From the IMG/VR virus record IMGVR_UViG_3300050821_006652: a stretch of DNA of 64,000 bases. One strand, written 5' to 3'. The DNA is from an uncultured virus (IMG/VR IMGVR_UViG_3300050821_006652). Taxonomy: Duplodnaviria > Heunggongvirae > Uroviricota > Caudoviricetes. Below are positions 1 to 64,000 of the stretch, one piece after another; position 1 is the stretch's first letter; each line of letters opens with the position of its first letter. The translations under genes were made by a program, and so were the position numbers. The notes under the pieces are model-generated. The model worked only from the letters and a program-made list of their open reading frames with translations, ran no database searches and was not told the DNA's origin.

Positions 1-61
1 TCGCCAACAAGCTGATCTCGCTCTACGGCCTCGGCTCGCTCCTGAAAGGCCAAGGTGTCGC

Positions 62-409
62 ATGAGGATAACACTACCGGGCCGTATCGTGGCATGGTTG
101 GAACGCCAGCGGCTCCCGAAAACCGTAGCGCAGGTCACGGCAGCGGTGGGCAAGCACATCACCGCCAGCCAAGCGCAGCGGGCTTGGGAACGACAGAAAC
201 GGCACCACGATCAGAAACGGCACCACGATCAGAAACGGCACCACGATCAGAAACGGCAGCCGTCAACGATCAAGCGCAAGAGCCTACCGCAACTGGCAGG
301 GCGGCGGCAGATAATCCGCGAAGCCCTCCAAAGGCTGGCTAAGGGCGGCTGGATCAAGCGGGAGGAATTCGGATTGTATGGTCCGATCAAACGCGCCGAA
401 GTGGCGTGA
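62..409 (+). CDS. hypothetical basic protein with (QKRHHD)x3 repeat, possible winged-HTH-like C-terminus
   Basis: ATGA overlap with the upstream partial gene; very basic 115-aa ORF. Confidence 0.55.
   Translation: MRITLPGRIVAWLERQRLPKTVAQVTAAVGKHITASQAQRAWERQKRHHDQKRHHDQKRHHDQKRQPSTIKRKSLPQLAGRRQIIREALQRLAKGGWIKREEFGLYGPIKRAEVA
194..258 (+). repeat. 18-bp tandem repeat CAGAAACGGCACCACGAT, ~3.6 copies, in frame
   Basis: read directly: 194-211, 212-229, 230-247, partial 248-258. Confidence 0.95.
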
Positions 410-419
410 AAGGTGCCAA

Positions 420-662
420 GTGAAACCACTCTACCCTAGCTTGTTGTCTGTCACGACCGCCGTGGAAGCCCTGGCAACGATGTCCGGCAACATCGGCGGA
501 TTGTGCGGCGAAACCGAGGAGCAAGCCGAGGCCATCGGCAAGCGATTCCTCCATGCCGCTTGCGTCAGCATCGGCAACACCCCGCGCTTGACCTGGCCAC
601 AACTACGCGGTACCGTTGCCGCTATCCTCAGAAGCATGGCCGAAGAACTGGAGAAACCATGA
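420..662 (+). CDS. hypothetical protein
   Basis: ORF packed between neighbours, ATGA overlap with the next gene; start uncertain. Confidence 0.45.
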   Translation: MKPLYPSLLSVTTAVEALATMSGNIGGLCGETEEQAEAIGKRFLHAACVSIGNTPRLTWPQLRGTVAAILRSMAEELEKP

Positions 663-967
663 AGCGAATAGAGATCCCCGAACTCGCCACCAAGATCGGT
701 ACGGTTAACAAGTGGCGCGACCTTGAAACCGACAAGCCACAGGACGGCCAGCGCGTGCTGTGCTACCACCCCGACCTAGGACGGTTTTCTGGGGGCAGAG
801 CCGACCTTTCGCCGGAAATTTGGATCGGCTACTACATCGCCGACCTCGACTGTGTGCGCCCAACAGGGTCACAGGGTTTCGTTGATGTTCGTTATTGGAT
901 GCCGCTGCCGGCCCCGCCCGCTCTCGGCAAGAGTGCAAAGAAGTATCTGAGAAAGAGGAAACCATGA
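659..967 (+). CDS. DUF551-like phage protein
   Basis: W..LETDKPQDGQRVL...VRYWMPLPAPP signature. Confidence 0.7.
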   Translation: MKRIEIPELATKIGTVNKWRDLETDKPQDGQRVLCYHPDLGRFSGGRADLSPEIWIGYYIADLDCVRPTGSQGFVDVRYWMPLPAPPALGKSAKKYLRKRKP

Positions 968-1170
968 TCCGCTATCCCGACGACACCACCCTGCCAGCAT
1001 GGGCCGAACTCCACGCTGGCGAGACCCATGCGTTCTGGTATCTCAAATACCGCATGTACGGCGCGGAAGTGCTGCCGTGTGGCCTTGTGTTTAGCGCCGA
1101 GTACCGGATGCGCGCCGTGGTCGATGCCCTGAACGCGGAGCCGCTTTTACTTTCTGCACAGGAGGAATAG
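964..1170 (+). CDS. hypothetical protein
   Basis: ATGA coupling, GAGG RBS. Confidence 0.55.
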   Translation: MIRYPDDTTLPAWAELHAGETHAFWYLKYRMYGAEVLPCGLVFSAEYRMRAVVDALNAEPLLLSAQEE

Positions 1171-1172
1171 CC

Positions 1173-2177
1173 GTGGCCACAACATCCATCGAATGGTGCG
1201 ATTTCACTTTCAACCCGTGGAGCGGCTGTTCCAAGGTTCACGCCGGCTGCGCAAACTGCTACGCGGAAGTCAACTACTCCGTGAAGATGCGCGGCGTGAA
1301 ATGGGGGCCGCAAGGCAACCGAATCCGCGCGTCCGAGGCTATGTGGCGCGAGCCGTTGAAGTGGAATCGGCAAGCCGAGAAAGCTGGCGAGCGGCGCAAG
1401 GTTTTCTGCGCCAGCTTGGCCGATGTTTTCGAGGATTGGGATGGGCCGATTCTGGATAGCGAACACAGGCAATTGTTTCGTGAATACTCAGGGGCCTATT
1501 GCTATAGCGTCGATCAGCCGCACGAACCGATGGAACATGCGCCTGGCGTCAAAGACTTCCCGGCAATCACGATGAACGATCTTCGCCGCGACCTCTTCGC
1601 CTTGATCGACCAGACGCCGAACCTGGACTGGCTTTTGCTCACGAAGCGGCCGGAAAATATCAGGTCAATGTGGCTTGGGTTATCGGGCCGTTCTAATGTT
1701 TGGCTTGGTTCTTCACCTTGCGATCAGAAAACTTTCGATGACTGCTTACCCGATCTGCTTGGTAAGCGTAATTTGTGCCGGTTCCTTTTCCTGTCCTTGG
1801 AGCCGTTGCTTGGCCCGATCATTCTCCCGAAAACCAAGGTGGTTGACTGGGTAATCGTCGGCGGCGAGAGCGGGCCAAAGGCGCGGCCATGCGACATCGA
1901 CTGGATACGCTCGATCCGCGACCAATGCCGCGCGGCTGGAGTGCCGTGTTTTGTCAAGCAGCTTGGCTCTTATGTTCTCTGGTCCGGTAGTCAAGGCGGC
2001 TATGGAGATGGGCCGAGTGATTGCTGGCCAAGAAATGAAAGCACGTCAGGAGCAGAAGAAACTTTCCAAGGCCGCACCCGTTTCAGAAAACGCCTCCTCG
2101 ACGACAAAGGAGGCAACCTGTTGGAAATGCCCGAAGATTTACGGGTCAGAGAATTTCCTAAGTCGAAGTCGCCTTGA
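1173..2177 (+). CDS. phage Gp37/Gp68 (DUF5131) family protein, radical-SAM-like
   Basis: TSIEWCDFTFNPWSGCSKVHAGCANCYA, LLLTKRPEN, SLEPLLG, DWVIVGGESG, FVKQLG motifs. Confidence 0.9.
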   Translation: MATTSIEWCDFTFNPWSGCSKVHAGCANCYAEVNYSVKMRGVKWGPQGNRIRASEAMWREPLKWNRQAEKAGERRKVFCASLADVFEDWDGPILDSEHRQLFREYSGAYCYSVDQPHEPMEHAPGVKDFPAITMNDLRRDLFALIDQTPNLDWLLLTKRPENIRSMWLGLSGRSNVWLGSSPCDQKTFDDCLPDLLGKRNLCRFLFLSLEPLLGPIILPKTKVVDWVIVGGESGPKARPCDIDWIRSIRDQCRAAGVPCFVKQLGSYVLWSGSQGGYGDGPSDCWPRNESTSGAEETFQGRTRFRKRLLDDKGGNLLEMPEDLRVREFPKSKSP

Positions 2178-2309
2178 CGATGCCGAGCCAATATGCGATA
2201 AAGTCCACAGACGCCTGACCGCGTTCCCGAACTATGAATCACCGCCAGCTTCCCCGGCATTTCTCCCGGTCAGGCGATCTTTCCGGGGGGCTGGCATGGA
2301 TATTGAGCC

Positions 2310-2492
2310 ATGCTTACGCCAAAAGAACAAGATGGAATTGTCGATGAGGTTTGTACTTGCGGTCATCTTAAATCTACGCACGGGCCATTTTTGTATCATG
2401 GCGTTCCCGTTGAAGAAGGTCACGGTGAATGTACGATCCGAGATTGCCCATGCAAACATTTCCGATTTAAGGACTTTCTGCATAGCAATTAA
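2310..2492 (+). CDS. small Cys/His-rich hypothetical protein
   Basis: CTCGH...H...C...CPC pattern. Confidence 0.5.
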   Translation: MLTPKEQDGIVDEVCTCGHLKSTHGPFLYHGVPVEEGHGECTIRDCPCKHFRFKDFLHSN

Positions 2493-2559
2493 TTATTCTG
2501 GCCACGGATAGCAAGACGTTTCTGGCCTCAAGGAGATCGGCTGATAGCCGATTACGAAG

Positions 2560-3399
2560 ATGAAAACCGAATTCATGCCCAGCCCACCCAAGAACTGGCG
2601 CGACCTTGAGCCGCATGAACTATCCAGCATCAGCGACTTTGGGGCCGGGATCGATCAAGACGCCGCCATCGCTTTCATGCGCATCAACGGCTACGACGAC
2701 AACGAACCGATCATCACCTTCGAGGGGAAAATCCTGGACGGACGGCACAAGAAATTTTGGGCTATCGAATCAGGCTGCACCCCGACATTCAAGCGGTTCG
2801 TCGGCACCTACGATGAAGCGAAGGCTCTCGTCTTGAAGAAAATCCACCGGCAACATCTCAATACCAGCCAGCGGGCTACCGTGGCGGCGAGGCTGGCGAA
2901 TTTGAAACGAGACACAACGGATAGCAAAATGGGGGGTAAATTTACCCCTAAATCGGAGAGTTCAAATATCTCCGATTTGACGCCACAAGAGGAAGCGGCG
3001 AAGATCATGAACGTCTCACCAAGCGCGGTCAAGCAAGCTGCCAAAGTGGAAGCGAATGGCGTTCCCGAACTTAAAGATGCCGTGGCGCAAGGCGACATTT
3101 CCGTATCCGATGCGGCCAAAGCAAGCGACGAACCTCCCAAGGTCCAGCAAGCCGCCGTCAAAGCGGTGAAAACCGGGAAAGCATCGACGGCGACCGCCGC
3201 CGTACACCAACGAAAAAAGAAAACAGGTTCCCCCACCTTCGATGACCGGCCAGCCGAAAAACTGATCGGCCAACTGACACGGTTCTTCGATGCCCGCGCC
3301 AACACCTACGGCAAAGGTCCAAAACATTCCAAGTGCATCGAGGCGATGGAAAAGGTATTGGCAGCCTGGCAACAGTGGCAAGCGGAGACAAACAAATGA
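2560..3399 (+). CDS. ParB-like N-terminal domain DNA-binding protein
   Basis: PIITFEGKILDGRH, HRQHLNTSQRA, HTH-like EEAAKIMNVSPSAVKQA. Confidence 0.7.
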   Translation: MKTEFMPSPPKNWRDLEPHELSSISDFGAGIDQDAAIAFMRINGYDDNEPIITFEGKILDGRHKKFWAIESGCTPTFKRFVGTYDEAKALVLKKIHRQHLNTSQRATVAARLANLKRDTTDSKMGGKFTPKSESSNISDLTPQEEAAKIMNVSPSAVKQAAKVEANGVPELKDAVAQGDISVSDAAKASDEPPKVQQAAVKAVKTGKASTATAAVHQRKKKTGSPTFDDRPAEKLIGQLTRFFDARANTYGKGPKHSKCIEAMEKVLAAWQQWQAETNK

Positions 3400-4919
3400 T
3401 TGCTTGGCCACACCAGCTTTTTGCCCTCCAAGAACTCCCCCGCCGCATACTGGCGGGAGAGCGTAAGATTCTCTTGACCTGCCCGACCGGGGGAGGGAAG
3501 TCGCTCATTATGTGCCTGTTGATCGAGTGGGCCGTTGCGCAGGGATGGAAAGTCATCCTCTACACCAACCGCCGCCTTTTGATCGACCAGCTCGCCCGCG
3601 TGCTGACGGAGCATGGGATAAAGTTCGGGATACGGGCCGCGAACCATGAGGACAACCGGGAATTGCCAGTACAGATTTCCTCTCTTCCCACCGAGCGCGC
3701 CCGCGTGCTGAAAACCGACAAATGGATGATCCACGGACGCGGGGAAAAGGTTCTCGCAATCATTGACGAGGCCCATCTCAACGGCTCAGACACGGCCCAA
3801 AAGATACTGGCCATGCACGCCGAGCATGAGGGAATCTACGTCGGCTTCACGGCTACCCCAATCGGCCTGGGGCACCTGTACGATTCCTTGCTTGTCGCCG
3901 GGACGGTATCCGAACTGAGGAAGTGCGGGGCACTCGTCAAGGCATACCACTACGGGCCGGACGAACCGGACATGAAGAACTTCAAGACGAACATGAAGAC
4001 CGGGGAATACTCGGAGAACGACGTTCGCAAGGCGATCATGACAAAGGTTATCTTCGCCCGCGTCTTGGAGTATTACGGCAAACTGAATCCAGACCAGCGG
4101 CCAAGCATCCTCTTTGGGCCTGGGGTAAAAGAATCAATCTGGTTCGCGGAGCAATTCACCAACTCAGGAATCCGCGCCGCCCACATCGACGGCGAAGGTA
4201 TCTGGCTCGATGGTGAATATCGACGCGGCGACCGGGAAGAAGTGTTTTCTGGTTTGAAGGCTGGGTCAATCAAGGTTCTCTGCAATCGGTTCGTCTTGCG
4301 TGAGGGCCTGGACCTGCCCTTTGTATCCCACCTGATTCTGGCGACAGTCATGGGTTCGCTGGGAACCTACATCCAATCCGCTGGCCGTGGCTTGAGGGCG
4401 TGCGCTGGAAAAGACGCCCTCGTGATTCAGGACCACGGGGGACACTGGCACCGCCACGGGTCCGTCAACATCGACCGTGAATGGACACTGGAATGCACGG
4501 CCAACATCCTCAAGGGGATCAGGGAAGAAAATTTCCGAGAGAAACTAGAGCAAGAACCCATCCGCTGCCCTCAATGCGGCATGATCCGCGCGGAAGGTCC
4601 GAAATGTCCGAAGTGCGGCCACGTTGCCTCTGTTCGTTCTCGCATGGTCATGCAGACCGATGGGACGTTGAAGGAACACAAGGGAGACATTTACAAGCCG
4701 CGAGTGGTGCGGATGAAGCCAAACACCTTGGAACTCTGGAAGAATCAGTATTACCGGGCCAAGAACTCGAAGAACAAGATGACATTCCGACAGGCAGAGG
4801 CTTTGTTCTTTCTCGACAATTACTACTATCCGCCGCACGATCTGCCTCTCATGCCTCAGAACAAGCTGGATTGGTTCCGATCCGTGGCGGATGTTCCAAA
4901 AGAAAGGTTAAACCAATGA
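3396..4919 (+). CDS. SF2 DEAD/DEAH-box helicase with C-terminal Zn ribbon
   Basis: PTGGGKS, IIDEAH, GFTATP, EGLDLP, QSAGRGLR, CPQC..CPKC. Confidence 0.92.
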   Translation: MIAWPHQLFALQELPRRILAGERKILLTCPTGGGKSLIMCLLIEWAVAQGWKVILYTNRRLLIDQLARVLTEHGIKFGIRAANHEDNRELPVQISSLPTERARVLKTDKWMIHGRGEKVLAIIDEAHLNGSDTAQKILAMHAEHEGIYVGFTATPIGLGHLYDSLLVAGTVSELRKCGALVKAYHYGPDEPDMKNFKTNMKTGEYSENDVRKAIMTKVIFARVLEYYGKLNPDQRPSILFGPGVKESIWFAEQFTNSGIRAAHIDGEGIWLDGEYRRGDREEVFSGLKAGSIKVLCNRFVLREGLDLPFVSHLILATVMGSLGTYIQSAGRGLRACAGKDALVIQDHGGHWHRHGSVNIDREWTLECTANILKGIREENFREKLEQEPIRCPQCGMIRAEGPKCPKCGHVASVRSRMVMQTDGTLKEHKGDIYKPRVVRMKPNTLELWKNQYYRAKNSKNKMTFRQAEALFFLDNYYYPPHDLPLMPQNKLDWFRSVADVPKERLNQ

Positions 4920-5293
4920 GTGCCGCGAAAGACCGCCAGTTTTTGTTGGAATACAACAGGAAAAATGTCCTTGATTATTACCGGCAAGCCAAGAACGACG
5001 GCATGGAAAAACCGGTTGTCTACGTTCTTGACCTAAATGACAGTCTAGGTCGGGAGATTGGTACTGCCGTTATTGGCAATGATTCCGTGGAAGAAATGGT
5101 CAAGCATTGCGGAGACAAATCTACTCCGACGGCTTTCGCTTGTTTGCCATTTACCAAAGCGATAATGGCTCTCCGTGGCCATGTTGCCACGGCGGATAAA
5201 TTGAGTGACGAAGCATATGATGCTAATTTCTTCTACGTCGTTTGCATCGGATTCGAGGGCACGGCCATCGCTTGCTGGCCTTCACCGGAGTAG
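4916..5293 (+). CDS. hypothetical protein
   Basis: ATGA overlap with the helicase stop. Confidence 0.6.
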   Translation: MSAAKDRQFLLEYNRKNVLDYYRQAKNDGMEKPVVYVLDLNDSLGREIGTAVIGNDSVEEMVKHCGDKSTPTAFACLPFTKAIMALRGHVATADKLSDEAYDANFFYVVCIGFEGTAIACWPSPE

Positions 5294-5296
5294 ACC

Positions 5297-5533
5297 GTGA
5301 CCCGTGAAGAGTTCGTGGACCGCTGGCGCTGGCATCTCGGCGGCATAGCCCTCGACGCCGTGGCCGCGCGGAACAACGATGAGCGGGCGTTCTTCCTACG
5401 GGCCGTCTTCGCCAAGATCGACAAGAACCTCGGAGCGATGTACGACGACCTGCAACCAGCACCGACACCCAAGCCAGCGGAGCCAGCGAAGAACGGACAA
5501 CCGGCAACGACCAGGACACCAGTGAAAGGATGA
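5297..5533 (+). CDS. hypothetical protein
   Basis: tight operon packing. Confidence 0.55.
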   Translation: MTREEFVDRWRWHLGGIALDAVAARNNDERAFFLRAVFAKIDKNLGAMYDDLQPAPTPKPAEPAKNGQPATTRTPVKG

Positions 5534-5537
5534 GCCA

Positions 5538-5744
5538 ATGGCCACAAAAGCTAAACCCAAGCCCCCAGCCCGCGACGGCGATGTATCGCTGCGGCAGACG
5601 GTGCAGGCCATGCGCGACGAAGCGCGGCAATGGCTGGACTTATCGCCGCTGAACGAACCGGGCCACGCTCTATCGGTTTCGGGCCGCGAGATGGTCCAGC
5701 GCCTCTACGAAGCAATGGACAGGGCCTTGAAAGGGAAACAATGA
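5538..5744 (+). CDS. hypothetical protein
   Basis: AAGGA RBS, operon packing. Confidence 0.55.
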   Translation: MATKAKPKPPARDGDVSLRQTVQAMRDEARQWLDLSPLNEPGHALSVSGREMVQRLYEAMDRALKGKQ

Positions 5745-6135
5745 ACGTCTTCCTCTGGCTCAACTTCCATATGGCCGCGCTGGTGGTGATGCACACGCTT
5801 GACGTTGTTTGCCCAGAGGCAATACCAAAGGACTGGCGGCGAGACGGCAAGCCGCTAGGAAGTTTACACCTGAAACGCTGGCCGTGGTGAAAACGAAACT
5901 CAGAATGATTTTCGCCGCGCTCGTCTTAGTGGTCAAGGATGCCGGGTGCCTTGAGGTGCCTCGACCGGATAAAGTTAGGATACTTAGCCGAGCGCTGCCA
6001 TTTAACGCGAAAGGAGTCGCATATGCCAAACAAGACCCAGGCAATCGCCACCCCACGGAGCCGGGGACCGCCTAAAAGAGAAGGGGTCGGCTGGCCCCGC
6101 AACAGGAACGACAATCTAACCCACGGAGTATAGCG

Positions 6136-7512
6136 GTGACGTACCAGGATTTTTTACAGCGGAAAAGTCAACTTGGAGGCAATGCCGGGTTTGAACCGCT
6201 GTGGATGCCAAGTTTTCTCGACTTCGGGGAAGGCGATGGGTTTCAGCATCATCTCGTTGACTGGTCCTTGAGAAAAGGCCGGGCGGCGATTCTGGCCGAC
6301 TGTGGGCTGGGAAAGACCCCGATGTTTCTCACCTTTGCGGAGAACGTCATTCGCAAGACGAACAAACCATTTCTCGTCACCACGCCGATTGCGGTGGGTG
6401 CCCAGACGATCAAGGAAGCGGCCAAGTTCGGCATCGAGGCCAAGCGGACCCGCGACGGCAAGATGACCGATGAAAAGTGCGTATGGGTCACGAATTACGA
6501 ACAGCTTCACAAATATGATCCCGACGACTTCGGAGGCATGGCCGCTGACGAATCTTCCGCGATCAAGGATGCCAAGACGGAAACGAAAGCCGCCGTGGTG
6601 GAGTTCATGCGGCGTTTACCCTACCGACTTCTCTGCACGGCCACAGCCGCGCCGAATGATTTTTGGGAACTCGGCACGTCCTCCGAGGCTCTTGGGTATC
6701 TCGGTTTCAGGGACATGATAACCACGTTCTTCAAACAAGAGACTTCCAAGGACCATCTTGGTTGGGGCCGGACAAAGTATCGTTTTCGCGGCCACGCCGA
6801 AGAGCCATTTTGGGCCTGGATCTGTTCGTGGGCAAGGTCACTCCGCAAGCCTTCGGACCTGGGATTCGATGACTCACGATTTGTCCTCCCTGAGTTGCGT
6901 GAGAAAGTCTATGTGGTCAAGACGGCACAGCCGAGACCGGGAATGTTGTTCTCCATGCCGGCAACCGACATGCGAGAGGAGCGGGCGGAGCGGCGGCACA
7001 GCATCAAAGAGCGGTGCGAGAAAGCCGTGGAACTGGCCTGTGCCAAACCCGGTCCAGCGGTCCTCTGGTGCGAACTGAACGATGAAGGCGACATGCTGGA
7101 AGATATGCTGGACGATTGCGTGCAGGTGAGCGGGTCGATGAGCGATGACGCCAAGGAAGAGGCTTTGACGGCGTTCTCTGCCGGACAGGTTAAGCGGATG
7201 GTCATTAAGCCGAAGATCGGGGCATGGGGCTTGAATTGGGAATTCTGTTCCAACGTCATCGCCTTTATCACTCACTCGTTCGAGCGATACTATCAGCTGG
7301 TCAGGCGGTGTTGGAGGTACGGGCAGAAAAACCCCGTTGACGTTTCCTTGATCGCTTGCGAGGGGGAAGAGGGCATTTGCAAGAATCTCGACCGCAAGCA
7401 GCGGCAATCGTCAACGATGTTCGATAGCATCGTGCGGCACATGCGGGACAGTATGCACCTTGAGTCACAGGACTTTTTCCCGGAACAGGAGGTCTGTCCA
7501 TCATGGCTGTAA
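6136..7512 (+). CDS. SNF2-related phage helicase
   Basis: ADCGLGKT, TNYEQL, ADESS, CTATAAPND, WGLNW, QLVRRCWRYGQ. Confidence 0.9.
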   Translation: MTYQDFLQRKSQLGGNAGFEPLWMPSFLDFGEGDGFQHHLVDWSLRKGRAAILADCGLGKTPMFLTFAENVIRKTNKPFLVTTPIAVGAQTIKEAAKFGIEAKRTRDGKMTDEKCVWVTNYEQLHKYDPDDFGGMAADESSAIKDAKTETKAAVVEFMRRLPYRLLCTATAAPNDFWELGTSSEALGYLGFRDMITTFFKQETSKDHLGWGRTKYRFRGHAEEPFWAWICSWARSLRKPSDLGFDDSRFVLPELREKVYVVKTAQPRPGMLFSMPATDMREERAERRHSIKERCEKAVELACAKPGPAVLWCELNDEGDMLEDMLDDCVQVSGSMSDDAKEEALTAFSAGQVKRMVIKPKIGAWGLNWEFCSNVIAFITHSFERYYQLVRRCWRYGQKNPVDVSLIACEGEEGICKNLDRKQRQSSTMFDSIVRHMRDSMHLESQDFFPEQEVCPSWL

Positions 7513-8555
7513 TCGACCAAGTAATCACCGAACGCTATGCCCTGTACAACGGCGATTCCGCCGAGGTTCTTGTAACCATTCCCGATGAGTCGGTGGGATT
7601 GGTCGTGTACTCGCCGCCGTTCGCCGTCGATTCGGATTCTGGCGGCGGCGGGTGTCTGTTCAACTACTCTTCCTCTGTCCGCGACCTGTCCAACGCGCGG
7701 ACCTACAAGGAGTTCTTTGAACATTACGCCTTCATCGTGAAGCAGACCGCTCGCATCCTCAAGCCAGGACGTATAGCCGCCGTGCATTGCATGGACGTGC
7801 CAAAGGCCGGGGCCAACATCTGCGGGTACTCAGACTTCCCTGGCGACATTATCAAGTTGCACGAAAAACTCAGCTTCGAGTACACTCCGCGAATCTGTAT
7901 CTGGAAAGAGCCGTTGGCAGTGCGAAACCGGACGATGGCCAAGGCCCTTGCCCATCGGCAGATCGTTGAAGATTCCACGCTGACCAACATCGCGGCGGCG
8001 GACTACCTCATCCCCTTCCGCAAGAAGGGCAAGAATCCCGAACCTGTTGAACATCCGATTGGCTTGCTCGAATACGCGGGGGCCAGAGAGATTCCCCAAG
8101 AGTTGAAAAAGTACCGGGCCTGGAAAGGCAAGCAGACAGAAAACCGATTCTCGCATTGGATATGGCGGCAGTATGCTTCCTGTTTTTGGGATGACATTCG
8201 CGGCAATCAAGGAGACGAAAGCCGGGCCGAGACGATGCGAGAAAAGGGAGTCCTGCCCTACGAAGAGAGCAAGGATGACAAAGACGAACGGCACCAGCAC
8301 CCCTTGCAACTTGACGTAATCGAGCGGGCTATCGTTCTGTGGAGCAACAAGGACGATGTTATTGCCGATCCTTTCGCCGGGGTCGGCAGCACGCCTTACG
8401 CCGCCGTGGTCAACGGGAGGCGCGGCCTTGGGTGCGAGTTGAAGCCGTCTTTTTACCGGCAGGCCGTCAAGAATCTTGCGAGTGCTTTGGCCAACCAAAA
8501 GCCAGAGCAAGAAACCTTGTTCAATGCCCTTGAACTTGCGGAGGCCACGGAATGA
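7503..8555 (+). CDS. DNA methyltransferase (N4/N6 amino-MTase, beta-type motif order)
   Basis: catalytic YSPPF near the N-terminus, SAM-binding DPFAGVGS near the C-terminus, HPLQLD; coupled to the SNF2 helicase. Confidence 0.9.
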   Translation: MAVIDQVITERYALYNGDSAEVLVTIPDESVGLVVYSPPFAVDSDSGGGGCLFNYSSSVRDLSNARTYKEFFEHYAFIVKQTARILKPGRIAAVHCMDVPKAGANICGYSDFPGDIIKLHEKLSFEYTPRICIWKEPLAVRNRTMAKALAHRQIVEDSTLTNIAAADYLIPFRKKGKNPEPVEHPIGLLEYAGAREIPQELKKYRAWKGKQTENRFSHWIWRQYASCFWDDIRGNQGDESRAETMREKGVLPYEESKDDKDERHQHPLQLDVIERAIVLWSNKDDVIADPFAGVGSTPYAAVVNGRRGLGCELKPSFYRQAVKNLASALANQKPEQETLFNALELAEATE

Positions 8556-8830
8556 CCAAGGAAGAGGCCCGCTTGCACGCCTTCATCCTTCGCTTGTCCG
8601 ATCACCTGTACCTTGCTGCCGACGTGCTTTCACACTTAGCCGAAAAAAGGAGAACCCCAATGCCGAAGCCCGAACCTCAGACCGCAGGCACCATCGTCAA
8701 AGACCAAGAAATTGCCGCGCTCAGCAAGATCGGCAAGCTCTTGGCCGACCTGGACGCGGACCAGCGCGAGCGAGTGCTAAGCTGGATCGGCAGGAAGTAT
8801 GCCAAGCCCGAAGCGGAGGCCACGCATTGA
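8552..8830 (+). CDS. hypothetical protein (alternative internal start at 8660)
   Basis: ATGA overlap; second AGGAG+ATG inside. Confidence 0.5.
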   Translation: MTKEEARLHAFILRLSDHLYLAADVLSHLAEKRRTPMPKPEPQTAGTIVKDQEIAALSKIGKLLADLDADQRERVLSWIGRKYAKPEAEATH

Positions 8831-9044
8831 CCGGCATACTCGTCGATGATCCTGGGTGGAACGGCAAAGTGCTGGACTTCGATTGGAACGCTTACTATGC
8901 CATCGGCAGGACGCCCACACAATCACCATCACCGGAAGAGCAAGCCGCCGCATACAAGGCGCTCAACAAAAGGAACGACGACACCGAGGCCACGAAGCAG
9001 CGGCGTGAAGCCCACATACAGGAACTACTGAGGAGGCGCGGACG

Positions 9045-9422
9045 GTGAAGATCCCCAATCCAGACCTCTTGGCCGAGATACGAGCCACGCAACGGTGCGA
9101 ATGGTGTGGCAGGCGCGGCCCGGTCGATGTGGAGCACACCTACGCCCGTGGCCTAGGTGATGCGCGGCGGATCGACAGCAGGCTGGTGTGCATGGCTCTA
9201 TGCCGAGAACACCACTCCATAGCCGGGAGTGGCCACGGAGAGCCTTCCAAGGCCCAGCTAAAGGCCCTGATAGCCAAGCGCGAAGGGGTGAGCGAGGAGG
9301 CGATTAGGGAATGGGTCCAGACCGTCAACCGAACGCCTAAAGAAGGCCCGGCACCGCCAGAACCGAGACGGGTGCCCGTCGAATACGCCCTGGATTGCAC
9401 GAAGCGGGAGGTTTCTTTCTGA
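9045..9422 (+). CDS. HNH-like Zn-binding nuclease family protein
   Basis: CEWCG...EH...ALCREHH pattern. Confidence 0.6.
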   Translation: MKIPNPDLLAEIRATQRCEWCGRRGPVDVEHTYARGLGDARRIDSRLVCMALCREHHSIAGSGHGEPSKAQLKALIAKREGVSEEAIREWVQTVNRTPKEGPAPPEPRRVPVEYALDCTKREVSF

Positions 9423-9931
9423 TGAGCTTCAAACTCGAATCCCTGCCGCTGGCCGTGCAGCAGAAAATCCGCGCGGAACTTGACCGGCAACAGCCCGCCG
9501 TGCCAGCCGCGAAGGAGAAGCCCCTGATCGACCCAGGTGGCTACCAGACCGCTCCGAGCGAAGGGAACCGCCTCACGCTCTACATCCCCGTTCGCACAGC
9601 CTCAGAGGTCAACGGACGCGATTGGCGGGCCAGGTCCAGGCGCAGCAACGCGAGCTGGCGGGCGGTGTCGAAGGTGTGCGGGCCGCTGCTCTGGCTCTTG
9701 CACCCCTACGCCACGGCCTACCACGAAGGGAAGGCGCTGAAGATCGTATTTACGCGGCTGGGGGGACACAAGATGGACCGGAGCAACCTACCCAGCGCTT
9801 GCAAGGGGGTTGAGGATGCCTTGGCCTTTATCGCCGGGGCAGATGACGGTGATGCGAAGTGGTCCGCGAGGTTTGAGCAAGAGCCGGATGCCGAACGGGT
9901 CGGGGTCCGGATTGAGATTGAAATTCTGTGA
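9422..9931 (+). CDS. RusA-like Holliday junction resolvase
   Basis: MDRSNL...KGVEDAL...ADD...VRIEI acidic motif pattern. Confidence 0.65.
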   Translation: MSFKLESLPLAVQQKIRAELDRQQPAVPAAKEKPLIDPGGYQTAPSEGNRLTLYIPVRTASEVNGRDWRARSRRSNASWRAVSKVCGPLLWLLHPYATAYHEGKALKIVFTRLGGHKMDRSNLPSACKGVEDALAFIAGADDGDAKWSARFEQEPDAERVGVRIEIEIL

Positions 9932-9938
9932 GGCTGAA

Positions 9939-10295
9939 ATGACCGAATGCGCTCTTCCTGATTTTTACGATATGGCCGAGCCGGTAGCCCGCAAAAGCCA
10001 TCGCTGTTGCGAGTGTTCCGCGCCGATCCTGAAAGGCGAGAAGCACTTCCACGGCTGGGGTAAGTGGGAAGGCGTCATAAGCAGTTATCGCCAGCACTTG
10101 GCTTGCATGGAAGCGTGCATGTTGATCCGCGATAAATTCAACGGCGGAGAATGCATTGGGTTCGGGGATTTGAAAGAGGCGTTTTCGGAATTCCGTCCTG
10201 AGATGCGAGGGGATCAAAAACGCAAAGAGCCGTGGAAACAACTGCGCGACTTAATAGCCAGAATCTTGTGGCGCGAGCGTGGAGGGAAACCATGA
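9939..10295 (+). CDS. hypothetical Zn-finger phage protein
   Basis: ARKSHRCCECSAPILKGE...H..C. Confidence 0.6.
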   Translation: MTECALPDFYDMAEPVARKSHRCCECSAPILKGEKHFHGWGKWEGVISSYRQHLACMEACMLIRDKFNGGECIGFGDLKEAFSEFRPEMRGDQKRKEPWKQLRDLIARILWRERGGKP

Positions 10296-10534
10296 AACTC
10301 CGCATCGCCAAAAAGATTCTGAACTGCGTCGGCACGGGCCGCATAGATTGCTACACGCGCGGACAGGTCACGGCCGCGCTTGCCCGCGATGCGAAAACGG
10401 CATCATCGAAGGCGGCAGATCAATGCTGGCACGGATTGATGCGACACCTTGGCGCGGAAGGTCGGGCGGATTTGTTTGTCGGCTGGGGAATGCCCGCTAC
10501 CGCTTTGCGGATTCTTGTGGAGCAAACGCCATGA
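10292..10534 (+). CDS. hypothetical protein
   Basis: ATGA coupling. Confidence 0.55.
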   Translation: MKLRIAKKILNCVGTGRIDCYTRGQVTAALARDAKTASSKAADQCWHGLMRHLGAEGRADLFVGWGMPATALRILVEQTP

Positions 10535-10986
10535 CAAAGCCTCTAATCGTCGGAGAGTGGAACCCCTACCCGGACAAGGACGACGCCTTCGCCCTCTACC
10601 CGTCGCCGGAAGGGTGCAGCGGGCACCGGCTGTGCTGCCTGATCCTGGGGATGCGCCGGGCGACTTACCTGGAAAGTTTCGACCGCTGCAACCTGGTCAA
10701 CGGGGAGAAGTGGACCATGAAGGCGGCGCGGGCGAAGGCAACCGAGTTGGCCGAGAAGAGACCGCGAGTCATCCTGCTCGGATCGAAAGTATGTTCAGCT
10801 TTCGGCGTCCCGTTCAAGCCGTTCGAGGTCGCGGAAAGCCCGCTTAAATTCGCGATTGTGTTGCCGCACCCTAGCGGACTTTGCCGACTGTGGAACTTGG
10901 ATAATGCCTTCGCCAAGGCTCGCGATGCCGTGGCCGCGTTCGTCCCGGAAGTAGGCCCTCACTTGGGAGTGGCCGATGGAGAATGA
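10531..10986 (+). CDS. uracil-DNA glycosylase-like fold protein
   Basis: LIVGE, SG..L, VILLG..V, VLPHPSG motifs of the UDG superfamily. Confidence 0.65.
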   Translation: MTKPLIVGEWNPYPDKDDAFALYPSPEGCSGHRLCCLILGMRRATYLESFDRCNLVNGEKWTMKAARAKATELAEKRPRVILLGSKVCSAFGVPFKPFEVAESPLKFAIVLPHPSGLCRLWNLDNAFAKARDAVAAFVPEVGPHLGVADGE

Positions 10987-11158
10987 TCGACACGAACGAC
11001 GGGAAAGGCTGTGCCGACGCGCCTGCGAGTTGATGGGTTGGGAATACAAGGTCCACCCCGCCTACGCTGGCATACGGAAAGTGGCGAATGGTGAGGCCGT
11101 GGCAATCAGCCTGGAGAAGTTAGAAGAGGTTATCAAACGACTGGAGGCGCGGCCATGA
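10976..11158 (+). CDS. hypothetical protein
   Basis: operon packing. Confidence 0.5.
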   Translation: MENDRHERRERLCRRACELMGWEYKVHPAYAGIRKVANGEAVAISLEKLEEVIKRLEARP

Positions 11159-11442
11159 CCTGCCAACACGAAGGCTGCCACGAAACCGAAAACCTCGTCC
11201 CGTGCTACCTGCCAGACACGGACACGGCGGGCGAGCCGGACGATTACTTTTGTGCCGAGCATTGCCACGATGCCGGGTACTGCTTCATGTGCGGCGGGTT
11301 CTTCGCTGGAATATGTGATTTTGATTTCTCCAAGGACGGCATGTGTGAGACGTGCCGGTCCGAAAGCGATTCCGACGACGATTCAGATTGGGACGAAGCG
11401 TTCATCGAAAACGATTACTGGCCACCGGAGGATGACCTATGA
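11155..11442 (+). CDS. Cys-rich acidic hypothetical protein
   Basis: multiple CxxC, ATGA coupling. Confidence 0.6.
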   Translation: MTCQHEGCHETENLVPCYLPDTDTAGEPDDYFCAEHCHDAGYCFMCGGFFAGICDFDFSKDGMCETCRSESDSDDDSDWDEAFIENDYWPPEDDL

Positions 11443-11780
11443 CAAAAATAAATTGCGCCGTATGCGGCAAGCCGTTCCACACCGAGGACGAAGAACGCTC
11501 TTGCCCCGATTGCGAGCAAGAGGCCGACAGGGACGAAGAGTTTTCCGTGTGCCCAATCTGTTCCAGCATGATGGAGTGGGAGCAATGTTGGAATTGCCAC
11601 GGCGAAGGGGGATTCCACGATTGCGGCGAAGATTGCTGCCCATGCCTTCACCCGGAACTTGATCTGAACGAAGTCTGCGAAGAGTGCAACGGAGTGGGCG
11701 GTTATCAGGTTTGCCTGTCCTTGCCGCACACCGACGAACAAATGGCCGAATATCGGAAGAGAACGGAGGCCGCGAAATGA
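11439..11780 (+). CDS. Cys-rich (CxxCxGxG) Zn-finger protein
   Basis: CWNCHGEG, CEECNGVG. Confidence 0.6.
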   Translation: MTKINCAVCGKPFHTEDEERSCPDCEQEADRDEEFSVCPICSSMMEWEQCWNCHGEGGFHDCGEDCCPCLHPELDLNEVCEECNGVGGYQVCLSLPHTDEQMAEYRKRTEAAK

Positions 11781-11977
11781 GCGACGAATATTGGGAAGTA
11801 ACAGTTATCCGCAACGGCCACCTAATTGCTGAAATCTCCAGCAACCACGTTATCGGGTGCGAACTAACAGCCGAGGATGAAGCGTGTATCCGCAACTGCG
11901 CGGAACACCTGTTGTCTTTCGTGGGACGGGAAGCGGTGGTTTTGGAAGAGGCGAAGGAAGGCGACTTGCCATTTTGA
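11777..11977 (+). CDS. hypothetical protein
   Basis: ATGA coupling, DLPF terminus. Confidence 0.5.
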   Translation: MSDEYWEVTVIRNGHLIAEISSNHVIGCELTAEDEACIRNCAEHLLSFVGREAVVLEEAKEGDLPF

Positions 11978-11987
11978 GGATCAAGCA

Positions 11988-12248
11988 ATGAGGAAGCCAT
12001 GCACCAATCATTCGATATTTACCTTGAGCCACCTTGTTTATCCGATTCTCTTGGCCCAAGAAGCCGGGGAAATAACCGAGGCAAAGGCCGCCGAGTTAAT
12101 CGGAAAAGACATCGTGAGCCTGCGCGAGCTGAAGGCGAAAGCGGTGAAGGCGATTGTCAAGATGGTGAAGTCGTTACCATCGCCGTTGATCTCGCTTCTG
12201 GAAGGTATGAAGGACTGGCCAAAGTCATCGACCGCGCCAAAAGGATAG
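11988..12248 (+). CDS. hypothetical protein, possible HTH
   Basis: GEITEAKAAELIG. Confidence 0.5.
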   Translation: MRKPCTNHSIFTLSHLVYPILLAQEAGEITEAKAAELIGKDIVSLRELKAKAVKAIVKMVKSLPSPLISLLEGMKDWPKSSTAPKG

Positions 12249-12342
12249 TTCAGTTCCCGTACAAGGGAAATCCACGGCACCGCTGTTGGTTGGCACCTAG
12301 CGAGATGCCGATGCCGCCCATTGATTGCGTTTAGGAGTACCG

Positions 12343-12597
12343 ATGGCTGTGAAAGAAATCATCGACTTTGGGGAAACGAAAGTGCCGCTCAATTGGACAG
12401 GCGGCGAAGAAATGACCGTCGAACAGTGGGGCCAGCGAGAATGGGATTCAGGAAATAAGACCGGGCGCGAGAATGGCGTCAAGGCCGCCGTGGTCAAACT
12501 TAAGTTGATAGCTGGCGACAGATTCATGCTTGGGAATGACGAAGAAGCGCGGCTGATCCGGGCGCTGGCGGAACAGGTTGCTAAGGAGTGTAAGTGA
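12343..12597 (+). CDS. hypothetical protein
   Basis: AGGAG RBS. Confidence 0.55.
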   Translation: MAVKEIIDFGETKVPLNWTGGEEMTVEQWGQREWDSGNKTGRENGVKAAVVKLKLIAGDRFMLGNDEEARLIRALAEQVAKECK

Positions 12598-12860
12598 TGC
12601 CTACCTGGATAGAGTTCACCGAGGTTGAAAGATCGCCCAGCGGCAAGACGCGGCGTTGGAACGTCACGTCCAGAGAGGGCGGTGGGCTTATCGGCGCGGT
12701 GCAATGGCACGCCCCTTGGCGGAAGTATTGCTTCTTCCCGCGCGACCAGACAGTTTTCGAGGAAGATTGCCTGCGCGATATAGCGAAGTTCATCGAAGCG
12801 GCGACCTTGGAACACAAGCGAGTCGCCAATGAACTAAAGGGCAAAATGATTGATGGATAA
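12594..12860 (+). CDS. hypothetical phage protein
   Basis: KTRRW...W..WRKYCFFP...F..DCL.DI pattern. Confidence 0.6.
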   Translation: MMPTWIEFTEVERSPSGKTRRWNVTSREGGGLIGAVQWHAPWRKYCFFPRDQTVFEEDCLRDIAKFIEAATLEHKRVANELKGKMIDG

Positions 12861-12864
12861 CGAA

Positions 12865-12892
12865 AAAGCCCGGCCAATGACCGGGCTTTGTT
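12865..12892. terminator. bidirectional intrinsic terminator between convergent operons
   Basis: AAAGCCCGG-ccaatga-CCGGGCTTT hairpin with A/T tails. Confidence 0.8.
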
Positions 12893-12922
12893 CGTCAATG
12901 CGGAGGAGAGGGGGGGGGGGGC

Positions 12923-13324
12923 TTACGGATTGGCCACTGGTGCCCCGTGGGTGATCGTGATACCTGCGGGACCGCCAGCGGCGACGGTCACGGGATAGCT
13001 GAACGAAAACGGCCCGAATCCGCCTGTGGCAAACGTGGCCACCACGGTCACGTTGGCGGTTCCGACCGGGCCGGGAGCCGATTCCTTGTAGGTCAGCCCC
13101 ACAGGCGCGGCGACGGCGAGCGTGGCGGGCGTGTCACTGGTCACGGCCAAGGTGACGCTCAGGCTCGCGGGGTCTATCACGTTGCCGCCGCCGTCCACCA
13201 CGTTGACGGTCACGGTGTCTCCGGTGCCTTCTTGGAGCGAGAAGCCGACCGGCGCGGCGGCGGCAGCGGCCTTGGCAGCTGGTTTCATCCCCTTCTTTGC
13301 CCACGATACGGTACAGGTTGCCAT
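12923..13324 (-). CDS. beta-rich (Ig-like) hypothetical protein
   Basis: alternating T/V strands, VTSDTPATLAV, GTANVTV. Confidence 0.6.
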   Translation of the reverse strand: MATCTVSWAKKGMKPAAKAAAAAAPVGFSLQEGTGDTVTVNVVDGGGNVIDPASLSVTLAVTSDTPATLAVAAPVGLTYKESAPGPVGTANVTVVATFATGGFGPFSFSYPVTVAAGGPAGITITHGAPVANP

Positions 13325-13364
13325 AGATTGTTTCCTTTCGTTTGAGGCGGGCGACAAGTGTAAT

Positions 13365-13643
13365 TTACGGGTTCTTCGTCACTGGTCCATGCGTCACGTC
13401 GATGCCTGTTGGTGTGCCGGGCGGCGGGTCGATCTTGTCCGCCAGCCGCTTATACAGATTCGCCAGCTCCGTTTCCTTGGCCAGTATCTTGGCGAACATC
13501 TGCCGCACGTCCCCCATCGAGAGGTAGGTTGCCATGTACGTCTCGGCATCGCCGCGAGAGGCAAACCACACCGAGGGCATCAAGTCCGGGCCGGTGATGG
13601 CCCAGCCTGGGGTGCCGCCGAGGTCGAGGGGATTGAGGCTCAT
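13365..13643 (-). CDS. hypothetical protein
   Basis: GGAG RBS, ATGA coupling. Confidence 0.6.
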   Translation of the reverse strand: MSLNPLDLGGTPGWAITGPDLMPSVWFASRGDAETYMATYLSMGDVRQMFAKILAKETELANLYKRLADKIDPPPGTPTGIDVTHGPVTKNP

Positions 13644-13840
13644 GGCGATACTCCGGGGCGCGGTTGCAACGAGAACCCATCAGCAGCATATCGTGCTTGC
13701 TGAATCAGAGTAGGCCCGGCGGCGCGGATTTCGTCCAAGTTGGACGCTACCCATTGCATCAGAAACAACACAGTATTGCCAGGGCCGCTCAAGTCTAAGA
13801 GCGTCATGGCCGCATCGGTGATTTGTTCTTGCGTGAACAT
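13640..13840 (-). CDS. hypothetical protein
   Basis: AGGAG RBS. Confidence 0.55.
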   Translation of the reverse strand: MFTQEQITDAAMTLLDLSGPGNTVLFLMQWVASNLDEIRAAGPTLIQQARYAADGFSLQPRPGVSP

Positions 13841-13850
13841 GGCGATACTC

Positions 13851-14141
13851 CTAGGCCGCCCCGCTCATCACTTGGCCGAGCAACTGCACCAAGATCGGCA
13901 GCAAGGCCCCCCAGTTGATCGACGGCAACTTGAGTTGTGCGATGGCGTGGCTGGACAGCGTTGCGCCCGCGGGCACCGCGTTCGGGGTTGCCGGGGGTGC
14001 GGGAGCGGTCGGGGCCGGGGCGAACGTGGCGATACCCGTGTTGATGATGTCCGTGAGGGCCTGCACCGCGCCCTGCCAAGTCGCGTTGTTGCGCTTGGCG
14101 AAATAGTCTTCGAGGTAAGTGATGTCTGCCAAGATGTTCAT
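13851..14141 (-). CDS. small protein with hydrophobic/amphipathic C-terminal helix
   Basis: INWGALLPILVQLLGQVM; AAGGA RBS. Confidence 0.6.
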   Translation of the reverse strand: MNILADITYLEDYFAKRNNATWQGAVQALTDIINTGIATFAPAPTAPAPPATPNAVPAGATLSSHAIAQLKLPSINWGALLPILVQLLGQVMSGAA

Positions 14142-14257
14142 GGGAGTCCTTTCATAAAAAATGCCAGCGAGAGTTGCTCCTCCCGCTGGCTCTCTCCAAA
14201 GTACCACCACTCGCTTTACGGCCCCTATTGTCGCCTGAACAAGCCGATTGGTCAAGA

Positions 14258-15949
14258 CTAAAGCTGGACCTCTTCCATGCGAACGTGCCCGCCCTGCGCT
14301 TGCTTGAGCAAGATCATGTCAATGAACTTGTTGGCCTGTGCCAGGAGTTGCCGCAGGTACGGCGACCGCTGCATCGCTTCGAGCGTGGCGAAAGCCCGGT
14401 CCACGTCCGCAATCTCCTGCGCGATCGGCAGCACGGGCGGCGGGTTGACCGGGGGAGGGGGTGGCGGAGGCGGTGGAGGCGGCTTCGTGCCCGTGGGTGC
14501 CCCCAGCGCCGCCGCCAGAATCTTCGAGAAGTCCGGCGAACCCAGCCCGGTCGGATAGTCATATCCAGGCCCGGCACTGTACTGTCCGTTCGTCCCCACC
14601 GTCACATCGTTGCAAGCATGGGGATTGGCGTACAAGAGGGCGTGGAGGTCGGCAATCGGCGGTTTGCCAGCGGCGGCGAGGGCTTGGTTCACCAGAGCGA
14701 TCCCGCCCGCCCACATCGGGGAAGCCCCGGAAGTCCCGCCCACGGTTCCCGCCGATGTCGCATACCCGGTCCCAGGATCACCAGGAGCAGATACGTCACA
14801 CACCCCGCGCGTCGTGCCAGCCGCAAAGCCGGTCTGGTAGTCGGGCTTGGGCCAGAACTCGCTGGGTGCCCCGCCCGTCGCCCCACCGCCAGAGGTCTGG
14901 CCACCCCACGCCATCTCGCCAGGCCCAGCACCACGAAGGCCGCCCACGCCTACCACGGCTGGGCCAGAAGCCGGGAAATCTCCGTGCGGCTTGCCGTCGC
15001 CAACGCCATCATCGCTGCCGTTATCGCCAGCAGCCGCGTGCATTGGGCAGGGCGGATTGTTCGCCTTCCCCTGTGCCGCAATGCCGTTCATGGTTTGCAT
15101 GGCTTGCTGGGTCCACGATGGCTCTGGCGAGCCCCAAGATGTGCTGGAAACAACCGACGTGCAACCTGCCGGAAGCGGGTCATTAACGATATGGGACCAC
15201 CCATCCGCGAAGCCGGCGTCTGAGTTGGGAGCCATAAATACTTGGATATGCGCCCCAGGAGCCATACCGCCCGACACGCAAATGTCCAAGGCCGTTTCCA
15301 CATCCGCGCCGTTCGGGTCTGCCCCAGGAACAAAGTTCGCACCGTCCACGCTGACGTACTCAATCGTCGGAGTTGCCAGCCCAATCCCAGAAAAGAACGC
15401 AGCAATGTCCGCGTCCAACGGTCGCCCGCCGAGGGCAATCACCCGGATGCAGCACCCCGTCCCATCCACACCAGGCGGCGCGTTGTAGACCTGCGCGAGT
15501 TGAGGCCCCGTGTACCCGCCCATCCCCGGCACGCGCGGCATCACCAGAGGCTTGCGATAGTGCGGCTTCGCTATCGGCCCATCGTCCAGGCCCAGCACCG
15601 ACTGGATCGACCCCGCCAGTTCTTCGGGGATGTGAATCGGGCCGTCCCTGCCACGGTGTTTCGTGCCGTTCGTGTGCTGCACGGCCTTGAGTTGCACCAT
15701 GAACGCCTTTTCCATCGCGTCCACCGTGCCCGTGAGTTGGACATAACCCGTGTGATTTTCGTCGATAGTCAGGCCCTTGGCGACGGCGAATGCGCGAATG
15801 GCTGCCAGGGAATCGGATGATCTGGAATCGAATTTTCTTAGGTATACACTGACCGTCAGAACTTGGGATTTATCGGCGGGAGCCATGATCCTTGCCCCGA
15901 ATGGCATCGACTTGGCAGAGCCGGGGAGAACGACGTAATTTCCAGCCAT
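14258..15949 (-). CDS. S53 family serine-carboxyl peptidase (sedolisin/kumamolisin-like) with pro-domain
   Basis: pro-domain (GTVDAMEKAF...SVLGLDD), ETALD (Glu/Asp), STSWG, AAAGDNG, GGTSGA (Ser), NDVTVG..GYDYPTGLGSP; poly-Pro linker plus helical tail. Confidence 0.92.
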   Translation of the reverse strand: MAGNYVVLPGSAKSMPFGARIMAPADKSQVLTVSVYLRKFDSRSSDSLAAIRAFAVAKGLTIDENHTGYVQLTGTVDAMEKAFMVQLKAVQHTNGTKHRGRDGPIHIPEELAGSIQSVLGLDDGPIAKPHYRKPLVMPRVPGMGGYTGPQLAQVYNAPPGVDGTGCCIRVIALGGRPLDADIAAFFSGIGLATPTIEYVSVDGANFVPGADPNGADVETALDICVSGGMAPGAHIQVFMAPNSDAGFADGWSHIVNDPLPAGCTSVVSSTSWGSPEPSWTQQAMQTMNGIAAQGKANNPPCPMHAAAGDNGSDDGVGDGKPHGDFPASGPAVVGVGGLRGAGPGEMAWGGQTSGGGATGGAPSEFWPKPDYQTGFAAGTTRGVCDVSAPGDPGTGYATSAGTVGGTSGASPMWAGGIALVNQALAAAGKPPIADLHALLYANPHACNDVTVGTNGQYSAGPGYDYPTGLGSPDFSKILAAALGAPTGTKPPPPPPPPPPPVNPPPVLPIAQEIADVDRAFATLEAMQRSPYLRQLLAQANKFIDMILLKQAQGGHVRMEEVQL

Positions 15950-16064
15950 GAAATTGTCCTTTAGGTTCAAGGTTTTCGATCCGAAATAAAGCAACTCGCT
16001 CGCGGCCATTACATCGCCGCGCAGCGTTTTCAGGACAGCGAGAATGTAATCGTTGAAGTCCATC

Positions 16065-16532
16065 CTAGGCCGGTTTGTTCTCGGCAATCAGGGCTGGCAT
16101 TTCCTGCATCGTCACATTTGCTTGGACCGTGGCGATTGCCCACTCCACCGACACGCCAACGTGACTGCGCGGCTGGATACCGGCATCACGCATCGCCTGC
16201 CGACGATGATCCTTCTGAAGAATGGCTTGTTTCCGATTGGGCCGCGTCAGAAATTCATGGTAATCAGCCGGGGTAGGCGTCGGGATCGGCTTCGGTGCCC
16301 CGCAGATGCCCCCCGTGCCGCCCAGCAAGCCGCCCAGGAGTTGCTGAAAGATTTGCAGGATGATCGGGCCGAGACTGCCCAAGATGCCGCCCAAGCCCCC
16401 CGTGCCGCCCAGGAGGGCCATCGCCTCATCACGCTTCTTGAGCATCATGGGGCCAGCGGTGGGGGCCGGTAGAGGCGGGGAGATAGCGGGTTCGCTCATG
16501 GGAGGTTCCTTTGCTTTTGAGTTGGGGGTCAT
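16065..16532 (-). CDS. hypothetical protein with Gly/Leu-rich hydrophobic segment
   Basis: LGSLGPIILQIFQQLLGGLLG. Confidence 0.6.
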   Translation of the reverse strand: MTPNSKAKEPPMSEPAISPPLPAPTAGPMMLKKRDEAMALLGGTGGLGGILGSLGPIILQIFQQLLGGLLGGTGGICGAPKPIPTPTPADYHEFLTRPNRKQAILQKDHRRQAMRDAGIQPRSHVGVSVEWAIATVQANVTMQEMPALIAENKPA

Positions 16533-16545
16533 GGAGTTGATTGTA

Positions 16546-16788
16546 TCACAATTTGCCGCGCTCTTCCTCCACGTCCGCGAACCGCGCTGGGCTTGCGGGG
16601 ATCAGCCGCTTCCCCATCGCGCGGAGGTGGATGATTGCCCGGTCAAGCGCGGAGGATTTGGCCCACTTGTACGGCCCGCACTTGACAGCTCCCGGTTCGT
16701 CGCGTGGCAACAGGTGTGCGCCGTAGAGCGCCCGCTCGTTCAGCCATTCGGCCACGACCTCTTGCAGCAGAATGTCGGCTGATTTCAT
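16546..16788 (-). CDS. hypothetical protein
   Basis: GAGG RBS, ATGA coupling. Confidence 0.5.
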   Translation of the reverse strand: MKSADILLQEVVAEWLNERALYGAHLLPRDEPGAVKCGPYKWAKSSALDRAIIHLRAMGKRLIPASPARFADVEEERGKL

Positions 16789-17093
16789 GGCTTCACCTCT
16801 GGCCAAAGGCCCATGCGGAAGTTCCGCTCCCCCACCATCTCGCGGCACTTCGCCGCCCACTTCGCCCGCGTCTCGCCAACTGGCCACTCGGCATCGGGCC
16901 TGCCCCAGGTTGTCCACCAGCACGCCCAGTACAAGTCCTTGAGGAATTGATAATGGGCCTTGCCCATCGGCGTCTCGGCTTCGCTCTGTCGCTGACAGGC
17001 CAAGTTGTAGGCCGCGCGGCAGGCTTCCTCGCATGGGAATCGGCGGTAATCCGGTGGGTCGCCAGCGAACAGCAGAAGGGCCACGGTGAGCAT
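16785..17093 (-). CDS. hypothetical protein with short hydrophobic N-terminus
   Basis: MLTVALLLFA; upstream TTGTTA-17-TAGAAT promoter. Confidence 0.55.
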   Translation of the reverse strand: MLTVALLLFAGDPPDYRRFPCEEACRAAYNLACQRQSEAETPMGKAHYQFLKDLYWACWWTTWGRPDAEWPVGETRAKWAAKCREMVGERNFRMGLWPEVKP

Positions 17094-17284
17094 CTTGCTT
17101 CCTCTGGCCAGATTCTAACCGCTGACGGGGGAAATAACAAACATTTCGGGGTTGCTTTTTCAGAAACCACGCATAGAATTTCGTTGTCTTGCCAAAGACC
17201 AAAACAACAGAACCACGCCGATCTTTACCCGCGCATCGTTCTTTGGCAAGACACTTGCCGGGTAGGATCGGCGCGTCGAGGTCA

Positions 17285-17515
17285 ATGATGCTAACTAACG
17301 ATGACGGCCAACCAATAACCGTGAAACAAGTTTGCGATGCCGCATGGGACCAATTCGGCATAGCCGCGATAGTGGCCGAACTTGCCGCGCGGCTCGCCTG
17401 GAACGCTCGCTTTGAATCCCCGAATCGCGCCGAGTTAATTTCTAAAGACGCGGACGCTATGCTCAAGATTGCCGAACGCCTTGAGCGGTGGACGGCAGAA
17501 GATGCGGTGGTATAA
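17285..17515 (+). CDS. hypothetical protein
   Basis: GAGGT RBS. Confidence 0.5.
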   Translation: MMLTNDDGQPITVKQVCDAAWDQFGIAAIVAELAARLAWNARFESPNRAELISKDADAMLKIAERLERWTAEDAVV

Positions 17516-17517
17516 AT

Positions 17518-17898
17518 ATGGCTCACAAATGGGAAATTTTCCACCCTTACCGATGGAGTTCCCGGCATCGCCGTTGTCGGGCTTGCGGACTGGTGCAGCA
17601 ATTTTCGTCCGCAAGCCGTCGCATCGGCGGCACGTCCGGGGGTTGGCATCCGCCATCCGGCAAGTGCGGTTTAGTCAATCTAAAACTCAAACGCATCGAG
17701 ACTGGCAGGTACAGGACGGAAGACGGTATTTTTGAGGTTTGGAAGGAACTCGATTGCAATGTCGAGTACGGTTGCCCTACGCGGTGGTTTGTCAATCACA
17801 AGAGCTATGACGAAACCCTGTATACGTCTGGGTTTCGCAAAAAGCAAGATGCCGTTGAATGGCTGAGTATTAATGCGACTGAATACATTGAGGAGTAA
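17518..17898 (+). CDS. hypothetical protein
   Basis: operon packing, CxxC. Confidence 0.5.
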   Translation: MAHKWEIFHPYRWSSRHRRCRACGLVQQFSSASRRIGGTSGGWHPPSGKCGLVNLKLKRIETGRYRTEDGIFEVWKELDCNVEYGCPTRWFVNHKSYDETLYTSGFRKKQDAVEWLSINATEYIEE

Positions 17899-17901
17899 CC
17901 C

Positions 17902-18111
17902 ATGAACACCGTTACCGCCATTGGTGCCCCTGGAAGCATCACCCGAAAATTCCAAGAGAATCCTTCGCACGGAGTCGATTGCTTCCGCGCCTTGCGGGAG
18001 ATAGTCGCCGTGATCCAGACGGATGAACTTATTCCAGATAGCGTATCGTACATGCGGCAAGCCCTGGAAGTGATTTCAGCGGCTGACAAGATGCTGGCAA
18101 TCAGGGAGTAA
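17902..18111 (+). CDS. hypothetical protein
   Basis: GAGGAG RBS. Confidence 0.55.
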   Translation: MNTVTAIGAPGSITRKFQENPSHGVDCFRALREIVAVIQTDELIPDSVSYMRQALEVISAADKMLAIRE

Positions 18112-18114
18112 GCC

Positions 18115-18342
18115 ATGATATGCAAATGTTGCGACGGAGAATTCATTCTGCGTGACGGATGCGAGGAAGGCGACTATTGCGATCCGTGCGCTCAAAAACT
18201 TGTCCCTGATTTGGTAACTGCCTTGCTGCTAATGGTGGCGAGCCACGGCATGCACGGACCTTGCCGACAAAACAACTGCCGCGATTGCGTGGCCTCTCGT
18301 AAACGTGCCGAGAAACTTCTTGAGAAAGTAGCGCAGCCATGA
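18115..18342 (+). CDS. Cys-rich hypothetical protein
   Basis: GGAG RBS. Confidence 0.55.
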   Translation: MICKCCDGEFILRDGCEEGDYCDPCAQKLVPDLVTALLLMVASHGMHGPCRQNNCRDCVASRKRAEKLLEKVAQP

Positions 18343-18773
18343 CAGGAAAAATGAAAATGGCCTTCGATGTTGGCGGGGTGCTGAGCAAGTACCCGCATAT
18401 CTTCAAGCCGCTCTTGAAGGCCCTGCATTGCGTTGCCGACGTTGAAGTTTGGATTATCAGCGACATGCACCCAGAGCAAAAGATAATCGACATGCTCCAA
18501 TTAAACGGCGTATCGTTCCTGATGCACCACGTTCGCTCCGCCGATTACAAAACCCACGGCGAAATGTGCAAGGCGGTCTTGTGCAAGGAACTCGGCATCG
18601 ACCTGTTGATAGACGACTTCCCCGGCTACGTCGCCAGCGGGAATCATGTTCGGCTGCTGGTCATGCCGCACCCAATGGAACCGTACTACCACGATGAATG
18701 GAAAACGGACGGTAGCGAAGGGTCTTTCGGGCGGCGTGTGCGACCAACCAAAGGCGACCACGTTTGGGAGTGA
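18339..18773 (+). CDS. HAD-superfamily-like protein (degenerate motif I)
   Basis: AFDVGGVL, WIIS, K...IDLLIDD. Confidence 0.6.
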   Translation: MTGKMKMAFDVGGVLSKYPHIFKPLLKALHCVADVEVWIISDMHPEQKIIDMLQLNGVSFLMHHVRSADYKTHGEMCKAVLCKELGIDLLIDDFPGYVASGNHVRLLVMPHPMEPYYHDEWKTDGSEGSFGRRVRPTKGDHVWE

Positions 18774-18775
18774 CA

Positions 18776-19099
18776 ATGACAGCCTACGAACGCAAGAAGG
18801 TCCGCGAGGCCATTCGATTGCTGAACAAGCCGATGAGCAAGGACCATTGGGGACCGGCGATATTCGCCCTCCAAGACGCCCTACGCGGCCAGCGGAAAGC
18901 CCCACGCAAGCGGAAGGCCGTCGCCAACTTGACGGCAAAAGATGTGCGGTCAATGTTCGCGGCGATGGATTTATCGGAAGATATGCGGCAAGCGAAGATC
19001 CCGAACTGCCAAGTATGCGGTCGGAAACTAAATTCGGAAGACGAACAAGAAATGGGAATGTGCGAAGCGTGTGCTAATTTGGAGTGCGAAAGACAATGA
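18776..19099 (+). CDS. hypothetical protein with C-terminal Zn finger
   Basis: CQVCGRKL...CEAC. Confidence 0.55.
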   Translation: MTAYERKKVREAIRLLNKPMSKDHWGPAIFALQDALRGQRKAPRKRKAVANLTAKDVRSMFAAMDLSEDMRQAKIPNCQVCGRKLNSEDEQEMGMCEACANLECERQ

Positions 19100-19404
19100 A
19101 AAAACCCGTTGACGAACTATGCGAGCGCTGTGGCGGTTGGGTCTGGCATAGGCTGGACCCGTGCAACTGCAAGCCTAACGCGCTCGCAACCACGATGGAC
19201 AATACCTTCTCCGGCCGGTTGAAAAAGACGCGGCTATCGCAAAACCTCAGCTTGGAGCAGGTTGCTCGCCGGGCCGGATTGTCCAAAACAGGCTACTGGC
19301 AAATCGAGAATGACCAGTCCGAACCGATGGCGAATACGCTAGTCGGACTGTCCAATGCGCTTGGGGTGTCCATCGACTGGCTCTTGACCGGCAAAGCCAA
19401 ATGA
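19096..19404 (+). CDS. XRE-family helix-turn-helix transcriptional regulator
   Basis: RLKKTRLSQNLSLEQVARRAGLSKTGYWQIEN...LGVSIDWLLTG. Confidence 0.9.
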   Translation: MKKPVDELCERCGGWVWHRLDPCNCKPNALATTMDNTFSGRLKKTRLSQNLSLEQVARRAGLSKTGYWQIENDQSEPMANTLVGLSNALGVSIDWLLTGKAK

Positions 19405-19604
19405 ACATCACCGGGCGCTATCTCGGCCACTTCGCGGACCACGGCTTTCTGTACGCCTACACCTGCCCATGCGGGCGCACCTTCCGCAGCGGTGCCCCGG
19501 AGTTGTCCGCCCCGGCTCTCTGCCACGCTTGCTATACCGGGAACCAAGACGCGCTGGCGAAGGCGGCACGGCGGGAGAAGCGGCGCAGGAAACGGCGCGG
19601 ATGA
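19401..19604 (+). CDS. small Zn-finger hypothetical protein
   Basis: CPCG...CHAC. Confidence 0.55.
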   Translation: MNITGRYLGHFADHGFLYAYTCPCGRTFRSGAPELSAPALCHACYTGNQDALAKAARREKRRRKRRG

Positions 19605-19607
19605 GGC

Positions 19608-19636
19608 TTGCTTTTTCTGGGGAGATGGTTTACAGT
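19608..19636 (+). promoter_or_regulatory. sigma70-like promoter
   Basis: TTGCTT-17 nt-TACAGT. Confidence 0.6.
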
Positions 19637-19642
19637 GGGAAA

Positions 19643-20210
19643 CGAAAAGAGCCAGGTCTTGGGAAACCCAGCTCTTTTCGCTGAAATTTAGCTGACAGAA
19701 ACATCTTACGACTTTCGCCCCATTTCTGTCAAGCTACCCCGATAATCGAAAAAGATAGCCGCACGAATCTGATAACTATGTCCGTGTGCGGCCAGGAAAC
19801 CTGGGAACCCACCAGCGTCGAAGGGCTGGGATGCCTTTTCCTTTAAGTGGTGCATCTCACGTTGATCCAGGGCCAGTAGGGAAGGCTCTGGGCTGCCAGG
19901 TGCGAAACCTCTGGCACGGGCGCAGGCGGCATAGCTCGCGGATTGAACCTGTGAGCCGATGACCAATCAACCGGGGATTACTGTGGAGTGGCAAGACGCC
20001 GCTGGGGGCGCTCGCTGTAGAAGAGGATATTACGCAATCCTCAATAATCGGATGCGGGTCGTGGGGGATAGAAGGACACCGCAGGAACTTCCTGGGGTGC
20101 TGACGGCGACCAAAAATAAACCGGGGGCGATGACTATAGGGGAAAAGTACGCGCGTCGTTGTGTGTGACAGCGTACCAGCAAGGCACTTTGTCCCACAGT
20201 CTCTTGAGAG
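19643..20210 (+). ncRNA. putative large structured RNA or leader (alternatively an origin region)
   Basis: more than 10 consecutive inverted repeats, no convincing ORF, promoter directly upstream. Confidence 0.5.
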
Positions 20211-20216
20211 GGTGGT

Positions 20217-20636
20217 ATGAAGCGAAAGAAGAATAAAACCCGCTTCGGTAAGGCCAAGCACACGCCGCGAAACTTCACCTACGCGGGCAAGGCCCTACGC
20301 GAAGGAAGCATCACCGAGGCCGAGGTAGAGAGGTTTCGCCAACCGCTCAAGAACTTTCACCCGAAGCCGACGCAATCCCGCTTCGCGCCGAAGAGGGTGT
20401 GGCAGACCTTGAACGAATACCAGTGGCAGCGGGTTGAGGAATGGGTGTACGTTTCGGTGAATGGGTTCGTGCTGTACGATAACCGGCTGGAGAGGCTGGT
20501 GGACCAGGTGACGATAGAGGCGATGATGAGGCTGGCAGAAGACTCGCTATCGTGGGGATTTGATGGGGGGATGGAGATTGATTGGGAAGAGGTCCGGGAC
20601 AGTTACCGGTGCGAACTTGGGAGAACAAGCCGATGA
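20217..20636 (+). CDS. hypothetical protein
   Basis: GAGGG RBS, ATGA coupling downstream. Confidence 0.55.
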   Translation: MKRKKNKTRFGKAKHTPRNFTYAGKALREGSITEAEVERFRQPLKNFHPKPTQSRFAPKRVWQTLNEYQWQRVEEWVYVSVNGFVLYDNRLERLVDQVTIEAMMRLAEDSLSWGFDGGMEIDWEEVRDSYRCELGRTSR

Positions 20637-20788
20637 AGAGTGACAAAGCCAATCCGATGACCAAGAGGCAAATGAAAAAGTTTGCCGAACTCGGAATACC
20701 GCTCGGTGAATACACGATCCACCAAGCGGCCAAGCTCATCAATGCGGCTTTGGTCAAGCGTGGTCTAGGCGGGAAGAGGTCAGGCTAG
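20633..20788 (+). CDS. hypothetical protein
   Basis: ATGA coupling. Confidence 0.45.
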   Translation: MKSDKANPMTKRQMKKFAELGIPLGEYTIHQAAKLINAALVKRGLGGKRSG

Positions 20789-20816
20789 AATACCGGCAGG
20801 AACTTGGGAGGATGCG

Positions 20817-21224
20817 ATGATGCGACTGCGACAGCGACGAGCCCCCAGGAGCGTGACAAAGCTGAAGGGGAAGCGGTACGTTATCAGACATTCCTGGCAG
20901 ATAGTCGAGTTGGCAAATTCTGACGGAAATGAAAAAGTGCTGGGAGAGTATTTGTCCGAGGGGCAGGCGAACCAAGCCTTGCAAAAAGTCCTCGTTACTC
21001 TCGCTGGCGCGGTCGATGGCGAAGTCGTCAACTTTCCTGAAACTCCAGGGCTCATTGGCGATCAGGCTGCTATCAGTTTGGGAAGGAGAGGAGGATTGAA
21101 GGGTGGACCACTCCGCGCGGAAAAGCTCGGAAAGGAAAAGGTTGTCGAAATCGCAAAGAAAGCGGCAAAAGCAAGATGGGACAAATATCGTGCTGCTCAA
21201 GTTTCTATTGAGGCCATGCCATGA
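20817..21224 (+). CDS. hypothetical protein with C-terminal GRxGGxKGG...RA.KL...EIAKKAA..RW motif
   Basis: GGAGG RBS; basic motif shared with 33320-33475. Confidence 0.6.
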   Translation: MMRLRQRRAPRSVTKLKGKRYVIRHSWQIVELANSDGNEKVLGEYLSEGQANQALQKVLVTLAGAVDGEVVNFPETPGLIGDQAAISLGRRGGLKGGPLRAEKLGKEKVVEIAKKAAKARWDKYRAAQVSIEAMP

Positions 21225-21792
21225 CCCAGGAAGAAGCTGACCGTTTTATCTGTGAGCTTTGCGGCCAAGAGGACACGATGGACCGCCCCCTCGACAGCCC
21301 GGAGGCGGAGATGGAGTACCGGGCGGCCCGCACGATAAGACACTTCCCCGCCATCCCCTCGATAGTCGGCACCAACCCCCGGCACATCTTGTTGAAATGG
21401 TCCCACGGCTCCAAGCCCCAATTCGATAGCACGATGCCGCCGGCGTCCTGGCTGACCAGCGTGGTCCAGTGGCCGCCCAGGTCCGTCTCGACCTTCACCA
21501 GCGGCAATTCCAGCGGTATGGCCAAGAGGTAGAGGATAACCGCATCGGGGATGGGGTCGATGCGCAGGAAGTCCATCTTGTAGGCCAGCCCTTCCGAGGC
21601 CAGCATATGGAGCATCATCGACAGGCTGGTGCCGAACCAGTGAGGCGGGTACTTCGCTTCGAGCTGGCGGACCAGATCGGGAGCGGCATCGCGGCCGGGC
21701 GACAGGCCGAGAGCGGTGCGGATGTTCGCCACGGCGACCTGCCCGCAGTTCACGTTGGGGAAAGCGCCGTCGTCGTTTGTGTATTCGGTCAC
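21205..21792 (-). CDS. papain-fold (C39-like) cysteine peptidase
   Basis: NCGQVAVA (Cys), GT, GGHWTTL (His), IVLSNWG; GTGA coupling. Confidence 0.6.
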   Translation of the reverse strand: MTEYTNDDGAFPNVNCGQVAVANIRTALGLSPGRDAAPDLVRQLEAKYPPHWFGTSLSMMLHMLASEGLAYKMDFLRIDPIPDAVILYLLAIPLELPLVKVETDLGGHWTTLVSQDAGGIVLSNWGLEPWDHFNKMCRGLVPTIEGMAGKCLIVRAARYSISASGLSRGRSIVSSWPQSSQIKRSASSWVMAWPQ

Positions 21793-22190
21793 TTGACCTC
21801 TCCATTCGTGATGAACCCATGCCAGCAAGACGCCATATCCTTGCCGCCCAGGACATCGACCGAGGGCGTCAGCGTCAAATCGTTCAAGCAACTCCCGCTC
21901 ATTGTCCAGCGCGGTCGTGTTTTCTTGTCCTTGCCGAATGGCCCATGATCGGCAGGAACAGGCGGCGCGTTTCGCGGGTTAGAGAATGGAATGATAAGGC
22001 CGTGCGGCCTTGCGCCGTCCGGGGGAAAGCCCGGCCTGCCAAATCCGCACGGACACCACAGGAACAACCCTTGCGCGCCTTCGATAACGTCGCCTTGATG
22101 CCGCCAACTCCCACCGCGCCCATCGGCATCGCACGGCTTCACGCTGCCATAGAACTCGGCATCAAACCAAGGGTCGATAAGTCTTGGCAT
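21789..22190 (-). CDS. DUF6527-like protein
   Basis: LFLWCPCG...H...WT...LTLTPSV...CWHGFITNGE. Confidence 0.65.
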   Translation of the reverse strand: MPRLIDPWFDAEFYGSVKPCDADGRGGSWRHQGDVIEGAQGLFLWCPCGFGRPGFPPDGARPHGLIIPFSNPRNAPPVPADHGPFGKDKKTRPRWTMSGSCLNDLTLTPSVDVLGGKDMASCWHGFITNGEVK

Positions 22191-22201
22191 TGGAAATCAC
22201 C

Positions 22202-22486
22202 CTAAAATTCCTTGACGATTGCACCGTGCCAGCTCACGCCGCCATTGCCGCTATGTACCAAGATGGAATTACTTCCCCACGGCCCGCTGACCACGGAAAT
22301 TGTGCCGTCCTCATGCTCTTCGACGTGATGATTTCTCAACCACCCATACAACCCATTCGGAGTCACGCAATGCCAAGTGCCGTCGTCCCACTTCGAGTAA
22401 TCACCGGGCTCGCCAAGAGGCATATGGCCGTCGTCTTGCGGAACAGGGTATGTCCTTTTTCCTTGGAACGTCGCCAAAGTTTTCAT
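22202..22486 (-). CDS. hypothetical protein, distant DUF6527-like
   Basis: H.VEEHEDGTISV...SIL...WHGAI. Confidence 0.5.
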   Translation of the reverse strand: MKTLATFQGKRTYPVPQDDGHMPLGEPGDYSKWDDGTWHCVTPNGLYGWLRNHHVEEHEDGTISVVSGPWGSNSILVHSGNGGVSWHGAIVKEF

Positions 22487-22503
22487 GGCTTGAATCACCC
22501 TCA

Positions 22504-22543
22504 AAATAAAAAGCCTCCGTCCCCTCTCCAAAGGACGGAGGCT
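22504..22543 (-). terminator. intrinsic terminator
   Basis: AGCCTCCGTCC/GGACGGAGGCT stem followed by TTTTATTTT on the minus strand. Confidence 0.85.
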
Positions 22544-22564
22544 ACTGCCCCAAAGAAACACCGA

Positions 22565-23017
22565 TCAACGAAGATTGAGGTTGAACCGCAACTGCCGATT
22601 CTGTTGCAGCCGAAGGAACGGGCGGAACAGACCGAAGCGTTGCTGGCCCACTCCCACGTTGACGCCGCCCAGAGCAAACGGGTTGATAGCCGCCCCCGCG
22701 AAGCCAGGCTGCACGCCGCCCGTGCGGTCGTTGTTGATAATGGTGATGCCCTGGCCAGCGGTGCCAGCGTTCGCAAAGGCCGAGGCTCCGAATCCACCGA
22801 CCGGGGGCAGGCTCATCTGCGAGAACTGCTGTTGAGCGAGAAACTGCTGGAGCGCGAGCTGTTGCTGGAAGGCGCTATTAAGGAACATCGCATTGGCGGG
22901 CACCCCGCAACCACCGACGCCGGCGGCGCGGAAGTTGAGGTTGAGGCCGTTGCCGTGGGCCTGGGCCGAGGGGACGGCAAGAGCCAAGGCCAAGAGAGCG
23001 AGGCAAATCTTTCGCAT
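22565..23017 (-). CDS. secreted Gly/Gln/Asn/Phe-rich low-complexity protein
   Basis: Sec signal MRKICLALLALALAVPSAQA. Confidence 0.7.
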   Translation of the reverse strand: MRKICLALLALALAVPSAQAHGNGLNLNFRAAGVGGCGVPANAMFLNSAFQQQLALQQFLAQQQFSQMSLPPVGGFGASAFANAGTAGQGITIINNDRTGGVQPGFAGAAINPFALGGVNVGVGQQRFGLFRPFLRLQQNRQLRFNLNLR

Positions 23018-23101
23018 GGGAATCTCCTTTGAACTGTTAGGCAACTCCTAATGGTTGCCGATGGATTACACATCTCTCCAAAACCTATTGTACCACATCG
23101 G

Positions 23102-23386
23102 CTACAGGAATTCGTATCCGCGAGCCTTGGGTTCGGTAACTGGCTCCTGTCTTTCGATAGCCGCTATTGCTCCTACGGTTTTGCGAACATCTTCCACGGC
23201 TGGCGTGGCACAAATTGCATCCAGAGCCGCCGTCGCTTCGATGGAGTAGGCCGGATGCGGCATGTTGTTCCGCGTCTCCAGGTTGCGGATGCGAGCTTCC
23301 GCCCGGTCAAGTTGTTGGCGCAGGTGGAACACGCTCGCCTCCAGGCCGCGAACAAGCTGCTCAAGCTGGACCATGCTTTCGGTCAC
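23102..23386 (-). CDS. coiled-coil hypothetical protein
   Basis: AGGAGG RBS, heptad repeats. Confidence 0.55.
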   Translation of the reverse strand: MTESMVQLEQLVRGLEASVFHLRQQLDRAEARIRNLETRNNMPHPAYSIEATAALDAICATPAVEDVRKTVGAIAAIERQEPVTEPKARGYEFL

Positions 23387-23583
23387 GGCAACCTCCTGAA
23401 ATCGCCTATGCCAGCATGGGGGACGGATAAGGCGTTACCCGTTTATGTCGTCAGGCCCACTAGAGCATTACCCCCTCGACGGCTGCTGCCTTGACCGGCC
23501 CACGCGCTGCTAATCCCCCGTTCGTTGACGGGCCTTGGGGCCATCCGCGCTTCGGCCAGAGCGGGCCGCACCACACCCGACTG

Positions 23584-23835
23584 TCAATTGACGCCTGCCG
23601 TGGTCGTCGTGTTCACCGTCCACGATGGATTCAGCGGCGTGAGCGGCGGCACCATCGGGACCGCCCCACCGAGAGGCCCGTAGTGCGGTTCGTAGAACGG
23701 AAACGGGTTGATCGGATATGGATAAGGCTGGTATGGCCCACCGACAGGCCCACGCCGCCCGCATCGTGGACAGTATCCGCAGCACGGGCACACGCCGGTT
23801 TCACAGGATTCCATGATTTTCTCCCAAAGTGTCAC
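23584..23835 (-). CDS. Cys/Pro-rich hypothetical protein
   Basis: CPCCGYCPRCG followed by a Pro/Tyr tract. Confidence 0.5.
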   Translation of the reverse strand: MTLWEKIMESCETGVCPCCGYCPRCGRRGPVGGPYQPYPYPINPFPFYEPHYGPLGGAVPMVPPLTPLNPSWTVNTTTTAGVN

Positions 23836-24018
23836 GTTTCGCCGTATAACCTTATGGCGGCGAAGCCTCAGCCCTGTCCGACTTCAGATCGAAGGGCACC
23901 GAAAAAGGTCGCCTGGCCATCGCCCTCGCCGCCTTTTCTCCAATAACAAGGGGTGCATCCATGCCAGGTGTCAACTCAAGAAGGCCACACTTTCCAGAGA
24001 AGCAACCACACCCCTTAA

Positions 24019-24149
24019 AGCCGCCTGCGGGAATTGAACCCGCCCCGTCCCAATGTTATTGGGCCGTGCTTCAAGGTTCTGGCCACGACAAGTAACCTCG
24101 CCATGTTCGGCGGCCAAGCCGAAGCACCTTGCCACTACACCAAGGCGGC
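24019..24149 (-). ncRNA. tRNA-like RNA with ~55-60 nt insertion in the D-loop (anticodon-position AAC)
   Basis: acceptor GCCGCCT/AGGCGGC, TGGTGTAGTGG D-arm start, T-arm GCGGG-TTCAATT-CCCGC. Confidence 0.65.
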
Positions 24150-24153
24150 AAAT

Positions 24154-25056
24154 TCATTGCCCCAAAAACCTGCCGTACACCGCAAGCCGCTGCACCGGGA
24201 GCTGGCCCGCCGAGCCGTCTGGGTTGCGCGGCATCCGGCTCTTGTCATCGTGCGTGAAGATGCGATTCAGCACGATGGCCTTCTGCTCGGCGTTGAATTT
24301 CGGCAGGTCTTCGACGTTGAAGTTCGTCTTGTTCTTCTCGCCCTTCGGTCCGCCGTGACAGGCGGCGCAGTCGGCCCGCACTACCGGCATGAATGCTTCC
24401 ACGAAGCTGCCCGTGGCCACAGGCGGCGGCGACACCACGGGCGGCGCGGTGCCGTAGTCGATCTTGCCCTGGAAGGTGGTCTTCTTGGGCGGGTTCAGGT
24501 TCTCCCTGATCACTTTGCCGATAGCCTGGATCTCAGCCACTCTTGAAGCCCCGGCGCTGGCCTGCCCGACCAGTTCGGAGAAGCCAGTCATGCCTTGCTG
24601 GTGGAGGGCGGCGGCGTTGTCCGTGTGTCTCGCCGCCTGTTGAAAGAGGGTGTTTAGGTCCAGCGAGCCGTAGTAGTCATTGGCGACTTGATTGACGCTG
24701 TAGCCGTAGAGCGTGCTGCCCTGGAATCCGAAGTTGCCGTATTGCAGCGAGTTGCCGCCGTAGGCCAGCCCCCCGGCACCGATGGCTTGCAGGTAGGCCG
24801 CATGATCGGCTTTCGCGGCATAGTAGCGGGCCACTTCGACCTTCCAATCCGCGCTGTAGGCAGGGATGGCGATTGCCGGGAGTACGGCGACCGGCGGCGC
24901 GACGTAGACGGGCGGGTAGTAGGTTGGGTAGTAGGTCGGGTAGTTGTAGGACACCGAGCAGTCATGGCGGGACCGGAAGCGGCGACCGAACAGGGCCAGG
25001 GCGTCCCCGACCAGTACCAAGGCGAGCAAGACGGCGATGAAGGCAAGTCGTTTCAT
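24154..25056 (-). CDS. secreted protein with C-terminal c-type cytochrome domain (planctomycete-like)
   Basis: signal peptide MKRLAFIAVLLALVLVGDALA; CAACH plus distal RMP Met ligand. Confidence 0.75.
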   Translation of the reverse strand: MKRLAFIAVLLALVLVGDALALFGRRFRSRHDCSVSYNYPTYYPTYYPPVYVAPPVAVLPAIAIPAYSADWKVEVARYYAAKADHAAYLQAIGAGGLAYGGNSLQYGNFGFQGSTLYGYSVNQVANDYYGSLDLNTLFQQAARHTDNAAALHQQGMTGFSELVGQASAGASRVAEIQAIGKVIRENLNPPKKTTFQGKIDYGTAPPVVSPPPVATGSFVEAFMPVVRADCAACHGGPKGEKNKTNFNVEDLPKFNAEQKAIVLNRIFTHDDKSRMPRNPDGSAGQLPVQRLAVYGRFLGQ

Positions 25057-25146
25057 GGGTATTCCTTCCTTGAGTGAGTTGATTTCATCCCCAAATTCTA
25101 CACCGTAGATGGGTGAAAACGCAAGGGATGCGGGGGCCATCGGCAT

Positions 25147-25389
25147 CTACCGAGGGGCAAGGAAAGAGAGAACGCAACAGGCGGTGGTCTCGCTAGCAAG
25201 GGCAGGCACGGTTCTCTCGTTACCCGACACCATCGAGTTCATGTCCTGCCCGCTGCTGCCGTCGATGTCCACGTCGTCTTCGGTCAGGCGGTGGACCTCG
25301 CTGCACTTGACGCAGGTGAGCGTGTCCGGCAGGGCCTTGAGCCGCGCCGCTGGTATCGGCTTGCCGCATGATTGGCAGAGCGTCTTCAT
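25147..25389 (-). CDS. DksA/TraR C4-type zinc finger protein
   Basis: CQSCGKPIPAARLKALPDTLTCVKC. Confidence 0.85.
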   Translation of the reverse strand: MKTLCQSCGKPIPAARLKALPDTLTCVKCSEVHRLTEDDVDIDGSSGQDMNSMVSGNERTVPALASETTACCVLSFLAPR

Positions 25390-27218
25390 TTCTTCTGCAT
25401 CCTTGCGAGGTTCTTTTGGACGCGCCCCGCGATGAACGAGTAGGTCAAGCTGAAGTCGAACCGATCCGGCTGATCCTCTTCCGCTTCTGAAAACAGACTT
25501 TCGATCCGAATATCCACCGGGATGATCGGCCCGACCGATTCGTTCGGGTCCGGGGCCAACAGCTTTCCCAGCACGTCAATAGCCTTCTCTTTCGGCACGT
25601 CAAGGCCGAGTTCCTGCAAAGCGCGGTGGGCGTTAATCGTCGGATACCAATAGTCACTGTAAATATCCACGACTTTCTGAGAAGCAAAGCGCACGACTTC
25701 CGTTTGCGAACCGCCGTTTTCCCACGGCCCGGTAGCCTGCAACACGGCTCGCGCATAGGAATTTCTGGCCAGTATTAGCGTCTCATCGGGACTACCGGCA
25801 TACCAGTCCGCCAGCCGCTGCACGTCCACGCCCTTGGCGAAGTCTCCGAAAATATCCACACGCCGTTTGCGTAGGGCGGTCACGGAATTTCCGAATGGCA
25901 TCCACCCGTCCGTTTTCGACTTGACGCCGTGGCACCAGATGCACGAAATGGCCGGTTCTAGTTCCGTCGAATGACCACCCGGAACGAGATTATTGCGGGC
26001 GACATTATCCGGGGCTTTTTCTTGCAGTTTGTTTTCGCCGTTGAAGAGCAAGAACAGATGCATCCCATTAGGTTTGCCGATGATCGCCTCTCGCGCCCGG
26101 AATTTGAACTTGACCAAGTTCATAAGTGGATGCTGGCCTGGGTCAATATCTTCCTTGCCAATATCGCTGGTGATGAAGGCGAAGGAAGTCAAACCGCCGC
26201 GCGTCGCCAAAGTTGGAAACCATTCAAATTGCCTGGGCCGCTTCGTGATCGACGAACGAGATATGGCCGAACGCTGGTCCGAGGGCAATTTGTCGAAAAT
26301 CTTCCGGTCCACTCCGAACGATTGGAGGATGCGGGCTTCGTCGGTTTGTTTGTCCTTGCCGTTCCCCTTCACGCCGACGAAATCGTAATACAGTCCGCCA
26401 AAGACCGTTCGGAAAGAAGCGTTGTCGCCCTGGATAGCCGAGAGGGCCCGCGACTGAAAATAGCGGAAGTTGACAATCGGGGCACTCGACCGCGTGAGGG
26501 CCTGCAATCCAGCATAGTTCGTCGGGTTCAGGTGCTGGCCGTTGAGTCGCAGAACATCGACCTTGCTCACGTCCACCGGCTTCAAACTCAGCACTTCCTC
26601 GACCTCGCGGGAATCGTAGGTCCACTTCTGGGTGAGTTTGACGCGCTGGCCGTCCTTGTTCTCCCCTATGTATGGTTCGCAATTCACCAGTTGCCAGTTC
26701 GTTTTTTCGATGCGCTTGCGTACCACGCGCTGCTCGACCAACCCAATCGCCGGGCCAAGCAACTTCAAGCTATCTTGGGTGATGAGCAAGTTGAAGTGTG
26801 GGTCGAAGGCGAGTTTTTCCCAGACGTTGAGGTATTCCGGCAAATCATCAAGCGGACAGTAATGTCGCAGGTCAACGCGCACCAATTGCCAGTTGGCCAA
26901 TGACACGGGTAGTCGTGGCCGCGCCGCCCGCGATACCGTGTTGAGCGTGAAACTGGTAGCCTGCACGTCCACCTTGAGGCCAGTTGGAACCCAGATGTAG
27001 CGGAGGAAGGGGGCAATCAGGGCGTTGGCTTGGGCATCGGCGTAGGCGGCTGCTACGGCGGCATCGGGAGAGGCCAGGGACAGGATGGGAGCGGGCTTGT
27101 CTTTCGGTTGGACCTTGACCGGGGTTTTGGGTGGTGGGAAGCGGAAGTCATCCGGGAAGTATTGGGCGTGGCCCAGAGCGGCGAGGGCCAGGAGCAAGAG
27201 AAGTGAGCATCCTTTCAT
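25386..27218 (-). CDS. large secreted protein with CxxCH heme-binding motif
   Basis: signal peptide MKGCSLLLLLALAALGHA; SCIWCHG. Confidence 0.7.
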   Translation of the reverse strand: MKGCSLLLLLALAALGHAQYFPDDFRFPPPKTPVKVQPKDKPAPILSLASPDAAVAAAYADAQANALIAPFLRYIWVPTGLKVDVQATSFTLNTVSRAARPRLPVSLANWQLVRVDLRHYCPLDDLPEYLNVWEKLAFDPHFNLLITQDSLKLLGPAIGLVEQRVVRKRIEKTNWQLVNCEPYIGENKDGQRVKLTQKWTYDSREVEEVLSLKPVDVSKVDVLRLNGQHLNPTNYAGLQALTRSSAPIVNFRYFQSRALSAIQGDNASFRTVFGGLYYDFVGVKGNGKDKQTDEARILQSFGVDRKIFDKLPSDQRSAISRSSITKRPRQFEWFPTLATRGGLTSFAFITSDIGKEDIDPGQHPLMNLVKFKFRAREAIIGKPNGMHLFLLFNGENKLQEKAPDNVARNNLVPGGHSTELEPAISCIWCHGVKSKTDGWMPFGNSVTALRKRRVDIFGDFAKGVDVQRLADWYAGSPDETLILARNSYARAVLQATGPWENGGSQTEVVRFASQKVVDIYSDYWYPTINAHRALQELGLDVPKEKAIDVLGKLLAPDPNESVGPIIPVDIRIESLFSEAEEDQPDRFDFSLTYSFIAGRVQKNLARMQKK

Positions 27219-27256
27219 GGGGTAAATACTACCCGACAGGATGGGCTTTGGAAAGG

Positions 27257-28270
27257 CTAAGTCGCACAAAGCCCGTCCATCCCGTCGCCAAGCATCCCGC
27301 AACTCATTCCCGCTCTTTCGCCGGGACCGTCCAGGTTCGCCATGCGGAGCGGCACAAGCTGGCGGTGGACAAACGGCGTTCCGACTAGCAGTTTTCTCTT
27401 GGTTGCACTTTCAGCGTCGGCAACGCGCTGAGCGTCGGCAACGCGCTGAGCGTCGTCAAACTCGCAAGCGTCGGTCCACTCTTCCGGTTCATTGTCCCGC
27501 ATAGCCTTCCACTCTTCATTGCTCCGAAACGGGCAACCGATGCAAGCCGATCTTGGAAACGTCCGGTCGGGGAAATGCTTTTTCAGCCACGCGCCGCAAT
27601 CCTCTCGCTGTTCCTTGTGCGGGAGAAACGGCACTTCCTGAATCGTTCGATCCGGCAACCAGACTTCACCCAAGAGCGGGTAGACGTGGTTGCGCCAGTT
27701 CGCGGGCATCCACTTCTTTTCAAAGGTCGGATGAATCTCCCCGTAGAAATCCGTGGTTGACCACTTCGTTTTCTTCTTTGCCCACTGACCGGGGAATACG
27801 GCGCGGGTGTGTTCATCTTCGCTGATTCCGAACCACTGTCGTACCAGCACGTCCTTTGGGATTCGCTTGCCGGGTGCGAGGCCCAGCAGTTCGCGGCGAA
27901 TCCACGCCTCAACAACTTCGATCTTATACTCCCGCGTACACTGGCGTTTCACGCGCCCTTGCTTGCCGTCGCGCCGCTTGATGAATACCGGGATGCTGGC
28001 GTACCGTTTCCCATCGTCAGACTTCCGGGCGCGGCGGAAAGCGATTGCATCCGCTCGCAAATCCCCCTTAGTTCGCACGATAACCGGGATACCATGCCGT
28101 GCCGCATAGCTCGTTAGAAACTCAACATTAGCGTAGACTTTTTTCGGTTCCCATTTCGTATCGGCAAAAATCGCGGCGTCGAATTTAGGGAGTTCGCCAA
28201 GGCAGGCCCCCAAGAGAATCCGAGAGGATTGCCAGCCCGCGCCGAGATTAAGGACGTTGAAGATTCGCAT
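27257..28270 (-). CDS. phage PAPS-reductase/PP-loop-like protein with Cys cluster
   Basis: LNLGAGWQSS, AIFADTKWE, RQCTREYK, GIS.DE, YPL, RSACIGCPF. Confidence 0.75.
   Translation of the reverse strand: MRIFNVLNLGAGWQSSRILLGACLGELPKFDAAIFADTKWEPKKVYANVEFLTSYAARHGIPVIVRTKGDLRADAIAFRRARKSDDGKRYASIPVFIKRRDGKQGRVKRQCTREYKIEVVEAWIRRELLGLAPGKRIPKDVLVRQWFGISEDEHTRAVFPGQWAKKKTKWSTTDFYGEIHPTFEKKWMPANWRNHVYPLLGEVWLPDRTIQEVPFLPHKEQREDCGAWLKKHFPDRTFPRSACIGCPFRSNEEWKAMRDNEPEEWTDACEFDDAQRVADAQRVADAESATKRKLLVGTPFVHRQLVPLRMANLDGPGERAGMSCGMLGDGMDGLCAT
27413..27455. repeat. 18-bp tandem repeat (AQRVAD x2) within the CDS
   Basis: AGCGTCGGCAACGCGCTG x2 plus partial copy. Confidence 0.9.
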
Positions 28271-28458
28271 CACTTCCCGCCTTCCGTTGGCCTGATCCTC
28301 AACAGCCCGCACCGCTGGCATACCTCGACCTCTACTTCGCCGCATACGATTTTCTCTTCCACGACTGACGAAGAAATGTAAACGTATGCGCGTTCGACCA
28401 TGAACATGTCGCTTGGCTTCCAATCGCAATCATGCGTGGGTATGCGTGGTTCGCTCAT
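28270..28458 (-). CDS. small Zn-ribbon hypothetical protein
   Basis: HDCDW...CQRCG. Confidence 0.5.
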   Translation of the reverse strand: MSEPRIPTHDCDWKPSDMFMVERAYVYISSSVVEEKIVCGEVEVEVCQRCGLLRIRPTEGGK

Positions 28459-28469
28459 GGCTTGGCCTC

Positions 28470-28518
28470 AAGAAACACCAGCGGACCGCTCTCCCATCAG
28501 ACAAGCGGCCCGCTGGTA
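28470..28518 (-). terminator. terminator-like hairpin
   Basis: ACCAGCGGGCCGCT/AGCGGTCCGCTGGT followed by GTTTCTT. Confidence 0.6.
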
Positions 28519-28560
28519 CGTGGCTCCGCCTTACGAAGCGGAACTTCCCCCATCAGTGAA

Positions 28561-28688
28561 CGCCTTGGCTGGCCAGCATGGTAGTTGCGGCGGCGAATCG
28601 AACGCCACGACCTTCGCAACCTTCAAGGCACCCGTCTAGCCGAGTGCCGAGACGCTGGCCAGCGAAACCATGCCAGCCAGCCAAGGCG
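28561..28688 (-). ncRNA. tRNA-like element enclosed by a 22-bp inverted repeat
   Basis: IR 28561-28582/28667-28688; inner GTGGCG-TTCGATT-CGCCGC T-arm then CGCAACT-A-CCA. Confidence 0.55.
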
Positions 28689-28694
28689 AATCCA

Positions 28695-29093
28695 TCAATC
28701 TTTCGCCGGTACATCCAACTCCACTCGCGGAGCGGGCGGCACTTCCACTTGCGGGATCGCCAGCGACTTGACGTAATCCATGAAGCGGATTTGTTCCGGT
28801 GTGTACGGGACATGATCGCCGGTTGTCCGATTGACTTCTTGCGCGAAAATGATCTTCGTGGTGCCGTCACTTCGTCGGATGGTCAGCCACATTAACCCAT
28901 CAGGCTTATTCGATTTGTCGATAGCCACGCCGGGCGGCAAGATCACTTCGACAGCCACTTTCTTCGTGGCCGGGGCCACAGGCGCGGGAGCCACGGTCTG
29001 CGTGGCGCCACCACACTTGCGCTTGCCGCGTCTGCCGCCACGGGCGTCAGTGTCGGCCACCAGCAAGAGAGCCAGGAACAGTGTGAACTTCAT
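28695..29093 (-). CDS. secreted hypothetical protein
   Basis: signal peptide, AAGGAGG RBS. Confidence 0.65.
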   Translation of the reverse strand: MKFTLFLALLLVADTDARGGRRGKRKCGGATQTVAPAPVAPATKKVAVEVILPPGVAIDKSNKPDGLMWLTIRRSDGTTKIIFAQEVNRTTGDHVPYTPEQIRFMDYVKSLAIPQVEVPPAPRVELDVPAKD

Positions 29094-29509
29094 CGGAAAC
29101 CTCCTTGAGAAAAAAGGGCGAAACTATTGATTCATCATCATCGGCGACTACCGCCTGCATCGCGTCCGCATCGGCCAGACGCTCGGCATGAATGGATTCC
29201 AGCATGGTGAGTAATGCGGTTGATTTGTCGTCATCAACAACAAGTTCGTTATCCCACCATTCGACAAACTTGCTGGCCAGCGATGGTTTGCAACCGATAC
29301 TGGACTTGGCGATGATCTTGGCGGCGTTGGCGCAAGAGGACCGCATGCACCGTATCAGTGTCCCGCCGTAATTGGCTCCGTGGGCAAGCGGGCACAACGA
29401 ATCGTCGCCTACCCACTCGCCGTGCATGGTTGCGCAGGTCCGCGATAAGGAATAGCAGATTCAGGTTTTGGAACCGGGAGAAAATATCCCGGAACTTTTC
29501 AGCATTCAT
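29047..29509 (-). pseudogene. hypothetical gene apparently split by a frameshift near 29430
   Basis: coupled start at 29509 (MNAEKF...DLRN) drifts into Arg-rich junk, while another frame gives HGEWVGDDSLCPLAHG...FVEWWD. Confidence 0.4.
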
Positions 29510-29733
29510 CGGCCTACCTCCATCACCTTCGCAACCACTTGTTCCAGCGACACCAGCCCGCGCAGTTCGTCATGCGGCAGCCGCACCCCCAGCAGCTTTT
29601 CCAGTCGGAAGGCCAGGTCTTGCAGGTCCAGCGAATCGCGGCCCAGCAGCATCGTGTCGGGATCGTCCACGGCTGCCCCGTCCATCAGGGCCACGGATTC
29701 GAGGATCGTGCTGCGGAGAACGGCGGCGGTCAT
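29506..29733 (-). CDS. acyl carrier protein-like (phosphopantetheine-binding)
   Basis: 75 aa; LGRDSLD then DLAFRLEKLLGVRLPHDEL...SLEQVV; GGAGG RBS. Confidence 0.75.
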   Translation of the reverse strand: MTAAVLRSTILESVALMDGAAVDDPDTMLLGRDSLDLQDLAFRLEKLLGVRLPHDELRGLVSLEQVVAKVMEVGR

Positions 29734-30365
29734 TTCACCCTCCTCAAATCGACCGCGACAGCCTTCCCCTTCCCCAGCCACGATTCCGGGTAGTCCGGCG
29801 ACTCCACCACGCGCCACTTACCATCGGCCCGCTCCACCGCGAACACCGAGTAGAGCATCCCCTTCCCAGGCGCAACCGAGGCCCCCAAGTCGTGCAGCAC
29901 CAGCAGCCCATCCTTGGGTATCGCCGCCACCTTGACCCACCGCTCGCCGCGTGGGAGGCCCTGCGTGTTCTTCTCTTCCGCTGCCGCCCATTTGGTGCAA
30001 GCCTGCCACACCGTATCCCCAGGCTCACCGCGAAGGTGGAACTCGATAACCGTCTTTGCCCCATCGGGCACCAGCGAGGCCGGGCAGTACAGGTACGGGC
30101 GATCCCAAGCCTTCACCACGGCCTCTGGCTTGGCCGCTACGGGCTTCGGAGCCTCTATCCGGGGGCCTGGCTTGGCCGCGCCGGTGGGCTTTACCTTGGA
30201 CGGCTTGAGGGCGGCTACCGGGCCTTTGGCGCGGGCGAACGGGTCCAGCGGGTCCGGTTGCCCGCAGGCCAGCGCCACAAGGACAGTGAACACGGCGGCT
30301 ATCAGGGCGGCTTCGAGAATCGTAACCTTGCCGCCCCGCGTGAGTTGCTTGTACCACCAGATCAT
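29730..30365 (-). CDS. membrane-anchored or lipoprotein hypothetical protein
   Basis: TM segment ending ALAC. Confidence 0.6.
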   Translation of the reverse strand: MIWWYKQLTRGGKVTILEAALIAAVFTVLVALACGQPDPLDPFARAKGPVAALKPSKVKPTGAAKPGPRIEAPKPVAAKPEAVVKAWDRPYLYCPASLVPDGAKTVIEFHLRGEPGDTVWQACTKWAAAEEKNTQGLPRGERWVKVAAIPKDGLLVLHDLGASVAPGKGMLYSVFAVERADGKWRVVESPDYPESWLGKGKAVAVDLRRVK

Positions 30366-31138
30366 GGCTGGCCTCCCTTCACGAATGGTTTGCAGATTTC
30401 CAAGCAGCGGCGAACCTTGGCAAGATCGAATTGCCGGTCGTTGTCAGAGCGGACCTTGGTTTCCATATCAACCCAGATTCGCGTTTCGCCAGCGGCCTCA
30501 CCGATCAAAGGCAGTTGCTCCGCGAGGTTGTCTGGCCCCAATCCCCCGGCGTAGCCGTGGTAATCAAAAACGCCTTCATTGTGGTACATAGGCGCGGGCC
30601 ATTTGCCAGGCAACCGCCCGGCACCGCCTGACATATCAAACAGGCCGACCATGTTGCACGGCTCGCCATAGGCATTGACATAATCGACGGCGATGTCCTC
30701 TAGGCGGTCATTGCCGTGGACGCCTTCAAGCTGAAAAATAAATTCCAGGTCACGTCCAAAAACAGAGCAACGGCGCACGCGGTCAAGCGCCTTCATCGCC
30801 TTCGATGGTTCGCAAGGCGTCTTGTCGGGCCTGAAATTAAGTTGGATTCTTCCGAAGCCGTTGGCGAGTTGCAAAACGATGGGCTCAATTTCACCGATCA
30901 TCAGCAACCGCGTCCACCGACCGCACAGGTGAAGGGACGCGCGAAGACGTTTAGACATTGCCAATTCTCGGAAGGTGTCCATCCAGGCCAGCGTTGGGTA
31001 TCGCGGTTCTCCGACGCTTTTGGTTGCCGATGCCAGGATGCCGAATTCAACGAACGGGAAATCTGCCGCCAACCCCGCCAAGGCGTGCGGGCTCACGCTG
31101 TCATCAGCCCCGGTAATCGTCACTCGGTCAAGGTTCAT
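30362..31138 (-). CDS. phage TrpF (phosphoribosylanthranilate isomerase)-like TIM barrel
   Basis: VTITGADD, HLCG, RIQLN, LFDMSGGAG, GYAGGLGPDN, WVDMET. Confidence 0.75.
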   Translation of the reverse strand: MNLDRVTITGADDSVSPHALAGLAADFPFVEFGILASATKSVGEPRYPTLAWMDTFRELAMSKRLRASLHLCGRWTRLLMIGEIEPIVLQLANGFGRIQLNFRPDKTPCEPSKAMKALDRVRRCSVFGRDLEFIFQLEGVHGNDRLEDIAVDYVNAYGEPCNMVGLFDMSGGAGRLPGKWPAPMYHNEGVFDYHGYAGGLGPDNLAEQLPLIGEAAGETRIWVDMETKVRSDNDRQFDLAKVRRCLEICKPFVKGGQP

Positions 31139-31551
31139 TTTATCTCCTGAAATCTCAGGTACACCCCTTTGACCTCCACCGCATCGGTTGGGACCGCATC
31201 GACCGGCTCCCAGGTCATGAACGACCACAGGTGCATCGACCACTCCCCATTCGCCCCGCACGCCACAAAAACGTGCTGGTCCGGCGTCTGAAACAGCGAC
31301 ATCGTTACCGGCTTACCCGCCGCCGACTTCAAGAGGTAGATGGTGCCGTCATCGGTGCAGACGATTTCCGACTTGCGAACCCACCCCTTATGGCCCTCTT
31401 TGGCTTTGGCCACGGTGCGGACCATCATCACGGCGGGCAGCTTGGCGTAAGGCAGTATCTTGGGCGGGGTTTCTTTCGGCTGGAATAGCTGCGTCGGCGC
31501 GGGCTTTTCCAGGTCGGGTTGCAGGAAGGCGGTCAGGATCATTGCGAGCAT
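31135..31551 (-). CDS. hypothetical protein
   Basis: AAGGAG RBS. Confidence 0.55.
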   Translation of the reverse strand: MLAMILTAFLQPDLEKPAPTQLFQPKETPPKILPYAKLPAVMMVRTVAKAKEGHKGWVRKSEIVCTDDGTIYLLKSAAGKPVTMSLFQTPDQHVFVACGANGEWSMHLWSFMTWEPVDAVPTDAVEVKGVYLRFQEIK

Positions 31552-31684
31552 GGGTTCTCCTTGGTTGGTGGTTGAAAGAATTGGCCGGGTTGAGAGGCTC
31601 GCCATGATGGCGTCCTCCACCTTCCGCGTGGAAAGTGTTGTGAGGCAACCCGGCCAAGGCCGCGAAAGAGGTTGCCGCCGCGCC

Positions 31685-32659
31685 TCACTTGGCCGAGAAC
31701 ACGGCGAAAGTTGCGTAACGATCTTTGGCGCGGCTTATGACAATCGACCCAATGCCGTAGACCAGCAGAAGAATCGGAGAGCCAAGCCAATAGCCGAACA
31801 TTGTCCAGCAAAACGAGTCGCGTTTCTCAGGATCGGCTTTATCGAATTGAACATCGACCTTGTTTCTCACTGCCCACGGCAACACGGTGAACGGCGTCAC
31901 GGCATAGCATACCGCCAAAAGAAAGGCAATCGTCCAGCCGATGCTCAGACGCTCCAAGAAAACCTCTGGCGTCCCGAGCAACGGGATTTCGTCCAGTTCA
32001 GCATCGAAGGACGGTAGAGAAAGGTCGGTCCACCACAGAGCGGACGCCAGCACCGCCCCGGCCCGGTCGCTGAAGCGCGGCTCCGCGCCGCCAATGCGGG
32101 CAAGGTTGTCGTCGTAGGACTTGTACCCGCCGAAGCAGACGGTCAGGAACAGCGCCCAGAACGGATGGGCCAGCACACACCGGCCAGCGGTTTTCATGGT
32201 TTCGTTGATTGCCGTGAACATGGGAACCTCCTTGGGTTGTGGCGGAATCACCGCCGGTTGTGGGGGCGAATCATCGTGAACGCAGTGAATCGGTTCGGGC
32301 AAAGCGGTTGGCTTGGGCATCGAGGCCTTTCGCTCTTTCAGCGTCTTGGTGATGTCCTCGACGCCGACATACGCAATGCCAAAGAATAATGCCCCGCAAA
32401 CGGCGGTCATTATCGACCCAAACAGAAAGAGCATGGAATTAAGGAATGAACTTCCTTCCTCAACAGACGCCAGGAAATTCAAGACGGTTATATAACCAAA
32501 GAATATCCCAACACCGATAAGGAATGCCACGGCCAGATACTTCGCTGGTAAGGAAGCATCTTCCTTGGGTTTGGGAGCGGCGACGGCCAGCCACTTCCGC
32601 TTGAACGAGCCGATTACCACCCACTCGGAATCGCGGTACTCAACGACGATCCACCCCAT
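31685..32659 (-). CDS. multi-pass membrane protein
   Basis: about five hydrophobic segments. Confidence 0.65.
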   Translation of the reverse strand: MGWIVVEYRDSEWVVIGSFKRKWLAVAAPKPKEDASLPAKYLAVAFLIGVGIFFGYITVLNFLASVEEGSSFLNSMLFLFGSIMTAVCGALFFGIAYVGVEDITKTLKERKASMPKPTALPEPIHCVHDDSPPQPAVIPPQPKEVPMFTAINETMKTAGRCVLAHPFWALFLTVCFGGYKSYDDNLARIGGAEPRFSDRAGAVLASALWWTDLSLPSFDAELDEIPLLGTPEVFLERLSIGWTIAFLLAVCYAVTPFTVLPWAVRNKVDVQFDKADPEKRDSFCWTMFGYWLGSPILLLVYGIGSIVISRAKDRYATFAVFSAK

Positions 32660-32894
32660 GCTCGCCCTCCTTGACCTTTGCAGACTTTCCTTGGCACAAC
32701 AGCCTAATCATGTAATTTGCCGTCTCTATAAAATAATTCGCAAGTTGAGCATCTGTCCAACAACTCCCGTCTGTTCCAAGAGCATCATCCGGGTAGGCGG
32801 GGAAACCGTTTTGTTCCGGCTCAAAAATGTCCGAAACGACTTCCTTTAAGTTCTCTAGGCCAGATTTCAGATTCCACTTCTCTTGTGTGGTCAC
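32640..32894 (-). CDS. hypothetical protein
   Basis: operon packing. Confidence 0.45.
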   Translation of the reverse strand: MTTQEKWNLKSGLENLKEVVSDIFEPEQNGFPAYPDDALGTDGSCWTDAQLANYFIETANYMIRLLCQGKSAKVKEGEHGVDRR

Positions 32895-32927
32895 GGCTTG
32901 GCCTTCCCTTGCTCAATGTAGACCTTG

Positions 32928-33323
32928 CTATCGGTGAGCAAGCACGCCTCTTCGTTTGCTGTATCTTGCGATGGCTGATCCAATGCCGCTTTTCGGCAAC
33001 GAAAGAAAACTCTCCAGCATTACGCGAACCATTCCAGATTGGCCAAAACCAAGCCTTTTGCATAACACCGTGAATTCGCGTTTCGTGTCGTTGAGAACAA
33101 GCCCGCTGATAGTAGAACTTTCTCCCCCAATGCCGTGAATTCTCAGTTGATGGCATGGACGGCAAAATAATTTGCACCCCTCAAGAGAATATCTGGACTT
33201 GGCAACCAATCTGTGATTCCTCCCAAATCTCCTAATATGCTCCCGTTTCGTCATGCCGCAATAAAAACAGCGGTTTTTGCAGGCTTTTCTTATTTCCTGC
33301 TTAACGGTTGGCTCTTTTCTCAT
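32928..33323 (-). CDS. HNH-like Zn-binding protein with possible RHH-like C-terminus
   Basis: RCFYCG...HR...Y...C..FCRPCH..IH. Confidence 0.6.
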   Translation of the reverse strand: MRKEPTVKQEIRKACKNRCFYCGMTKREHIRRFGRNHRLVAKSRYSLEGCKLFCRPCHQLRIHGIGGESSTISGLVLNDTKREFTVLCKRLGFGQSGMVRVMLESFLSLPKSGIGSAIARYSKRRGVLAHR

Positions 33324-33475
33324 TTCTTTTTCTTTGAGTAATTCGTCCACCGTTTCTTGGCGGCACTCCTAGCAATCTCTTTCCTGCGCTTAGCCGTGAG
33401 TTTGCAAGCGCGAGCATTGCCGCCCTTGCGACCCATTGCTCTCGCCGCCGACTTCGCTAAATCGGTTTCGTTCAT
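33320..33475 (-). CDS. 51-aa basic protein (MGRKGGNARACKLTAKRRKEIARSAAKKRW), absent from the ORF track
   Basis: translated by hand; ATGA coupling to the next gene; promoter directly upstream. Confidence 0.75.
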   Translation of the reverse strand: MNETDLAKSAARAMGRKGGNARACKLTAKRRKEIARSAAKKRWTNYSKKKK

Positions 33476-33481
33476 AAAGGA

Positions 33482-33509
33482 AGTATAACAAGAAACTGCT
33501 TACCGTCAA
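33482..33509 (-). promoter_or_regulatory. strong sigma70-like promoter, leaderless
   Basis: TTGACG-16 nt-(TGn)TATACT, ATG 6 nt downstream. Confidence 0.75.
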
Positions 33510-33557
33510 GCATGAAATGAAAATTATTTGCCGTATCCAAACTTGGAAAAAATCGAG

Positions 33558-34028
33558 CTACTTCGACATGCTTTTCACGGAATCCTCAACCTTGTCGATT
33601 GCCGGTTTGTTGCCGCTCCACTCTTCCAGCTTGCGGTAGTAGGTGACGCACTGCTCCATCTTTTTGGCGAAGCACTCCACGCGGAAGTCTTTCTTGGTGA
33701 TGTAAGCCTGAGCCCCCGCGTCCAGCGCCGCGGTGATGATGTCGGTTTCCTCCACCACGCTCACCACCAGCGCCGCGGTCGAATGGCTGTGCTCGTTGAT
33801 CCACCGCACCACGTCGAGCCCGGCGTCAATCGTGCCGCCGTTGTGCCCGTTGGGAATCTTCAGGTCCACGATAGCCACGGCAAACTTGCGCTTGGCCAGT
33901 TCCGCCAAGGCATCGTGCTTGGTTGCCACTTTGACGAACGTGAACTCAAGCGAGGTCAGGCAATGGCCCAAGAGGTTCGCCCATTCGTGGTTGTCCTCGA
34001 CCACCAGCACGTCATGGTTGCTGTTCAT
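33558..34028 (-). CDS. stand-alone response regulator receiver (CheY-like) protein
   Basis: VLVVEDN, AIVDLKIP (phospho-Asp), GLDVV, LVVS, GAQAYITK. Confidence 0.88.
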   Translation of the reverse strand: MNSNHDVLVVEDNHEWANLLGHCLTSLEFTFVKVATKHDALAELAKRKFAVAIVDLKIPNGHNGGTIDAGLDVVRWINEHSHSTAALVVSVVEETDIITAALDAGAQAYITKKDFRVECFAKKMEQCVTYYRKLEEWSGNKPAIDKVEDSVKSMSK

Positions 34029-34401
34029 CGTCAACCTTTCCCCCACCGTGGGATAGGCGGCGCAGCTCTCTGGTGAGCTTGGCGATCTGCGCGTTTTTAG
34101 CGACGATGATCTCATCGGACCTGGCGAGGTTGCCCTGAAGCAACTGGTTCTCAGCCCGCGAACGATAGAGCGCATCCCATGTTTCCCGTAGGTCTTTATC
34201 GCTTCTGTCCTGCCGGGCGTGCAAGTCCGCCAAGGATGCAGTCAGCTGCGCGTAGAGGTCTTGCTTGTCCTGCCGAGCGCTGGCGGCCCGATCCTTGAAG
34301 CCGTTGGATATGGCAGAGGCCAGCTTGGAGAGGCCCACTCCGCCGCCGAAGGCCACGACCACCGCCACGACCGTCGTGTTAATCTCCGCCAACCAGTCCA
34401 T
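34012..34401 (-). CDS. N-terminal TM plus coiled-coil protein (holin/spanin-like slot)
   Basis: TM VVAVVVAFGGGVGL followed by heptads. Confidence 0.65.
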   Translation of the reverse strand: MDWLAEINTTVVAVVVAFGGGVGLSKLASAISNGFKDRAASARQDKQDLYAQLTASLADLHARQDRSDKDLRETWDALYRSRAENQLLQGNLARSDEIIVAKNAQIAKLTRELRRLSHGGGKVDDEQQP

Positions 34402-34425
34402 GAGGCTCCCCTGGGCTTCCGTGTT

Positions 34426-34800
34426 TTACTTTGGCGGCAGGAAGTTGATTTGCACTTGCCGCCCTTCGAGCAATTCCTCCATGTCCTGACCGGGGGCCGG
34501 GGCAAACACGAAGTAGTCCACCGTCCAGCCGATGATGCGAGTGAGAACGCCACTGATGGAGGGCACAGGCTTTGACAGCGGCGGCGGGGGGACGGCGAGC
34601 ACCACGATCTTTGCTTCGACAACAGGGGGCGGGAGCGGCGGCGGAGCTTCGGCAACATGCTCTTCCGGCACCGGGGGCAGGAAGATCGTCATTTGCGTCA
34701 GCGGCGTGTGCATCGGCTTCTCGCCGCCAGCGTGATGCGAACGCGCTTTCGGCACAGGCTTACGCCGCTTCTTGCGCACGGGCTTTTTCTTGGGAGGCAT
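34426..34800 (-). CDS. Pro-rich hypothetical protein
   Basis: AAGGAG RBS. Confidence 0.5.
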   Translation of the reverse strand: MPPKKKPVRKKRRKPVPKARSHHAGGEKPMHTPLTQMTIFLPPVPEEHVAEAPPPLPPPVVEAKIVVLAVPPPPLSKPVPSISGVLTRIIGWTVDYFVFAPAPGQDMEELLEGRQVQINFLPPK

Positions 34801-34812
34801 GGGAAACGCTCC

Positions 34813-35001
34813 TTATCGGCCCAGGTTAGGTGGAGGTACGCCAGCAAACACCATGTACCCCAGAATGGCCACGCACGCCCACGGGATGAACGAATTGGCT
34901 GCCAGCGCCCAGCCGGGAGGATTCGGCTGCGTGCCGGTATAGCCGGAAAACAGCCAGAACATTAAAAGCACGACAAACACGATGCAGAGCAGAAGGCTCA
35001 T
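34813..35001 (-). CDS. small two-TM membrane protein (holin candidate)
   Basis: two hydrophobic helices. Confidence 0.65.
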   Translation of the reverse strand: MSLLLCIVFVVLLMFWLFSGYTGTQPNPPGWALAANSFIPWACVAILGYMVFAGVPPPNLGR

Positions 35002-35014
35002 AAACCACCGCCTT

Positions 35015-35170
35015 TCACAAGTGACCGAGCAAGAACAGAATAAGGGCGATGAGGAGAATTAAGCCAAGGATGCCGCCGAAACCTGGGCCACCGATGTAAC
35101 CGCCGCGATACGCACCGCCTCCACCGCCAAGGAGAACGACGATCACGATTATCAAGAGTATCAGGCCCAT
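35015..35170 (-). CDS. DUF3309-like small membrane protein, absent from the ORF track
   Basis: MGLILLIIVIVLLGGGGGAYRGGYIGGPGFGGILGLILLIALILFLLGHL. Confidence 0.75.
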   Translation of the reverse strand: MGLILLIIVIVVLLGGGGGAYRGGYIGGPGFGGILGLILLIALILFLLGHL

Positions 35171-35172
35171 CG

Positions 35173-35883
35173 TCATTCCTCCGCTTCAGCCGATGCCTCT
35201 CTCGGAGGCAGGCCAAGATGCAAAGTCGCCGCAACCAATCGCGCCCGCATCGTCTGTAGCTCCGCCGTGTCGCGCTGCCGCTGGCTCGAAGGGCTACTGT
35301 GTTCCGGGATCACCGGGGCGACAGGTGCCGGAAGCGGACTGCCGCTCGCCGCTGCCGCAAGCTCCAGGTTTTTCGTCGCTTCGTGGGCCAGTTCCTTGTA
35401 GCTGTTCCGCTCATCCGTCATGTTCTTCAGGGTCTGGTCCACCACGATGTTAGCCGCGACGTTCTTCACTTCTTCGACCTTGCTGGCCACGGTCGCCGCC
35501 GCTTGCTCCGTGGCCCGCTGAACCTTGATGGCAGCGTCTTCGGTCGTCTTCTTGAGGTCGGCGGCGGCTTGGACGGTTGCATCCTGAAGTTTTTTGGCCG
35601 CGTCTCGTTGGGCAATGTCGGCCTGTTTTTGCCTCTCGGCGGCTTCCTCTTTTTCCTTCTTGGCCGCCGCTTCATTGTCCAGACGAATCTTTTCCGCCGC
35701 CGCAAGGTTATCCAGCCGCATCCTCTCGGCCGCTTCCAGCAGTTCCGTCTTGTTGTTGGCGAGTTCTTTCGTCCGCCTGCCTTCGCGGAGCCACCGAACC
35801 CCTTCTTGGAGGAAGAGCGCAATCGCCACAATCACGAAGCCCCAATTTGCGTCGATTGTCGGTCCCACGGCACAGCCCACCAC
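35173..35883 (-). CDS. TM-anchored coiled-coil protein
   Basis: WGFVIVAIALFL then a long Ala/Lys/Glu helix; start uncertain. Confidence 0.65.
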   Translation of the reverse strand: MVGCAVGPTIDANWGFVIVAIALFLQEGVRWLREGRRTKELANNKTELLEAAERMRLDNLAAAEKIRLDNEAAAKKEKEEAAERQKQADIAQRDAAKKLQDATVQAAADLKKTTEDAAIKVQRATEQAAATVASKVEEVKNVAANIVVDQTLKNMTDERNSYKELAHEATKNLELAAAASGSPLPAPVAPVIPEHSSPSSQRQRDTAELQTMRARLVAATLHLGLPPREASAEAEE

Positions 35884-35913
35884 CCTTACTAGAAATCTCT
35901 ATTCCACGGCCTC

Positions 35914-35943
35914 AGTATACACCATACCAGCGGTGATAATCAA
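35914..35943 (-). promoter_or_regulatory. TTGATT-N18-TATACT promoter
   Basis: same architecture as 59659-59688 and 63554-63583. Confidence 0.55.
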
Positions 35944-36452
35944 TCAACCACCCCGGTATCCAGCTTGGCACCGAGCGCCGTCTTGGCCTGCGCCAGCGTC
36001 CTGTCAGGCAGCGCCGTCAGCGCGGCCACGCTGGTCTTCAGCGCCGCAAGAGTCGCCGCCGCAGCCACGGCAGCCTGGAAACTCGTCAGCCACTCGCGCA
36101 GGACGTTGATCTCGTCCACCATGATCCCGACCGTGGCCCGCAGCAGCTTCATCTCCGCCGATGGGTTCAGCGTCAGGTGGTCCTTGGCCTGCGCCCGCAA
36201 CTCCTCAACTTCCGTGGGGACAACGTAGGCCGTCACCGCCGCCGATACTTGGGCGATCTGCGCCGGGGTGGGCACTTGCGTCCACGCCACGAACACCTTC
36301 TCCCCCGATGGATGCGGGTGCAATGTCCGCGTGGGTGACGCGGCGCTCGGTGGGCCATTGACCATCCAACCGCCAGCCGCCAGAGGCAAGCCCGGCAGCG
36401 CCGCCTTCAAAGCGTCGATGATTCGCTGTGGATTTGGGTAAGAAATAGACAT
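35940..36452 (-). CDS. hypothetical protein (tail fiber assembly slot)
   Basis: follows the fiber gene; GAGGA RBS. Confidence 0.6.
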   Translation of the reverse strand: MSISYPNPQRIIDALKAALPGLPLAAGGWMVNGPPSAASPTRTLHPHPSGEKVFVAWTQVPTPAQIAQVSAAVTAYVVPTEVEELRAQAKDHLTLNPSAEMKLLRATVGIMVDEINVLREWLTSFQAAVAAAATLAALKTSVAALTALPDRTLAQAKTALGAKLDTGVVD

Positions 36453-36466
36453 TTGTGTCCTCAACC

Positions 36467-38173
36467 TCAACCATAAATCGAACCAGTCATGTACGTCGCC
36501 TTCGGATCAGCCGCGCCGCCGCTCGGGTCATATCGTTGGAGAGTGGCGTAAAAGGTTATGGTCCCCGCGATGGTGCCAGTGGCCAGCATGTACAGTGTAT
36601 GCAGCCCGTCCGTGGTGAACGCGCCGTTGTCGGCAACGGCAGCGGCCAAGAGTCCGTTAACCGTACTGTTGACGCCCTCCTGAGCCGCGCCAGTCGTTCT
36701 ATCAATCCCGATGCCCCAGCGTATCTGGTTGCCAGCCCCTGGGAAGCCGTTGACGGTGAACGATGCTTCCCAGCGCCGTCCCAAGATGCTCACGAACTGG
36801 AAGGTGTCGCCCGTTCCGGCGTTCAACTTCACGAAAGCGCCGTTGCTGTTGAGGTTGTAGCTCGTCACCGTGTTCGTGTTGACGTAGTTCGGGATGAGGC
36901 TGATGGACCGCTCGACGGCGTTGCACACGTTCACTACGCACCGATTCGCGGCCGAATCCTCAAGCTGATTCGTGCCCGTGGCGTACACCGTGCCGAGCCA
37001 GCGAGCGCCCTGCGTGCTGTTGACGGAAATTGTTCCGGTGATTACGTCCGTGAACGTGCTGCCGTTCAGTTGGAGCGACGTGATATTTCCCGTCGCCGCT
37101 CTGGTAGTTGAGTTCGTCCACGCCGGGCCGAAAACAATCGTAAGGGTGCCCGCGTTATCGAACAGGAACACATCGTAAAGTTTGCCGCTGACCACGTTGG
37201 CCAAGGCGACTGACAACTGTGAAGTGCTTCGCACGCCGAATACATTCGTGCCGGCAGTTGGAACGGAGATGAATCCGCCCCCGGTTCCACCTGTTAGATA
37301 AAGCGTTCCCTTGGCGGTCTGGTCAGCGCTGCTGATCCAGTTGGCGCTGTCCAGGCCGATGCGGAAATCGTTCAGTGACGAAAGCGGCGTGGTGATTACC
37401 GGGGTGCCGGTCGGATTCGCAATCGACAACATCGGGCTTGTCGTCGATATGCTCGTCACGGTCCCCGCCGCCGCCTGAGTAGTGTCCTGATTGACCGTCA
37501 TCTGGTTCAGCGTAATGGTGTTGGAGGCACTTGCGGCGGACCAGGTCACGGTCGCTGTTACGCTATGCGACACTGTGCCATCAACATTAACTGGAGAAGA
37601 AGCATTTATCATGCCAACGCCCAGCTCGGCACTGGCCGCAGAAGCTATGAAAGCATTCCCGATGACCTGCATAGTACCACCAGCAAGAGACCCATTCACG
37701 ATAAAAGTTCCAACAGCTTCCCAATAATCGTTTGTCACGTTAGCCACGGTCACTGCTGGCGTGGCGACCATAACCGTGCTGTCAAGTTTGATCTTTATCG
37801 TGAGGGTCGGCACCACAGCTCCGGCGCTGTAGATACCTTTCAGCCTCACGGTAAATACGTCGCCAGTGTGGTAGCTGTTGGCAGCGATGGTGTATGACGA
37901 CGCAAACGCGGTTTCCGCAGCAGTGTTGGCTATCGTATTTCCTGCGGGGATCGTCGTGTTGGCGTAGAGGAGCGAGCCACCGCCGTTGAGAGTCTGAAAG
38001 GTATCGTCGCTGCGGTAGAACTTGTTGATGCCAGTGACACCGACACGGCCTATGTACCCCGGCCCATCATAGGCTGCTCCTGCCCGTGGCCCAAATATCT
38101 TCCCGGCCAGGTAGGATTGCGAGTCGCTGATACCGAGCGGATTTGGCAACAAAGTATGGAGAACATGGTTCAT
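36467..38173 (-). CDS. tail fiber / virion structural protein
   Basis: Thr/Ala/Gly-rich beta composition, YDVFLFDNAGTL..AWTNSTTRAT motif. Confidence 0.7.
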   Translation of the reverse strand: MNHVLHTLLPNPLGISDSQSYLAGKIFGPRAGAAYDGPGYIGRVGVTGINKFYRSDDTFQTLNGGGSLLYANTTIPAGNTIANTAAETAFASSYTIAANSYHTGDVFTVRLKGIYSAGAVVPTLTIKIKLDSTVMVATPAVTVANVTNDYWEAVGTFIVNGSLAGGTMQVIGNAFIASAASAELGVGMINASSPVNVDGTVSHSVTATVTWSAASASNTITLNQMTVNQDTTQAAAGTVTSISTTSPMLSIANPTGTPVITTPLSSLNDFRIGLDSANWISSADQTAKGTLYLTGGTGGGFISVPTAGTNVFGVRSTSQLSVALANVVSGKLYDVFLFDNAGTLTIVFGPAWTNSTTRAATGNITSLQLNGSTFTDVITGTISVNSTQGARWLGTVYATGTNQLEDSAANRCVVNVCNAVERSISLIPNYVNTNTVTSYNLNSNGAFVKLNAGTGDTFQFVSILGRRWEASFTVNGFPGAGNQIRWGIGIDRTTGAAQEGVNSTVNGLLAAAVADNGAFTTDGLHTLYMLATGTIAGTITFYATLQRYDPSGGAADPKATYMTGSIYG

Positions 38174-38457
38174 CGTGCGACCTTTTCCAAGGCCGTCATC
38201 AGCGCCAGATTGTCCGGCGCAAGGGCCTTGACCTGGCTGACCACGTTAGGGTGAACAAGCCCACCGATCAGTATTTTCATGCCCTCTGGATCAAGAAAAA
38301 GCTCCACGGAGTTTCCTGGCCCAGCCCCGCGATGATCGTGAAGCGTGACCTGGAAACCGTGTTCATGCCGAATGAAAGAGACGCGACGGACGGCCAGCGG
38401 CGGCAACCGCGTCACTTCAACAGCCGTGGCCAGATCGTAATGCGTTTCGATGTTCAT
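38170..38457 (-). CDS. hypothetical protein
   Basis: ATGA coupling at both ends. Confidence 0.6.
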   Translation of the reverse strand: MNIETHYDLATAVEVTRLPPLAVRRVSFIRHEHGFQVTLHDHRGAGPGNSVELFLDPEGMKILIGGLVHPNVVSQVKALAPDNLALMTALEKVAR

Positions 38458-38957
38458 TGCGCAATGTCCTTCTGAATGAACATGGCGGCGAGCTTGTCTT
38501 GTTCTTCGGGTGTGATTTCTACTTTCTCCGGGAACGGATTTTTGCCAGGGGGAACAACTTGCGAAGCGGCTTGCTTGGCCAGACGTTCCGCCTGAGCAAT
38601 CGCTTCCGCTTCAAGCCGTTTCCGCTCGGTTTCCGCTCTTGCTTCCTCTTCCGCCTTTCGCGCCGCATGGCGAGCATCAGCCTCTTCCTTGGTGATCGTC
38701 TCAAGGAAAATCCGCCGCGTCGGATCAAGGCGCAGTCCGGCACCGCAATGCAAACAGCAAAACCACATCGACCCATCCGGCATATCAACAATGCGGGTGT
38801 TGTCGATAGGCACGTCTTTGCGGTTTTGCCGGTGGATCGGGTCCGGGTGATCGTCCATTGTCGGCTTGCCGCACTTGGGGCACGGGCGGAACCGCTCCAC
38901 ATAGACGCGCAGTTTTTCCTTCTGCCCGTCATCGGATGTTTTAACTTCCTCAGACAT
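38454..38957 (-). CDS. Zn-ribbon plus coiled-coil hypothetical protein
   Basis: CPKCG...CLHCG. Confidence 0.6.
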   Translation of the reverse strand: MSEEVKTSDDGQKEKLRVYVERFRPCPKCGKPTMDDHPDPIHRQNRKDVPIDNTRIVDMPDGSMWFCCLHCGAGLRLDPTRRIFLETITKEEADARHAARKAEEEARAETERKRLEAEAIAQAERLAKQAASQVVPPGKNPFPEKVEITPEEQDKLAAMFIQKDIAQ

Positions 38958-38974
38958 TGATGTTTCCTTTCGCA

Positions 38975-39373
38975 TTAGGAGATACGGTTGACGTACCCGG
39001 TGCAGTTGATGATCGACGCCACAGAAGCAAACGCCTTCATGGCAAGACCGCCGTTCAATACTTGCCCGGTGACGATAGGGATAGCCGGTGAACTCAGGGG
39101 CAGACTGAGCGTATCGACCAAGTGATCGCCCACAGTTCCGGCGTTGCCATATTCGATTGTGAGGGTGCGGGCCACAGTATCGGTGTTGTTGAACCAAGCG
39201 TAAATTTCATCCCAGGACGCGGCCCCGGCAACGGCGGTGTGCATCGTGGTGCCAGCCGTGGCCGTGGCGACAACCGGGATGGGTCGCCCGCTGGTGGACC
39301 CGCTCAGAAGGACGCGGGTGTACGAGACAGACAGGACCAGGAAGAAGCCAACTACCAAGAAAAGAATCGTCAT
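38975..39373 (-). CDS. conserved small virion-type protein with hydrophobic N-terminal extension
   Basis: LLSGSTSGRPI.V.ATATAGTT.HTA...DEIY...N...LTIE.G...GYVNRIS. Confidence 0.65.
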   Translation of the reverse strand: MTILFLVVGFFLVLSVSYTRVLLSGSTSGRPIPVVATATAGTTMHTAVAGAASWDEIYAWFNNTDTVARTLTIEYGNAGTVGDHLVDTLSLPLSSPAIPIVTGQVLNGGLAMKAFASVASIINCTGYVNRIS

Positions 39374-39395
39374 GAGAACCTCCAAAGGGTTGAAT

Positions 39396-42026
39396 TTACC
39401 ATCCGAAGCCTTGGGCCGCAAGGATAACCGAGGCATCGACCTTGGGGAAAGTCACCGCTGCCGGTTGAATCGTTGTCGCTACTTGGCCCGCCGATGTCGT
39501 CACGTCTCCGGTGAGGGCCAGCAGAGAAATAACATTGCCCCCCGATATGCTTATGCTGGTTCCGTCGCCGGTGTAGGTAGAGCCGCCGCTGATCGCCACA
39601 AGGGTCACTTTCGTCACGCGCCCGTCATAGCCGACCGTGATCTGAGCGACGTGCGTTGAATCGCCATACTGCCCAGCCGCCACGCCTGACATTCCAAGGG
39701 CGCGGAGCGGATCGAGTGAGTTGCCCGCGATGTAGACCGAGGCATCGGTTTTCGGGAACGTAACGGCGGCCGCCGCGATGGTGGTTGGGAATGAGCCTGT
39801 CCCCGATCCCGTCACGTCAGAGGTTAGCGTGATGGTCTGGTCACCGGTATTTGTGCCGGACAGATTACTTCCGGTGACGGTGCCGGATGCCGCGACGGAA
39901 GAAGGGGTGATAGCGCCGAGCGTGAATGAGAGGGCGACGTAGGTGCCCTGGTTAGTCGCCGTCGCGCTGACGCCGTTGCCGGTCAGGACGGTCACGCTCA
40001 TCACGGTGCCATGAGGCGCGGTCAAAGAACGCGCGGCGATGAACGGGGACGCATCCATCTTGGGGAAGCTGATCGCGCCAGGTTGAACGGTGAGCGTGCC
40101 GCTGCTGTTGATGTTGCCGTCGCCCCCCATCGCCGTGCTGACCCACGCCGAGCCGCTGCCGATCAAGAGATTGCCGCTCGTCGCCGTGGTGGTGCCGAGC
40201 GTCACGCCATTGATCGCCGCCACGGTCGGGCCTGGATAGCTACCGCTCAAGTCGCCGCTGGCCGAGCCGGTGGGAGCGGCACCCGTGATCGCCACGCTGG
40301 TAACTTTCGTCACGCGCCCATCGTATCCTACGGTCACTTGCGCGACATGCGTGCCGTCGCCGTACTGCCCGGCAGCGGCACCGGACATTCCCAAAGCGCG
40401 AATGGGGTCGAACGAATTGCTGGCGAGTATCACGGACGAGTCGATCTTTGGAAACGTGACCGCCGCCGGCGCGATGGTGGGATTCGGGTAAGTCGAGCCG
40501 GTGAGGTCGCCGCCCGCCGAGCCGCTGGGCGTCGCTGTAAGAGCGTTGGCGGATATGCTTGATACCCGTCCATCGTAGCCGACCGTCACGGTCAAGCTGT
40601 GCGATGAGTCGCCATAAGTACCGGCGGCCACACCGGACATTCCCATGTTCGCGCGAAGCGGGTCGAATGAATTGGAAGCCAGGATGACCGACGCATCGAG
40701 TGAGGGAAAGCCCACAGTCGGCGTGCCGGAGAACAAGCCAAGGTTGACCAACCCGGTCCCGATGTCCCCGGTTTGCTGGACGACCGGCGAGGCTCCAAAA
40801 AAGCCCATAGCAGCCGTTGGCGTGCCACCGACCATGTTGACCTGGAGAACAATTCCCTGATAAAAACTGCCATTGTAACATGGAGACAATCTCACATAGC
40901 TTCGCGTAGCTCCCATAGTAGCATCGAGCCAACCGACCTGAATAAACCCCGCACTCACGACGGATCGGTTGTTGTCCATCAACGTGAAAAGCAGGTTGCT
41001 TCCAAAGCCAGCCGTTGGCGAGAGGCTGGAATAATGCCCGACTGTGAACACGGTAACGGTTGTTGCGGCGTTGGCATCGGTCAAAATCACGCTCTCGGCC
41101 TGCGGAATGGTGGGATTGAGCGAGAATACGGTGCCATCGCAATGAATGGCCTGCTCGTCGGCCCGGTAGATTCCCACGTTGCGCGGGTGAAACATCTGCT
41201 CCGCCAGGAGAGCGTCAGCGGACAGATAAGACCCGATAACCTTCCCCGCCCCAATCGTCGGGTTCGGGTAGCTACCAGTGAGGTCACCCCCTGCCGCCCC
41301 CGTAGGAGCAGCCCCCGTGATGGCGACGTTGGAAACAGCCGTCACTCTGCCGTCATAGCCCACCGTGACCTGCGCGACTTGCGTACCGCTGCCGTACTGC
41401 CCTGCCAACACCCCAGACATACCCAAGGCGCGGAGCGGATCGAGTGAGTTGCCCGCGATGTAGACCGAGGCATCGGTTTTCGGGAACGATACGACGCCAG
41501 GCTGGATTGTCGTGGCAACCTGTCCCGCTGTCGTTGTCACGTCGCCCGTCAAAGCCTTGAGGGAGAACACGCCGCCAGAGAGGTGCAAGCTGGTTTCGTC
41601 CGCCGTCTGCCCGGCCCCGGAAATAGCGACGAGGGAGACTGAGGACACACGCCCATCGTGGCCAACGGTGAACTGCGCGACATGCGTGGAATCGCCGTAG
41701 GTTCCTGCCCCTACTCCAGTCATGCCGAGTTCGGGCACGCGCAGAGCGAAGGCGTCAATGGCGATTTGGGCGTCGGCGGACAGGTTGCTGCCGGTGATCG
41801 AGGTTGTCCCTTGAAGGTTCCACACCGCCGCCCCGATGGTGGGGTCCGAGCAAATCCAGAACTTATTCGCTGACCAGTTGTACCACTTCGATCCGACATC
41901 GTAGCAGCCCGTCGAGGCGTCGTCCGTCACCGTGGGGTCAACGGCGGCGATGTTATCGCGCGGGGAGCGGAACGTATAGTCCACCCCGGCCACGGTGAGA
42001 ACCCAGCCTAGCGAATGAAACGCCAT
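39396..42026 (-). CDS. long repetitive tail fiber protein
   Basis: five modules of GMSGVxAGxYG...[21 protein letters not shown] repeats. Confidence 0.8.
39699..41488. repeat. 62-bp exact direct repeat inside the fiber gene (39699-39760 = 41427-41488)
   Basis: read directly. Confidence 0.85.
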
Positions 42027-42053
42027 TTTCGCCTACCTGTAAAAATTTACCGC

Positions 42054-42082
42054 TTGCTAACCATCGCCAGCGGGCGGACAAT
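42054..42082 (+). promoter_or_regulatory. promoter for the antisense-oriented moron gene
   Basis: TTGCTA-17 nt-GACAAT. Confidence 0.5.
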
Positions 42083-42120
42083 CGAAGTTACCTAGCACGT
42101 CACTCTTTGGAGAAACACCG

Positions 42121-42570
42121 ATGAAAGCCGCGTTACTACTGGCCACTCTCCCCATCGTCGGGATAGCCTTTGCCGTCACCCACTCTCCACGCCAGCCAGC
42201 CAAGCCAATCGCACAACACGTTCAGCACATTCAGCAACCCATCGTTGCCGCTCAACAGGCTCAAGTCCCGCCTCTCGGCCCACGCGCCATTTGGCCGAAG
42301 CCCCTGATGCAGCCAAACATCGGCGTAATGAGCATACTGGCCATGCAACACGATTGCGCGTCCTTTCAGGAGGCTATCGACTTGCTCGACCAGTGGCTCA
42401 TCGCCCATTTCCTCCCGCGAATCACCCAAGCAGAAGTTGACAACCTCGCCCAAATCGTCGCCAATGACCGCCAGTGTCATATGTCTTGGTTCATGCCAGT
42501 TGCTCAAGGCAAAGCCGTGATTGCCTACAGCACGAGCGGAGTAGAACTCCCTAGGCGAGTCGCCCCCTAG
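42121..42570 (+). CDS. secreted hypothetical protein (moron inserted against the tail operon)
   Basis: signal peptide, GGAG RBS, own promoter. Confidence 0.65.
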   Translation: MKAALLLATLPIVGIAFAVTHSPRQPAKPIAQHVQHIQQPIVAAQQAQVPPLGPRAIWPKPLMQPNIGVMSILAMQHDCASFQEAIDLLDQWLIAHFLPRITQAEVDNLAQIVANDRQCHMSWFMPVAQGKAVIAYSTSGVELPRRVAP

Positions 42571-44735
42571 TCCACCAGCACAAACGGCCCGGTTACGCGC
42601 GTTCCGCTGGCCACGGTTGGCACCGTCGTTTCTTGCGAGAACAAATACCCGTTCGCATCAATACCACTTATCGCCGTTCCGCTTCCCGCCTTGAGTAATG
42701 GTGCGGCCTGCCCCGCGAACGGCGTTAGCAAGAGAGGCGTATTTGCAGCGCCCGAGGCCGTGATCGTCACTTGCCCTGTTAGCGACGGAGCAATGGCGTG
42801 GACCGTGGCCCCGGTGCCGGTGGTGGTGCCGAAGGCAGTGACGATGCCGCCACAAAAGGTATCGCCAGCCCCGCCAGTTCCCCAGAGACCTCTCTTGTAC
42901 GAAAGGTCGTTGGCGCGAACCACAAATGACATCACCGGGTATGGGCCTATCCCCCAGAGAGCGTCATCGAATTCAAGCACTCCCCAGCCGACTAGACCAA
43001 TAGGAGTCGCAATCGAAACGCCAAGGATGGAAGCTCCAGCCTGCATTGCCATCTGAGAATATTTAGTTACATCTTCAACTGTTCCAACATAGGCAGAATG
43101 GTTGCCAACTCGGTAGTTGAAGAACCCAATCCCAGAAGCAATAACTCCCGTCAAAAGGTCAGAACCAGAAGCCGCCCTGATCACTAGGTTTCGATAAAGG
43201 TACTGAGGATTTAATGATGGGTCGATCAGTCCGCGAACAAGGTCGCTCGCGCTGGGCCAGTGAAACGTAACGGTATCGCCAGCAATGGAAATAGTAAAAT
43301 CGCTTCCTGCTCCATCCCAGGCTAAGAACACGTCGCTATCGGCAATCGTGACGCCGTCAATGGTTATTCCAGTCACGCCTTCATTCGTAATCGTGATGAC
43401 ATTCCCCGCCCCCGCCGTGGAAATGCCGGTGCCGCCAGTGAGCGTAATCCCCGGCCCCGTCTGCGGTGGGCCGCTGTCGCCGGTGATGGAGGTGATGGCG
43501 GGAAGCCCGGTGAAGAGGTTCACCACGCTGTAATCGACCGCCCCATCCGTCCCGTGCACCCCGATCCGCTCAACCTGATCGTTCCACGGCCCCCGGCTGA
43601 CATGCGTGGACAACTCCCCCACCGACCACACCCACGAAACATCGTGCAACCCCTCCGGCACCCAAGGAACCACGGCGGCAAACTTCACATCGAGCTTGCC
43701 GAGCTGCCACCTGTACCAGTCCGTCGCCAGTTGTGCGGTCAACGCCGTCAGTTCCGCGTCGTTTGTCGGGGAACCGCCCCCGGTCCATGCCGCTATCGTG
43801 TTCGAGTGGAAAACCTTGGCCCCGTTGTAGCCGGTCACCTGCCGGAATTCGGTCAAGGTAAGCGAGGTCAGGGAGACGGTGTACGGTGTAAAGTCCGTGC
43901 CCACCACGCCGCTATCTGAACGCGGGTAGGTCGCCGTCACGTTGGCCGGGACGAGGGCCCGCAAATCGCTCGGCTGCACCAGAGGGTCAAGGGCGAACTG
44001 TCCCCCGGCCTGTTGCCGGTAGTTCACCGCGAACTGCTTCTTGGCGTTTGCCGCCGCCGTGGTAGCATTTTGGGCCAGCACCTTGCCGTCCAGCGTCCGC
44101 ACAATCCGCTGCCCGCAACTCATCGCCACGGCATCGAGCAGTACAGGCAAGTATTCGTAGGACGCCGCGAAATCCGCCGAGGGCTTGAGGTAGGCCGCTG
44201 GTATCATGTCCACGGCTATCGTCACGCCGAGAGCCGCCCCGATGGAGGCATAGAGGTCAGTCCAGGCTGTTGTCCCGCCCGTGACCGCGATGTTCGCCGC
44301 CTGCATCCACCAGAAGTAGCGGTCATCCACCAGCGTCACCAAGGACAGATCGTTGAGGCCGGGAATCTGCACGATCGGACGCGGCGGAAGCATCCACATC
44401 TTCGCCGTGATTGAATTGGTTGTGTCGTTCAGCACCAGCGGGAGAGGCGTGTACTTCCCCTGTGAATACACCATAGGCCGAAGGATGCCGAGGTCGGTTG
44501 CATCGACCAGGAAGTGAAATGATGCCCATGCGGAGGCCCCACGCGGCCAGTGGAGGCGGTTCAGCCTTGGCCAGCACGGTTGCCGAGGCCGGAAGGCGCG
44601 GTGCGATGCCTCAAATTCGGGATATTGGGACCGCTCGAACTCGTAGAGGTCGATGAGTGGCATGGCCGCATCGACCGCCCACGCCACATCCGGCGTCGGG
44701 GTCATGATGAAACAGGGGCCATAGGTCATCGGCAT
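42567..44735 (-). CDS. tail tip/hub protein with fiber-like C-terminus
   Basis: position in the tail module, long ORF. Confidence 0.65.
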   Translation of the reverse strand: MPMTYGPCFIMTPTPDVAWAVDAAMPLIDLYEFERSQYPEFEASHRAFRPRQPCWPRLNRLHWPRGASAWASFHFLVDATDLGILRPMVYSQGKYTPLPLVLNDTTNSITAKMWMLPPRPIVQIPGLNDLSLVTLVDDRYFWWMQAANIAVTGGTTAWTDLYASIGAALGVTIAVDMIPAAYLKPSADFAASYEYLPVLLDAVAMSCGQRIVRTLDGKVLAQNATTAAANAKKQFAVNYRQQAGGQFALDPLVQPSDLRALVPANVTATYPRSDSGVVGTDFTPYTVSLTSLTLTEFRQVTGYNGAKVFHSNTIAAWTGGGSPTNDAELTALTAQLATDWYRWQLGKLDVKFAAVVPWVPEGLHDVSWVWSVGELSTHVSRGPWNDQVERIGVHGTDGAVDYSVVNLFTGLPAITSITGDSGPPQTGPGITLTGGTGISTAGAGNVITITNEGVTGITIDGVTIADSDVFLAWDGAGSDFTISIAGDTVTFHWPSASDLVRGLIDPSLNPQYLYRNLVIRAASGSDLLTGVIASGIGFFNYRVGNHSAYVGTVEDVTKYSQMAMQAGASILGVSIATPIGLVGWGVLEFDDALWGIGPYPVMSFVVRANDLSYKRGLWGTGGAGDTFCGGIVTAFGTTTGTGATVHAIAPSLTGQVTITASGAANTPLLLTPFAGQAAPLLKAGSGTAISGIDANGYLFSQETTVPTVASGTRVTGPFVLVD

Positions 44736-44745
44736 CCGTGCAACC

Positions 44746-45303
44746 TCAGTTCAGAATCCCCGTTGCCCCCGGATCAATCGGCGGCAGATAGTGCGCGTTG
44801 AACGCCAGCGACGAGTGCCCCCACCCCGCCCATACGTTCCCCACTTGCTTGCCAGCGGGTATGTCCTTGTCCGCCCCCTCCCCCTTCACCAGTTTCAGCC
44901 CCACCGTCGTCAGTTGGTTCTTGTCCCCATCCATCGGAAACCATTCGTGCAACCCGTTCGCTATCCCCTCTTCCAGAGCGAAGATCCCGGCGGGGTCGGT
45001 CAGCCACACCTCGTCGCGGTCGGTCTGGTCCCGCATCATGCGCACGCGCGGGAAGACGTAGACCGTGCGGATGAGTTGCGTGACGATTCGCCCGGCCACG
45101 AACTCTTCCGGGCCGATGGTGAAGCCCGAGGCCCGTACCAGCACGTCTCGCTCCGCCGTCAAGTTGGGGACAGTAGTGTTGCTCCTGCCGATGAGCTTCA
45201 CGGCGGTCAGGGGAATAGACGTGACCACGTTCAAGCGGGCCTTGATCGCCAGGAGGATAGCCGCGAAGCCTATCCGCAGCGGTTGATTGGGGGAAAGTGC
45301 CAT
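44746..45303 (-). CDS. putative tail completion/terminator-like protein
   Basis: size and position; composition. Confidence 0.45.
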   Translation of the reverse strand: MALSPNQPLRIGFAAILLAIKARLNVVTSIPLTAVKLIGRSNTTVPNLTAERDVLVRASGFTIGPEEFVAGRIVTQLIRTVYVFPRVRMMRDQTDRDEVWLTDPAGIFALEEGIANGLHEWFPMDGDKNQLTTVGLKLVKGEGADKDIPAGKQVGNVWAGWGHSSLAFNAHYLPPIDPGATGILN

Positions 45304-45363
45304 GAACCGATGTTACAAGAACAACGGCGGAAATGCAAGGCAATTTGCTACCAATTCGGTAGT

Positions 45364-46800
45364 TTATTGCACAAGCGCCTCATTTATCGTGTTTCCGGAC
45401 GCCGACGGAATTTGCAGGCCGAGTCCCCGCAAATTGAACACGAGATTCGACATCAAAGCGAAGATCGCCACCGTCGCCCAGTTGTTGGCCAGAACGATGG
45501 AGCAGGTGTCGCCGATGATCGCATCCACGGCCCCACGGAAGGCATCCAAGAACGGGCCACCGGGGTAGAACTGCGAAGCCTGTTTGATGGCGATTGCGTC
45601 GATGTACAGGTTGTGCGTGGCCGTGATTGCCGTCGTGAGAGAAACGCCGATCTTGACCGTGGCGGGCAGTACCGCAGGAGTGCGGAAGTAAAACGAGTGG
45701 AACGCCCAGGAAGCGGTTTCCGCCGTCACGTCCACGGTCCCGCTGTTCGGGGTTGCCGCCGCGTCGTTGATGACCGTGTTCGACCCGTCCAGCAAGGCAA
45801 CCCGCAAAGCACCAGCGGCGGGAGCGGAATTGACTTTCGTTCGCAAGGCCACGCAGTAAACGGTGTTCGGCGAGAGGATGGCCGCAGTACCGGCAGGCAG
45901 GTTGAACGTCTGCGCGATGCCGGTCAGCGTGGCCCCGTCGCCAAGGAACTCGACCACGTTGCCGCCGAAATATCCGCCGGTCGGCACCTTGAGGTCTGTG
46001 CCTACCACCGTGGCACCGAGGGCCAGCCAGTTATCCGGGAGGTTGGCCGTGTTCGCATCCGTGAAGTCCGCCGAGTTGGTGAGCAGATTGGCGGCGTTGC
46101 TCTGAGTCGGGTCCACGATGTTGAGGGAGTTGGCGACCCCGCTATAGAGCGTGCCAGCGGTCATGGCGGTGAAGTCCAGGGGATCGGTCGAGAGCGGCGC
46201 TGGCGCGACGACGCTGATTTGCTCGCTGCCCAAGACGCCGTTGTGTCCCGGCTGCGCGTCGGTCGTCACAGTGGCCGTCAGCGTTTCCGGGATGATGTAG
46301 TCGTTCTGCACGCCGTTGGCTCCAAGCACCGAGGCCGCGAGTGCCCAGGTGCCGGTATTCGAGCCGAGCGTCGGCGTGGCCGTGATCGTCGGCTTCTTGA
46401 TCGAGTCAACGGTGCCCTTCATCTCCGAGATGAGTTGCGCGAGCGCGGTTTGCAGTTGGTTGTTCGGTTGCGGCGTGTCGGTCTGGGCCATCGAGATGAT
46501 CGTGTTCTGGATCATCGTCTGGACAGCCTGATTCGACCCGCCAATGGCCGATTGCAGCGTCGATTGAAGGCCAGCCAAGCCGCCGTTTTGCTCGATGATC
46601 TGCGTATCGGTGGTGGTGAACTGGAGGCGGATGTCTTGGATCGCATCCTGAAGGCAGCGGATCTGCTGCGTGGTGCCGCCCCAGGATGAGCCGGGATTCG
46701 GCGCGGTCTTACCCCGTTGACCGTTCAAGGTGCGGATGAGCCGACACATTTCGCCCATGCGAGTCCAGAATCCTTGAGCGCCAGTCAGCGGAATCGCCAT
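45364..46800 (-). CDS. virion structural protein with carbohydrate-binding-like domain
   Basis: NLLTNSADF...PDNW...LYIDAI pattern. Confidence 0.6.
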   Translation of the reverse strand: MAIPLTGAQGFWTRMGEMCRLIRTLNGQRGKTAPNPGSSWGGTTQQIRCLQDAIQDIRLQFTTTDTQIIEQNGGLAGLQSTLQSAIGGSNQAVQTMIQNTIISMAQTDTPQPNNQLQTALAQLISEMKGTVDSIKKPTITATPTLGSNTGTWALAASVLGANGVQNDYIIPETLTATVTTDAQPGHNGVLGSEQISVVAPAPLSTDPLDFTAMTAGTLYSGVANSLNIVDPTQSNAANLLTNSADFTDANTANLPDNWLALGATVVGTDLKVPTGGYFGGNVVEFLGDGATLTGIAQTFNLPAGTAAILSPNTVYCVALRTKVNSAPAAGALRVALLDGSNTVINDAAATPNSGTVDVTAETASWAFHSFYFRTPAVLPATVKIGVSLTTAITATHNLYIDAIAIKQASQFYPGGPFLDAFRGAVDAIIGDTCSIVLANNWATVAIFALMSNLVFNLRGLGLQIPSASGNTINEALVQ

Positions 46801-46885
46801 GTTTCACCCCATCCAGAAACGTATTTCGTGCGCGAACAGTAACCCGAATGATACGAAAACGTGGAGGGGGAAGGCAAATGTCGGT

Positions 46886-47308
46886 CTATTTGTGGCGGGT
46901 CAAGGAAAGGTATTGATACTCGCGCGATTGTGTTTCCATCTTGTCCGGGCGTTTGCCGCGTGGCCCCACGCAAATCTTCAGCGTGTCGCCATCCAGTTCA
47001 TAAATAGCCATCCCCTTCTTTTCTTCCCTCTTGTCCACGGTCCCATTGGGGAGGATGCGGAACAGGTCAAGCCACCTTCTTTTCTGGTCAAGAGAAAACT
47101 CGCACCATTGTTCGATCAGGCCATCTTTCGTCCGCCTACTGATTCTACCGCCATTGATGATGAACTGCCCGCCGGAAGTTCCGGGGCTGCCGGCCTTGAC
47201 ATTCCAAGTCCCCTCCATCCACTTAAGGTCATCGCCACCCGGCGACGTGCCTGAGAAACCGGAGCAACCAGACAAGATCAGTGTGAATGCGAGTAGCGTT
47301 TTCATCAT
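46886..47308 (-). CDS. TIGR03067 (Planctomycetes) domain lipoprotein
   Basis: lipobox LSGC; EGTW...IYELDGDTLKIC...KRP. Confidence 0.75.
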   Translation of the reverse strand: MMKTLLAFTLILSGCSGFSGTSPGGDDLKWMEGTWNVKAGSPGTSGGQFIINGGRISRRTKDGLIEQWCEFSLDQKRRWLDLFRILPNGTVDKREEKKGMAIYELDGDTLKICVGPRGKRPDKMETQSREYQYLSLTRHK

Positions 47309-47793
47309 GGTCCCTGAATCGGTGTGCCGAGTTGCAATGGCGGCGGTGAATCGCTGCCGAGGATTTGCTGGCTAAACGCCGAGGCCGGAATCGTGTTGTT
47401 CACGGCGGTGCCAATCTCAAATGGCATGATACCCGTCGAAAATGCCGAAGTCAACCCGGTCGGTTTGATATGGACGTAGAGATACTGGCCGGAGAGCGTC
47501 CAGTAGTGGACCCCCTGTTGCGGCTGCGCCATCGGTAGGGTCGCCGCCTGATTGCCGCTGACGAATTGCAAGTTAGAGTTGAGCGAGGCCGGGGAAGGTA
47601 CGGTCGGAGGCGCACCGAACTTGCCTGAGTTGAAGTCCACCGTTTCCATTTCCAGTCCGCCGTGGACGCGGACGATTTTCGGAGGCGTCCCGGCAGGACC
47701 GGCAACGGGAATAACGAGAATGCCCTCATCGCGGACTCGCCTACGGACCACGCCGTATTCTTGTTCCCACGCGCCTTTGACGTTCTCTGCCAT
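47305..47793 (-). CDS. tail protein (hypothetical)
   Basis: coupled to the upstream tail gene. Confidence 0.55.
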   Translation of the reverse strand: MAENVKGAWEQEYGVVRRRVRDEGILVIPVAGPAGTPPKIVRVHGGLEMETVDFNSGKFGAPPTVPSPASLNSNLQFVSGNQAATLPMAQPQQGVHYWTLSGQYLYVHIKPTGLTSAFSTGIMPFEIGTAVNNTIPASAFSQQILGSDSPPPLQLGTPIQGP

Positions 47794-49337
47794 TACAGCA
47801 CCGTGTTGGAAGATGGATAGAGGTTGATGTCGGCAAGGTTCTGATTCGCCGGGATTGCTGGCGGCAGCGTGCAAGGCTGACTGAGGGCTTGGGTGATGAG
47901 CGTCACCAAGAAATTGCCACGGTTGCGGAAGGCGTTTTGAAGGCGCGGCGGGTTGGCCGTGCGGCCAGCAAAGGCAAAGGTCAGCCCATCATTCGCTGAC
48001 TTGGCGTTGTTGAGGACGTGCCCGACGCCGGAATCGGACAGAATGTAAATGGAACTGTTGCCGACTACCACGCCACCGTTCACATCCGTTGGAAACGCCC
48101 CCACAGGTTGCCCGTTTAGCAAGGCGTTGATGTCAGTGGGGTTATTGAAAGTTCCCATCGGGTATCGCTTCGTGAAACTGATTTCAACGTAACGGCCGTT
48201 CAACTGGAAACTGATGCTGATGTCTCTGGAGTATGTCGGCAGCAGAGAGGCCAGGTTGTCGTTGAGGCACGCCATGATGAGCGTGATGCACCATTGCATC
48301 ATCGTGTAATTGTCGTCATAAGGGCCACCCCAGGCTTTTAGCAGAATGTTTACCTTGTGGAGCGGGATGCGTGTGGCGTTGATCGCTACAGCTTTCGCGT
48401 AGTCTCCGAGGCCCATGCCGACCAAGGTAACGGCTGCATTGCCAAGACCCCCAGCGATACCACCGGAGGCGAATCCAGCCGCAATGTCGCGGCCAGCGGT
48501 CAGGGCGTTGAGTCCGGCACCGGCGTAAGCGAGATCCCAATTCAACTGAGATTCATCAAGGCCTACCTGGGACATGCTGGCGGTGTAGTATCCTTCCCAA
48601 CGGTTCACGGGCGAGTTCGGGCCGATGCTGACCGCCAACCGCCTATCCGACACCTGATAGTTGATGGTCACGTTGTCCGCTTCCGCCTCAACGAAGTCGA
48701 TGGTCCGCTGGCAGTAGTCCGGAACCGGGTGCATGAAGTTTCGCCTGTACTGGTCCGGCACCGTGCCGAGCTTCTTCAGCACATCCGAGCGAAAGACCGC
48801 CTTGCCCACCGTTACCAGCGTGGCGAAGTAGTCCTGATCGTAGGCCACCTTGCGTGACCACTCGTGGGAGAGCAGCGGGATATTGCCGCTGCACTCGTTG
48901 ACCAAGCACACGATCTTCAGGTGGATGATGAATGTGCGAAAGCCGTGCGTCTCCGTGACGTTGCACTCCTCGACGTATGGCCCGTTCTCCGCATCGGTGG
49001 TGTAACCGGGGGCAGGGCATTGGAGCAAGACGTTGTCGCCGGACTGGTAGATGATGGTGGGGCGCGGTTGCATCAGATAGTGGCGGATACTCTGATCGGT
49101 TATGGCCGCTGGCTGCCCATCGAGCAAGATAGGTGGACCGGCTCTGCCAGCCGTGTACGAAGTGGCGAGCGGACTCCACACGGCGTTGACCTCGAACGTC
49201 CACCGTGTTTGCTGGTAGGTCTTGTTCTCGCTGAGGACGGTTTCCCGGCGCACGATGTCCGTGTCGCGCATCTCCAACTCGACCACGCCGATCTTGAGCA
49301 TGGTCCCGGTCTGATTGCCGAAGTAAGCCCGAGGCAT
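47793..49337 (-). CDS. tail protein (distal-tail slot)
   Basis: directly follows the tape-measure-slot gene. Confidence 0.6.
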   Translation of the reverse strand: MPRAYFGNQTGTMLKIGVVELEMRDTDIVRRETVLSENKTYQQTRWTFEVNAVWSPLATSYTAGRAGPPILLDGQPAAITDQSIRHYLMQPRPTIIYQSGDNVLLQCPAPGYTTDAENGPYVEECNVTETHGFRTFIIHLKIVCLVNECSGNIPLLSHEWSRKVAYDQDYFATLVTVGKAVFRSDVLKKLGTVPDQYRRNFMHPVPDYCQRTIDFVEAEADNVTINYQVSDRRLAVSIGPNSPVNRWEGYYTASMSQVGLDESQLNWDLAYAGAGLNALTAGRDIAAGFASGGIAGGLGNAAVTLVGMGLGDYAKAVAINATRIPLHKVNILLKAWGGPYDDNYTMMQWCITLIMACLNDNLASLLPTYSRDISISFQLNGRYVEISFTKRYPMGTFNNPTDINALLNGQPVGAFPTDVNGGVVVGNSSIYILSDSGVGHVLNNAKSANDGLTFAFAGRTANPPRLQNAFRNRGNFLVTLITQALSQPCTLPPAIPANQNLADINLYPSSNTVL

Positions 49338-49338
49338 G

Positions 49339-52300
49339 TTACCCTCTTATCCGTCTGCCCACCATCGCTCCACCGCCCGCCGCAATCGGCAGCGGTGAAC
49401 GCGGCGGCGGCATTTGGGTCTGTGGTGCCTGCCGCTCTTGGACCGGGTGTCCACCTTGTTGCCCACGGTCCATCTTATCAGTTAATTTCTCGATAGCGGA
49501 AATCAGCTTGTCCAGTTTCGCGGATAGGTCGGTTTCCTTGCCGGGAGTGGCTCCAAGCGGTCCGGTCGGAGACGACGCCGGGAGTGCGGCAGGTCCAGGT
49601 CCGCCAGCATCCGGTTGCGGCCCGGCTGGACCAGCGACCGCCGCCGCCATCGGTGCGCTGTCCTTGAGGCTCTGGTAGTCTTCGTACTTTTTGGTCTGTT
49701 CTTCGTGCTTGGCTTTCTTTTGCCAGAACGTCTCGCCGCTGAACCCGGTCAAGCCCCGGAAGAACCGCATCGCGGCCCCTTCGAGCGGCTTGGGCTTCTT
49801 CGGGATCGGTCCCGCACGCTTGGCGGTCGGCGGTTTCTTTGGCCGTTGGCTGGTGGACGGTTCAGACTCCACTTTGGTATCCGGTCCAGCCTCATCGCCG
49901 GTGCTTTGCGCCGCCGTCTCGTCAGCCGCAGGCATCGGCATCGGTTCGCCGGAATCGGCAAGCTGTGTTTGTTTCGCCAGGCCGCCCCACATCTTCGCCA
50001 GAAAACCCATCGCATGAGGGGGAGCAAGATGCGTTTTCTTCGCGGCCTTTACCGGGCTTGATGCCGGAACAGCCGCCGGTGCCGGTTCGTCGGCAGGCGT
50101 GGCAAGGGCAAGTTTCATGGCGTTCGCCGGCATCCGCTCGGCTTGCGGAGGTTGTGCGGCTGGTTCGGGGAAGTCGAAGGAATCGCTCTTCGCGGCGGGT
50201 TGCGGCATGGCCCACTCGTCAGGTTCTTCGTTCGCTTCATTCTCAATCGCCTCTTCTGTAACCTTGCTGGGCTGTTTCAGCGACCGCAGGGCTTCATTCG
50301 CCCGCCGGTCCGCTTCGGCACGAACCGCCTTCTTGTCGATCTTCGGATGCTCGACCGGATTCGTCAGATACCGGAATGCTTCCGCGCTGGCCTTTGAGGT
50401 CCGCTCCTCCATCTCTTCGTATGTCGGTTCATAGCCAGCCGTCTCGAATAGTTCTTCATTCTCGCTGGCAAACAAGTCCCATTTCGGGACAACCGCTTCA
50501 TCCTGTTCCGCGATGAATTGCAAAACCTCTTGGTTGCTCCGCTTCCTCTTCTCGCCTTCCTTGCCCGTCATGAACTCCCGCATGGCCGGGTGCATCTCTT
50601 CCAGTGGAGTGATGCCGACTTGCTTGAGAGCGAAGGAGCGAGCGGCAGCGGATATATCCGCTTGCCGCGTCTGATGTTCAAAGTCGGGATGACGCCGATG
50701 TTCGTCTTCGACTTGTTCACGCAATTCCTCGCGCTTGCGCTTGAGGAAAGCCCGGTCCCCAGGCGTGAGGCTCTTGGACGGCAGCGGTTCGTCTTTCTGC
50801 TTGGCTGCGGCAGGTTCGGTAATCGCTTCCCCGCCCTCATGCTTCTGGACTTCCCCACCCTTGCCATAAACCCACGGCGCTATCTCGCCCTGTAGCTGCC
50901 CGGCTTCCTTCTGGTACTTCTGGAAGCGGTGCATGGCCTGCGCTCTGGCCCGCGCCAGTTCCTTTTCCCGCGTCTGCTCTATCCATCCTTCGGCACCACT
51001 CCCCAACTCCTTGCGTCTTTTTTCGGCACGTTCATTCACGTCCTGTTCAACACGGCGCAGCCATGCGTCTTGCTGGTCGGTCTGTTCGGGCGTCAACACA
51101 GCCGTTTGCGGCTTCGCGGCTGGTCGAGGCTGATGCACCCACCCTTGCGAATAATCGCGCGGCGTCACGCCAGGGGCAGGCGTCTCTTGATGGTGAAGTG
51201 GCGTGTGAGGCGCGACGCGCGTCTCCGCATAGGCCGATTCTCCTACCGACCCCCCATCGGCAAATGTCTGGTCTGCCTTGTTCAGCCTGTCCATCCCCGT
51301 CTTGCCGATGGCTTGCGCCGTTTCCTTCGGCACCACGGCCTCTTGCCCTTCGAGCATCGCCTTGCCGCCGCCCTCGACCGTGGCGGGCACCGTGTCGCCC
51401 TCAGAAGGGCCAGGCACGATCTTGGCCCCCAGACCGTCTTGGACCGCCCCAGGGCCTCCCAGGGCCTTCACCGCCTTTTCGCGGAGAACATGGTCCCCAG
51501 GTTGGAGAGCGATCTCGCCACCTTCCGCGTAGTGGCCCTTCGCCGCCTCTTGCAAGGACTGGCCTTCGTTGACCGACTTGCCGACAGCGGCGGGATTCGG
51601 CTGTTTCTTGCCGCCAGTCAGCTTTGACAGGCCATAGGCGATGACCGGGGATGGAATCCAAGGCGGAACCCCAGCAATGTCGATGCCAGCGGCCACGGAT
51701 GCGGCCATTGAAGCGGTGGAGAGGCCGTAACTGGCCGCGCCTATCGGCCCCCACTTCTTCGCTGTTTCCACCGGATGCGTGACGGCATGGCCGACGCTCT
51801 TGGCAGCGGAGGCGATCTTGCCGCCCATGCCGTAGACATGTTGCACGCGCTGAAACTCAAGGTCTTTGTTGTATTTCCCGCGAGTCGTCGCCACCTGTTG
51901 CAATTGCGTATCAGTGGCTTTTTTACTTACGATGGCCGAGGCGGTTGAACCGAATGATACGTCTGGAATGGCCCCAACACGAGGAAGAGTATTCCACTCA
52001 TCATCCGACCATTCGCCCTTCGTCCTGCTGGATACGAATTCATAGGAGTATTTATCTGGATTGTTAGCCAACAAACTTTCAACCGCTTCGTTTATTTCTT
52101 CCTTGGCAACATTGGCGTGTCGTTCATACAGTTCACCAAGATGGATGCCGCCCCTGGCATCTATCGTGGTCGCTAGATCCTTTTCGCTTGGCGCTCTGCT
52201 CTCCCAAGTCTTTAGCGAACTTCCAAAAGCCGCCCTCAAATCATCCGTGCCGAGGCCGTCAATGTCTTCCTCTTCATAACCCTGGCTTCTTGCGGCATCC

Positions 52301-52929
52301 TCTAATCTTGCTCGGGGCGAACTAAGAAAGCCTGTTGAGGATTCGGTGACATCGCCTCCCCCCGCATACGGCACCGGACCCTCGACTTCCCCGCCCTCTT
52401 TATACCCCCGCTTGATCTGCTTCATCTCCCGCAGGTGCTTGCCGTAGGTCTTGATCGCGTCGATACCGGCCTTGCACTCCTCTTGCATCTTTACAAGAGA
52501 CGCCTGAATCACATCGGCGTCGGCCTGACTGAAATCAGGATCGTTCGCCGTTCCATAGTAATCAACAGCCTGAGCCTCGACGATCTTGTCTTGGAGTTCG
52601 CGCAGGAGGTCCAGTCGGTCCCTAGCACTATCGGAGTGGAGGACAGACTGTGCCAGTGTTTCGACTTCACTGAATACGGCATGGTCAGGGTTGTCGGTTT
52701 CCCAAGCGGGATAATCGAACTGCGACCAGATCGCCCTGACGTGCGGCTCAATCGCCTCTTTCGCGGCTTCGGCATCCGCCTTCACCGCATCGAACGCCCC
52801 ACGCCGCCCAGCCTTCGCGTCCTCGATCTTCTTCAACGCCAGCCGAGCGCGTTCACCGAAAGCCGGTTTCGCTGCCGGCACAGTCTCTTCCGGCGTGCCT
52901 TCATCGGGGAATAGGGTAGGCTCAGCCAT
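49339..52929 (-). CDS. large tape-measure-slot / internal virion protein
   Basis: follows the frameshifted chaperone; ~1196 aa; repeated [YF]xxGG motifs. Confidence 0.65.
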   Translation of the reverse strand: MAEPTLFPDEGTPEETVPAAKPAFGERARLALKKIEDAKAGRRGAFDAVKADAEAAKEAIEPHVRAIWSQFDYPAWETDNPDHAVFSEVETLAQSVLHSDSARDRLDLLRELQDKIVEAQAVDYYGTANDPDFSQADADVIQASLVKMQEECKAGIDAIKTYGKHLREMKQIKRGYKEGGEVEGPVPYAGGGDVTESSTGFLSSPRARLEDAARSQGYEEEDIDGLGTDDLRAAFGSSLKTWESRAPSEKDLATTIDARGGIHLGELYERHANVAKEEINEAVESLLANNPDKYSYEFVSSRTKGEWSDDEWNTLPRVGAIPDVSFGSTASAIVSKKATDTQLQQVATTRGKYNKDLEFQRVQHVYGMGGKIASAAKSVGHAVTHPVETAKKWGPIGAASYGLSTASMAASVAAGIDIAGVPPWIPSPVIAYGLSKLTGGKKQPNPAAVGKSVNEGQSLQEAAKGHYAEGGEIALQPGDHVLREKAVKALGGPGAVQDGLGAKIVPGPSEGDTVPATVEGGGKAMLEGQEAVVPKETAQAIGKTGMDRLNKADQTFADGGSVGESAYAETRVAPHTPLHHQETPAPGVTPRDYSQGWVHQPRPAAKPQTAVLTPEQTDQQDAWLRRVEQDVNERAEKRRKELGSGAEGWIEQTREKELARARAQAMHRFQKYQKEAGQLQGEIAPWVYGKGGEVQKHEGGEAITEPAAAKQKDEPLPSKSLTPGDRAFLKRKREELREQVEDEHRRHPDFEHQTRQADISAAARSFALKQVGITPLEEMHPAMREFMTGKEGEKRKRSNQEVLQFIAEQDEAVVPKWDLFASENEELFETAGYEPTYEEMEERTSKASAEAFRYLTNPVEHPKIDKKAVRAEADRRANEALRSLKQPSKVTEEAIENEANEEPDEWAMPQPAAKSDSFDFPEPAAQPPQAERMPANAMKLALATPADEPAPAAVPASSPVKAAKKTHLAPPHAMGFLAKMWGGLAKQTQLADSGEPMPMPAADETAAQSTGDEAGPDTKVESEPSTSQRPKKPPTAKRAGPIPKKPKPLEGAAMRFFRGLTGFSGETFWQKKAKHEEQTKKYEDYQSLKDSAPMAAAVAGPAGPQPDAGGPGPAALPASSPTGPLGATPGKETDLSAKLDKLISAIEKLTDKMDRGQQGGHPVQERQAPQTQMPPPRSPLPIAAGGGAMVGRRIRG

Positions 52930-53218
52930 GCTTTTTCTTCCTTTGCACCCTTGCCCGCGCCCGTGCTGCGTTCTCTTTCCGTTCCAGCCGGTCAACTTCG
53001 CTCGCATCCAGCGCGATCGCATCGAAGTAGCCGCGTGGCAAATCCGCTATCGAATTCGCCATCTCCACCCCAGCCTTCACCGCCGCCGCCTTCTGCCACC
53101 GTATCCGCCGAATGTTCAGGTACAGCCCGACGTAATCCCCATAGCTCAGACCGGCAGGGAGGCCGCCACCGAAGGCGGCGATAACGTCGGCTGGTCGCCG
53201 CCACTCTCCACTTTTTTT
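52922..53218 (-). CDS. -1 frameshift extension of the tail assembly chaperone (gpGT-like)
   Basis: A AAA AAA slippery site at 53212-53218; the -1 frame stays open for ~96 codons to TGA at 52922. Confidence 0.75.
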   Translation of the reverse strand, partial: KKSGEWRRPADVIAAFGGGLPAGLSYGDYVGLYLNIRRIRWQKAAAVKAGVEMANSIADLPRGYFDAIALDASEVDRLERKENAARARARVQRKKKHG

Positions 53219-53622
53219 TCAAGGAACTTCTGGAACTTGTTCCACAACTCGTTCAGCATCTTCCGCGTACACCCCTTCCCCGTCCGCCGGTCGAACGGCT
53301 GCACCTGGAAGGCGTACCGCACCATTTCATAGAACCGCTCTTGATCTTCCGGGGACGGCTGTTGCCAGTGTCCTTTTTCCGTACCGTCCTCATTGAAACC
53401 AGCCTTGTCGATGGTTTGCTCTCCCTCTTCCGTGGTCAAGGAGGCAATGGCCGGTTGCCAGCGCGGACACCCATCTAACCGGACCCTCTCCGGATCTCCA
53501 CCGGAGAAGATGTCGAAGCGCTGGTTGATTTCCAGCGGGTCGCCCAGCAAGTCCTGGGTGCCGTCGCTGTACGGGAAGATGAGGGTTTGCTCTTTGCTGA
53601 AGAAGGGGACTTGATCCGGCAT
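53146..53622 (-). CDS. tail assembly chaperone (gpG-like)
   Basis: between tail tube and tape-measure slot; ends LEKK at the slippery site. Confidence 0.75.
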   Translation of the reverse strand: MPDQVPFFSKEQTLIFPYSDGTQDLLGDPLEINQRFDIFSGGDPERVRLDGCPRWQPAIASLTTEEGEQTIDKAGFNEDGTEKGHWQQPSPEDQERFYEMVRYAFQVQPFDRRTGKGCTRKMLNELWNKFQKFLEKKVESGGDQPTLSPPSVAASLPV

Positions 53623-53636
53623 CGTGCATCCTTTCG

Positions 53637-53678
53637 ATAAAAAATGGCCGCGAGAGAACCCAATCTCTCACGGCCATT
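53637..53678 (-). terminator. intrinsic terminator after the tail tube gene
   Basis: ATGGCCGTGAGAG/CTCTCGCGGCCAT followed by TTTTT. Confidence 0.8.
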
Positions 53679-53701
53679 CTAAGGTAGCACGTCGAATAAT
53701 G

Positions 53702-54292
53702 CTAGTTAATCGGCAGGTTCTTCACCAGCGTCATGTCGTGATCGTACAGTTGCAGCGTGCTGGTCACGGCGCTCGTGCCGATAGTCACCTTACGCTGCGC
53801 CTTCCAAATCACCTGTTGCTGATAGTCTCCCGAGCCCGGCTTGATCTTGTCGGGGCCGATGATGAACGTGGAAAAGAAGTGGAAGCCGGGGATGAGTCCG
53901 GCCAGCACCATGCCCGCCACGATGTTGCGCGGGAAGAATATCCACAAGGGGAAACCCTGTTTTTCCTGGGTCATCAGCGTGCCGTAATCGCCCAGCACGT
54001 TCGATCCCGGGACGGAGGCTTGATTCGCGGCGTTGTTGCCGATGAAGGGCCGCGTCATCATCTTGAGCAAGATCGGGAAGTTGAAGCGGTTGAGCATCAC
54101 TTCAATGTCACCCTCTTGCCCCTGATAGCTCCGGTCACCGGGCAGTTCCGTGCCGAAGAGATCATTCATGATTTCTTTGAAGCGGGTGTCGAGGCTGAGG
54201 TCCGGACCCTCGACGCCGGTGCCGATGAACGTTGGGCCAGCGCCAATGTCGGCAAAGAGCAAAGCCGGGCCGGTTGAGTAGATGCTCGCCAT
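53702..54292 (-). CDS. probable major tail tube protein
   Basis: 196 aa, AGGAG RBS, followed by terminator and chaperone. Confidence 0.65.
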   Translation of the reverse strand: MASIYSTGPALLFADIGAGPTFIGTGVEGPDLSLDTRFKEIMNDLFGTELPGDRSYQGQEGDIEVMLNRFNFPILLKMMTRPFIGNNAANQASVPGSNVLGDYGTLMTQEKQGFPLWIFFPRNIVAGMVLAGLIPGFHFFSTFIIGPDKIKPGSGDYQQQVIWKAQRKVTIGTSAVTSTLQLYDHDMTLVKNLPIN

Positions 54293-54301
54293 GAAAATCT
54301 C

Positions 54302-54835
54302 CTAGCCAACCATCGGCCAGCGGTTCGCCCGCCGCCCGAAAAAGTCCTTCGTTATGACCGTCAACCCATCCCTGGCGTCAACGTCCTGAGTCGTCTCGGC
54401 CTGGGCCTCGATGATTCCCGCCTTGGCCACTTCCTGAAAAGCGAAGATCATATCACCGTTCGAGAGGGCCGTCAGCCACGCTTCCGACCGCTTCATCACA
54501 TCCGGATCACTGGCCAATGTCGGCCGCCGCTCGAACAGCAACGCCATCGTCACGTCCGAGATTATCTGGTACATCAACCCTTGGGACGGGCTCCCAACCG
54601 GCAACGCCAGCAAATCGGCAAGGGCATATCGTTCACCCCTGAACACCGCCGACTCAAAAAACCCCGAAGCCCGGACCAGCATCGCCGCAAGATTCTTGTC
54701 TGTCGGAAGATTAGCGGCTGGCACTCGGTTCCCATCATCGCCGCACAAATCCCCGACCGTGTTTACGTCCTTCCCCTTCAAGAACTCGGCCACGGGAAGG
54801 TAACTGCCAGTGTTTCCAATCGGCGTCATCGGCAT
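54302..54835 (-). CDS. head-tail adaptor (Mu gp36/DUF1320-like)
   Basis: Y....EF, L..ASG..ES...RY, WL..L..G pattern. Confidence 0.6.
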   Translation of the reverse strand: MPMTPIGNTGSYLPVAEFLKGKDVNTVGDLCGDDGNRVPAANLPTDKNLAAMLVRASGFFESAVFRGERYALADLLALPVGSPSQGLMYQIISDVTMALLFERRPTLASDPDVMKRSEAWLTALSNGDMIFAFQEVAKAGIIEAQAETTQDVDARDGLTVITKDFFGRRANRWPMVG

Positions 54836-54837
54836 GG

Positions 54838-55452
54838 TTACACGCAAGTTGTTCCGGACATCGAAACCGACTCGAAAGTATGGGCACCACCCGCCGCCGT
54901 GAATTCCAACGTCATCGCCGTGGCCGCCGTACCGGGAATATTCAACCCCGACAGATTGATCGTGGAGAAGGCCCCCGCCGTGGCGGGAATGGCAATCGTC
55001 CAGGTCATCAAGATCGTCCCGGCACCCGTGGCCCCGTCTCGCAGGTTGACGGTCAGCACCGTTGCTGCCGGAGCGGTCGAATCGCCTGCGAGGTTGATCG
55101 AGACTGCTTGGCAGACATTTCGAACCCCCGCGCCGCCCGCAGCTTGGTTGCACGTCGCCTTCACGTTCACCGCAGGTCCGTGCGTTGCCGCCCATTGCCC
55201 TGGCTCTGTCACAAGCTGCGCGTTCACGCTTGATTGGGCTGCGAGGTTAGCCGCCGATCCGCTCAGGAATGGATTGGTGCCGTCGCCCGGAGCCACGAAT
55301 TTTGACCGGGCAATCACGTCTCCAGACGGAGCCACGTTGCCACTCGCATCCATCGAGATGTCGAAGTTGGCATAGACACCGCCGCCCGTGTCCTTGGCCT
55401 TGCGGGTCTGCGTGGTTCCGTCGCCGGCACGGAATTTATAATTGTCGGCCAC
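54838..55452 (-). CDS. virion structural protein
   Basis: Ala/Thr/Gly-rich, in the head module. Confidence 0.6.
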   Translation of the reverse strand: MADNYKFRAGDGTTQTRKAKDTGGGVYANFDISMDASGNVAPSGDVIARSKFVAPGDGTNPFLSGSAANLAAQSSVNAQLVTEPGQWAATHGPAVNVKATCNQAAGGAGVRNVCQAVSINLAGDSTAPAATVLTVNLRDGATGAGTILMTWTIAIPATAGAFSTINLSGLNIPGTAATAMTLEFTAAGGAHTFESVSMSGTTCV

Positions 55453-55463
55453 TTGTCACCCCT

Positions 55464-55904
55464 TTAATCAACGGCCATAAACACGCTATTGTCCTCAAGC
55501 GAGTAGTCCAGCCCGGCCAAAGGCATGTTCGACCGAACCTTGTGGGCCACCGTGATCTTCCCAGGCACCGCCCCGCCGCCAGACGCCAGAGTTATCGTCA
55601 TGGCCCGCCCAGGCGTCCCCTGTTTCGGGAAGGCGAAGGTGATGTCGAACACCCCGGCTGCCGGAATATCCACGTTCGCAATCACGTCCGCTCCATCGGC
55701 CACTTGCAGGTTCCCGCCCGTCGGCGTCGTGGCGTAACTCACAATCGCTTGCTTCACAACATGCGCCCAGCCATCGCCAACTGCCGGGTAGGTGATGATC
55801 GCCGCCGCCCCCGTCCCGGCTGCCACATCGCTTGTGAAGCCGACTTCCGGAGCCTCTTGGACAAGCTGCGGCTCCCTGGCCAAATCCAACGGTTCGGCTT
55901 CCAT
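55464..55904 (-). CDS. virion structural protein
   Basis: beta-rich, directly after the capsid gene. Confidence 0.55.
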   Translation of the reverse strand: MEAEPLDLAREPQLVQEAPEVGFTSDVAAGTGAAAIITYPAVGDGWAHVVKQAIVSYATTPTGGNLQVADGADVIANVDIPAAGVFDITFAFPKQGTPGRAMTITLASGGGAVPGKITVAHKVRSNMPLAGLDYSLEDNSVFMAVD

Positions 55905-55914
55905 CTCAGCCCCC

Positions 55915-56991
55915 TTAGCCGATGATGTTGGTGATCTGGTAGCCAGCCAGCGCCCCAGCCAGTTCGATGTCGATGGCTTCCGAAGCGTGGGTGCGCGTCA
56001 GCCGATCTTCCGAATCCGGGTACGCTTCCAGTTCCAGAAGTCCGCCGTGGTGGAAAGCCTGGATCGTGGAGAAGGAAGTCGAGTTCGGGGCACCGTCCAA
56101 GCTGCCGGGCCGGGCAATGATGTACGCCGTGCCCGAGGGCAGGATGAACTTGCGGTCCACGTCGATCACCGCTTCCGTCCCGTCCGCTCGCGGAACCGAG
56201 GTCACGATGGGGGAATCCTCCACAACGATGGGGAGGGCGGCGATCTGCGGCGGGCAACCGTACAGGTTCTTCATCGTCGCCACTTCGCCCTCAAGCTGGT
56301 TCTTGGCGAGGACCGTGTGGTTCAGCAAGTCACGCACTTCGGGGGTCAGACCGATCCGGATCGCGTCGTCCGGGTTCAGGAGCAGCATCAAGTCGTCGTA
56401 ATCGACTTCGGCGTTCGTGATGAGCTTGATGTTGCGGACGGCGTTCACCAAGGTCTGGCTGATCGCCTGATAGTTCGGGTTGTTCGGATCGTTGCTGGCC
56501 TTGTTCCAGAATCCCCGGCCCTTATTGAGAACATTGGCGTCGGCAGAGTTGCCCTGCCAGTTGCCGGTGATGAGCTGGTTGACGGCGAGTTGAGTCCGCC
56601 CGGTCATCATCACCGACGCGCACCGCCGCATATCCGTGGCCAGGATGTCCCAGCGGTGGGACTGCTCGTTTTCCAGCCAAGGAACGTTGCCTGACTCATC
56701 GCGGCGGATGCACACGCCGGTCTGCTCGGCGAAGAGCGTGGCCTTGTCATTGCCGCGCGACTTGCGGGAGGCACCGGACGGCCACACCATCTCGTTCGTG
56801 TTGACGACGCGCACCGAGGCATCACGCGACAGGCGCATCCACAGGAATTGCATCGTCTTGACAGGGACGTATTGCATCCACTTGTTGATCGTGAAGTTTT
56901 CCGGCTTGCGCATCCACGCGATGATCTGCCCCACGTCGGACGGCAGAACCACGTTCGTTGCGCTTGGTGCCCGAAACGTTGAAAGAGCCAT
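55915..56991 (-). CDS. major capsid protein
   Basis: 358 aa, after scaffold and decoration genes; C-terminal AGYQITNI typical of gpE/Mu-like capsids. Confidence 0.75.
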   Translation of the reverse strand: MALSTFRAPSATNVVLPSDVGQIIAWMRKPENFTINKWMQYVPVKTMQFLWMRLSRDASVRVVNTNEMVWPSGASRKSRGNDKATLFAEQTGVCIRRDESGNVPWLENEQSHRWDILATDMRRCASVMMTGRTQLAVNQLITGNWQGNSADANVLNKGRGFWNKASNDPNNPNYQAISQTLVNAVRNIKLITNAEVDYDDLMLLLNPDDAIRIGLTPEVRDLLNHTVLAKNQLEGEVATMKNLYGCPPQIAALPIVVEDSPIVTSVPRADGTEAVIDVDRKFILPSGTAYIIARPGSLDGAPNSTSFSTIQAFHHGGLLELEAYPDSEDRLTRTHASEAIDIELAGALAGYQITNIIG

Positions 56992-57021
56992 CTTGAAACC
57001 CCTTTGCTTGGGAAAACTTCG

Positions 57022-57441
57022 CTAACTCGAAATCTGCGCCGGGAAGATCAACTGCACCGGGATCAGGTCGCCCAGCACTCCGGAGCGGAGAGCAATCGCG
57101 CCCACTTCGTCCTTGTCGGTCACGGTGGTCAGCGCCACGCCGAGGGCGCCGGACTTGAGCCGGTCCCGCCGCGTGATCGTGCCGCCGGCTTCGACCAGAA
57201 TTTCCATGCCGTGCTCGCCAGGTCCATAGACATTGAGCTGGCCACCGGCGATTGCCGCATAGCCGTCGTCGATGTTGAAGTTCCCATCCGAGAACGGCGG
57301 GTTGCGGACGCCCTTCTGAGACACGCCGAAAATCTGATCCCCCGCTCCGCATACCAGGACTTGGCCGGGAGTCGTCGTGTCTTCCTTCACGAAACGGCAA
57401 GGAGGGATATTGCCGCCAGCAATTGCGCCAAAGAACGCCAT
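57022..57441 (-). CDS. capsid decoration/cement protein (DUF2190-like)
   Basis: AGGNI.P.RFVK...GVS...VEAGGTI..GD.LKS...G.A...AIAL...GDLIPV. Confidence 0.7.
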   Translation of the reverse strand: MAFFGAIAGGNIPPCRFVKEDTTTPGQVLVCGAGDQIFGVSQKGVRNPPFSDGNFNIDDGYAAIAGGQLNVYGPGEHGMEILVEAGGTITRRDRLKSGALGVALTTVTDKDEVGAIALRSGVLGDLIPVQLIFPAQISS

Positions 57442-57452
57442 GAGTCACCTCG

Positions 57453-58205
57453 TTATCGTTCGGAATAAAAGCCGTGCAAGAGTTCGAGCGTGCCGTGATT
57501 CGTCGTGTTCGGGCTATACCACAACATCGGGTCGCCAGCCGAGTGAGCCTCCACCGCGCCGGTAAACGGCGAGTCATACAGCAACTCCCGCACGCCAGTA
57601 GCGGCCGTCGTGTCGATGGACGGGTGGACCTGACCATCGAACGGGTTCACGTCGGCAGGCTCGCCCATGAGGTACAGCAGAGCGCCCTTGAGGATGCCCG
57701 GAGGCGAAGCGCCGCTCGCCGTGGGAATCGCTGCTACGGTCAGAGAAATCGGCGGACCAGCACTCACGGCGGTCACGATTGCCGCCCACCATGAACCATC
57801 GGCCAACTGGACCACGATGTAATCGTTCGAGTCGATGGGGTTGTCCGCCGACTGCGCCGGGGGAGGCCCGTACTTGTAGTTCGTGCTGTAGAGTCCTGGG
57901 TCGTCCGCTATGGTGATTGCCGTAGCGCCAGCCACCACAGCCGCGTTGACCAGCGTGAAGTTGAGTGGCCGCATGATGGTCAGCAGATGCGCCGTGGCCG
58001 TCGGCGTGTAGGCCATCTTTGTGACGTGAGCGCGGCCCTGGCCGCGTTCCTTGTTGCTGCCGAGAGCGCCGAGGGTCCACGATTGCTTCGGTCCGCCCGC
58101 TCCGCCGCGAAACGGCGGGATGACGGCGAACGCCGGCGTTGCGTCCACGCCGAGGATGCGCGGCAGGGAGAACGTGCCGAGGATCGGAAAGCCAGCATCG
58201 TACAT
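57453..58205 (-). CDS. virion-associated hypothetical protein
   Basis: position in the head module. Confidence 0.55.
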   Translation of the reverse strand: MYDAGFPILGTFSLPRILGVDATPAFAVIPPFRGGAGGPKQSWTLGALGSNKERGQGRAHVTKMAYTPTATAHLLTIMRPLNFTLVNAAVVAGATAITIADDPGLYSTNYKYGPPPAQSADNPIDSNDYIVVQLADGSWWAAIVTAVSAGPPISLTVAAIPTASGASPPGILKGALLYLMGEPADVNPFDGQVHPSIDTTAATGVRELLYDSPFTGAVEAHSAGDPMLWYSPNTTNHGTLELLHGFYSER

Positions 58206-58235
58206 GAGTCAACCCCTTTGGGTCAGAGATCGAGT

Positions 58236-59651
58236 TTACGCCGTCTTCTTCTTCGCCTTCATCACCGCTTCGACCGCCTGATTCCAGGTCATGCCCGGAT
58301 GCGATTCCTGATACTGGATGATCGGCATCACGTCGTCTTCCTGCACCTGCCCGTTGAGGGCCGCGACTTCGGGAGCCGCTTCGGGATGGAACGCCTGATA
58401 CTGCTCGACCATCTCCGTATCGGGAGCAATGCCGAGGGCCTGATTCGGGATGATCCGCGCCCCACCGACGCTGCCGAGGGCGGCGTTGACAGGCCCCTTC
58501 GGATACTTCGTTTCGATGCGGTGGTAGAGCTTCTTGAACGCGGCTTGCGTGATCGGGCGTCCGCTCTCGTCCTTGCAGTCGGCCAGTTCTTCCGGCACGT
58601 TGACCTGGATGCCGAGCGAGAGAAGGTGGTTCAGATCGCGCTCGTACTGCGCCATGAGCGTGGCGTCCTGGCTGACCTGCACGTTGCCGTGCAGTTGCGT
58701 CACCGTAGCCTTGAGGGATTCATTCTCCCGCTGGTATTGCGAGAGCAAAGTCTCCATGCGGTTCAGCCGCAACCGCGTATCTTCGTCGGCGGGAGCTGGA
58801 ACGACTGCCGGGACAACCGGCGCGGGTGCCGGGGTGACGACCGGGGCGGTTTCGGGAGTGGTTCGTTGCATGTGGGTATGCTCCGGCTTGTGTTCGGGCT
58901 TGTGTTCCGCAGTATTCGTCGCCGACGGCGCGGCCAAGGCGGACTCGGCGTGATGCTCCTTGGCAAGAGCCGGATAGCACTCTGCGAAGCAGCGCATGAA
59001 CATCGACTTGAACTGTTCGTACAGGGCCGGGTCGGGAACGGGAGCAACAGGATCGGCCGGTGTCTGTGTCGGGTCCATTTGAAAGCTCTCCGAGTAAAAT
59101 CTCAACCAGGGGCATTCTCCATAAAGCGTTAGCCCCAAATCAAGTTTCGGATCGGTTTTGAGAAGCGCCACCGCCGTTATCGCATCGTAGTGGTCCGGCG
59201 ATACCATCCCCGGCACCAACTCAGCGACCTTGGCCGAGATGAATTCGGGAGAGCGATAGGGATACTTCTTGGACTCTTCCCACATTCCGGGTAGGAAATA
59301 GCGGTCCATCAGGATTGCCGGAGTCCGCGCGGGGCCGAACGTGCCGATACGCGGGTTCCACAGGTAGCCAACGGTGTCAGGTTGCGCTTGCTGATTCGTG
59401 CGGACCAGTTCGAGGATGGTGTGGCCGAGGGTCATGCGAGGGAAGACAGCCGACTCGCGTCCTAGCTTGAGCAAGCGCTCGACCATGCGTTCGAGGCGGG
59501 CCACGTCGTACACGCTCTGGAATGGCTTCTTGTCGATGGGGTTGACTTCCTGCGCGACGTGCGGCTTCATGATGGGGATGGCATAGTCGATATGCTCCCA
59601 CATCTCAGGGCGCGTGAAGCGTTCCAGGAGGTCCAAGGTAGGATCAGACAT
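58236..59651 (-). CDS. prohead protease-scaffold protein (Mu I/Z-like)
   Basis: LGH, YPYRSPEF, TAVALL...P N-domain; coiled-coil C-domain. Confidence 0.7.
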   Translation of the reverse strand: MSDPTLDLLERFTRPEMWEHIDYAIPIMKPHVAQEVNPIDKKPFQSVYDVARLERMVERLLKLGRESAVFPRMTLGHTILELVRTNQQAQPDTVGYLWNPRIGTFGPARTPAILMDRYFLPGMWEESKKYPYRSPEFISAKVAELVPGMVSPDHYDAITAVALLKTDPKLDLGLTLYGECPWLRFYSESFQMDPTQTPADPVAPVPDPALYEQFKSMFMRCFAECYPALAKEHHAESALAAPSATNTAEHKPEHKPEHTHMQRTTPETAPVVTPAPAPVVPAVVPAPADEDTRLRLNRMETLLSQYQRENESLKATVTQLHGNVQVSQDATLMAQYERDLNHLLSLGIQVNVPEELADCKDESGRPITQAAFKKLYHRIETKYPKGPVNAALGSVGGARIIPNQALGIAPDTEMVEQYQAFHPEAAPEVAALNGQVQEDDVMPIIQYQESHPGMTWNQAVEAVMKAKKKTA

Positions 59652-59658
59652 GCCACCG

Positions 59659-59688
59659 ATTATGCGGAAATGCGGTGGGGGTAATCAA
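59659..59688 (-). promoter_or_regulatory. TTGATT-N18-CATAAT leaderless promoter
   Basis: ATG 7 nt after the -10 box. Confidence 0.65.
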
Positions 59689-59704
59689 ACTAACGGGAAG
59701 TGTT

Positions 59705-60052
59705 CTACATCAGCTTCACCGGCTCCATCACGTTGAAGTCCATCACCCGCAGGTGGAACGGCTTCTCTTCCGCCAGCGCCGCCTTCCAACTCGCAGCGTC
59801 CGTCACCACGATGTCGCACACCGGCACGAACCGCCCATCCGCCGTCTCAGCCACCCGGAAGCCACGCGCGTTGCCGAGGTCGATGTTCTTGTCCCGGTCC
59901 ACCAGCCACAAGGTCGTCGTGGCGTCACGCAGCACAGCGAGTAACCTCTGATCGGCGCAGAGTTCCACGGTGTAATTCAGGCGGTCGGGCAGGAAGAAGT
60001 TGCCACCTGTCGGCGGGTCCATTACCACGGCTTCGCTCTTTCTACGGGCCAT
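59705..60052 (-). CDS. hypothetical protein
   Basis: GAGG RBS. Confidence 0.55.
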   Translation of the reverse strand: MARRKSEAVVMDPPTGGNFFLPDRLNYTVELCADQRLLAVLRDATTTLWLVDRDKNIDLGNARGFRVAETADGRFVPVCDIVVTDAASWKAALAEEKPFHLRVMDFNVMEPVKLM

Positions 60053-60060
60053 TGGCAACC

Positions 60061-60318
60061 TCACGTTTTGATTTCAAACTCCAAGCCCTGAGTTTCGCTA
60101 ATCACGTTAGCGAGGTTGTCAACCTCTTTCAACAGATCGAAGGTAATCCACCGATTACTAAACAATCGTTTGAGGGCCTGGAAAGACTCAGGCGACAAGA
60201 CGAAGCCGCCATTTTCCAGACGGCCATATTTATCGGGCAGCAATACCGCCCTCAACACGTCGGCCACTCGATCACCCCCTAACTCCCGGTCCTGTCCGGG
60301 CGGACACACGATGGTCAC
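60061..60318 (-). CDS. hypothetical protein
   Basis: GTGA coupling. Confidence 0.45.
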   Translation of the reverse strand: MTIVCPPGQDRELGGDRVADVLRAVLLPDKYGRLENGGFVLSPESFQALKRLFSNRWITFDLLKEVDNLANVISETQGLEFEIKT

Positions 60319-60500
60319 GGCTTCCTCGCTCGAATCATTTCGGCTGCGACGTAGCCTCCGATTCCTTCGGCCAGTTTGGCGCACGCTTCCCGCTCTTCAG
60401 CGACGGCGAGGCGAATGACGTTGGCGATTTCTCCCAGAGCTGGCCACATGTCGCCTTCGCTATGTACCTGGTTTTCCCATTCTTCAGGCGTCATTGTCAT
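60315..60500 (-). CDS. hypothetical protein
   Basis: AVAEEREACAKLAE motif common in phages. Confidence 0.55.
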   Translation of the reverse strand: MTMTPEEWENQVHSEGDMWPALGEIANVIRLAVAEEREACAKLAEGIGGYVAAEMIRARKP

Positions 60501-61153
60501 CCCTTGTAGCTGCTCGGCGGCGGTTTGACCCCACGGGCATACATCCCCGTCGCCCCAGTCCCCGGCCGCTTCTTGAGCACCTTCTGCATCTTAGCCGATA
60601 TGCGGAATGGCGTCCCGCTGAATCTGTCCGGCGCAGGCGGAAGCGTCTCTGCCCCACCGCCCACCTTGCGATAGTTAAAGTGTATGCCGCTCTCGGAACG
60701 CGGGTCGCCCAGCACATACCAGCGAAATTGGCCAGGCGAATGCGTTTGCAAAAACTCCATGAACACCGACCCCGGAACCTCATCATACTCGTATACCGAG
60801 CCATCTTTGAACCTTACTTGCAGCTTTTTGGACGGCTTATGATACCGGATAGCGTCAACGTTGCTCGACACCAGATGGTGCCACGGCTCATGCTCGACAT
60901 CGGGGAACTCGTATTCCTTCTCGACCTCAGCAACCATTTTGTCGAAGATTTCTTGCGACCGATCACGCGGCGGCGGCTTCGCCCGTGGATGTTCCAACTC
61001 GGCCAGGTTCCGCAGCGTTTCAGGACGCATCTGCCGTTCGAGCGTTTCCCGCACCCCGGCCTTGCGCCTGTTCACGCGACCCATCAGGTCGTCGGCACGC
61101 TTCTTCGCCGCCGCCTTGCTGCCACCGTAGAGCCACGAGAACCAGCTTGCCAT
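60497..61153 (-). CDS. KTSC domain protein
   Basis: VSSNVDAIRY...LQVRFKDGSVYEYDEVP..VF..FL...SPG.F. Confidence 0.8.
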   Translation of the reverse strand: MASWFSWLYGGSKAAAKKRADDLMGRVNRRKAGVRETLERQMRPETLRNLAELEHPRAKPPPRDRSQEIFDKMVAEVEKEYEFPDVEHEPWHHLVSSNVDAIRYHKPSKKLQVRFKDGSVYEYDEVPGSVFMEFLQTHSPGQFRWYVLGDPRSESGIHFNYRKVGGGAETLPPAPDRFSGTPFRISAKMQKVLKKRPGTGATGMYARGVKPPPSSYKG

Positions 61154-61161
61154 ACGTCACC

Positions 61162-63546
61162 TCACTTCGCCAATGCCCTGATCGTTGACAGCGTGCCCGT
61201 CCCCACTTCACGCCTCAAATCGGGATACCGGTCGAGCACGTTCACAAGGTGCCGGTACAACGCCACCGCCTCTGGCATGTTGATCCGCTTCAACCGCTCC
61301 AAGAACTGCGTCAAATCCAGCGAATACAATTCCGGCGACACCAGATGCCGGTACAGGATGCCACCCTCTCCGAACGGCACGTCCCGCGCGTGTACCGCCA
61401 GGGCCATCAACGCCCGGCTGTAGTGCATCGTTTGTTGCTCGGCCGGATGCCCGGTGCCGCTCCCGACGATCCACTTCTTGAATAGTTCAATCGGCATCGC
61501 CTTGATGCCGCCGAATCCTTTCCAGCCCGGCGAGTAATTCGCATGGTAAGCATCCTTCGCCTCTTCCTCAGAAACGAAGCCGATCATGCACTTGTGCTCA
61601 TCGAAACTACCATCCGCTTTCATTTGGTCGATGATGAAGACGAGTTCACTTTCAGGAGTCGGCCCAAGGAACACATCGACGTGATCTCCGTCGGCATCGC
61701 TCTCGGTACTTTTGATGTAACCGTAGTGATTGGCCATCGTCACCGACCACTCTTTGCCGGCCTTGCTCTTGCCGCTCCGCGTGCTGCCCTTGGGATTCTC
61801 GATGGAGATATTCAGGCCATGCAAGGTGACGTGGCCCTTGCGATAGTTGCCGGACTTCTTTTGTTCTTCGCTGGGATTCGTTTCGGTATCCTTCGCAGCG
61901 GCGGCAATGGCATCGGCGTAATCGCGGCTGTAATTCTGCAAGGCCGGTTCCTCTTCCTCTTCGGCAGCGTCGGGAGGGTTTTGTGAACCTTGTGAACCAT
62001 CTGGTTTTTCATTGCCAGGTGGGAAGCCGGGTTTCTGCCCCGGCATCGGCTCCGGCCCCTTCTTCAGCACCGCGTCACCCTCCATCGGCTTCGTGAACCC
62101 GATAGCGTCGATAACCTCATCCTCAAGCAGGCCAGCCCCCATCTCCCACGCCGCCTTCGCCGCCTGCATCTTGTTCTCAGCCTTCTGCCGCTCCACCCCA
62201 AACCGGAAATACGCCGGGATCTCCTCATACTCCGGGTAGGTGTACTTCTTGATCGTGTTCAATAGGTCGAACGTCACCGACTCGGCCAAGCTGAACGAAT
62301 CCGACTCGGTAATATCGTTCTTCGTCTCCGAGGCCAACTCCGCCCAAGCCGAACCGGAAATGAGGCCACCGCCCTTGCCCTTCGTGCCGCCGCTCATGGT
62401 CTGCCCGACGATGTACCGCTCGTGCCACTTCTCCACATACTCGATCAGCCGCAGGATCAACTCCGGACCAGTGCCCCCAGGCTCGCGCCAGTCCATATCC
62501 TCCTGCACACCGCCCCGCTCGTCCGTGTATCGCGGAATGAGGATATTCGTGCGGTGGATGTTGGCCTTCGCCGCCGCCTCCACCGCCTTCTGACTCGCCG
62601 GATTGCCCGCGTTGTAATACCACACCCGCACCCCGATACCAGCCCGCTCCACCCAGTCCGTCACGTTGCTGATCCACTCCCTCTTGAGATAGTCCAGGAA
62701 GTAGATGAACGACCTGATGCCGCAGCCGTGAATCGAATCCGCCTCCATCGGTGAGTAAAAGTCCGCGTCCTGAATCCCCTCCATGAACTCGTGGATCATG
62801 AACTGCTCGCGCATCCACCCGCGCAGAGGCGCGGCCCGCCCCAGCGTGGCCCACTCTTGCGGCAGTCCCGGAGGTAACTGGTTGTCGTAAGCCCCCGTCA
62901 CCAGCACGTAGGGCTCGCCATCGTAGGAGTGCCCGATCTTATCGCCGTTGATTGACATGTGCCCGTCATCGTGGTCTTCACGCTTGACGATCAGGCACTT
63001 CCGCCGCTGCTTTGGCTTCGACATCGGGTTGTCTTTGAGCATCGGATTCATCATGACGCGCAGCTTCGAAGCTGGGGCGGGCATATCCATCTCTTTCCAC
63101 GCGAACCGGAATTGCGTCCCCATCCTCCCATACCAGACCGCATCCGACGCGCACCACAAGAGCTTGCGGAACCGAGAGATCATCCCCACGATCTTCGTCA
63201 GCCCTTCCTTGAGCGCCATCTCATGCGGGTCTTTCTCGTTCTCCACTTCGATGTGCCAGGGCAGGATTGTCACGGCCCGACGTCGCTCGTTGATGAGGCA
63301 CATGAGCGACGAATCCCGCCGCATGGCCATCGCATCCTCACGCGAGTGCCGCATGGCCGTGTCGTGCTTCTCGTGCCAGAACTTCCGCCAGGCTGAACCC
63401 ACCAGCGCGGAGAATTGGATTACCTTGGGGACCGCATAGCCGTCGAACTTGCCGCCGAGGGGGAAGGGATTGCCCGAGGGGTCGAGGATGGTGCCCTGCG
63501 GGTATTGCGAGGCCGTGCCGTTCATTGAGAAGCGAGATGGTGCCAT
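61162..63546 (-). CDS. portal protein (Mu gp29/DUF935-like) fused to a C-terminal inorganic pyrophosphatase-like domain
   Basis: DAVWYG, G.G, W..WVER.G, IVGQT portal motifs; GNYRKGH...IENPKGS.RSG...HYGYI...DGDHVDVFLGP...FDEHKCMIGF. Confidence 0.8.
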   Translation of the reverse strand: MAPSRFSMNGTASQYPQGTILDPSGNPFPLGGKFDGYAVPKVIQFSALVGSAWRKFWHEKHDTAMRHSREDAMAMRRDSSLMCLINERRRAVTILPWHIEVENEKDPHEMALKEGLTKIVGMISRFRKLLWCASDAVWYGRMGTQFRFAWKEMDMPAPASKLRVMMNPMLKDNPMSKPKQRRKCLIVKREDHDDGHMSINGDKIGHSYDGEPYVLVTGAYDNQLPPGLPQEWATLGRAAPLRGWMREQFMIHEFMEGIQDADFYSPMEADSIHGCGIRSFIYFLDYLKREWISNVTDWVERAGIGVRVWYYNAGNPASQKAVEAAAKANIHRTNILIPRYTDERGGVQEDMDWREPGGTGPELILRLIEYVEKWHERYIVGQTMSGGTKGKGGGLISGSAWAELASETKNDITESDSFSLAESVTFDLLNTIKKYTYPEYEEIPAYFRFGVERQKAENKMQAAKAAWEMGAGLLEDEVIDAIGFTKPMEGDAVLKKGPEPMPGQKPGFPPGNEKPDGSQGSQNPPDAAEEEEEPALQNYSRDYADAIAAAAKDTETNPSEEQKKSGNYRKGHVTLHGLNISIENPKGSTRSGKSKAGKEWSVTMANHYGYIKSTESDADGDHVDVFLGPTPESELVFIIDQMKADGSFDEHKCMIGFVSEEEAKDAYHANYSPGWKGFGGIKAMPIELFKKWIVGSGTGHPAEQQTMHYSRALMALAVHARDVPFGEGGILYRHLVSPELYSLDLTQFLERLKRINMPEAVALYRHLVNVLDRYPDLRREVGTGTLSTIRALAK

Positions 63547-63553
63547 TCTGCCG

Positions 63554-63583
63554 ATGGTAGCGGAATGGGGAGGGGGTAATCAA
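63554..63583 (-). promoter_or_regulatory. TTGATT-N18-TACCAT leaderless promoter
   Basis: near-copy of 59659-59688; ATG 7 nt after the -10 box. Confidence 0.65.
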
Positions 63584-63585
63584 AC

Positions 63586-63915
63586 TCAGGCCAGAGGAGG
63601 CCGCTCACGCCAGCCGGAAGGCGGTTCTGCTTCCGGTTCGGTCATTTCCACAATCTTCTTGCTGGCCACCAAGAGGGCGTGACGGATTTCCTTGTCCCTG
63701 GCAACACACTCAAAGCAAGTCTTTTCGCCGCAGGCGCAGACGTTGGCAGGCGCGACGGTTTCCATCGAACCATCCGGCCACACCGTTACGGCTGGACCGC
63801 CTTCCTTGGCCAATGACTTTTCGGGACGACTCGTCATGACTTTTGACCGTTCCATAGCCTTTTCCACCGCTCCACATTCGCAGGGACAAGTACAGGCATT
63901 GGAAGGGTCAACCAA
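63586..63915 (-). CDS. Cys-rich hypothetical protein
   Basis: ORF at the window edge, start uncertain. Confidence 0.45.
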   Translation of the reverse strand: MVDPSNACTCPCECGAVEKAMERSKVMTSRPEKSLAKEGGPAVTVWPDGSMETVAPANVCACGEKTCFECVARDKEIRHALLVASKKIVEMTEPEAEPPSGWRERPPLA

Positions 63916-64000
63916 ACCATTAAGGGTATCGAGAGCGGTATCGAGATTCTTGGCCTGTACACTAATCCGCCTTGCCGCCTGTTCCCACCAAGGCGGATCG

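Follow-up and report, generated by a model that had tools for sequence, protein, structure and literature searches.

A hairpin-rich noncoding gap with facing promoter-like sites in a tailed phage genome: a candidate structured transcript and a predicted antisense RNA

INTRODUCTION

Antisense RNAs of phages include C4 (P1/P7), CI (P4), OOP (lambda), and sar (P22). The locus described here, a gap between genes of a tailed phage, resembles them in that a small antisense RNA is predicted inside an early-type operon of small genes. It differs from them in that no Rfam match to any such family was obtained (E up to 10) and in that the predicted small RNA would consist of one hairpin plus a short tail at its 5' end. 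In ColE1, replication is primed by a long RNA of about 555 nt under antisense control (RNA II/RNA I).

Counter-transcribed RNAs of 48 to 87 nt have been described over plasmid rep leaders (PMC5703833). Among the antisense-controlled rep leaders described there are those with pT181 RNAI, pMV158 RNAII, pSK41 RNAI, and pIP501 RNAIII, the last together with the XRE-family protein CopR (PMC5703833). The gap resembles these leaders in having facing promoter-like sites, consensus-like in sequence, and a predicted counter-transcribed RNA of this size class on a putative structured leader; as in pIP501, an HTH_XRE gene is located upstream. It differs in that the putative leader would be about 570 nt long and the overlap would lie at its extreme 5' end, with about 520 nt separating it from the first start codon. 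In addition, the downstream gene encodes no known Rep, and neither a terminator/antiterminator nor a ribosome-binding site (RBS) switch was found in the region.

Large folded RNAs of bacteria and phages are rare, and the known ones are ribozymes or RNA-only cages of unknown job (ROOL and GOLLD). ROOL has an average length of 581 nt (PMC5737381), and ROOL and GOLLD are often found near tRNAs (PMC12286853), a location that is typical and not obligatory. Like these RNAs, the candidate transcript of the gap is phage-borne and noncoding, with many predicted helices and a length of about 570 to 580 nt, as in ROOL (PMC5737381, PMC12286853, and PMC12990946). Unlike them, it has no match to their Rfam models, no tRNA neighbors, and no supported pseudoknots, and the antisense partner proposed here is not described for ROOL or GOLLD in the available parts of the same three sources. 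Group II introns of the circularly permuted (CP) type are defined, in the accessible part of PMC8637638, by a D5 with an AGC triad, five base pairs, a UN bulge, and an upper stem, by a D6 with a bulged A, and by a GGGCG-type 5' splice site followed by D1 to D4, in a total of about 900 nt. The gap resembles this architecture in that an AGC-initiated stem comes after two 5' hairpins. It differs from it in that the upper stem and the bulge of D5, the whole of D6, and the splice-site words are missing and in being about 300 nt shorter (PMC8637638).

RESULTS

Gene neighborhood and coding potential of the gap

The window, that is, the whole stretch of 64,000 nucleotides analyzed here, is part of a tailed phage genome and carries genes for a portal protein, a DUF5131 protein, two helicases, and a DNA methylase. 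Within a plus-strand run of small genes, a gap of 612 bp was found at 19605-20216. The initial annotation had described it as the largest gap of the genome, located next to an XRE regulator. A crude gene caller left two bigger gaps elsewhere in the window (634 and 660 bp); one of these lies partly in the DUF5131 gene and the other has ORFs of 131 and 111 aa. The gap at 19605-20216 is therefore the largest one without a credible gene, and in this sense the description holds. The XRE gene (HTH_3 family match; plus strand, ending at 19404) is indeed positioned upstream, in the stretch 19084-19604, but a Cys-rich ORF of 67 aa (19401-19604, plus strand) stands between it and the gap.

Among nine ORFs in or beside the gap, only this 67-aa upstream ORF is contained in the protein collection. 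Three small genes follow downstream (20217-21224; ORFs of 139, 51, and about 125 aa). The first (20217-20636, plus strand) encodes a 139-aa protein with a K/R-rich N terminus. One relative besides itself was found among 1.84 billion representatives, and comparison with Pfam and PHROG families and with known folds gave no match. The protein encoded at 20817-21224 (plus strand), in the operon behind the gap, and a protein encoded at about 33340-33480 (minus strand) have a similar basic C-terminal motif of the GxKGG...ARW type; peptides of this type are sometimes labelled RNA-binding. A 140-aa gene at 18351-18773 (plus strand), 830 bp upstream of the gap, belongs to an unnamed family with 313 relatives, which occurs in phages of 35 to >500 kb; no Pfam or NCBIfam match was obtained for it.

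The internal ORFs of the gap had neither homologs nor gene calls. The best coding candidate is an ORF of 69 codons (19959-20168, plus strand) for which no homolog was found and whose exact sequence is absent from the protein collection. Its codon score was -0.002, compared with -0.015 at the 90th percentile of shadow frames and -0.010 at the 5th percentile for real genes. Because the score lies near both the shadow-frame and the real-gene limits, this ORF is, as judged from codon usage, probably not a gene.

A plus-strand promoter-like site and its sister copy

The promoter named in the initial annotation, TTGCTT-17-TACAGT, is present. This site, designated P+ (19608-19636, plus strand), has TTGCTT at 19608 and TACAGT at 19631-19636 and agrees with the consensus at 7/12 positions; transcription from it would start near 19643. 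The 64-kb window contains exactly two copies of the 10-mer TTGCTTTTTC, at 19608 and at 17152. The copy at 17152 is followed by TAGAAT and precedes the upstream operon, within a divergent gap, and both copies head plus-strand units. P+ is credible because its 10-mer has exactly one other copy and this copy lies where the upstream operon has its promoter-like start.

Behind the sister promoter lies a leader of about 90 nt (promoter and leader, 17152-17284, plus strand), in which two overlapping stems closely precede the first start codon. These stems, 17185-17198/17240-17253 (a perfect 14 bp) and 17216-17232/17257-17273, are probably mutually exclusive and could possibly form a two-state switch or an operator pair. 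Comparison of the sister leader with Rfam revealed weak matches only (RNA-OUT, 19.5 bits, E 0.15), and no relative was found in 78 loci. A 9-mer, TGGCAAGAC, is common to positions 19989-19997 of the gap and the two arms (17186-17194 and 17244-17252) of the inverted repeat at 17185-17253; this sharing is probably due to chance.

Minus-strand promoter-like site and terminator-like hairpin

Analysis of the minus strand revealed a promoter-like site and a terminator-like hairpin that the initial annotation had overlooked and that supply most of the folding signal of the gap. The promoter scan identified P- (TTGACA-18-TAAGAT, 10/12; 19732-19703, minus strand), which lies inside the inverted repeat of hairpin 2. 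One site of this type was found, versus 1.0 expected by chance in 3 kb. The 64-kb window contains three 10/12 sites, and the two besides P- are positioned directly ahead of genes. A transcript from P- would start near 19696.

Hairpin 1 (19641-19682, minus strand) is predicted to have 19 bp, including four G-U pairs, with a folding energy of -26 kcal/mol. It has the form of an A-tract, a stem, and a T-tract and follows right after the last gene of an operon. Read by eye, it is terminator-like on the minus strand because a G+C core is followed by UUUUCGUUU (a U tract); the terminator scan did not list this minus-strand form among its sites. The core of hairpin 1 folds with -15.7 kcal/mol on the minus strand versus -8.7 kcal/mol on the plus strand, where mismatches break it, and the hairpin should therefore stop minus-strand RNA better than plus-strand RNA. 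P- facing this hairpin implies a small RNA of about 55 nt (19696-19641, minus strand), which would be antisense to the first approximately 55 nt of the long transcript and complementary to its 5' end.

Hairpin 2 is formed by the inverted repeat TGACAGAAA-21-TTTCTGTCA (19692-19732, both strands) with 9 bp on the plus strand and 12 bp on the minus strand; in the minus form the inner stem is capped by GAAA. The G-U pairs and the GAAA loop thus favor a minus-strand RNA that P- would not itself transcribe. Hairpin 2 may be an operator-like inverted repeat over P-, or a longer minus-strand RNA may exist. G-U pairs had been ascribed to several stems on the plus strand. From 19758 onward G-U pairs favor the plus strand; for hairpins 1 and 2, the better pairing is that of the minus strand (19 and 12 bp).

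Predicted elements of the plus-strand body

A candidate long structured transcript of about 570 nt (19643-20216, plus strand; both ends predicted) would contain two clusters of hairpins. In the 5' cluster (19758-19976, plus strand), seven hairpins are predicted up to 19956, namely 19758-19792, 19792-19804, 19812-19829, 19827-19859, 19866-19892, 19894-19916, and 19934-19956, and a possible closing helix is predicted at 19861-19866/19966-19971. In the 3' cluster (19980-20200, plus strand), the predicted hairpins are 19987-20003, 20023-20042, 20057-20111, and 20147-20176, with a possible closing helix at 19980-19986/20194-20200. Hairpin 19827-19859 has a predicted C/U loop of 17 nt, and GUGCGAAAC at 19900-19908, in hairpin 19894-19916, is a T-loop-like motif. 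A 12-nt motif is present in two plus-strand copies, AATCAACCGGGG (19965-19976) and AATAAACCGGGG (20115-20126), each just 3' of a predicted stem, and its pattern occurs at only these two places in the window. Six runs of at least four G residues lie between 19973 and 20142. Candidate long-range, pseudoknot-like helices of 11 bp (19835-19845/20137-20147) and 7 bp (19715-19721/20124-20130) were noted as well; pseudoknots were rejected, the loop-to-distal pairings being not above those of shuffled sequences (p 0.45 to 0.57).

No terminator was listed by the scan between the 3' end of the region and the ORF at 20217, and a leader and a stand-alone RNA are therefore indistinguishable. Weak plus-strand terminator-like sites were listed early in the region, at 19659-19671 and 19812-19829 (two versus 3.8 expected by chance in 3 kb). 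Antisense-triggered closure of the RBS of ORF 20217 was considered and rejected, since blocking 19643-19696 in silico gave no switch in equilibrium folding: the pair probability of this RBS was 0.07 in the free RNA and 0.00 in the blocked RNA, and it reached 0.87 only if the RNA began at 19733. Potential trans targets were also rejected. The 11-mer complements of the long RNA and of the small RNA numbered 29 versus about 17 and 3 versus about 1.4 expected under a uniform-base model, respectively, with no clustered target among them. The loop at 19835-19844, a candidate anti-RBS loop, is complementary to AAAGG and AAGGA, the commonest 5-mers upstream of called genes (18/92 and 16/92, respectively).

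Folding statistics

All 10 stem pairs quoted in the initial annotation were recovered at their places. Comparison of the folding energy with shuffles, which had been proposed as a check, gave z scores of -2.7 (plus strand) and -4.0 (minus strand) for 19640-20210, and none of 100 shuffles was as stable. Most of this signal comes from the first 96 bases (19640-19735; z -4.7 on the plus strand versus -6.9 on the minus strand). The remaining 475 bases, without the two 5' hairpins, had a minimum free energy (MFE) z of only -1.8 (plus) and -1.4 (minus).

A census of local stems was performed as a second measure, in which non-overlapping stems of at least 6 bp and at most -5 kcal/mol were counted and compared with 300 shuffles. 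The whole region yielded 11 hairpins on the plus strand versus 5.9+/-1.5 in shuffles, none of which reached 11. For 19733-20216, nine hairpins versus 5.4 were counted on the plus strand (3/300 shuffles; summed energy, 1/300), and the minus strand had no excess (4 versus 4.3). When the 220 tile-strands that make up the window were ranked, on a grid anchored at the flagged region and with 18 shuffles per tile, the plus-strand tile of the region came first (z -4.65); four other tiles, several of them probably coding, reached z values of -3.7 to -4.2. By the energies of 120-nt tiles, the region ranked third among 528 blocks. The positive control, one RNase P RNA, had an MFE z of -5.4, yet its stem census was 4 versus 1.9 (p 0.11). 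The two measures disagree on this control, and neither therefore settles the matter. These results indicate that the folding signal of the gap is real but moderate. As modeled here, the gap region is not one single fold, the strand preference switching between the 5' hairpins and the body.

Search for relatives

The Infernal/Rfam scan that had been recommended matched no family: the 64-kb window gave no match at the gathering score, and chance matches of 10 to 15 bits were the only ones in the region at E up to 10. A blastn search returned 36 phage records with E about 8, none of them a real match, and 72,556 plasmid records contained no match to the region at E 1. Scans of viral contigs with four motif patterns found 31, 11, 51, and 1 loci, and 0/94 extended beyond the motif.

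Related phages were sought through single-protein scans, and none was found. The capsid-like protein led to five viral loci of about 30 to 35% identity, and the records of four of them were used; the upstream 140-aa gene led to 24 viral loci, 37 metagenome loci, and 1 genome locus. Three single-sequence covariance models (R1, R2, and R3) were run on the loci of related phages. R1 gave two weak matches, at L040 with E 0.64 and at L136 with E 1.2e-4 for its own record; both lie in protein-coding DNA and were rejected. R2 matched 0/27 records and 0/37 loci, and the same result was obtained with R3. These blanks are weak and do not amount to absence, because the models rest on one sequence and are insensitive, the relatives are distant, and a known positive was lacking among them. 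L139, which alone matched in full, was 100% identical over 19,770 nt and hence added no variation. The ROOL model had no match anywhere in five records, controls included, and this blank is uninformative. No description of this RNA appeared among the papers listed by literature searches; a fragment could still be in the catalog of viral candidate RNAs PMC10690425, whose entries are 29 to 151 nt long in the part of the source available to us.

Other features of the window

A much more strongly folding cloverleaf element (z -7.3) was observed at 28440-28700 (minus strand), in the gap 28322-28694. A closing stem of 21 bp (28562-28687) surrounds three arms and is followed by two further hairpins. 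One arm has a tRNA-like GUUCGAUUC loop, which gives the element a C4/tRNA-like look. Comparison with Rfam gave no meaningful match. This element is a better noncoding RNA candidate than the flagged gap.

Several protein-coding regions are also of interest. A Mu-like portal protein is fused to an inorganic pyrophosphatase (InPase) domain at 61162-63546 (minus strand), and a sedolisin/kumamolisin-like protease with Pro-kuma_activ and Peptidase_S8 domains is encoded at 14258-16087 (minus strand). The region 24154-27215 (minus strand) encodes a cytochrome-c-like protein (weak Cytochrome_CBB3 match) and a DksA/TraR zinc finger. For the approximately 610-aa protein encoded there, most of the closest Atlas clusters are viral, and Planctomycete PSCyt1 clusters score 0.86; as a pointer to the host, this likeness to Planctomycete cytochrome-c domains (feature score, 0.86) is a lead only. 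An acyl-carrier-like protein (PP-binding; 29506-29733) and a stand-alone response-regulator receiver domain (33558-34028) are both encoded on the minus strand. Two A/T-rich palindromes at about 2930-3000, in an ORF of 279 aa (2560-3399), are accompanied by promoter-like sites on both strands.

DISCUSSION

A promoter-driven, hairpin-rich noncoding transcript of the plus strand is the best reading of 19733-20216, because the hairpin excess is strand-specific and the promoter motif is shared with the promoter-like site of the upstream operon. The initial annotation had proposed a promoter-driven structured RNA, and this part of its proposal stands. Its novel large noncoding RNA stays a candidate, since no relative and no 3' terminator ahead of ORF 20217 were found. 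The gap is a real, moderately significant noncoding feature, an orphan and a candidate functional RNA.

In the model that we propose, by analogy with the counter-transcribed RNAs on plasmid rep leaders and with phage early operons, the gap would consist of two overlapping, facing transcription units. P+ would drive a hairpin-rich noncoding RNA of about 570 nt, which would extend up to and probably into the three small genes at 20217-21224. P-, the strong site, would drive an RNA of about 55 nt that would end at the terminator hairpin and be fully complementary to the 5' end of the long RNA. The short RNA would most likely lower the amount of the long transcript, either through pairing at the 5' end of the latter, with cleavage or early termination as the outcome, or through promoter collision. 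In this way the structured RNA would be gated together with the downstream genes. What was observed is the set of sequence elements with their statistics; the making of the two RNAs, their ends, their pairing, and its effect are deduced from them. A structured transcript of about 570 nt, leader or stand-alone, whose 5' end is gated by a cis-antisense small RNA is a tentative interpretation, to which we give slightly less than an even chance.

This interpretation is favored by the position of P- about 55 nt ahead of a hairpin of -26 kcal/mol with a U tract on its own strand and by the strand switch, in which 19640-19735 folds better on the minus strand and the hairpin excess of 19733-20216 is confined to the plus strand. 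Against it, the body has an MFE z of -1.8 versus -5.4 for the RNase P control and -7.3 for the other element of the same phage, and the stem census did not flag the RNase P control. In addition, chance would yield one promoter scoring like P- in 3 kb, P- lies inside hairpin 2, the minus-strand form of which it would not itself transcribe, the downstream RBS did not switch when the first 54 nt were blocked in silico, no relative was found, and the codon score of the 69-codon ORF is borderline.

The gap might instead be ordinary intergenic DNA, composed of a promoter, a terminator that works in both directions, an inverted repeat resembling an operator, and a gene that is small or decaying (the 69-codon ORF), its other stems having arisen by chance in G-rich sequence. 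The two-way terminator form of hairpin 1 right after the last gene of an operon agrees with this view, as do the low z score of the body (-1.8), the similar stem-census scores of probably coding tiles, the loop-to-distal pairings no better than shuffles (p 0.45), and the ambiguous codon score of the ORF. Such DNA would not be expected to rank at the top of 220 tile-strands with a plus-only hairpin excess, nor to extend for 612 bp without a called gene, when the other gaps checked are shorter or ORF-bearing and the 69-codon ORF has no homolog, and we consider this explanation somewhat unlikely. A stand-alone ornate RNA of the ROOL/GOLLD kind, with a compact and possibly self-assembling fold in which hairpins 1 and 2 would be the first helices and P- would be incidental, is a slightly more doubtful alternative. 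Its length near the ROOL average, the phage location, the T-loop-like hairpin, and the candidate long-range helices of 11 bp and 7 bp speak for it; however, no Rfam match was obtained even at E 10, the long-range helices are not above chance, the 64-kb window contains 0 tRNA or tmRNA genes, and the 5' hairpins favor the minus strand.

The replication origin suggested by the initial annotation would, as with RNA II/RNA I of ColE1, use the long RNA as a primer and be controlled by the antisense RNA. Layout and length are similar to those of ColE1, and six G runs lie in the 3' half, but the 72,556 plasmid records contained no match, the site has no GC-skew turn and no iteron array, and the helicase genes are >12 kb away. 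Nothing found supported an origin, ColE1-type origins are not known from such phages, and this explanation is highly improbable. We assign an equally small chance to a degenerate ribozyme or mobile-element RNA, that is, a circularly permuted group II intron or a HEARO/omega-RNA remnant. The two 5' hairpins are followed by a stem (19757-19792; AGCCGCA...UGCGGC) like the lower D5 stem of the CP group II alignment, and the region contains a few short HEARO-like words. Comparison by eye with part of that alignment revealed neither an upper D5 stem nor a UN bulge; a segment like D6 and a UGGGCGAC splice-site word were also missing, and the region has about 570 nt versus about 900 nt, so the intron was rejected. 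Rfam gave no group II or HEARO match, the flanking ORFs matched no IscB/HNH family, and neither a reverse transcriptase nor an IscB/TnpB family was present among the proteins scanned (a subset of the ORFs).

The antisense-gated transcript, a candidate that rests on a single sequence, also allows a more far-reaching interpretation, which we regard as decidedly unlikely: the gap could encode a large compact phage RNA of about 570 nt that would be the first of a family not yet described, with an antisense RNA of 55 nt dedicated to setting its level. Such an RNA would contain the T-loop and two repeated stem-linker-CCGGGG modules, and its C/U loop might pair either with the 3' purine tract of the same RNA or with the AAAGGA-type RBSs of the phage. 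If this were true, the locus would encode an ornate RNA with a built-in RNA off-switch, and a new large RNA with its own antisense regulator would help to learn when RNAs of this kind are required. Should the transcript be no more than a long leader, it would still be an unusually long antisense-gated one, from a poorly sampled group of phages.
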